In this document: positions 1-20,000 of the stretch, in pieces | How positions within the stretch are numbered: the first letter of the stretch is position 1 | Layout of the letters: each line of letters opens with the position of its first letter | Source of the DNA: an uncultured virus (IMG/VR IMGVR_UViG_3300033072_000717) | Lineage: Duplodnaviria > Heunggongvirae > Uroviricota > Caudoviricetes | Length of the DNA stretch: 20,000 nt | Strand: one strand, 5' to 3' | Virus record (IMG/VR): IMGVR_UViG_3300033072_000717 | Notes under the pieces: generated by a model | What the model saw: the letters and a program-made list of their open reading frames with translations, nothing else | What the model was told of the DNA's origin: nothing | The model's database searches: none | Translations under genes and position numbers: made by a program

Positions 1-628
1 TTTCGACGTGCCCAAGACCAACAGCACGGTGGAGGTCATTCAGCACGTCATGGGCCTGTGCAAGCGGCTGGGCATCCAGCCCGAGGATGTAGCCATGGAC
101 CAGACCGGGAATGCCGCAGGCGTGTATTCCCATGCGAAGAAGTATTGGGGCAACGTCCTTGGCGTGAACTTCGGCGAGGGCGCCAGCTCGGAGCCGGTCT
201 TGGCCGAGGATCAGCTGATGGCCTCGGACATCTACGACGGGAAGGTGACTGAACTGTGGTTCGCGATGGCACGCTGGCTGGATCCGGTGGTCTGCGCACT
301 CCTCATCAACCCCATCGTCCCGCAGCACCCGCTGTTCTCACAAGTCACGACACGCCGATACCGGAACGTCAAGGGCGGTCGGGTGCGCGTCGAGCCCAAG
401 GAGGAATACCGCGTCAGGAACTCGGCACCGTCCCCTGACGAGGCCGACCTGCTGTGTATGCTGGTCGAGTGGTGCCGCAGGCGCGGGGGCTGGACACCTG
501 GAATCAGCGAACGGGAGACCGGCGACAGTGGCGATGACTTCACCCCCGTTGCAATCGAGAACGCGGAGGACGGCGACGGGTCAATTTCCTCGGCGGAGTG
601 GACCCCCAACAGACTGGACTCGGAATGA
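1..628 (+). CDS. terL: Terminase large subunit, C-terminal RNase H-like nuclease domain (5' truncated by window)
   Basis: Motifs VAMDQTGNAAGV, VLGVNFG, YDGKVTELW and RVEPKEEYRVRNSAPSPDEAD follow the iDxtG...vnF...K...SPDxaD pattern of phage terminase nuclease domains. The frame is open to the window edge. Confidence 0.85.
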   Translation, partial: FDVPKTNSTVEVIQHVMGLCKRLGIQPEDVAMDQTGNAAGVYSHAKKYWGNVLGVNFGEGASSEPVLAEDQLMASDIYDGKVTELWFAMARWLDPVVCALLINPIVPQHPLFSQVTTRRYRNVKGGRVRVEPKEEYRVRNSAPSPDEADLLCMLVEWCRRRGGWTPGISERETGDSGDDFTPVAIENAEDGDGSISSAEWTPNRLDSE

Positions 629-1392
629 CAGGCGAGAAAAACATCATCACGCTTCCGGATGGCTACACCATCGTGGCCACGCCGAGGCTTTTCAAGTCGG
701 CTGGGGTTCGCCGACGGAACCTCCCCCACCTCAACGTCTCGGAATCGGAGCGCCAGCACCTCGGCGCCATCATGCTCAAGCACAGTCGCGCCCGCTCAAT
801 GTACACCCAGGGCCAGATGGACTACGCCTTGAACCTGCTCCGGACGATGGGGCTGAAGAAGGCCGCCGCGAGAAGCGGGGTGAACATCAACCTGATCAGG
901 CGGGAGGTCCACCGCCGGGTGATTGCCGGCAAATACCCCGTCCGGGACGTGGAGTTGTTCTGGGACGTTTACGCGAAGCACAAGTGGAAGCGCGACTTCA
1001 TCATCAAGGTGCTCCACGAAGTCGCCCAAACCGGCGACGGCCTCTTTACGGCAGGGAAGCGGGTCAGTGAGCGGGAGGGGATGCCGTGGACCAAGGCGAA
1101 CTGGGTGCTGAAGGATTATGGCTACGGTGTCATTTACCCCCCGGAGGGAGGGTGGCCCAACATCCGGATACCTCTTTCCGTGCTTCGGGCTCGCGCAGAA
1201 AAACGGCGAGCTGAAGCGGCCATTTATGCTCACAACAAACGGATGAGGGTGGAAGCTGCCCGGAAGAAGCTTTTCCACCGGCCAGAATCAGCAGACGCCT
1301 TTCTTCGTCGGCGGAGAAGGGTAAGGCGTCCGAAAGGTGCGGACATTCTGCGCACACTTTCGACCGACCCTCCGCCACATCAGGCAGGGTGA
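625..1392 (+). CDS. Hypothetical basic protein, possible HTH (GLKKAAARSGVN)
   Basis: ATGA overlap with the terminase stop at 625-628. The 3' 263 bp overlap a convergent ORF, so the true C-terminus is uncertain. Confidence 0.6.
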   Translation: MTGEKNIITLPDGYTIVATPRLFKSAGVRRRNLPHLNVSESERQHLGAIMLKHSRARSMYTQGQMDYALNLLRTMGLKKAAARSGVNINLIRREVHRRVIAGKYPVRDVELFWDVYAKHKWKRDFIIKVLHEVAQTGDGLFTAGKRVSEREGMPWTKANWVLKDYGYGVIYPPEGGWPNIRIPLSVLRARAEKRRAEAAIYAHNKRMRVEAARKKLFHRPESADAFLRRRRRVRRPKGADILRTLSTDPPPHQAG

Positions 1393-1678
1393 CCAGCTTG
1401 GGCGGGTTCTTCCATGCCCGCATGATCCACTCGTGGACCGGCTCCTTGGGCGCTTCCGGGACCTCCCCAACCTTGGACACCAGCCACGGCCATTCCGCCC
1501 GGCAGTAATCCTCTACCTCCTTGTGCGGATTCCCCGGCGGCAGGCAGTTCGTCTCACGGTAATCCCGGATCGCGACAAGCAAGCTCCGCAGGTCTTTGGC
1601 TGTCACCCGATAGCCGCTCGGGTCCGGAAAGGCATAGCCGCCAGGCGGGGTCTGGGCGTGGTCAAATATCAGTGGCAT
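1130..1678 (-). CDS. Hypothetical phage protein with Cys motifs (CAECP, VCC, GCW)
   Basis: Protein-like composition from MPLIFDHAQTPPGGY, with a CxxC motif. Divergent from the 1757 gene across a short AT-richer gap. Confidence 0.65.
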   Translation of the reverse strand: MPLIFDHAQTPPGGYAFPDPSGYRVTAKDLRSLLVAIRDYRETNCLPPGNPHKEVEDYCRAEWPWLVSKVGEVPEAPKEPVHEWIMRAWKNPPKLVTLPDVAEGRSKVCAECPHLSDALPFSADEERRLLILAGGKASSGQLPPSSVCCEHKWPLQLAVFLREPEARKEVSGCWATLPPGGK

Positions 1679-1717
1679 GGGCCGGACCATGGCGGGCCAA
1701 GGCGCCAAACGCAACCG

Positions 1718-1746
1718 TTGACTCCGATGACTGGACCGCTTTTACT
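1718..1746 (+). promoter_or_regulatory. Possible sigma70-type promoter (TTGACT-17 bp-TTTACT)
   Basis: -35/-10-like hexamers with 17-bp spacing, just upstream of ATG 1757, in a divergent intergenic gap. Confidence 0.3.
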
Positions 1747-1756
1747 GTATTCATAA

Positions 1757-2470
1757 ATGAACCCACTGGAGCCATATCGCAACATTCTTCCGGAACAGTT
1801 TTTCGGGGAGGATGTCTTGGTCGTGCGCGACCAAGTGTTTGTCGGCGAGCCCAAGGGCACCGGCTCTGACAACCACGCCCACACTCCGGAGCGGCGGGAA
1901 GGTCCAACGGTGTACGTCAACTGCGTGTTCAACGCCAACGGCGCCGCAGAGGGATTCAAAAGCTCACGCCACTGGTGGGTCGCCTGCGTGGGGTGCCGCT
2001 TTCTGGGTGCGGTGGAGGACGGGGCGGATGTCGTCCGTGGCGGTCACCTGTGGTTTATCGAGTGTCAGTTTGAGCGGGGCAGTGCGAAGCGAGATGTCAC
2101 CGTCAAGGGCGGCGCGCTTGGCGTCCATTTCCGCAACTGCACCGGGCTCAACAAGATCACGCTTGGCGACTACACGAAGTATGACCTCAAGGCCGTATAT
2201 CCCGGAGGCAAGACCAAGCGCGCCGGCCTTTTCTCATTTGCCCGCCCGCCCGTGCGCGGCGTGTTTATCTCGGACTGCGGCTCGCCCGTGATCGAAATCC
2301 TGCACGCCGAAAAGCCAGTCGTGACAGGGGGGACACCGAGGTTTAACTACCCAGCCCGCGTGCTACTTAGGGACTGGACAGACAGTTACTTCTTTGTCAG
2401 GGCTAAGTTCTTCAAGGAGAAGAATCCACCCGCCGAAGATGAGTTCAAAATCGACCCGAGGGAGTTGTGA
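1757..2470 (+). CDS. Right-handed beta-helix (pectate-lyase-like fold) protein, tentative
   Basis: Repeating short strand motifs (VYVNCVF, ACVGCRF, EDGADVVRG, WFIECQF, VTVKGG, VHFRNC, VFISDC) are typical of parallel beta-helix coils. Confidence 0.55.
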   Translation: MNPLEPYRNILPEQFFGEDVLVVRDQVFVGEPKGTGSDNHAHTPERREGPTVYVNCVFNANGAAEGFKSSRHWWVACVGCRFLGAVEDGADVVRGGHLWFIECQFERGSAKRDVTVKGGALGVHFRNCTGLNKITLGDYTKYDLKAVYPGGKTKRAGLFSFARPPVRGVFISDCGSPVIEILHAEKPVVTGGTPRFNYPARVLLRDWTDSYFFVRAKFFKEKNPPAEDEFKIDPREL

Positions 2471-2551
2471 CATGCGCCTCGTTGCATCATACCCCGGATG
2501 CTGGGTTTACAAGGACCGCCTGGGCTTCCGCTACTTCTTTGCGTTTCAGCT

Positions 2552-3325
2552 ATGAGGAGCGACGACAAAGGCGACTACGCGGTGCTCGCCGCCATCATGG
2601 TCGGGGTGATGCTCCTTTTCCTCGGCTCACTGGTTGCCGGCTGCAAGACGATGGCACCGCTTAAAGGCGGTGCGGCGGCCATTTCTGACGCCATAGCGCG
2701 GCCCTTCACGAAGGCTACCGAGACCCCGGCCGAGGCCACAAGGCCATCCAGCGGCAGCAGGAAGGCCAGTGCGGCCCTCCCTGCGGACGGAATGAGGCTT
2801 GAGCAGGGCGACAACCCCGCCACCCCGGCCTCCCAGAGCTTCGAGAACAGCCGGGAGGACACGCTGATTTTCGCAGCGCCCACGACCATCACCGAGGTTG
2901 TAAAAAGCCCATCCGGCGGGGAGATAACCCGAAAGATCGAGGTGCCGGCGGGGAGCCAGCGGGTAAGCCGGGACTTGGCCAAGGGGGGCCAGACCCTCGG
3001 GGCGGCGCAGAAAGACACGAGCCGGGAACTAGCTGCCAAGCTGGCCAGCTATTCCAAGCTCCAGTGGGTTGGGGTCGGCCTGATGGTATTCGGCGTTGCC
3101 GGCCTTTTCTACGCGCCATTGAGAATCATTCTCGGCGGCGGCAAGCAGTTCCCGGTGGGCATCGGAGCACTCGGGGCGCTCCTCACCGTGGCGCCCATGC
3201 TGATCGCCGGCAATGAGGGCGTCATCCTCGGCGGGGCCGTGCTGCTGGCCGGCATCGGGTGGGGCGTGGTCAGGCTCACGCGCAAGGAAACCGAGGCGGA
3301 TGTGGTGAAGGGGAGGGCGCAATGA
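2552..3325 (+). CDS. Membrane protein / possible lipoprotein (lysis-module candidate)
   Basis: N-terminal hydrophobic segment ends in LVAGC (lipobox-like), and there are three C-terminal hydrophobic segments. Alternative start at 2498. Confidence 0.7.
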   Translation: MRSDDKGDYAVLAAIMVGVMLLFLGSLVAGCKTMAPLKGGAAAISDAIARPFTKATETPAEATRPSSGSRKASAALPADGMRLEQGDNPATPASQSFENSREDTLIFAAPTTITEVVKSPSGGEITRKIEVPAGSQRVSRDLAKGGQTLGAAQKDTSRELAAKLASYSKLQWVGVGLMVFGVAGLFYAPLRIILGGGKQFPVGIGALGALLTVAPMLIAGNEGVILGGAVLLAGIGWGVVRLTRKETEADVVKGRAQ

Positions 3326-3534
3326 TCACCATCGAGAAAGCCATCCTCAATGCGATGCGGTGCGTGTGCTGCAACTCCTCGCCGCACGACTGGATTCCCG
3401 ACCACGACCTCAAGGGCTTTGTCTGCCACGACTGCAATCACCACCTGAACAGCGCAGTCTATCACCTTTACAGGAGCGCCGGGATCGCGGGGTGCATCTC
3501 GGCAGAAGACCGAAACGCAAAACCCAAGCACTGA
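3322..3534 (+). CDS. Small Cys/His-rich (zinc-finger-like) protein
   Basis: ATGA overlap with the upstream stop; CVCC and CHDC motifs. Confidence 0.6.
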   Translation: MITIEKAILNAMRCVCCNSSPHDWIPDHDLKGFVCHDCNHHLNSAVYHLYRSAGIAGCISAEDRNAKPKH

Positions 3535-3536
3535 CC

Positions 3537-3833
3537 ATGCCGCGCCGCACCAACCAACCACGCTACGATCCGCAGTCCATGGACTCTCAGTTCGCGACAC
3601 TACTGTCCGAACTCAAGGCCACGCGAGAGGCGCTGGACGGCAAACTGACGACGCACGGGAATCGCCTGACGGAAATCCACGTCGAGGTGAAGAAGACCAA
3701 TGGCCGGGTCACCAGCCTGGAGTCATGGCGCACGTCATCCCGGGGGTGGGTCCTCGGTGTGTCGGCGGCGGTCGGCACCATCGCCAGCCTCGGCGCCGCC
3801 ATCCTCAAGGCAGTCGTCACCAAGGGGGAATAA
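3537..3833 (+). CDS. Small coiled-coil protein with C-terminal TM helix (holin/XhlA-like architecture)
   Basis: LTEIHVEVKKTNGRVTSLESW is followed by hydrophobic GWVLGVSAAVGTIASLGAAIL. Tightly packed between its neighbours. Confidence 0.65.
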   Translation: MPRRTNQPRYDPQSMDSQFATLLSELKATREALDGKLTTHGNRLTEIHVEVKKTNGRVTSLESWRTSSRGWVLGVSAAVGTIASLGAAILKAVVTKGE

Positions 3834-3836
3834 CTT

Positions 3837-4850
3837 ATGAGCAAGACCAACTGGGCAGCCATCCAGCGCGACACTTCGGAGTCGCTTTTCAGACAGAAGA
3901 TAGCGGAGGCGGAGCAGCGCGTCAAAGCCTACGAGCAGGCGGTCCATGACGCGATCGAGCAGCGCGATGCCGCCCTCGCCATTGCCAAGGCCCGGCCCGG
4001 CATCCACACCATCAAGCCGAAGCCAAGCTCCTCGGCGGATTCGGAGGCCACCGCGGTCGCCTTGGCGGGCGACTGGCATTCCGAGGAAACCGTGGACGCC
4101 AAGAGCGTCAACGGGCTGAACGAGTTCAACCTCGACATCGCCGACCATCGCATCGACCGCTTCTTCCAGTCGGTTCTCCGGCTCACGGAGATCGAGCGCA
4201 ACGGCACGCGGGTCCCCAACCTCGTCATCTGCCTCCTGGGCGACATGATGACCGGCTACATCCACGAGGAATTGCAGGAGAACAACGGGCTCTCCCCGAC
4301 CGAGACCGTCCTCTGGCTGCGGAAGCGCATCAACGGCGGCCTCAAGCTGCTTAAGACCAAGGGGAAGTTCGATCACATCACGGTCACCGGCTCATTCGGC
4401 AACCACGGGAGGACCACCAAGAAGCCGCGCCACGCCACCGGGGCGGCGAACAGCTACGAGTGGATGATGTACCAGATGCTCAAGGACGACACGCCGGAGG
4501 TCGAGTGGGTGATCGCGGACGGCTACTTCCTGTTCGTGGAGATTTATGGGCGGTTGTTCCGCATCCACCACGGCGACAACCTGCAATACAACGGCGGCAT
4601 CGGCGGCCTGACCATCCCGGCGGAGAAAGCCATCGCCTCGTGGAACAAGTCGCGCCCCGTTTACATGGACCTGTTCGGCCATCACCACACGTCCATGCAG
4701 AACCCGCGGTGGATTTGCAACGGGTCCCTCATCGGGTATGGCCCCTACTCCATCGCCATCAAGGCCGGCTTCGAGGAGCCCTCCCAGACGTTCTTCCTCG
4801 TGGACTCCAAGCGGGGGCGCACCGGGACCTGGCCCATTTTTCTCACATGA
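3837..4850 (+). CDS. Calcineurin-like metallophosphoesterase
   Basis: All five motifs are present in order: GDWH, LGDMMTG, GNHGR, HHGD, GHHH. N-terminal coiled coil. Confidence 0.9.
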   Translation: MSKTNWAAIQRDTSESLFRQKIAEAEQRVKAYEQAVHDAIEQRDAALAIAKARPGIHTIKPKPSSSADSEATAVALAGDWHSEETVDAKSVNGLNEFNLDIADHRIDRFFQSVLRLTEIERNGTRVPNLVICLLGDMMTGYIHEELQENNGLSPTETVLWLRKRINGGLKLLKTKGKFDHITVTGSFGNHGRTTKKPRHATGAANSYEWMMYQMLKDDTPEVEWVIADGYFLFVEIYGRLFRIHHGDNLQYNGGIGGLTIPAEKAIASWNKSRPVYMDLFGHHHTSMQNPRWICNGSLIGYGPYSIAIKAGFEEPSQTFFLVDSKRGRTGTWPIFLT

Positions 4851-5254
4851 AGACAAACTGGAACAAGATCGTGGAAGACGCACAGGCCAAGCGCCATGTG
4901 CTGCCGGAAGGATGGAGCGACCGCGAATCGGTCGCTGAACAAATCGGATGCGCGCCCGACAACGTGCGCAAGATGCTGAACTCGGCGATCTCCTTGGGGA
5001 TTGTCGAGTGCAAGGTGCTCGGGGTCTGGGACTCGAACCTCAAGCGCGTCCGCCAGGTCATGTGCTATCGCGAGATCAACGCCGCGTCGCCTGAGCCGAC
5101 TCCCGCCAAGGAAGGTGGCCAGCCGTGGACCGCGGACATGGTTGCCCGAGGGAAGGCGCTCCGCGCCAGCGGGAAATCGTGGTCCCAAATCGCGGCCGTC
5201 CTCGGCAAGACCCGTGCCTCAGTCAAGCACAAGATCATGCGCGCCAAGGCGTAG
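4847..5254 (+). CDS. DNA-binding protein with two HTH-like regions; C-terminal one GcrA-like
   Basis: ATGA overlap. RESVAEQIGCAPDNVRKML and WTADMVARGKALRASGKSWSQIAAVLGKTRASVKHK resemble HTH motifs. Confidence 0.7.
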   Translation: MKTNWNKIVEDAQAKRHVLPEGWSDRESVAEQIGCAPDNVRKMLNSAISLGIVECKVLGVWDSNLKRVRQVMCYREINAASPEPTPAKEGGQPWTADMVARGKALRASGKSWSQIAAVLGKTRASVKHKIMRAKA

Positions 5255-5297
5255 CAGGCCAATCCCGCCACACCACCCCGCCTTCTACCCGGCGGTC

Positions 5298-5335
5298 GCC
5301 GCCAGTGGCTTCGGCAAAAGCAGGCTGCTGGCGGC
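5298..5335. terminator. Hairpin between convergent genes, possible bidirectional terminator
   Basis: GCCGCCAGTGGCTT / AGGCTGCTGGCGGC form a 14-bp stem with G-U pairs, between the stops at 5254 and 5347. No long U tract. Confidence 0.4.
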
Positions 5336-5346
5336 AGCCAAGGCGG

Positions 5347-7041
5347 TCAGCGTGCCCAATCGAAGAAGCGCTTCCCGATGATGGCAGCGGCCTGACGCTT
5401 GTTCATCTTGACCGCCGCGGGATCGGGAATGCCGAGCTGCTTGAGAAAGTTCATTTGCCGGACGCTGGCCAAGCCAAGCCGTTCGCGGTCGCGGATGCGG
5501 GCGATGACCTTCTGTGCCAGCCCGGTCGTCTTGATCGCACTGGTGTCGATGCCGGCCTGAAGGATAAAGTCCAGCTCGGCGCGGGCCGGGGGGCGGGCAT
5601 CCGCCGTGGTTTCCGGGACATAGGACGCCAGGACCTCATCCCCGACCGAGACTGCCCATGCCAGGGGGTCAATCGTCCTCGGCTGCTTCTTACTGTGCTT
5701 CCGCGCCTCCTTCTCCAAGGTCTTGATCAGGTCCCGCTCGGCGTCCCTGGTCGCATCCTTCACGGCATCGAGCATGGACTTGGTGGACTTCTTCATCTTC
5801 TCCTTGATCTCCGCCGTATCAGCGACCGCATCAAGCGCGTCGCACAGGTCAATGCGCTCGTGAATCCAGAGCGGGTCCAAGATCAGCAGGTTGGGCTTTT
5901 TGCTGGCGGCGATTGCGGCGCGCCTTTCCTCGGCGGTCATTGACTGGTTTACCACCCCGGGGAGCACGCGGGTCCCGCGCCCGACCAGCTGCCGGTAGAA
6001 CCCCTTCGACTTGGTGGCCCGGGCGACCAGTACGCAATCGGTGTCAGGGAAGTCAGCACCCTCGGTGTAGAGCGCCGCATTCACCAGCACAGTGCCGGGT
6101 CCGGCGTCCACATAACGCTGGGTCTTCTCGTCCACATCCAGGCACTCGCCCGAGACGAAGATTCCGGTCATGCCCTTGGCTGTGATCGCATCGGCCAGCA
6201 GTTTGGCGCAGTGGATTGACGGCGTGAACGCGATGGTCTTTCGGTCCTTGGCCAACGCGGCCACCTGCTCGGCGAGGGCGCCGATGACGGGCTCCAGCTT
6301 GCGCGAAAGGTCGCCAGCCCGGAAGTCCGAGCCGTTCGGCGTGCGCCCGGGGCGAAGGTCGCGAATGTCAATCCTGAGCGGCATCGACTTGGTGGTCGGT
6401 GGCACCAGCCAGCCGTCCTCCACGGCGGAGATCAGGGAATACGGGGGTTCGACAAAGTAATCGAAGAACTCGGCCAGCTCCTCAATTGGGGTGGCCGTGA
6501 TACCGAGGACCCGCGCCTTGTGCTGGTAGGTGCCACGCGGGGGCGCGACCCAGCCCTCGGCCAGTGACTCGGCCCCGATGTGGAAGTAGTTCAGGACCCG
6601 CAGCCATGTTTCCGCGACAACGTGGTGACTTTCGTCGGCCACGATCAGGTCAAAGTGATCGTCGGCAAATGCGGAAAGTCGATTGACGCGGGCCAAAGTC
6701 TGCACGCTGGCCACCACGACCATGGCCTGCGGGCTTGCGCTCTCGCCCGCCATCTCGATCGCCGCCTCGACGCCGGTTTCGGCGGTGATGCGATGGGCGG
6801 ACTGCCTGACCAGCTTGTCGCGGTTCGCGAGGAACAGGCAGCGCCGCCCAGCGGCGACCTCGCGCCGGAAAATCTCGGCGGCAACGGTCGTCTTCCCTGT
6901 TCCGGTCGCCATCTCCAGCAGGATGCGCGGAAACCTCGGCCAATGCCGATAGATGGTGTCTATCCTGGTCAGCTGGTAGTCGCGCGGCGCAAACCCCGAG
7001 GCCGCAGGGGCGTCGTCGTCAAAGCACAAGCCTTCTGGCAT
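5347..7041 (-). CDS. Superfamily 2 DExH helicase (Irc3/YejH-like phage helicase)
   Basis: Q motif RDYQ, Walker A ATGTGKT, DESHH, GITATP, LYTEGADFP and QLVGRGTR. Confidence 0.93.
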   Translation of the reverse strand: MPEGLCFDDDAPAASGFAPRDYQLTRIDTIYRHWPRFPRILLEMATGTGKTTVAAEIFRREVAAGRRCLFLANRDKLVRQSAHRITAETGVEAAIEMAGESASPQAMVVVASVQTLARVNRLSAFADDHFDLIVADESHHVVAETWLRVLNYFHIGAESLAEGWVAPPRGTYQHKARVLGITATPIEELAEFFDYFVEPPYSLISAVEDGWLVPPTTKSMPLRIDIRDLRPGRTPNGSDFRAGDLSRKLEPVIGALAEQVAALAKDRKTIAFTPSIHCAKLLADAITAKGMTGIFVSGECLDVDEKTQRYVDAGPGTVLVNAALYTEGADFPDTDCVLVARATKSKGFYRQLVGRGTRVLPGVVNQSMTAEERRAAIAASKKPNLLILDPLWIHERIDLCDALDAVADTAEIKEKMKKSTKSMLDAVKDATRDAERDLIKTLEKEARKHSKKQPRTIDPLAWAVSVGDEVLASYVPETTADARPPARAELDFILQAGIDTSAIKTTGLAQKVIARIRDRERLGLASVRQMNFLKQLGIPDPAAVKMNKRQAAAIIGKRFFDWAR

Positions 7042-7077
7042 CGGGGTTGATTCTTGCTAAAGGGGTGGAGGGGAGGC

Positions 7078-7127
7078 GTTAGCGGGGGTTGATATGCGAA
7101 CCGCCGGTTTGATATTCAGTGTTAGGC
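7078..7127 (+). repeat. Array head element copy 1 (attI-like candidate) ending in core GTTAGGC
   Basis: 42/46 nt identical to 8599-8644, diverging right after GTT. Internal repeat GGTTGATAT/GTTTGATAT; no left AAC core. Confidence 0.6.
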
Positions 7128-7324
7128 CGAGAGAGGTCCAAGAACGCCGTGCATCGCGTGCCGTGAAGTTCGTTGGTCCACTTGTCGAAAAGCGGGCAGT
7201 AGCCGACATGCATCCGGGGCTGGCAGGGCTCCCAGTGGTGGCATGCGCGGCAGTGTCCCGCCGAACCCTCGCCTGTGCCAACGCTTTTGCTCTGTCCTTT
7301 TTCGGTTATGATTTCTCCGCTCAT
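7079..7324 (-). CDS. Cys-rich hypothetical cassette protein
   Basis: CRACHHW...YCPLFDKW...C pattern. The start lies in attC 7260-7378 with an ATGA overlap; the C-terminus runs into the head element. Confidence 0.7.
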   Translation of the reverse strand: MSGEIITEKGQSKSVGTGEGSAGHCRACHHWEPCQPRMHVGYCPLFDKWTNELHGTRCTAFLDLSRPNTEYQTGGSHINPR

Positions 7325-7378
7325 GGTTTCGGGGTGGTTGAAGGGTTGGGCCCGCCGTCGCTAAGCTTTTCGTTCGGA
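7260..7378 (+). repeat. attC-like site (arms pair poorly)
   Basis: GCCGAAC at 7260 and GCTAAGC-5 nt-GTTCGGA at 7372. Cores and spacing fit but the inner arms are mismatched. Confidence 0.55.
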
Positions 7379-7617
7379 AAGACGGCGGCGCGGAAGTTTG
7401 CGGGAGAGTCGGTATGATAGCGGAGGTCGTCGATGATGTCGCCAGCGGTGGTCAGGCATCCCTCGCGCGCGGTCTGCATGGCCAGCCATTCGCGGCACGC
7501 CTCAAGCGTGGATTCAATTTCCGAACCCGGCGCCAGAGCCAACGCCCGTTGCTGGGCCGGTTGGTCGGGGATGGCTCCAACGCTCGGGGCCGGTGAGTTG
7601 TTCGGGGCGTGGCTCAT
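7321..7617 (-). CDS. Hypothetical cassette protein
   Basis: 98-aa ORF whose start and stop both lie inside the flanking attC-like sites. Confidence 0.65.
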   Translation of the reverse strand: MSHAPNNSPAPSVGAIPDQPAQQRALALAPGSEIESTLEACREWLAMQTAREGCLTTAGDIIDDLRYHTDSPANFRAAVFPNEKLSDGGPNPSTTPKP

Positions 7618-7631
7618 CTTATTTGTTCGGC
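7520..7631 (+). repeat. attC-like site
   Basis: TCCGAAC...GAGCCA(A)CGC pairs with GCGTGGCTC...GTTCGGC. Confidence 0.7.
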
Positions 7632-7954
7632 CGACTGACCGTGATGGCGAATCGACCGATTTGGAGAATCACACGCGGGAGGTTTCTCGCGGCTTTAAGA
7701 TGGCTCTCGTTTGCGATGTCGCAGGCGAACACCCGCACTTCATGCGGCAGCGCGAGGTTGTCGGTGTGGTTCTGGAGTCTGTCCTTGCGCCCAGCCGCCC
7801 ACGCATCGCCAAGAAGTTTGTGGGCGTCGTTGAGCGCGGCTTGCTGCGTGCCTTTGGAGTAGCACAGCCAGAACCAAGAAGGCCCGGCCATGCGCCAGAG
7901 CCAGCGCCGGAGAGCGCCAGTGAGAATGCGGAGTCGTGGGGCGGCGTGGCTCAT
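7619..7954 (-). CDS. Hypothetical cassette protein
   Basis: Starts MSHA from the attC right arm, like the 7617 gene, and ends RPNK* in the next site. Confidence 0.5.
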   Translation of the reverse strand: MSHAAPRLRILTGALRRWLWRMAGPSWFWLCYSKGTQQAALNDAHKLLGDAWAAGRKDRLQNHTDNLALPHEVRVFACDIANESHLKAARNLPRVILQIGRFAITVSRPNK

Positions 7955-7969
7955 TTCGGAATGTTAGAC
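7882..7969 (+). repeat. attC-like site with mutated left core
   Basis: CGCCAGAGCCAGCGCC (7893-7908) pairs with GGCGTGGCTC, and GTTAGAC is at 7963. The left core reads GCCCGGC instead of ..AAC. Confidence 0.6.
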
Positions 7970-8014
7970 AAGGCAGACCATTTTCCCGGCGTCAGGAAAT
8001 TGGTTCTCCTTTGC

Positions 8015-8572
8015 CTAGCGCGGCTTCCCCCCTTCGCTGCGCCTGATAATGTCGTCCAAAACGGCCCGCACCGTCCTGATTTCCTGCGCGGTCATCTCCC
8101 CGCAGCGGAGCCGCATCGCGTCGTCGCTGAGGCCGCGCCACTCCCGCACGGCCACAGAACAGCAACCTTGTTCGAGCGAGGCGATTTCGCTCGGGGTCGG
8201 ATGCCCACGATAGCGGGCAATGTCATCGGCCATTTTTTGCGCCTCGGGCGAATGATGATTGTCGGCCCTAAAGATTCCATCGTGGGGCGGACCGGCTTCT
8301 TCCGCCTTGGGCTGCGCGATGATGCCCCGCAAGCGGGCGATCTCCGCAAGCGCGCATTGGGCAATCTCGATGGTGTGCGGGTGGAATCCGCCCTTGGATT
8401 CCGCGATGTAGGTAAGGCCGTCCGTGCCGTCGTTGAACCGGAAAAGCAGGGAGTGGGGTTCCGCCGGCTGGTCATCCCCATCCCTCCACAAGTCCAGGCC
8501 AAAAGCGGCGGCTTCGGCCTGGAGGCGGTCGGCGGCGGCGGACCACGAGGTGGGTTTTTCGGGTGGGTTCAT
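8015..8572 (-). CDS. Hypothetical phage protein
   Basis: 185-aa ORF co-oriented with the operon; C-terminal DAMRLRCGEMTAQEIRTVRAVL. No intact attC of its own is seen. Confidence 0.65.
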   Translation of the reverse strand: MNPPEKPTSWSAAADRLQAEAAAFGLDLWRDGDDQPAEPHSLLFRFNDGTDGLTYIAESKGGFHPHTIEIAQCALAEIARLRGIIAQPKAEEAGPPHDGIFRADNHHSPEAQKMADDIARYRGHPTPSEIASLEQGCCSVAVREWRGLSDDAMRLRCGEMTAQEIRTVRAVLDDIIRRSEGGKPR

Positions 8573-8598
8573 TTTTGGTAAGCTGGTGTTGGTTGGGG

Positions 8599-8648
8599 GT
8601 TAGCGGGGGTTGATATGCGAACCGGGAGTTTGATATTCACTGTTCAGC
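8599..8648 (+). repeat. Array head element copy 2 (attI-like candidate) ending in core GTTCAGC
   Basis: Near-identical to 7078-7127. Confidence 0.6.
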
Positions 8649-8972
8649 TTAGAGGGACATTGGGGTGTGCCACGCGTCGCCGAAGACCTCGCGGTCGTAG
8701 CGCTCCTCGGGCGTCTCGTCGTCCTCATCGAGCGGGTCGTCTTGCAGGTCGTCGCAGAGGCCACCGGCCAGCACGCCAGCGCACGGGCAGTCATTCGAGC
8801 ATCGGCAGTGCTTCGCCATGCTTTCGACCCACGCTTGATATTCGGGATCGTCCGGCATGTCGGGAGCCTCGGGAAGAAGAGCTGAACCAGGCGCCACACC
8901 CAATTCCGGGGCGCGGTCCGTTTCAGCTTCGGCGGGAGATTGCAGCGGGCGAGAGTCGTTCGGCGTATTCAT
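8649..8972 (-). CDS. Acidic Cys-cluster cassette protein
   Basis: HCRCSNDCPCAGVLAGGLCD motif and an acidic tail. ATGA-coupled start inside attC 8881-9011. Confidence 0.7.
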   Translation of the reverse strand: MNTPNDSRPLQSPAEAETDRAPELGVAPGSALLPEAPDMPDDPEYQAWVESMAKHCRCSNDCPCAGVLAGGLCDDLQDDPLDEDDETPEERYDREVFGDAWHTPMSL

Positions 8973-9011
8973 ATTTTCAGGCCCCGGAATTGGTGATCTT
9001 GGTGGTTCGGC
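8881..9011 (+). repeat. attC-like site
   Basis: GCTGAAC...CAC(C)CAATTCCGGGGC pairs with GCCCCGGAATTGGTG...GTTCGGC (15 bp with one bulge). Confidence 0.8.
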
Positions 9012-9433
9012 GGAAGCACCTCAGACGGGTGTCCGTATTTTTGCCACACGGGAGTCGGCTGTTTCTCTCTCGGTTCTAGCGTAGCCCGCAGTCGATCCAA
9101 GAACCTTGAGTCACCCGCCACGTCTGGATCGTCTTGCGCTTCGCAGTAATCGGATATTGCTACGCGGTATCGTGCAATCTCGGCGTCCAGTCGGACAATC
9201 TCGTGGTCATCCTTGGCCATTGCCGCGTCCATTTTTTCGAGCGTCTGGATTGCACGGAATAGCGTCAGCGTCACCGGGTGCTGATTTGCACGAAATTCGG
9301 CAGCCCACTCGCGGAGGTTATCCACAAGATAAGGCACGCCGAACAAGCGATCAGAGCCAACGCTGACAGCGGCTCCTTGGTTTTCGATAGTTGGATTTGT
9401 ATTCATGGGTTGAGAGTAGTTCTGCGCTGTCAT
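8969..9433 (-). CDS. Hypothetical cassette protein (coiled-coil-like)
   Basis: Start at 9433 or 9406, both inside attC 9338-9457. Ends PPNHQDHQFRGLKI* inside the next attC. Confidence 0.7.
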   Translation of the reverse strand: MTAQNYSQPMNTNPTIENQGAAVSVGSDRLFGVPYLVDNLREWAAEFRANQHPVTLTLFRAIQTLEKMDAAMAKDDHEIVRLDAEIARYRVAISDYCEAQDDPDVAGDSRFLDRLRATLEPREKQPTPVWQKYGHPSEVLPPNHQDHQFRGLKI

Positions 9434-9457
9434 CGTGGCTCACTCGCAGGGTTAGCT
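9338..9457 (+). repeat. attC-like site
   Basis: GCCGAAC AA GCGA..GAGCCA(A)CG.TGACAGCG pairs with CGCTGTCA.CGTGGCTC..TCGC AGG GTTAGCT. Confidence 0.85.
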
Positions 9458-9745
9458 GGCTTTCGCCTCGGCGGTTTCGCGCCGCAGAGGACACCAGTTT
9501 GGTTGTATGTCTTTTGACCCGATTTCGCGCCCATGTTCCAGCAGCCGCCCGCGTATCTCGCCTTGCTTCGCCGCAATCTTCGGGTCGTCAGACAGCGGTT
9601 CATCGTCGAAGGCTTCTGGATGTTTGCACACACAGTCGCAGGTGATTCCGTGGAGACGCGAGCAGAGCATGTTCGTGCGCTTCAGGTGTTCGCACGGCTC
9701 ACAGTGGCGTTCCGTTCTGGCCGGGATGTTGTGTGTCGTTGGCAT
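9452..9745 (-). CDS. Cys-rich hypothetical cassette protein
   Basis: HCEPCEH, CVCKHP and PNWCPL motifs. The TAA stop lies inside the core at 9451-9457. Confidence 0.75.
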   Translation of the reverse strand: MPTTHNIPARTERHCEPCEHLKRTNMLCSRLHGITCDCVCKHPEAFDDEPLSDDPKIAAKQGEIRGRLLEHGREIGSKDIQPNWCPLRRETAEAKAS

Positions 9746-10044
9746 TAGTCCTTTCGCATCGTGTCGAGCCAGCGGCAGAAGGCATCGTCACCGATTTCAT
9801 TGCAGATGACGGATTGCAGCATATCGCCGAGTTGATTCCACCCGATGTCATCACAGTCGAGATGGTGTTTCGCGTAGGCACAGAGGACGGCGTGCAGCAG
9901 CCGGTCGTTGCGGCCAGCGTGTTTGTTCAGTTCGTGGTAGTTCGGATTTGTGAGAGGTTCGACGCCAGCTAACAAAGCGGTGCAGCACAACTCGGCTTCG
10001 CGCTTGGCTTCGGACTTCGGTTTCTGGTTGGCGGTTGCGCTCAT
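9745..10044 (-). CDS. Hypothetical cassette protein
   Basis: TAATG-coupled to the downstream gene. ATGA-coupled start inside attC 9967-10101. Confidence 0.75.
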   Translation of the reverse strand: MSATANQKPKSEAKREAELCCTALLAGVEPLTNPNYHELNKHAGRNDRLLHAVLCAYAKHHLDCDDIGWNQLGDMLQSVICNEIGDDAFCRWLDTMRKD

Positions 10045-10101
10045 TTCATTCCTTCGCTTTCTGGTGTTCGGCCAGCCGAGTGGCTGACCTTATCGTTCGG
10101 C
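9967..10101 (+). repeat. attC-like site (best conserved)
   Basis: AGCTAAC AAAGC GGT(G)CAGC(A)CA(A)CTCGGCT pairs with AGCCGAG TG GCTG ACC TTATC GTTCGGC. This is a perfect stem with three unpaired bases in the left arm and 5-nt spacers. Confidence 0.9.
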
Positions 10102-10415
10102 CTATCGGGAATGACTTCGCCGCAGACCCAGCAATACACCTCGCCCTCGAATTGGTATTTCCTCGGATGCGTGCATTTGCCGCCGCCTACATCCACGTAG
10201 TCCGCCACACGCCGGCGGGCCGCGTGCAGTAGGTTGATCGAATCCGTCAGCCATGGGTGCGGCGGCATCGCGTCGATGATTTTCACGGCGTCCCAGATCG
10301 CCTTTTCGGCGGGCGTGAATTGGTCGATGCGGTCGCGGCGAATTGCCGAACCCTCGGCCACAGCACAACCGGCGTCTTTGTCCGGCTTGCGACTATTTTC
10401 AGTTGGATTTCGCAT
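10041..10415 (-). CDS. Hypothetical cassette protein with C-terminal CxH..CxxC motif
   Basis: 124-aa ORF with both ends inside attC-like sites. Confidence 0.75.
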   Translation of the reverse strand: MRNPTENSRKPDKDAGCAVAEGSAIRRDRIDQFTPAEKAIWDAVKIIDAMPPHPWLTDSINLLHAARRRVADYVDVGGGKCTHPRKYQFEGEVYCWVCGEVIPDRPNDKVSHSAGRTPESEGMK

Positions 10416-10469
10416 AGAGTGTTGGCGCGGCTTTAGCCCCGCGCCGGTGGCTGATCCGAACCGTTAGAT
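10345..10469 (+). repeat. attC-like site
   Basis: GCCGAAC..TCGG..CAGC(A)CA(A)CCGGCG pairs with CGCCGG TG GCTG..CCGA..GTTAGAT. Confidence 0.85.
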
Positions 10470-10685
10470 AAACTGAATCGGAAGTCTGTTCCACTTGCCG
10501 CACGACGGGCAGTTCGCCACCGCGCACTCGTCGTTTCGTCCGCGATTAAATGGGTAGTATCGGCGCGTTTCAAAGGGGCGCTTGCAGTTGCCGCAGATGA
10601 TCCCGGCCTTCGGGTTTCCCCAAAGACAGATATTCCACGCCTCGAAATGGGCGGCGTTGCAGAGTTGATCTTGGGTTATCGTCAT
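10464..10685 (-). CDS. Zinc-ribbon-like cassette protein
   Basis: ICGNC...NCPSCGKWN motifs. The TAA stop lies within the core at 10463-10469. Confidence 0.7.
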   Translation of the reverse strand: MTITQDQLCNAAHFEAWNICLWGNPKAGIICGNCKRPFETRRYYPFNRGRNDECAVANCPSCGKWNRLPIQFI

Positions 10686-10689
10686 AAGC

Positions 10690-10790
10690 ACCTAACAAAG
10701 CGCTGGGGACAATGCGGTCAGCTTTCACGCTGTCTTGTCGTGCAGGTTTATTTACGTTTGTTGATCTGGCGAAAGTTTCAGGTGTTCGGG
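10690..10790 (+). repeat. Degenerate or hybrid attC-like site
   Basis: ACCTAAC AAAG CGCTGG.. on the left and GTTCGGG at 10784. The inner arms do not pair. Confidence 0.45.
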
Positions 10791-11092
10791 CCGCGCGTCT
10801 CACCTTTGTCGTTCACCCTGCGTTTTTCGGCCCCGTAAATAACCTCCAGCGCCTTCCTTTGAAGCTCGGCGCGCTGTTCGGGCGTGTAGCTATTCATCCG
10901 CTTTCGCGCTTGCGCGCAGGCTCGCATGGTGCGCCGGTGCTGGTTGCGGCGGTGTGCGGCCATATCAACCAGATGGAACTCGCATCCGTCCGGGGTGCGG
11001 CGGGCAAAGCAGGAGAGGACCGCAATGAGCGCAGATTCTTTTGTTTTGGTCCCCTTAACGGTAAGGACGAACTGATGTTGTTTGATTTTCAT
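10778..11092 (-). CDS. Hypothetical basic protein
   Basis: 104-aa ORF ending GPNT* across the core at 10784. Confidence 0.65.
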   Translation of the reverse strand: MKIKQHQFVLTVKGTKTKESALIAVLSCFARRTPDGCEFHLVDMAAHRRNQHRRTMRACAQARKRMNSYTPEQRAELQRKALEVIYGAEKRRVNDKGETRGPNT

Positions 11093-11159
11093 GGAAATTA
11101 AAAGTGCTAACCAGTGGGTTCATAAAACGGCGGCGATCCTCTGTCTCGGTGCTCCGTGT

Positions 11160-11309
11160 TCACCCCATCCATCGGCGCAGCACCAGTTCAGCGGCCATCT
11201 CATCCGCGATCGCGCAGAAACGGTGCCAGTTGCGGCGGTTGCCAAAGGTTGATTTAACCTCGGGCAGTGCGTCGAAGAAGAAGTTCACCAAGCTTAGGTC
11301 GAATGCCAT
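11160..11309 (-). CDS. Small hypothetical protein (49 aa, MAFDLSLVNFFFDALPEV...)
   Basis: Read manually; it fills the gap in the minus-strand operon. Confidence 0.45.
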   Translation of the reverse strand: MAFDLSLVNFFFDALPEVKSTFGNRRNWHRFCAIADEMAAELVLRRWMG

Positions 11310-11319
11310 GTTTTGAGTT

Positions 11320-11577
11320 TTAAGGGGTGACCTGGCTCACCGTGACAGTCGGTTGGACCGAAGGCAAGAGCGGAAGGCGGATAAACCAGCCCGCTTCGTA
11401 CCAGGAGCCTTTGTATTTTTCAACGTGCTGCTTTGCGATGCGCACGTCAAAGGTGATGAAGTCGTTGATCGCTCGCTGGCCCGATGCGCAGTCGATGCCG
11501 GTGGTGTGCCCACACAAGAGCGCCGAACCCTCGGTTTCGCCCGGCGCCGCCTGGCGGTCTGGCTGGCCAACGCTCAT
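11320..11577 (-). CDS. Hypothetical protein, eroded cassette
   Basis: ATGA-coupled start. Carries the GCCGAACCCTCG left core at 11522 (the EGSA peptide seen in other cassettes). Confidence 0.6.
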   Translation of the reverse strand: MSVGQPDRQAAPGETEGSALLCGHTTGIDCASGQRAINDFITFDVRIAKQHVEKYKGSWYEAGWFIRLPLLPSVQPTVTVSQVTP

Positions 11578-11966
11578 CGCCCATTCCCCCCGACAAACTC
11601 CCGAATCCGCTTCGCGACCTCGGCTGGCGTGGTATAGCACCCTCGCGGGTATTGTGCAGACATAAAGAGCAAGCCGGCTTGCCGCAAATCAACCCCGAAG
11701 AAAGCCGTCACGGCTGCCCAGCTAACATGCCCTTTGTATTCTGGGACAGCCGTGTGCCGCTCGCGCTTCTTCAGTCGAAGCCCTGCCTTCTTAAACCCCG
11801 GGTGGGTTGTCGCCCAGCCAACTGCGCACGCGGTTGTCCCGCAGCCGCCAATGCGCTTGCCCTTCGGCTTGTGGGCCCAGCACGACAGGTCAAACTGCTC
11901 CTTGGGCACGGTGTCCAGCAGGTCGGCCAGCATGAGGAGCCGGCGGTGGGTGGCTTCGGTTTTCAT
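11574..11966 (-). CDS. Hypothetical phage protein (CGTTACAVGW motif)
   Basis: 130-aa ORF, ATGA-coupled at both ends. Confidence 0.75.
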   Translation of the reverse strand: MKTEATHRRLLMLADLLDTVPKEQFDLSCWAHKPKGKRIGGCGTTACAVGWATTHPGFKKAGLRLKKRERHTAVPEYKGHVSWAAVTAFFGVDLRQAGLLFMSAQYPRGCYTTPAEVAKRIREFVGGNGR

Positions 11967-12433
11967 TTCTCGTCGGGGGTTGGGCTATCGCCGTTCGGCC
12001 TGCTGCAAAGCGGGCGCAGGCACTCCTGGATCATTCCGATCGTCGTGGGGTCCGGCGCCCTCCTGCGCTCGTTCATCCACTCGACCAACTCATCCGCGTA
12101 TCGCTCGCGACAGCGTATCAAGTCCCGGGCTTCTGCGAGCGATACGCAGCAATCGGCCACATCCAGCCGCCGCGACAGCGCAACCAGCAGCCCCTCCGCC
12201 GACCCGGGCGTGAGCCCGAACGTGAGTTCGCAGGTTTTGCCGTCGTCGGTGGGCCGAAAGAAGCGGAGGCAGTAGCCGCCATGCTCCTTGATGCGCCAGA
12301 CTTCCACCCTCCGGCCTTCGCCGCAGTCCACCGTGATGCCGTCGGTCAGCGTGGCGTTCCTGATCCTGCCGATGTTGGCCTCGTGGAAGGGGACGGTCTC
12401 CGCCGTGTGTGACTCGATCAAATCCTTATTCAT
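11963..12433 (-). CDS. Hypothetical phage protein
   Basis: 156-aa ORF, the first large gene of the minus-strand operon. Ends RPNGDSPTPDEK* across GTTCGGC at 11993. Confidence 0.65.
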   Translation of the reverse strand: MNKDLIESHTAETVPFHEANIGRIRNATLTDGITVDCGEGRRVEVWRIKEHGGYCLRFFRPTDDGKTCELTFGLTPGSAEGLLVALSRRLDVADCCVSLAEARDLIRCRERYADELVEWMNERRRAPDPTTIGMIQECLRPLCSRPNGDSPTPDEK

Positions 12434-12722
12434 GCGGGCCTCCGATCTTGGGGCGCCACCCCCGCGCCCTCAGCATCAACCATGATCAGCTTTTTCATCG
12501 TGCCCAAGCCAAATCACAGGTGCGCCCATCCGTCAAGCGGTTTTTTGGGCCAGCTCCATCGCCAGCCCGCTTGCCCACCACCGCATCCTCCACCGCCAGC
12601 CCGCCCTCCCCCCAAGCCGCCCCCCAAGCCAATTTTCTCTGACGGCAAAATCCGCCGCCCCCTGCTATTGTAAAAATCCCGAGCATCCCGCTGACTCCCA
12701 CTGTGTTACCACCACTTTCGGC

Positions 12723-13186
12723 TGCAATTGTAAAATCTCGGAAGTAACCTCCCGGCGGTTTTGAAATGTAAAAGTCCTAAGTCGCTGATCATCAGGGCGG
12801 GGAAACCTCTCGTGATAGTTACTTCCGAGTTACTTCCGAGCCCTTTTTTTACACTTTTCTCTGACAGCAAAAAAGCTTCGGAAGTAACCTCCCGCCGAAA
12901 AACGGGCCAAAAACCGGGGCAGAAAGGCGGCCCGGAACTTCCACTACCGGATAGAGGGCAGCGACTTCCGTGAGCGGGGATCGGCGGCTGTGTGCAATTG
13001 TAAAATCTCGGAAGTAACTCGGAAGTAACTCGGAAGTAACTGCCCTTTTTGGGGCCAGACGGCGGCTCGTAAGTAACCCTCAGGCTGGCCCCCCCCTAAA
13101 GGGGGGGCCAGCACTGTAGGTAGTTACTTCCGAGCGCAGAACGCCGTCAAGACATGGCCGGGGGTTACTTCCGACTTTTTACAATT
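12723..13186. repeat. Cluster of ten 11-bp TCGGAAGTAAC repeats around a GC hairpin (candidate origin or operator array)
   Basis: + copies at 12738, 12878, 13008, 13019, 13030 and 13067 (1 mismatch); - copies at 12818, 12829, 13123 and 13164. Hairpin GCTGGC7/G7CCAGC at 13084-13112. Confidence 0.85.
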
Positions 13187-13687
13187 CAAACGGGGTGGGG
13201 AGCCAAAGCCCAGACTACGCCCAGAAATCACGCCAGAACCCCAGGATTGATGCGATGGCCAAACCAGGATGCCCCATTCCGCCAATCCTTTGAACCCAGG
13301 ATGAACTTTTCGGCATGTCGTGACCCCAGATACTCGGGATGCGTTAAACGCAGCGGAAATGGCCTTGGTGGGCGTGTTGGGTTTTGGGGCTGTTCCGCCG
13401 CTGCCCCTGCCCGCTGGTGCCACCCCGCCTGCTGATCAATTTCAAATCCGGGGGTCGAGAAAAGGGGTAGGGGGTGGATTCCGGCGAACGGAAAAGGGGT
13501 GGGCGTGTTGGGCGTCCTTAAAGGGGTTATCGAGAAGGGTTGGGGGGGTTGCTGCGGGTGGTCGAGCAGGGGGTGGTGGGTGGCCCCTGCCAGTCGCCCC
13601 GGCAGCCAGTCCCGGCGAGATCGCCGCGCGGCCGGCCTAGCCCGCCTGGCGAGCTGTTGAGACTGGCAGAGAGCAGTCATGCGGAAT

Positions 13688-13715
13688 ACTAGACATAATG
13701 ATTATTGTGCGAGGT
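13688..13715 (-). other. dif-like XerC/XerD recombination site
   Basis: Minus strand reads ACCTCGCACAA-TAATCA-TTATGTCTAGT, the 11-6-11 layout of E. coli dif GGTGCGCATAA-TGTATA-TTATGTTAAAT. Confidence 0.7.
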
Positions 13716-13856
13716 AGTCCACTTGTGCAAGTCAGTGCGAGCCAGTGCCTTGCGCTTGTTGAGACTGGCAAACGCGCGGGCTTGCGGCAAATGGCCCTAG
13801 TGTGCTAGGGGGAATCCCCTACGCGCCTGCAAGCCTAGCCGGATCAGCGCACGGCA

Positions 13857-14442
13857 CCAGGCGGCCGGTGCGGAACATGGCTTCCTCGGCGGTGATGTTC
13901 TCGGTCGGGTAGAACTCGATCCGGTCGATTTGGACGCGGTCGGCGTCCCAGTAATGCGGATTGCGCTCGACCGCGATGCGCTGGTTGCGGGCCCATTCGA
14001 CGAGGCGGTAGGGGCCGCTGCTGACGAAGCGCCCGGCGCGGGTCCAGGGCACGCTGCGCTGGTCGAGGGGTCCGTGGGACGTGATCGCGTGCAGGGGCAG
14101 GGGCCACCATGAGTAGTGGTTGGCCATGAGGCGGAGGAGGAAGGGGGTGGGGGAGTTGAGGGTGACGGTGACCGTGCTCTCGTCGGGAGCGGCGAAGCCG
14201 ACCTGGGACCAGTCGGTGAGCCGGCCCTTGTTGTAGGCCTCGGCGCCGACGACGAACCACAGGTGGTAGGAGTACTCGGAGCCGAGCGCGGGGGTGAGCA
14301 TGCGCCGGAAGGAGGCCACGATCTCGGAAGCGGTGATCGGGACGCCGTCGGACCACTTCAGGCCGGGACGGAGGTGGAAGGTGTAGACACGGCCGTCGGG
14401 GGAGATGTCCCAGCGTTCGGCGAGGCCCGGCTCGGGCTCGGC
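13857..14442 (-). pseudogene. oppA: Internal fragment of a bacterial peptide ABC transporter substrate-binding protein (SBP family 5, OppA-like)
   Basis: EPGLAERWDISPDGRVYTFHLRPGLKWSDGVPITA...SSGPYRLVEW...ERNPHYWD...AMFRTGRL. It has no start, signal peptide or C-terminal half. Confidence 0.9.
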
Positions 14443-14718
14443 TGAAAAGTAAGAGGGCTAGTTGAGATTGAATCTCAAAACGAGACATCAACATATTCGA
14501 ATACGTTGATACGTTCGCCCCCGTAGCCCACCAGGCCGGCGCCGAGATCAGCGCTGCCAGCCAGTCCCCGCAACGCTTGGCTAGTCCGCGCCAGTCCGCG
14601 CCAGTCATCGCTATCCCCAAACCAAAAAACAAGCCTAACGCACTGGTAGACAGATGGAAGCGCTCGAGGCCTGAAAATTAAGCTTGCGTCGCGCGGCAGG
14701 CGGGTGTTGGTGTCGGCC

Positions 14719-14895
14719 ATGGAAACTAACTCTCGGCTGATCACCCAGTACATCAGCCCGTGGCATTTCGGCCGCCGGACCAAGACGATCATCGACCGCG
14801 GCGCGTCGCGGGTCTGGATGGTCATGATCGAGCCCGGACGAGTTGAGTCAACCGAACCGCAACTGCTCAAGCGCGGCCACCCTGGCCGCGCTTGA
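14719..14895 (+). CDS. Possible small protein
   Basis: 58-aa ATG ORF with GC3-rich codons preceding the + strand cluster. Confidence 0.35.
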   Translation: METNSRLITQYISPWHFGRRTKTIIDRGASRVWMVMIEPGRVESTEPQLLKRGHPGRA

Positions 14896-14966
14896 GCGCG
14901 CCCTAGCCGCCACCTGCGAGCGCTACGACCACCCGTGACCCCTTAACCCGGTTTGAACCCCCACCC

Positions 14967-15371
14967 ATGAAAACCATCACATCCATCCTCCGGCGCCAAG
15001 CGCGCCTGGCCGATAAGGCGGCCGCCACCTCAGCGGCCAACGCGGCCGCCCTCCTCGCCGAGGTCGCCGACATCGACCGCCAGCTGCGCGGTTGGCGCGC
15101 GTTTGTGGCGGAGTTCGAGTCCGGCATCCTCGCCAAGTACTCCGGCAGCTGGTACGGCGAGGATAACGCCGGACCGATCGGCAAAGCCACCCTGCGCTCG
15201 GACGGGCGCATCGACTACGAGCCGGGACCTTATTCCCAAGATTACGCCGCCGCGCTGTGGCACTACGCGGGCCGGCACGGGTTGACCCTGGATGTAACCG
15301 GGCATCGCCTGCCGCGTGACGCGGACGAACTGGCGGCCGCGGCGTGGCTGGCGAACGGAGGTGCGTCATGA
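14967..15371 (+). CDS. Hypothetical early-region phage protein
   Basis: C-rich leader followed by ATGAAA, and an ATGA overlap with the next gene. Confidence 0.75.
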   Translation: MKTITSILRRQARLADKAAATSAANAAALLAEVADIDRQLRGWRAFVAEFESGILAKYSGSWYGEDNAGPIGKATLRSDGRIDYEPGPYSQDYAAALWHYAGRHGLTLDVTGHRLPRDADELAAAAWLANGGAS

Positions 15372-15589
15372 GCAGCCATCCACGCATTGAACGGTCAGTC
15401 CACCGCGGCGAATATGTGGGCTATTGCAATGCCGCCCTGCGCAAATGGCGAGTGTCCGGCCTTTGGGAAATGTTCCGCCTGGACTCCGCCGAAATCATGG
15501 CCCGCGACGCACGAGAAGCGAAAACCAAGTTTCGTGCCCGCTATCGGCGCCCCCGGAGCGTCAGCGGTATCTCGGCATATCCGATTTGA
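15368..15589 (+). CDS. Hypothetical protein
   Basis: ATGA-coupled start, MSSHPRIERS... Confidence 0.55.
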   Translation: MSSHPRIERSVHRGEYVGYCNAALRKWRVSGLWEMFRLDSAEIMARDAREAKTKFRARYRRPRSVSGISAYPI

Positions 15590-15608
15590 TTCTTCACCCT
15601 TTCCCAAA

Positions 15609-15791
15609 ATGAAAAATCACCCCCAAGACAATAAAGGCAAAGAGCTTATTAAAGTGAATTGCTTTTTCGTTGACTCCCTGCCGGAGCCGGCCGAAACTCG
15701 CACCATGAAAGCGGCCCGCGCCCTTATGGAGATCGCCCTCGCTGGCGTGATCGGCGCGGTTGCCGGTGCCTGCCTGGCCTTGGCGTTTTGA
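15609..15791 (+). CDS. Small protein with C-terminal TM helix
   Basis: MKNHPQ... ending ALMEIALAGVIGAVAGACLALAF; flanked by a 15-bp direct repeat. Confidence 0.6.
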   Translation: MKNHPQDNKGKELIKVNCFFVDSLPEPAETRTMKAARALMEIALAGVIGAVAGACLALAF

Positions 15792-15802
15792 TTCTTCACC
15801 CA

Positions 15803-16054
15803 ATGAAAACCCTAATTATCGCATGTTCACGCGTCGAAGCCATGATGCACGGCGCCTCTTATTTCGAGTTGTCCGGCGATTCGTGCACGGCCATTTACAC
15901 AGACGGCAGCCGGGAGGCGGCCACGCTCCCCGCCCCGCTGGCCGATCAATTCCGCGCATACCATGCTTACCAGTGCGAGAACGGCCCGGAGGCGCAGCCC
16001 CCCAATTCTTTCGCCTTGGTTTCTGCCATTCAAGCCCAACGCAACCACCCATGA
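15803..16054 (+). CDS. Hypothetical protein
   Basis: MKTLIIA...; ATGA-coupled to the next gene. Confidence 0.65.
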   Translation: MKTLIIACSRVEAMMHGASYFELSGDSCTAIYTDGSREAATLPAPLADQFRAYHAYQCENGPEAQPPNSFALVSAIQAQRNHP

Positions 16055-16377
16055 AAACCAAATTTTCAGCATCCGCCGCATTGCGCACCGGCCCCGCAAA
16101 GCGCTACCTGCTCGGCTACGTCGCCGGCATTATCTACCAGGGCGGGGAATGGCTGCTTAACTCCGCCGGCGGATGGAGTGACGGCCGGCATGATGCTAGC
16201 AAGGAAATGCAAGCGCACGTGTGGCCCACCTTTGAGCAGGCCGAAGCCGTTGCGCGCCGGGTTCACTCGGCCAAGTTCCCGGCCTTTGTCCGCGCCTACG
16301 CTTACAGCACCCCAAATCCGGTCAACGCGCGCGGCCTGCCGCCGATTGAGGCGGACCGGGATGCGCTTTTCCTGTAA
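16051..16377 (+). CDS. Hypothetical protein
   Basis: MKTKFSA...; ATGA overlap. Confidence 0.65.
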   Translation: MKTKFSASAALRTGPAKRYLLGYVAGIIYQGGEWLLNSAGGWSDGRHDASKEMQAHVWPTFEQAEAVARRVHSAKFPAFVRAYAYSTPNPVNARGLPPIEADRDALFL

Positions 16378-16390
16378 ACCCAAACGCCGC

Positions 16391-16810
16391 ATGAACGAGG
16401 AGCTTGCATCCCGCCTGACGGAAATCCTGGGGCGCCGCGTCATTGTTACCACTGAGTGCGGTGTTGGCGTGCTCTGTGCCGAAACAATGCAGTTTCTTCT
16501 TTCAACTTCCCGCGTGCCAAAGACGTTGACCGCTGAATGGCTGGCCCGCGCCATCGAGCGCCGCCAGCGCACCGCCGCCGGCGTGAAAGAGCGCCGGGAA
16601 GCCGCAAAGGCCGCGCTAGTCGCGCACCTGACGGCCAAAGGTGTGCCGTGTGACGGAATGAATATCTATTTCACTGCAACCGGATTCAGCGTGTGCAACT
16701 TCTTCCGCAACGGCATTGCCGAGGCGGAGCGTATAATCCGCGAGTGCGGCATTGAGCCCAAGCGGCTTGAATACTCGCAAGCGCACTGGGTGGTGCGCGT
16801 CATTCTTTGA
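16391..16810 (+). CDS. Hypothetical protein
   Basis: MNEELASRL...; tight packing with neighbours. Confidence 0.65.
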   Translation: MNEELASRLTEILGRRVIVTTECGVGVLCAETMQFLLSTSRVPKTLTAEWLARAIERRQRTAAGVKERREAAKAALVAHLTAKGVPCDGMNIYFTATGFSVCNFFRNGIAEAERIIRECGIEPKRLEYSQAHWVVRVIL

Positions 16811-16813
16811 ACC

Positions 16814-17047
16814 ATGAAAACATACGCCCAAAGCCTGTCCCCGGCGCTCGCCCGCCTGTTCGGCAATCTGGAAAACGGCAACTTGGCTGACGCCAAGCGC
16901 GCCGCCCGCCGCTATACCGCGTTCCGCCTGGGCATGTTCGCCCGGCAACACCTGTTTTGGTCCTTTGACCGTTCCGTCAAGGCCGCCGCCTACCTGAAAG
17001 GTGAAGGCACGTTTCAGGACTACTGTGACGCGGATCGGGGGGACTGA
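16814..17047 (+). CDS. Hypothetical protein
   Basis: MKTYAQ..., 77 aa. Confidence 0.7.
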   Translation: MKTYAQSLSPALARLFGNLENGNLADAKRAARRYTAFRLGMFARQHLFWSFDRSVKAAAYLKGEGTFQDYCDADRGD

Positions 17048-17053
17048 CCTGAC

Positions 17054-17179
17054 ATGAAAACCACCCGCAACACCATCCGCGCAGACGGCCCCACCGATGC
17101 GGACCTGCCGGAGCTGTTCCGCGCCCTGGATCGCCTGGCGGATCGCATCTTTGATCGCGAATACACCCCCAACCTATAA
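17054..17179 (+). CDS. Small hypothetical protein (41 aa)
   Basis: MKTTRNTIRADGP...; read manually and fills the gap exactly. Confidence 0.5.
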   Translation: MKTTRNTIRADGPTDADLPELFRALDRLADRIFDREYTPNL

Positions 17180-17182
17180 AAC

Positions 17183-17980
17183 ATGAAAACCCAAACGACG
17201 GCACGCGCAGCCCACCATCGCGCACTTGAAACCCTCCGCGCCCCAAGCTGCCGGCTCTCCGGCCTGCAACTCTGGCGGCGCCTGCGCCAGCTTGAAAGCA
17301 CGGCCCACCGTGCGGCCACCGCTTTTTGCAACGGCGAGCGCATCAGCCTGGCGTGGGGCCGGGGTGCCCCCGAGGAATATGATTTCCGGGGCGACCCCGA
17401 AGCGTGGCCGCGCGTGGCCGCGCGTGTGCGTGCCGGCCTGCAAGCCGCCTTTGGCCGCATCCCGCACGGCGCCGTCGTCAACGCTGACGCGCGGGGTTGC
17501 GCGCTCAAACTTGATCCCGATGCGACCGCCATCCCTGCGGGGATGCGGACCGACTGGGGCGGCTACGGCCTGCTTGCGGCGGAGATTCATCAACCGAAAA
17601 GATCACCCATGAAACCCACCACCCAGCCGCACGCAGCCGGCCAAGCTGCGCCTTACGCCGGCCATCTAGAGCGCGGCCCCGATCGCATTTACAACGGCCC
17701 GACAATCCGCCTGGACCTATCCGGCTGGGGCGGCGCGGTTGAACTGGGCTTCGCCGGTTGCACAATGGCGGAGGACCCGGACAAATACGCCGCGTTCATC
17801 GTCCGCGCCTGCAACTCTCACGCCGCGCTTGTCGAGGCCCTTCGCCGCGCCGAAATGGTCATGCGGGGCACCGCAAAACAGATGTGGAGGGACGGGGGAT
17901 ACGACACTGCCAACCTTCTTGAAGATGTGGCCGATGAAGCCCGCGCCGCCCTCGCGAAAGCCAAGGAGGACCACCCATGA
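17183..17980 (+). CDS. Hypothetical protein, probably two genes fused in frame (second start 17609)
   Basis: The first half ends DWGGYGLLAAEI. An internal CACCC-ATGAAA start at 17609 begins a module containing AAFIVRACNSHAALVEAL. Confidence 0.7.
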   Translation: MKTQTTARAAHHRALETLRAPSCRLSGLQLWRRLRQLESTAHRAATAFCNGERISLAWGRGAPEEYDFRGDPEAWPRVAARVRAGLQAAFGRIPHGAVVNADARGCALKLDPDATAIPAGMRTDWGGYGLLAAEIHQPKRSPMKPTTQPHAAGQAAPYAGHLERGPDRIYNGPTIRLDLSGWGGAVELGFAGCTMAEDPDKYAAFIVRACNSHAALVEALRRAEMVMRGTAKQMWRDGGYDTANLLEDVADEARAALAKAKEDHP

Positions 17981-18252
17981 AAAACACCGCCCATATTGAG
18001 CCTTACCAGGGCATTGACGGCGCCGGGCGCCTGTTCGGCTATGATCACCGCCGGCACAATTTTTTCACCTGGGGCCACAACGGCAAGCGGGTCGTGGTCC
18101 ACAGCGTCGAGCACGACACCGAGGCCCAAGGCCGCCCATGCGGATCGCTTGCCGCCACGCGGCGTGACGCGCAGCGGGTCGCGGCGATGATCAACTCCGA
18201 TGAATACAATGGCTTTGCCCGAGAGATCGAGATGACCGAGATGACCCGCTAA
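17977..18252 (+). CDS. Hypothetical protein
   Basis: ATGA overlap, 91 aa. Confidence 0.65.
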   Translation: MKNTAHIEPYQGIDGAGRLFGYDHRRHNFFTWGHNGKRVVVHSVEHDTEAQGRPCGSLAATRRDAQRVAAMINSDEYNGFAREIEMTEMTR

Positions 18253-18263
18253 CCCCGCTCACC

Positions 18264-18491
18264 ATGAAAACACCCACGAAAATATACCACCGCGAGACCG
18301 TCGTGCGCCAGACCGCGCGCGGCTCGACGTGCTATCACTACCATTATTTCGAGGACTTCGGCCGCGACACCGGCTATGCCCGCTCCTGGGGTTGCCGCGA
18401 GAAGCGAGGCACCGGCCTTATCTGGGCCAGCCCCGGCGAATCATTCGGCGAGGCCATCGCCCGGCGCTGCCGGGAATACAGTGAAATCTGA
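18264..18491 (+). CDS. Hypothetical protein
   Basis: MKTPTK..., 75 aa. Confidence 0.6.
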   Translation: MKTPTKIYHRETVVRQTARGSTCYHYHYFEDFGRDTGYARSWGCREKRGTGLIWASPGESFGEAIARRCREYSEI

Positions 18492-18495
18492 CGCC

Positions 18496-18624
18496 ATGAT
18501 CACCCCCAGCCTCCCAACTCGCCGCGCCGCCTATCTGGCCTTGGTCGGCACCGTGGTTTCCCTCGGCTTCATCGCTTGGGCGTCCTCGGCTCCGCTGCCT
18601 TGGCTATTCACGTTTGTGCGGTAA
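18496..18624 (+). CDS. Small membrane peptide
   Basis: 42 aa with one hydrophobic helix. Confidence 0.5.
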   Translation: MITPSLPTRRAAYLALVGTVVSLGFIAWASSAPLPWLFTFVR

Positions 18625-18641
18625 ACCTCAATCCATCCCCC

Positions 18642-18833
18642 ATGAAACCCATGACCAAAAAAGAAAAGTGCAACGGCTTCCCGGTCCTCACGCTGGACGG
18701 GAAGGAAATCACCCAGTCGGCCCACGACAAGCTCCCCGAGTGGGAGCAGGCCAAGGTCGTCCGCAAGATCAACGGCCCGCACCATGACGCCAAGTGGGCG
18801 CGCGACATTGCCGGGAAAGGGGGTGCGAAATGA
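18642..18833 (+). CDS. Hypothetical protein
   Basis: C-rich leader followed by ATGAAA; ATGA-coupled to the next gene. Confidence 0.6.
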   Translation: MKPMTKKEKCNGFPVLTLDGKEITQSAHDKLPEWEQAKVVRKINGPHHDAKWARDIAGKGGAK

Positions 18834-19021
18834 AGCCGATCCCGCCCTGTGAATACCGCCGGCACGTCGAGGCCGTGCTTGCGGCCAGCGAGCGCCGCCG
18901 TCTGACCATCCGCCAGCGCCGCATGGCGCAGGCGTTCGCGGTCCTCGCTGCCGTCCTGGCGGCCGGCCTGCTGGGCCTCTCCGCCTTGGCGTGGCTATTC
19001 TGGCGGGCGTTTATCCGGTGA
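18830..19021 (+). CDS. Small protein with C-terminal TM helix
   Basis: ATGA overlap; hydrophobic AFAVLAAVLAAGLLGLSALAWLFW. Confidence 0.6.
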   Translation: MKPIPPCEYRRHVEAVLAASERRRLTIRQRRMAQAFAVLAAVLAAGLLGLSALAWLFWRAFIR

Positions 19022-19031
19022 GGGCTTGCCC

Positions 19032-19352
19032 ATGAACTTGCAAACCACACTGGAGATTATCCAGGCTCACCGCCCCTGCGCTGACGGCTGGGCCAAGCTG
19101 CTGCGGCATCTCGGGCCGGACTGGCCCGAAGACAAGCCGATTGATTTTGCGACGATCCTCGAAAGCAATGGGCTTTTAGATGCTCTCTGGGCGCTGCGGG
19201 CGGTGCTGCCTGAGCAGGAGAAGGAGCGCGACCGGCTCGCCCGGCTTTTCGCGTGCGATTGCGCGGAGGCCGCGTGGGCTGTCGCGAGGGTTGTCGCGAC
19301 CGCCAGCCAAACCGCCCTGTTCAAAAAACACTTCTGCCAACCACAACCATGA
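19032..19352 (+). CDS. Hypothetical phage protein (PCADGW..LL / ILESNGL.DALW type)
   Basis: Motif pattern recalled from phage hypothetical proteins (not database-checked). ATGA-coupled to the next gene. Confidence 0.75.
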   Translation: MNLQTTLEIIQAHRPCADGWAKLLRHLGPDWPEDKPIDFATILESNGLLDALWALRAVLPEQEKERDRLARLFACDCAEAAWAVARVVATASQTALFKKHFCQPQP

Positions 19353-19540
19353 ACCTCACCCTCAAACAACTGCGGGAAGCCCTCGACCGGATCACGGCGC
19401 ACCCGCTCACCGAAACCAACGTGTCCGCCGTCAACCTGGTCGGCGCCAAGATCGAACTGGCCGGCCCGCGCTTCGAGGATGCGATGACCATCCATCAGCT
19501 GCGGGCGGAGATTGCGGAGTTGAAGCGGATGATTGGGTAG
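19349..19540 (+). CDS. Hypothetical protein with coiled-coil end
   Basis: MNLTLKQL...; ATGA overlap. Confidence 0.65.
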   Translation: MNLTLKQLREALDRITAHPLTETNVSAVNLVGAKIELAGPRFEDAMTIHQLRAEIAELKRMIG

Positions 19541-19566
19541 CGAGCCCGGCGAGAACCACAAATCCC

Positions 19567-20000
19567 ATGAAAAATAATGAAACCATACTCGCCTGGCACT
19601 GGTGCCGGCGCGACCTGAAAACAAAATACACGGGCCAGCCCATCGCGGCCGGCGAAACGCTGACGGCTGTTGGACCCCTAGAACTGTGCTCCAACGGCCT
19701 TCACGCCAGCGAGTGCCCACTGGACGCGCTGAAATACGCCCCTGGCGAGATGCTCTGCCGGGTGGAGCTGAGCGGGGAAATCCTGCGCGGAGAGGACAAG
19801 CTGTGCGCCCGCCGCCGTAAGGTGCTTTGGGTGCTGGACTGCGAGCGGATTGTGCATGAGTTCGCCTGCGAATGTGCCGAGCGGGCGCTGAAGTCGGTCG
19901 GGGTCACGGACAGCCGGTGCTGGGCTGCCATCCAGGCCAAGCGGGATTGGATGGCGGGCAAGATTGGGGACGTGGAATTGGATGCCGCGTATGCTGCCGC
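19567..20000 (+). CDS. Hypothetical phage protein (LCSNGLHAS..PLDAL.YA motif), 3' truncated by window
   Basis: Read manually: open frame from ATG 19567 to the window end. Missing from the ORF track because it has no stop in the window. Confidence 0.8.
   Translation, partial: MKNNETILAWHWCRRDLKTKYTGQPIAAGETLTAVGPLELCSNGLHASECPLDALKYAPGEMLCRVELSGEILRGEDKLCARRRKVLWVLDCERIVHEFACECAERALKSVGVTDSRCWAAIQAKRDWMAGKIGDVELDAAYAA

What the first reader, a model, noticed from the sequence alone, without database searches (positions are those of the whole stretch)
7121..10696. Each cassette's two core sequences are complementary to each other, the footprint of circular intermediates
Seen: the core opening each unit matches the reverse complement of the core closing that same unit. 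GTTCGGAAA 7372 / TTTCCGAAC 7518 (9/9); GTTCAGCT 8642 / AGCTGAAC 8880 (8/8); GTTCGGCG 9005 / CGCCGAAC 9337 (8/8); GTTAGCTGGC 9451 / GCCAGCTAAC 9964 (10/10); GTTCGGC 10095 / GCCGAAC 10345 (7/7); GTTAGGC 7121 / GCCGAAC 7260 (6/7); GTTAGAT 10463 / ACCTAAC 10690 (6/7). Cores within one hairpin mostly mismatch. Established: integron crossover at G|TT moves the rest of R' to the front of the cassette, giving exactly this pattern. Inference: these units were inserted by site-specific recombination, not simple repeat-mediated exchange.
Basis: partly seen in the sequence, partly recalled or inferred. Interest (0 to 1): 0.85.

Follow-up and report, generated by a model that had tools for sequence, protein, structure and literature searches.

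The report
Integron gene cassettes inside a phage
A row of small early genes in an uncultured bacteriophage is built from integron gene cassettes whose recombination sites match those of integrons in its likely hosts. The genes run backwards through the sites, which suggests that phages borrow the bacterial gene-shuffling machinery.

Summary

- **Coordinates and chance.** All 14 core strings sit at the stated coordinates. GTT…AAC-anchored inverted repeats number 6, against a mean of 0.37 in shuffles.
- **Pairing of cores.** Each unit's own pairing beats shuffled pairings: 10 of 5040 permutations reach it by run length and 1 of 5040 by folding energy.
- **Setting.** The window lies in a 54-kb phage record.
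- **Site family.** A covariance model built only from bacterial sites finds 7 co-oriented sites at 7520-10817. In two Verrucomicrobiota genomes the same family forms arrays of 21 and 15 sites beside integron integrases.
- **Mobility.** One cassette (9006-9451) recurs at about 99.7% identity in contigs from three other studies. Their flanks become unlike exactly at the GTT cores.
- **No integrase.** The record encodes no detectable integrase, so this is a CALIN, a cluster of attC sites lacking an integrase. CALINs in phages are known (PMC9892861).
- **What is new.** The layout is reversed. In 27 of 28 viral sites, against 28 of 125 bacterial ones, an ORF on the bottom strand starts inside the attC. 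The attC therefore supplies the start codon and N-terminal leader, and the next cassette supplies the tail and stop.

The parts
7520..7631 (+). attC site b: R'' TCCGAAC, L'' GAGCCAAC, L' GTGGCTCA, R' GTTCGGC. Holds the start codon (7617) of ORF 7321..7617(-).
   Evidence: Covariance model R1, 49.3 bits, E 9e-11. Boxes read.
7882..7969 (+). attC site x, short with a degenerate R''. R' is GTTAGAC at 7963. Holds the start codon (7954) of ORF 7619..7954(-).
   Evidence: R1, 30.4 bits, E 2.4e-6. L'-R' pattern match.
8881..9011 (+). attC site c: R'' GCTGAAC, R' GTTCGGC. Its long hairpin includes a 13-nt perfect stem. Holds the start (8972) of ORF 8649..8972(-).
   Evidence: R1, 34.3 bits. Fold z-score -2.9 on the + strand. 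Arm alignment.
9338..9457 (+). attC site d: R'' GCCGAAC, L'' GAGCCAAC, L' GTGGCTCA, R' GTTAGCT. Holds the start (9433) of ORF 8969..9433(-).
   Evidence: R1, 36.2 bits. Identical over 9289-9453 in locus L047.
9967..10101 (+). attC site e: R'' AGCTAAC, R' GTTCGGC. Holds the start (10044) of ORF 9745..10044(-).
   Evidence: R1, 30.7 bits. Arm alignment.
10345..10469 (+). attC site f: R'' GCCGAAC, R' GTTAGAT. Holds the start (10415) of ORF 10041..10415(-).
   Evidence: R1, 29.2 bits with filters off. 92% identical to a site in L047 that follows a different gene body.
10690..10817 (+). attC site g: R'' ACCTAAC, R' GTTCACC at 10811. ORF 10464..10691(-) starts just outside its R''.
   Evidence: R1, 40.1 bits.
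9006..9451 (+). Cassette with independently confirmed ends. It begins TTCGGCGG, carries the gene body on the minus strand and site d, and ends with the G of the next core.
   Evidence: Contigs of runs X1, X5 and X6 match 9005/9006 to 9453/9455 with 1 other letter each, then run on unlike on both sides. L047 breaks at the same right end.
7373..7625 (+). Cassette with cores GTTCGGAAA / TTTCCGAAC (9/9), carrying ORF 7321..7617(-).
   Evidence: Homologue P0033 shares the body and diverges after FPN.
8643..9005 (+). Cassette with cores GTTCAGCT / AGCTGAAC (8/8), carrying ORF 8649..8972(-). Its opening core ends repeat D1, not an attC.
   Evidence: 40 homologues keep the body under varied leaders that end at G|S.
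9452..10095 (+). Two-gene cassette with cores GTTAGCTGGC / GCCAGCTAAC (10/10), carrying ORFs 9452..9745(-) and 9745..10044(-). The TAA of the core is the stop codon.
10096..10463 (+). Cassette with cores GTTCGGC / GCCGAAC (7/7, at consensus level only), carrying ORF 10041..10415(-).
   Evidence: P0040 differs in its leader and in its tail after PN.
10464..10811 (+). Cassette with cores GTTAGAT / ACCTAAC (6/7), carrying ORF 10464..10691(-).
7260..7378 (+). Degenerate or doubtful site a. R'' GCCGAAC and R' GTTCGGA are present, but the L boxes are weak.
   Evidence: R1, 6.3 bits, E = 1. No gain on circularisation.
7044..7133 (+). Repeat D1, copy 1. It ends in GTTAGGC at 7121, lies upstream of the helicase start, and encodes the tail of ORF 7079..7324(-).
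   Evidence: 78% identical to copy 2. A contig of run X14 matches 7078-7123.
8565..8654 (+). Repeat D1, copy 2. It ends in GTTCAGC at 8642 and lies upstream of ORF 8015..8572(-).
5347..7041 (-). ResIII / DEAD-box helicase. This is the fixed phage gene downstream of the array in the direction of transcription.
   Evidence: Pfam PF04851, E 6e-26. phrog_16, E 2.5e-59.

Best explanation
**What it is.** The units are integron gene cassettes, and the 88-131-nt elements between them are attC sites of the type used by integrons of Verrucomicrobiota. They sit in the early operon of an uncultured phage that has no detectable integrase of its own. That makes the array a CALIN, a cluster of attC sites lacking an integrase.

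**Mechanism (established knowledge of integrons, not shown here).**
- The bottom strand of an attC folds so that R'' pairs with R' and L'' pairs with L', leaving extra bases on the R''-L'' arm.
- An IntI tyrosine recombinase cuts between G and TT of R' and exchanges strands with another attC (excision as a circle) or with an attI or secondary GTT site (insertion).
- The six bases after the G therefore travel with the next cassette. Each cassette in an array opens with the complement of its own R''.

**Shown here.** Family membership of the sites, their polarity, the core complementarity, and the exact ends of one cassette in four contexts.

**Inferred.** The host's IntI acts on the phage DNA during infection.

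**Peculiar to the phage.**
- The genes are on the bottom strand.
- The attC carries the ribosome-binding region, the start codon and 20-35 leader codons of its own cassette's gene.
- Where the core reads CCGAA|C, the gene runs into the next cassette, which supplies a short tail and the stop. Where the core reads CTAA|C, its TAA is the stop.
For: **1. Model test.** Model R1 was built from 33 bacterial sites and contained none from the window, G001 or L047. It finds 7 sites in 6500-13500, all on the + strand, at 29-49 bits. The best minus-strand hit scores 11.5 bits. It gives no hit in the control loci L005 and L006.

**2. Link to IntI.**
- G002:C101 has a TIGR02249 match of 367 bits (cut-off 265) at 28879-29793. 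It is followed by 21 sites at 30309-43433.
- G005:C8 has a match of 371 bits, followed by 15 sites.
- In the G002 array, 19 of 20 neighbouring sites show R' matched 7/7 by the next R''. This includes all 4 non-consensus R' (read).

**3. Cassette ends.** Contigs of three studies match 9005/9006 to 9453/9455 with 1 other letter each and unlike flanks. Their left flanks carry another L' box, and their right flanks open new cores (GTTAGGC, GTTCTGC, GTTCGGC).

**4. Core pairing beyond this window.**
- Thirteen complete sites were found by a pattern that ignores the opening cores, in this genome and in G001. The site's own R'' finds a GTT-anchored complement of 7 nt or more in 13 of 13, and of 8 nt or more in 10 of 13.
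- None of 20000 permutations reaches the observed sum.
- L047 shows six consecutive cassettes with 8/8, 8/8, 9/9, 8/8, 8/8 and 7/7 (read by eye).

**5. Proteins.**
- 13 of 32 homologues of ORF 8969..9433 share its leader at about 90% or more and then continue with unrelated bodies, breaking at ...SDRL|(F/L).
- 11 of 11 homologues that keep the C-terminal region diverge right after (P/S)PN.
- The same holds.

**6. A DNA-level constraint, not a peptide one.** The box GCGTTGGC-N9-10-GTTCGG is read in two different frames.
Against: - No integrase, resolvase or Y1 transposase is found in the 54-kb record, which is estimated 79% complete. None is found in the complete relative G001 either.
- No excised circle or joint was seen (which laid contigs only).
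- IntegronFinder's and HattCI's own attC models could not be run.
- The R' consensus GTTCGGC departs from the textbook GTTRRRY at its fourth base.
- The spacer between the R and L boxes is about 9 nt, against about 5 nt as I recall it for class 1 sites.
- The gene orientation is opposite to that of ordinary cassettes.
- Leaders also recombine with bodies at R''. The simple one-crossover model does not predict this. It needs top-strand recombination, homologous exchange or unknown cassette genesis.
- The third IntI locus tested (L095) has no such sites.
- Only one cassette has ends confirmed by independent DNA.
Confidence: 0.8

Rival explanations
1. Passive cargo. The array is a piece of a host chromosomal integron picked up by the phage through illegitimate or homologous recombination, and it is not shuffled in the phage.
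For: The site family is the same as in bacterial arrays. The phage has no integrase. Fragments of chromosomal integrons in phages are reported (PMC9892861; section heading 3.1 seen in the outline, section 3.4 read).
Against: - Orientation is systematically opposite. 27 of 28 viral sites, against 28 of 125 bacterial sites, have a bottom-strand ORF starting in the site (Fisher p = 1e-13).
- The sites here differ from one another, unlike the uniform bacterial arrays.
- The genes are tightly coupled and co-oriented with the phage operon.
- The same cassette has other neighbours in L047 and in three metagenomes, and those flanks are of the phage type.
- G001 carries many sites dispersed over its genome.
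Confidence: 0.1
2. The junction elements are RNA or DNA hairpins that serve regulation (translational coupling, processing, termination). The mosaic ends come from homologous recombination within these conserved junctions.
For: - The start codon lies in or next to the L' box, so on the mRNA it would be sequestered in the stem.
- Sites c and d fold better than shuffles, with z-scores of -2.9 and -2.0.
- Identity within the 9006-9451 cassette drops partway through the body in L047, which shows that homologous exchange also occurs.
Against: - It does not explain why each unit's opening core is complementary to its own R'' rather than to its hairpin partner.
- It does not explain why breaks fall on the GTT triplet to within 1-2 nt in different, non-homologous flanks.
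- It does not explain why the family sits in arrays next to IntI.
- Sites a, e, f and g do not fold better than shuffles as RNA.
Confidence: 0.06
3. Chance, plus codon usage and a shared peptide motif (N-terminal ...EGSA and C-terminal ...RPN) in a GC-rich phage.
For: GTTCGG and CCGAAC are not over-represented genome-wide.
Against: - None of the 500 shuffles reaches the observed count.
- 1 of 5040 and 0 of 20000 permutations reach the observed values.
- The box is read in different frames and also in non-coding sequence.
- The model built only from bacterial sites hits only one strand.
Confidence: 0.01

Closest known systems
CALINs (clusters of attC sites lacking an integron integrase) in phage genomes, Qi et al. 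2023, PMC9892861 (abstract and section 3.4 read)
   Same: Both are clusters of attC sites without an integrase in phage genomes, including virulent ones. In that paper, 5 of 6 tested attC sites from virulent phages were recombined by IntI1 at G|TTRRRY. The paper also notes inverted GTTRRRY motifs at the boundaries of the elements.
   Different: - Here there are 7 model-supported sites in one early operon.
- The site family is that of Verrucomicrobiota integrons.
- The genes are on the bottom strand and start inside the attC.
- The reading frames cross the recombination points.

In the section I read, that paper describes same-direction cassettes as typical and mentions divergent sites only as exceptions. 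I did not see its supplementary tables.
Chromosomal integrons of Verrucomicrobiota (G002:C101, titled 'Verrucomicrobia bacterium OH_PBrB_58'; G005:C8, titled Horticoccus sp.), found here
   Same: Same attC architecture: R'' GCCGAAC, about 9 nt, L'' GAGCCAAC, a loop, L' GTGGCTCA, 8 nt, R' GTTCGGC. Same signature in which R' matches the next R''.
   Different: - The bacterial arrays sit beside IntI.
- Their sites are nearly identical to one another.
- Their ORFs lie on the top strand between R' and R'': 102 of 125 sites have a top-strand ORF just after R'.
Vibrio cholerae superintegron with VCR sites (recalled, not checked here)
   Same: One attC sequence family is attached to many unrelated genes. 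Here likewise, one leader-bearing site is attached to at least 13 unrelated bodies.
   Different: VCR cassettes are mostly co-oriented with their attC, and the array has its own IntIA.
Promoter-stem-loop (PeSL) mobile regulatory cassettes of T4-type phages (recalled, not checked here)
   Same: Short conserved structured repeats at gene junctions of phage early regions that flank shuffled small genes.
   Different: PeSL exchange is thought to work by homologous recombination between the repeats. Here the ends fall on a GTT triplet, and the sites belong to an integron attC family.

Membership tests
integron attC site | Outer inverted boxes R'' (...AAC) and R' (GTT...) with conserved AAC and GTT triplets | tested here: met
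   All 7 sites end in GTT plus 4 bases, and 6 of 7 begin with ...AAC (site x is degenerate). The fourth base of R' is often C (GTTCGGC), outside the textbook GTTRRRY, but it is also C in the arrays beside IntI.
integron attC site | Inner boxes L''/L' forming an imperfect stem, with extra (extrahelical) bases on the R''-L'' arm, which sets strand polarity | tested here: met
   L'' GAGCCAAC against L' GTGGCTCA leaves one extra A on the R''-L'' arm. In the arm alignments of sites c, d, e and f, the extra bases lie mostly on that arm. Model scores are 29-49 bits on the + strand and 11.5 bits or less on the minus strand.
integron attC site | Match to a covariance model of attC sites | tested here: met
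   A model built here from 33 bacterial sites of this family finds 7 sites, E from 9e-11 to 4.5e-6. The model built from INTEGRALL sites in IntegronFinder (10.1101/030866, passages read) could not be run. See the next row.
integron attC site | Detection by IntegronFinder or HattCI | not testable with these tools
Rfam gave no match.
integron attC site | The site family occurs in arrays next to an integron integrase | tested here: met
   G002:C101: IntI at 367 bits plus 21 sites. G005:C8: IntI at 371 bits plus 15 sites. The third IntI locus tested (G004:C100) has none.
integron gene cassette | The cassette opens with the complement of its own R'' (a chimeric site left by crossover at G|TT) | tested here: met
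   It is weak for units 7121/7260 and 10463/10690.
integron gene cassette | Discrete unit found in other contexts with its ends at G|TT | tested here: met
   Met for one cassette only (9006-9451), in runs X1, X5 and X6 and in L047. The other cassettes are supported only by protein-level breaks.
integron gene cassette | ORF on the top strand between R' and R'', with the attC downstream of it (the usual layout) | tested here: not met
   All ORFs are on the minus (bottom) strand. 6 of 7 sites hold the start codon. Across contigs, 27 of 28 viral sites have such an ORF, against 28 of 125 bacterial sites.
complete integron | intI and attI adjacent to the array | tested here: not met
   PF00589 and TIGR02249 give no match in the record even at E up to 10. 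The record is estimated 79% complete.
CALIN | At least two attC sites with no nearby intI (definition in 10.1101/030866, passages read) | tested here: met
   7 sites and no intI in 54 kb.
integron attC site | Recombination by an IntI in vivo or in vitro | not testable with these tools
   This needs a bench assay.

The most novel reading that the evidence does not exclude
Phages of Verrucomicrobiota have turned their hosts' attC sites into in-frame gene junctions. Each site, read on its bottom strand, encodes the tail and stop of one early gene, then the ribosome-binding region, start codon and leader of the next. A host integron integrase could then swap, delete or import whole early genes (plausibly host-takeover or counter-defence genes) between co-infecting phages without breaking the operon. 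This would be an integron-style gene library run by a virus, using an enzyme it does not encode, and in the orientation opposite to every bacterial integron.
Probability: 0.5. Interest if true: 0.85.

Novelty: new variant of a known kind. Interest (0 to 1): 0.72.

Why it matters
Integrons are known as bacterial gene-capture devices. Recent work finds that their cassettes often carry anti-phage defence genes (10.1101/2024.07.02.601719, abstract seen in a search listing).

Here the same recombination sites organise the early genes of phages, in a consistent reversed and translationally fused layout. That layout appears in 27 of 28 sites from 16 viral records. If host IntI acts on them, three things follow:
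- Phages gain a site-specific route to shuffle early genes.
- Phage and host would share one cassette currency.
- The sharply bounded mosaicism of small phage genes would have a concrete mechanism.

The finding also gives a testable attC family for integrons of Verrucomicrobiota. My searches turned up no specific paper on these integrons. Those searches cover only the open-access library.

Tried and rejected
- **Helicase relatives.** Relatives from viral, metagenome and genome collections are only 48-57% identical. They share none of the small ORFs and none of the motifs. They later served as negative controls.
- **D1 repeat.** An exact search for its 25-nt core in viral contigs found nothing.
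- **Family searches on the small ORFs.** Pfam and PHROGs gave nothing usable.
- **Rfam.** No match in the region.
- **Peptide-signal idea.** I first read the N-terminal ...SVG...EGSA and C-terminal ...RPN motifs as a targeting or cleavage signal. I dropped this because the DNA boxes are read in different frames and also in non-coding sequence.
- **Mini-transposon idea.** I considered units with terminal inverted repeats. I dropped it because the repeats differ from unit to unit and the mobile piece is unit plus site.
- **RNA folding alone.** Inconclusive: z-scores run from +0.8 to -2.9.
- **MAFFT alignment of the window's own sites.** Too poor for a model, so the model was built from bacterial sites instead.
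- **Laid reads.** No joints or circles appeared among the laid contigs. Only 3 of the 13 small-share runs were laid, so the other 10 say nothing.
- **Site a (7260-7378).** Not supported by the model.
- **Shared cassettes with bacteria.** tblastn of the window's small proteins against all fetched loci found no cassette shared with the bacterial arrays in this small sample.
- **Third IntI locus.** The IntI locus of G004 has no sites of this family.
- **One literature search.** It failed on a term format and was not repeated.

Full report
**What is in the window.**
- The window is bases 32601-52600 of a 54.1-kb IMG/VR virus record, estimated 79% complete and 62.7% G+C.
- Between 7079 and 12433 lie about 15 small ORFs, all on the minus strand. 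Their starts and stops abut or overlap, and their G+C by codon position follows the usual coding pattern.
- They lie upstream, in the direction of transcription, of a ResIII/DEAD helicase at 5347..7041.
- None of the small ORFs has a usable Pfam or PHROG match.
- The rest of the record carries phage genes: head morphogenesis, exonucleases, and a 1979-residue polyvalent protein.

**Checking the observation.**
The cores that face each other across one hairpin pair for only 6, 4, 4, 3, 3, 3 nt.
- The cores were picked by eye, so I also counted every perfect inverted repeat of 8 nt or more anchored on GTT, 100-650 nt apart, in 7001-10800. I found 6, against a mean of 0.374 and a maximum of 3 in 500 dinucleotide shuffles. 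Inverted repeats with any anchor are not enriched (27 against 29.8).
5 of 7 sites become 2.6-8.2 kcal/mol more stable when closed on their own unit's start. The own-start assignment is the best of 5040.
- The hexamers are not enriched genome-wide but are concentrated here.

**Anatomy of the junction elements.** On the + strand each element reads:
- R'' (YYGAAC or CTAAC);
- about 9 nt of spacer;
- L'' (GAGCCAAC or a variant);
- a loop;
- L' (GTGGCTSA);
- 8-9 nt of spacer;
- R' (GTT plus 4 bases).

L'' carries one more base than L'. In the whole 54-kb record, both composite patterns occur only on the + strand and only in 7262-10713. Those patterns were derived from these sites, so only their absence elsewhere is informative. 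The boxes are read in different frames and also in non-coding sequence. The constraint therefore acts on the nucleic acid, not on a peptide.

**Comparative evidence from proteins.**
- ORF 8969..9433 has 32 homologues. In 13 of them its 30-residue leader is kept at about 90% or more but is followed by unrelated sequence, with the break at ...SDRL|(F/L). On the DNA this is the G|TT of the core.
- Others carry the same body under different leaders.
- All 11 homologues that keep the C-terminal region diverge immediately after (P/S)PN, which is CCGAA|C.
- ORFs 7321..7617, 10041..10415 and 8649..8972 behave the same way.

**Comparative evidence from DNA.**
- Thirteen runs from seven studies hold 5-7% of the sampled words of 7000-12500. 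I laid three of them: activated sludge, drinking water and freshwater.
- In each, contigs match the window from 9005/9006 to 9453/9455 with 1 other letter. They then continue with unlike sequence on both sides.
- The left flanks each carry another L'-like box and spacer. In one of them the base before TTCGG is A instead of G, which places that break between 9005 and 9006.
- The right flanks open new cores: GTTAGGC, GTTCTGC and GTTCGGC.
- This is a cassette with ends at G|TT on the + strand.

**What family the sites belong to.**
- A strict pattern of the four boxes found 15 viral contigs and 56 loci in bacterial genomes. Roughly three quarters of the bacterial loci have titles from Verrucomicrobiota lineages such as Opitutaceae, Geminisphaera, Rariglobus, Lacunisphaera, Puniceicoccales and Horticoccus. 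The phylum assignment of these names is from my own knowledge.
- In contig G002:C101, an integron integrase scores 367 bits against a cut-off of 265 (TIGR02249). It lies about 500 bp upstream of 21 nearly identical, co-oriented sites.
- There, 19 of 20 neighbouring sites show R' matched 7/7 by the next R'', including all four non-consensus cores.
- In G005:C8, a second integrase (371 bits) is followed by 15 sites. A third integrase locus has none.
- A covariance model built from 33 bacterial sites only finds 7 sites in the window, all on the + strand: 7520-7631, 7882-7969, 8881-9011, 9338-9457, 9967-10101, 10345-10469 and 10690-10817. E-values run from 9e-11 to 4.5e-6.
- The best minus-strand score is 11.5 bits. 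The element at 7260-7378 scores 6.3 bits (E = 1) and is not supported.
- The model gives no hit in the two helicase-relative control loci.

**The signature holds beyond the window.**
- G001 is a complete 69.9-kb phage record with terminal repeats and no tyrosine recombinase. It carries many sites of the family, dispersed over its genome.
- Over 13 complete sites of the two phage genomes, found without reference to the opening cores, the site's own R'' finds a GTT-anchored complement of 7 nt or more in 13 of 13, and of 8 nt or more in 10 of 13. None of 20000 permutations reaches the observed sum.
- The unit-specific cores include GTTGGGGGC, GTTAGCCG, GTTCTGC and GTTGGGCG.
- Locus L047 is a 54.6-kb contig binned in a Sulfuritalea MAG, but phage-like in its layout. 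It has six consecutive cassettes with 8/8, 8/8, 9/9, 8/8, 8/8 and 7/7 (read by eye).
- L047 also carries site d identically and a 92% copy of site f behind a different gene body. The window's two intervening cassettes are absent there.

**What differs from ordinary integrons.**
- No integrase, resolvase or Y1 transposase is detectable in the record.
- The genes are on the bottom strand. 6 of the 7 sites contain the start codon of the gene that then reads through R'' into the cassette body.
- Where the body ends in CCGAA|C, the frame continues into the next cassette for 1-16 codons before a stop. Where the core is CTAA|C, its TAA is the stop.
- I applied a crude ORF test: ATG starts only, 50 codons or more. 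It gives 27 of 28 distinct viral sites with such a bottom-strand ORF, against 28 of 125 bacterial sites. A top-strand ORF just after R' is found at 8 of 28 viral and 102 of 125 bacterial sites (Fisher p = 1e-13).
- Limits of this test: "viral" and "bacterial" are the collections' labels, and some MAG contigs may be phages (L047 is one). Long ORFs also arise by chance in GC-rich DNA.

**What stays open.**
- Leaders also recombine with bodies at R''. This needs top-strand recombination, homologous exchange or the unknown process that creates cassettes.
- Homologous exchange certainly occurs as well: identity to L047 drops inside the cassette body.
- No circles or joints were seen, but only contigs were laid.
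- The functions of the cassette proteins are unknown. Several are small and rich in cysteine.
- One homologue of the 8649..8972 body is annotated in Geminisphaera colitermitum. This fits a Verrucomicrobiota host.

**Comparison with the literature.**
- Clusters of attC sites without an integrase were reported in 17 phages, and attC sites of virulent phages were shown to recombine with IntI1 (PMC9892861; abstract and section 3.4 read, supplements not seen).
- The attC features and the definition of a CALIN come from 10.1101/030866 (passages read).
- Four searches turned up nothing on cassettes whose genes start inside the attC on the bottom strand, or on phage arrays with Verrucomicrobiota-type sites. 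The library holds open-access papers only.

**Verdict.** The thing is a known kind (attC cassettes in a phage) in a new and apparently systematic variant.

Noticed in passing
window 7044-7133 and 8565-8654: A 90-nt direct repeat (78% identical) with an internal doublet TTGATAT...TTGATAT. Each copy lies just upstream of a fixed gene (the helicase, and ORF 8015..8572) and ends in a GTT core where a cassette begins. A contig of run X14 matches only 7078-7123. It may be a phage promoter or an attI-like or secondary insertion site.
   Followed up: partly
window 12735-13176: About nine copies, in both orientations, of a 12-nt iteron (GTTACTTCCGAG and its complement). They lie in the 1.3-kb gene-free region at the head of the early operon, so this is a likely control region or replication origin.
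   Followed up: no
window 13819-14319 (-): A 166-residue fragment of a bacterial solute-binding protein (SBP_bac_5, E 2e-23) with a third-codon-position G+C of 0.92. It sits between phage genes and looks like a captured piece of host DNA.
   Followed up: no
L047 (contig of 54,624 bases, binned in a Sulfuritalea MAG): It carries at least 8 model hits on one strand, with minus-strand genes starting in the sites, and it shares site d identically with the window. It is probably a phage contig related to this one that was mis-binned into a bacterial MAG.
   Followed up: partly
window 10412-10424; also L010 and G001 sites: The words CATAGAGTGTTGG (on the coding strand, CAACACTCTATG) recur just upstream of start codons inside several sites. 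This may be a conserved translation-initiation region without a classical Shine-Dalgarno sequence.
   Followed up: no
L003:6214-12153 (outside the window, same record): A 1979-residue protein with an ADP-ribosyltransferase domain of the polyvalent-protein type (PF18760, E 3.5e-13).
   Followed up: no
L093 (G002:C101) against L094 (G005:C8): In one bacterial integron the integrase match is on the same strand as the attC sites. In the other it is on the opposite strand. Both layouts therefore occur within this attC family.
   Followed up: no

Follow-up and report, generated by a model that had tools for sequence, protein, structure and literature searches.

The window, i.e. the whole stretch of 20,000 nt analysed here, is part of a linear 54-kb viral contig (completeness 79% according to CheckV) from a phage of Opitutaceae bacteria. 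Its minus strand carries an early operon for which the ORF list gives 15 small ORFs between positions 7079 and 12433 (7079-7324, 7321-7617, 7619-7954, 8015-8572, 8649-8972, 8969-9433, 9452-9745, 9745-10044, 10041-10415, 10464-10691, 10778-11092, 11160-11309, 11320-11577, 11574-11966 and 11963-12433), and which continues into a helicase gene at 5347-7041 (phrog_16, E 2.5e-59). None of the 15 ORFs matched a Pfam family above the cut-off, and only weak PHROG matches were obtained; homologues were found for the 154-aa and 124-aa proteins of the operon. A truncated solute-binding protein gene was observed at 13819-14319.

Analysis of the operon revealed seven significant sites and a marginal one belonging to a single folded-site family, with the layout AAC-N9-GAGCCACG...CGTTGGCTC-N9-GTT and a length of 88-135 nt in the window. 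One more family site was found 38 kb away in the same contig, at a gene junction. The attC sites of integrons are imperfect palindromes with outer boxes RYYYAAC ... GTTRRRY, pairing inner L boxes, one or more extrahelical bases on one arm, an unpaired R-L spacer and a variable terminal loop, with a total length of about 57-141 nt; they are recombined by IntI as the folded bottom strand, with the crossover at G|TT. A covariance model (R1) built from 14 aligned sites (alignment A4) gave 42 matches at E≤1e-5 in the window and in the related loci L010-L018, all of them on the gene strand. On the opposite strand, sites e and b left echoes of 17 and 15 bits, vs 112 and 76 bits forward. The matches were 57-191 nt long, with a single one above 141 nt. 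In alignment A5 (41 distinct rows), 92.5% of the cells in the structure were paired, vs 33-44% when the structure was slid, both sides had changed in 11 of the 15 pairs, and the covariation value of 0.389 (0.109 in shuffled alignments) was reached by none of 500 shuffles. Each of the three AAC/GTT pairs holds in 37-38 rows, and the boxes (GCCGAAC, GCCTAAC, GTCTAAC ... GTTCGGC, GTTAGGC, GTTGGGC) fit the outer boxes of attC. The L helix, in which 95% of the cells are paired and both sides have changed in 10 of 11 pairs, corresponds to the attC L boxes, and nearly all rows show a bulged T in the 3′ arm, flanked by CG and TGGCTC. Complementarity is mostly absent from the 9-nt spacers, which are longer than the 5-6 nt of classical sites, and the terminal loop varies from a few nt to about 120 nt. 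The GTTRRRY consensus is also quoted by Qi et al. (2023, PMC9892861).

All eight sites of the operon lie on the minus strand, and the scores given here for the window were obtained with our own model R1 with filters off. Site a (7260-7378; 8.4 bits, E 0.45) is weak, with TCCGAAC as 5′ core and GTTCGGC as 3′ core; gene 7321-7617 has its tail and stop in this site, and gene 7079-7324 its start, the two overlapping in the ATGA at 7321-7324. Site b (7520-7631; 76.1 bits, E 1e-22), whose L boxes pair with one bulged T, has a 5′ core GCCGAAC that reads R-P-N-K and is followed by a stop, and its L′ box (ATGAGCCACG) is overlapped by the ATG at 7617. The L′ box of site c (7882-7969; 50.2 bits, E 2e-14) is likewise overlapped by the ATG at 7954, and the 3′ core of this site is degenerate, GCCGGGC instead of GTT. 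Site d (8881-9011; 22.8 bits, E 1e-5) shows a single-stranded DNA fold and an inverted 12-mer; its 5′ core GCCGAAC reads P-P-N, its loop contains the ATGA overlap at 8969-8972, and the start is enclosed by a 12-bp stem (CAATTCCGGGGC/GCCCCGGAATTG). Site e (9338-9457; 112 bits, E 3e-34) recurs with 92-96% identity in L011-L018 beside unrelated flanks. Its core AGCTAAC includes the TAA stop of gene 9452-9745, its 5′ arm includes the ATG at 9433, and it encodes a 32-residue leader of the 154-aa protein; the whole cassette on the gene strand (9006-9451) consists of site e followed by the 154-aa gene body and ends at the AA of the next core. Site f (9967-10101; 18.4 bits, E 3e-4) has a 5′ core GCCGAAC reading R-P-N-D and contains the ATGA overlap at 10041-10044. 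In site g (10345-10469; 39.2 bits, E 7e-11), the core ATCTAAC includes the TAA stop of gene 10464-10691 and the ATG at 10415 opens the leader of the 124-aa protein; this site is also present in L017 (88% identity), and run X3 has 10345-10465 alone, with unlike flanks. Site h (10690-10817; 28.6 bits, E 1.5e-7) carries the tail RVNDKGETRGPNT and the stop of gene 10778-11092, and a start at 10691 or 10685 lies at its 3′ core GTTAGGT.

An earlier note on this DNA had proposed that attC-like sites hold the starts, stops and coupling of these genes. The seven starts that it named (7324, 7617, 7954, 8972, 9433, 10044 and 10415) all lie inside R1 matches, that of 7324 being the weak one with E 0.45, and its three ATGA overlaps, now assigned to sites a, d and f, follow from the ORF coordinates; two more such overlaps, at 11574-11577 and 11963-11966, are outside the detected sites. 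The note had also read Pro-Asn at seven cores. All seven peptides are present in the translations, and FPNEK, RPNK, PPNHQ and RPNDK fall at the 5′ core of R1 matches; GPNT belongs to a second core inside the site at 10690-10817, where V-N is read at the model core in the same phase, while RPNTE (7121-7127) coincides with a weak half-match only (E 1.5) and RPNGD (11993-11999) has no R1 match. The stops at 9452 and 10464 are indeed TAA codons inside xxxTAAC cores, but the one at 8649 precedes a weak core by 2 nt, and the sites implied beyond 10817 found no support in the R1 search with filters off.

Genes of classical integron cassettes occupy the top strand, with transcription pointing away from intI and the attC site downstream. 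The site pattern of the window was found in 119 bacterial genome stretches, mostly titled Opitutaceae or Verrucomicrobiota, and R1 detected arrays of 22, 23, 12 and 6 sites in bacterial genomes, those of 12 and 22 sites being in Opitutaceae chromosomes. Four of the five Opitutaceae genomes searched encode an IntI (TIGR02249, 364-379 bits vs a cut-off of 265), and in two of them, with arrays of 12 and 22 sites, a gap of about 0.9 and 1.6 kb separates the first site from intI, which is on the strand of the model. Since the same family forms host arrays beside integron integrase genes, the sites of the window can be assigned to the attC family, as used by the chromosomal integrons of Opitutaceae, a label based on our own covariance model and on the neighbouring IntI genes. 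Of 57 host cassettes, 44 had their longest frame on the top strand, whereas in phage-type arrays the genes run on the model (bottom) strand, opposite to the host cassettes and to the classical layout, and the phage cassettes were therefore filed as a reversed variant. A profile search of the 54-kb contig with TIGR02249, PF00589 and PF00239 gave no integrase or recombinase match. Because attC-family sites are present in a contig without integrase, the phage array can be classed as a CALIN, i.e. a cassette array without integrase: as defined by Cury et al. (2016), it has seven significant sites and a weak one within 3.6 kb of a recombinase-free contig.

The coding design was compared between both types of array. 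Of the 32 site pairs in phage-type arrays, 19 have an ORF running from site to site, a count that includes homologous copies of one cassette (window, L011 and L012), vs 3 of 57 pairs in host arrays; the remaining 13 phage-type pairs had no such ORF. An ATG opening at least 50 codons was present in 36 of 46 phage-type sites vs 15 of 63 host sites, and a stop-start overlap of the ATGA or TAATG type at the phase-0 stop in 20 of 46 vs 5 of 63. The complete genome of a related phage with terminal repeats (G001) contains 13 family sites, and its six-site cluster shows the same design. PN occurs within the last 22 residues in 8 of 15 proteins of the cluster vs 3 of 53 proteins encoded elsewhere in the contig. 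As the earlier note had expected, frame use in this larger sample was one-sided, with AAC as a codon (phase 0) in 15 of the 19 ORFs, a TAA in the core in three and another phase in one. Part of the CCG-AAC frame bias is ordinary codon usage, this motif falling in the three frames 9, 4 and 1 times in other genes of the contig. Two further coding-strand CCGAAC motifs, neither of them a site core, use different frames (10066 as R-T and 10876 as P-E).

That codon bias is one reason to consider that the attC sites might be of the ordinary kind without coding role, and that the ORFs traversing them might be artefacts of long open frames in DNA of 62% GC; the true genes would then begin past the 3′ core and stop no later than the 5′ core. 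A GTG directly after the 3′ core of site e (GGC GTG CCT), the homologue of the 124-aa protein in L009, which begins at about residue 22 of the window protein, and the restriction of the homologue search to in-frame ORF calls would also fit with it. Host and phage-type arrays are nevertheless of similar GC content (0.54-0.70 in the sites), and the contrasts in site-to-site ORFs and stop-start overlaps persist between them. Furthermore, past the site, gene 7079-7324 has no further in-frame start ahead of its Cys-rich domain, five of seven substitutions in the leader of site e are synonymous in the leader frame vs two in each of the other frames, and the loci fetched by the leader alone (L015, L016 and L017) all stay in frame for 96-119 codons. 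We consider this non-coding reading unlikely.

Protein comparisons agree with a cassette model. The 32-residue leader of the 154-aa protein is kept in 13 proteins, with up to 97% identity where matched, that are unrelated past ...DRL[F/L][G/A], while 13 homologues of its body have other leaders. Similarity stops at ...PSEV..PN, and the tails differ, in the 11 sequences (with the query) extending to this motif, as the earlier note had predicted from an alignment of homologues. At the DNA level, exactly one unit (9005-9455) is common to related contigs and to contigs from four other sequencing studies, and similarity breaks exactly at the AAC cores. L011 shares with the window only 9453-9005 (95% identity), with 55/61 and 60/61 identical positions inside the two ends of the unit vs 20/70 and 17/70 outside; assembled contigs of all four runs compared, one per study, span 9005/6-9453/5 and then diverge on both sides. 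All seven loci with site e showed differing upstream flanks right up to AAC (GAC in L012), L016 and L018 having one such flank in common. Among these sequences only the window, L010 and its record G001 are known to be viral, and L011-L018 are short metagenome contigs. The G|TT crossover of the note holds on the other strand; as the genes are on the bottom strand, the crossover on the gene strand is AA|C, its complement. Site e was found on at least four different bodies, with breaks near the 3′ core, which indicates a second class of breakpoint there and makes a single AA|C crossover insufficient. Recombination by IntI at the core would have left its footprints in the similarity breaks of L011 and the contigs of the four runs.

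These breaks away from AA|C could also be expected if the hairpins were boundary or regulatory elements owned by the phage, like the PeSL of T4-type phages, with shuffling by homologous or illegitimate recombination and no participation of integron integrases. The PeSL stem-loop repeats lie on either side of small early ORFs without known function, within hyperplastic regions, and mark the swapping of modules among related phages (Arbiol et al. 2010, PMC2839356), such shuffling of small early ORFs is documented (PMC2839356, PMC4122927), and integrase is missing both from the contig and from the complete relative G001, which gave no PF00589 match. On the other hand, in Opitutaceae chromosomes IntI genes adjoin family arrays of 12 and 22 sites, the hairpins fit attC architecture in their AAC/GTT cores, bulged base and variable loop, and the breaks coincide with the 3-nt core rather than falling inside the 100-nt conserved stretch. 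PeSL are, by titles and abstracts, promoter-terminator motifs, whereas the window sites would be read as protein and belong to the integron attC family. A PeSL-type cassette has an early promoter and a terminator-like stem-loop between genes; with regard to this layout, the window sites were seen to lie inside reading frames. The PeSL-like explanation seems to us quite improbable.

It could finally be argued that the array is bacterial integron DNA mis-assembled onto phage DNA, or the flank of a prophage, given that the contig is linear and incomplete and holds the truncated solute-binding protein gene mentioned above. The array is, however, continuous with the same-strand phage helicase gene and is flanked by phage gene blocks on both sides, a further family site lies 38 kb apart, 13 sites are found in a complete phage genome, and the gene orientation is unlike that of host arrays, all of which renders such an origin extremely unlikely.

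Altogether, we consider it highly probable that 7079-10817 (minus strand) is an integrase-less array of reversed, frame-preserving, coding attC cassettes in the early operon of an Opitutaceae phage, and the reading of coding attC sites in the earlier note is largely supported. On the gene strand, each cassette would open with the C of AAC, followed by the 5′ arm, which includes the L′ box, by the loop and the 3′ arm, and then by the GTTxGGC core and the body, ending in ...xxxxAA. The start codon and a leader of 3-32 residues would lie within the gene's own site; at the cassette boundary the frame would read through AAC as a codon, usually as Pro/Ala/Ser-Asn, and 1-17 tail codons and the stop would be taken from the next site, or else a TAA inside the xTAAC core would be used. 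Owing to the shared boundary phase, genes would stay in frame and beside a start codon after an exchange at AA|C, which is G|TT on the opposite strand. Leaders and tails would be translated, and termination in a site may open the hairpin holding the next start, resulting in translational coupling. A point against this reading is that RNA folds in 140-nt windows centred on the 16 starts gave z values from -2.5 to +1.5, only one of them below -2. Recombination on the phage DNA would be carried out by a host IntI, exchanging cassettes during infection.

More tentatively, and with the balance somewhat against it, Opitutaceae phages might keep their own reversed cassette class in which attC sites serve as universal linkers, the host integrase adding, dropping or reordering small early genes during infection, all of them still translated in a single operon. 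From such linkers each gene would obtain a leader, a tail and a stop-start overlap, along with a boundary codon of fixed phase, and the array would act as a bank of genes on the phage side, perhaps of counter-defence genes, as a counterpart to the defence cassettes that bacterial integrons store.

Phage CALINs are already in print: Qi, Rajabal, Ghaly, Tetu and Gillings (2023, Front Microbiol, PMC9892861) reported them in phages that include virulent ones, and bacterial IntI1 recombined five of the six phage attC sites tested. Like that of the window, they are attC arrays without intI whose small cassette genes are mostly of unknown function; unlike the window, the two typical phages of that study have co-oriented cassettes, as is usual in bacterial arrays, and its section 3.4 does not mention starts inside attC, tails or stops supplied by the neighbour, a fixed crossover phase or an all-reversed array. 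We found no description of a reversed, frame-preserving, coding attC design in the literature. As described for bacterial integrons and CALINs (Cury et al. 2016, NAR, PMC4889954; Vit et al. 2021, NAR, PMC8191803), the sites are co-oriented, 0.3-1 kb apart, and one attC type recurs on many cassettes. Bottom-strand selectivity inserts bacterial cassettes for expression from Pc (PMC8191803), whereas the window genes run the opposite way, strung into a single phage operon. The review of Fonseca and Vicente (2022, PMC8876359) covers translational coupling by ORF-11 of attI1 and attC hairpins as translation barriers. In both cases there is a likeness, in that short frames located in a recombination site of the integron hand ribosomes over to the following cassette gene and attC stem-loops in the mRNA affect translation; in that account, however, ORF-11 coupling is limited to attI and the first cassette and attC is a terminator or barrier, unlike the window, where attC would be a linker with tail, stop, start and leader for every gene.

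Two further elements were observed in the operon, on the minus strand. A 90-nt repeat (D1) is present at 7044-7133, immediately upstream of the helicase start, and at 8565-8654 (78% identity); the core of copy 1 (GGCCTAAC) reads R-P-N-T and is accompanied by two direct ATATCAAMC repeats, and R1 gives weak half-matches only, at 7095-7127 and 8616-8648 (E 1.5-1.9). A possible relic 3′ half-site (CGAGGGTTCGGC) at 11522-11541, with an R1 E of about 6 and excluded from the site count, contains an exact 12-mer that occurs three times and is shared with sites a and g.

The window corresponds to positions 32601-52600 of an IMG/VR virus record, a linear sequence of 54.1 kb estimated by CheckV to be 79% complete. 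In this region, 15 small ORFs on the minus strand (7079-12433) run into a helicase gene of 564 aa on the same strand (PF04851; phrog_16, E 2.5e-59). None of the 15 small ORFs showed a Pfam family above cut-off, and weak PHROG matches were present in one of them only; elsewhere, the contig encodes exonucleases and large proteins without assigned family. Searches for integron integrase (TIGR02249), PF00589 and PF00239 gave no match anywhere in the contig. The ATGA overlaps that the earlier note had placed at 7321-4, 8969-72 and 10041-4 were confirmed by the ORF coordinates, which revealed two further ones at 11574-7 and 11963-6, all on the minus strand. At the head of the operon (12723-13186), 26 nt are perfectly repeated in direct orientation (12723 and 12993), and GTTACTTCCGAG units form perfect inverted repeats of 24 nt (12817-12840 vs 13007-13041); this stretch may be a regulatory region.

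The GTTCGG motif occurs 11 times in 7000-12500 vs 15 times in the remaining 48.6 kb of the contig, and CCGAAC is found on the plus strand 7 and 14 times, respectively. It had been proposed that ORFs read through this core in a single frame, as Pro-Asn. On the coding strand, 9 of 11 CCGAAC occurrences were indeed read as CCG-AAC; nevertheless, the other genes of the contig use the three frames 9, 4 and 1 times, so that this bias is partly ordinary codon usage. The position of the dipeptide is a feature beyond codon usage, with PN lying within the last 22 residues in 8/15 cluster proteins vs 3/53 other proteins of the contig. Two other readings were discarded: CCGAAC as a promoter or Shine-Dalgarno element, for which inspection by eye revealed no constant -10 partner or constant spacing, and the 3′ arm as a peptide motif, ruled out because three different frames run through the same DNA motif. 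RNA folds of 140-nt windows centred on 16 start codons, which did not match the site limits, gave z values from -2.5 to +1.5, and an Rfam scan of the window gave no relevant match. Self-BLAST of the region against the contig detected nothing beyond a 90-nt repeat, since the sites are too diverged for BLAST. The two copies of this repeat (7044-7133 and 8565-8654, 78% identity), located just upstream of the starts of the helicase gene (7041) and of a 185-aa gene (8572), contain ATATCAAMC twice in direct orientation, 21 nt apart, together with a GCCTAAC/GCTGAAC core; they could be a promoter/operator, or an attI-like or degenerate site.

Analysis of the gene strand revealed a common site plan, [RYYY]AAC-N9-(T)GAGCCACG-inner stem-loop-inner stem-CG-T-TGGCTC-TG-N7-GTT[RRRY], whose L helix was recovered by RNAalifold. 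A covariance model built from 14 sites gave, with filters off, matches at 7520-7631, 7882-7969, 8881-9011, 9338-9457, 9967-10101, 10345-10469 and 10690-10817 (E 3e-4 to 3e-34), a weak one at 7260-7378 (E 0.45), and nothing convincing beyond 10817 in the window; the copies of the 90-nt repeat gave only weak half-matches (E 1.5-1.9). At E<=1e-5, 42 matches were obtained in the window and the related loci L010-L018, all on the gene strand; L015, L014 and L011 carry arrays of 8, 7 and 6 sites within 4, 3.2 and 2.8 kb, respectively. In the alignment fitted to the model, a procedure that favours structure, 92.5% of cells pair vs 33-44% when the partner column is slid, and the covariation score was 0.389 vs 0.109 for shuffled alignments, the former value being reached by none of 500 shuffles; both sides change in 11/15 pairs. 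An independent MAFFT alignment gave 91.7% paired cells vs 35-41% and a covariation score of 0.160 vs 0.067. L-box variants among the rows include GAGCCA/TGGCTC, CAGCCA/TGGCTG, GAGACA/TGTCTC and GAGGGA/TCCCTC. A further site of the family was located in the same contig 38 kb from the array (G000:C1:1625-1688, plus strand, locus L003; 25 bits, E ~1e-5), in the orientation of the neighbouring genes and across the junction of ORFs 1122-1658 and 1668-2084.

The pattern of two L boxes plus GTT was found in 119 stretches of a bacterial genome collection, most of them titled Opitutaceae, Opitutus, Lacunisphaera, Ereboglobus, Oleiharenicola or other Verrucomicrobiota, with a few short contigs assigned by binning to other phyla. 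The covariance model detected 22, 23, 12 and 6 co-oriented sites in four bacterial loci, and four of the five genomes searched have an integron integrase, which scored 364-379 bits vs a curated cut-off of 265. The distance between intI and the first site is 0.9 and 1.6 kb in two of these genomes, where intI is encoded on the strand of the model orientation. As integron cassettes are described as mostly transcribed away from intI (PMC4889954), this strand, which is the gene strand of the phage, corresponds to the bottom strand. The assignment also agrees with the breakpoints at the gene-strand 5′ AAC and with a bulged base on the 3′ arm. Extrahelical bases of attC sites sit on that arm of the bottom strand. 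A Pfam family was found in 1/8 top-strand and 0/6 bottom-strand ORFs of host cassettes, numbers too low to settle the orientation alone. The product of one host integron cassette (L091, 14720-15709, plus strand) is a DUF4357 protein that weakly matches a RAMA (restriction enzyme adenine methylase associated) domain.

Cassette boundaries were observed at the DNA level in eight metagenome loci retrieved with the 154-aa protein (8969-9433). L011 shares with the window only 9453-9005, at 95% identity, with 60/61 and 55/61 identical positions just inside the edges of the unit and 17/70 and 20/70 just outside. L015-L018 share only the site from 9455 to ~9356, their upstream flanks being unrelated right up to AAC and their bodies different, and L017 also carries the site of 10467-10379, here followed by a different body. 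At least four different bodies are joined to the site at 9338-9457, the breaks falling between its L″ box and 3′ core, a situation resembling the homogeneity of attC sites in large integrons, presented in PMC4889954 as unexplained. Assembled contigs from four runs of four studies, whose labels are wastewater, activated sludge, drinking water and freshwater, show presence and junctions rather than expression; they cover 9005/6-9453/5 with 0-3 differences and unlike flanks on both sides, and one run contains 10345-10465 alone. Among the sequencing runs listed as carrying this DNA, none was an RNA run.

The encoded proteins show the same mosaic, which bears out the prediction that similarity among homologues should end at PN with tails varying. 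Among 67 candidates, 32 homologues of the 154-aa protein were found at E<=1e-3. Its 32-residue leader is kept in 13 of them, at up to 97% identity where matching, with unrelated sequence past ...DRL[F/L][G/A], and 13 homologues of the body have other leaders. Where ...PSEV..PN is reached (11 sequences, counting the query), similarity stops there and the tails differ. Similarly, the 124-aa protein (10041-10415) matched 497 cluster representatives at E<=1e-3, mostly from residue 24-26 on, right after the EGSA peptide, and its nearest relative (84% identity) diverges before residue 12 and beyond PN. Residues 25-76 of this minus-strand product form a domain of ~50 residues (RIDQFTPAEKAIWDA...), usually at the N-terminus of the matches, to which no family corresponded in the Pfam copy searched.

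Searches for relatives among phages gave no blastn match (close relatives) in 50,697 phage records, and neither an exact match to the 23-nt repeat core nor a relative of the 156-aa protein was found in viral contigs; two loci with related helicases (L001 and L002) showed no CCGAAC enrichment and no sites. When the 15 cluster proteins were compared by tblastn with 123 fetched loci to look for exchange of cassettes between phage and host arrays, no titled Opitutaceae locus was matched; the matches were to two contigs, one titled Sulfuritalea and a short one titled Deltaproteobacteria, and to the phage G001.

Coding use of the sites was compared between host arrays and phage-type arrays (the window and L011-L017, L018 being left out because it duplicates L016). 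In the phage-type arrays, an ORF runs from inside one site to within the next in 19/32 consecutive pairs, three of the 19 (window, L011 and L012) being copies of one cassette family; host arrays showed such an ORF in 3/57 pairs, one per phase. The single crossover frame advanced in the earlier note held in this larger sample: 15 of the 19 ORFs cross AAC as a codon (phase 0) and stop 6-48 nt further on, three end at the TAA of an xTAAC core, and one is in another phase. The longest open frame was on the opposite strand in 44/57 host pairs vs 7/32 phage-type pairs. A phase-0 stop overlapping ATG was found in 20/46 distinct phage-type sites vs 5/63 host sites, and an ATG opening at least 50 codons in 36/46 vs 15/63. 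The L′ box, ATGAGCCACG, is the source of the MSHA... starts at 7617 and 7954, and ORFs that enter it in phase 1 end at its TGA. All three phases are used across the 3′ core, as expected if the crossover does not occur there. In the leader encoded by the site at 9338-9457, five of seven substitutions, a small sample, are synonymous in the leader frame vs two in each other frame. Of the eight starts in the window, only three fall within the paired 5′ arm; the loop contains the rest.

The record of L010, G001, is a complete phage genome of 69.9 kb with terminal repeats, in which no PF00589 match was found. It carries 13 family sites on both strands, clustered at ~1.3-2.4 kb, 13.6 kb, 21.4-21.8 kb, 32.3 kb and 36.9-39.8 kb. 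Of the ORFs entering its 6-site cluster, four cross in phase 0, one ends at a TAA core and one at an L′ TGA.

Integron sites are usually regarded as non-coding, with hairpins that hinder expression, and cassette insertion is thought to let one bacterial promoter read the genes. Here, one attC family appears to act as folded recombination substrate, as code for protein tails and leaders, and as stop-to-start gene junction, in a reversed orientation that suits a phage operon. Under this reading, host IntI would recombine the cassettes on phage DNA, the site-encoded leaders and tails would be translated, and hairpin opening may couple translation of consecutive genes. Published work already describes phage CALINs (attC arrays without integrase) and IntI1-mediated recombination at phage attC sites (PMC9892861), PMC8876359 reviews coupling via attI1 ORF-11 as well as attC as a barrier to translation, and bottom-strand selectivity is the reason stated in PMC8191803 for cassettes facing Pc. 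In the open-access literature searched, supplements aside, no paper was found on reversed cassettes with attC-encoded start, tail and stop and a fixed crossover phase. If true, phages could reshuffle accessory genes through the host's own integrase with reading frames intact, and phage hyperplastic regions would be tied to integrons. It would also provide a concrete system for how new cassettes gain attC, because one site plus leader is found on many unrelated bodies.

Two additional observations concern gene content. The viral contig contains, at 13819-14319 on the minus strand, a truncated gene for a family-5 solute-binding protein (166 aa; PF00496, E 1.9e-23; also phrog_18374), whose product spans only positions 42-171 of the 368-position profile. 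A 54.6-kb contig titled as a Sulfuritalea MAG (L048/L049) encodes a homologue 76% identical to the 154-aa protein, preceded upstream by the 124-aa protein's leader fused to a different body. Both the size and the content of this contig point to a related phage placed in a bacterial MAG by binning.
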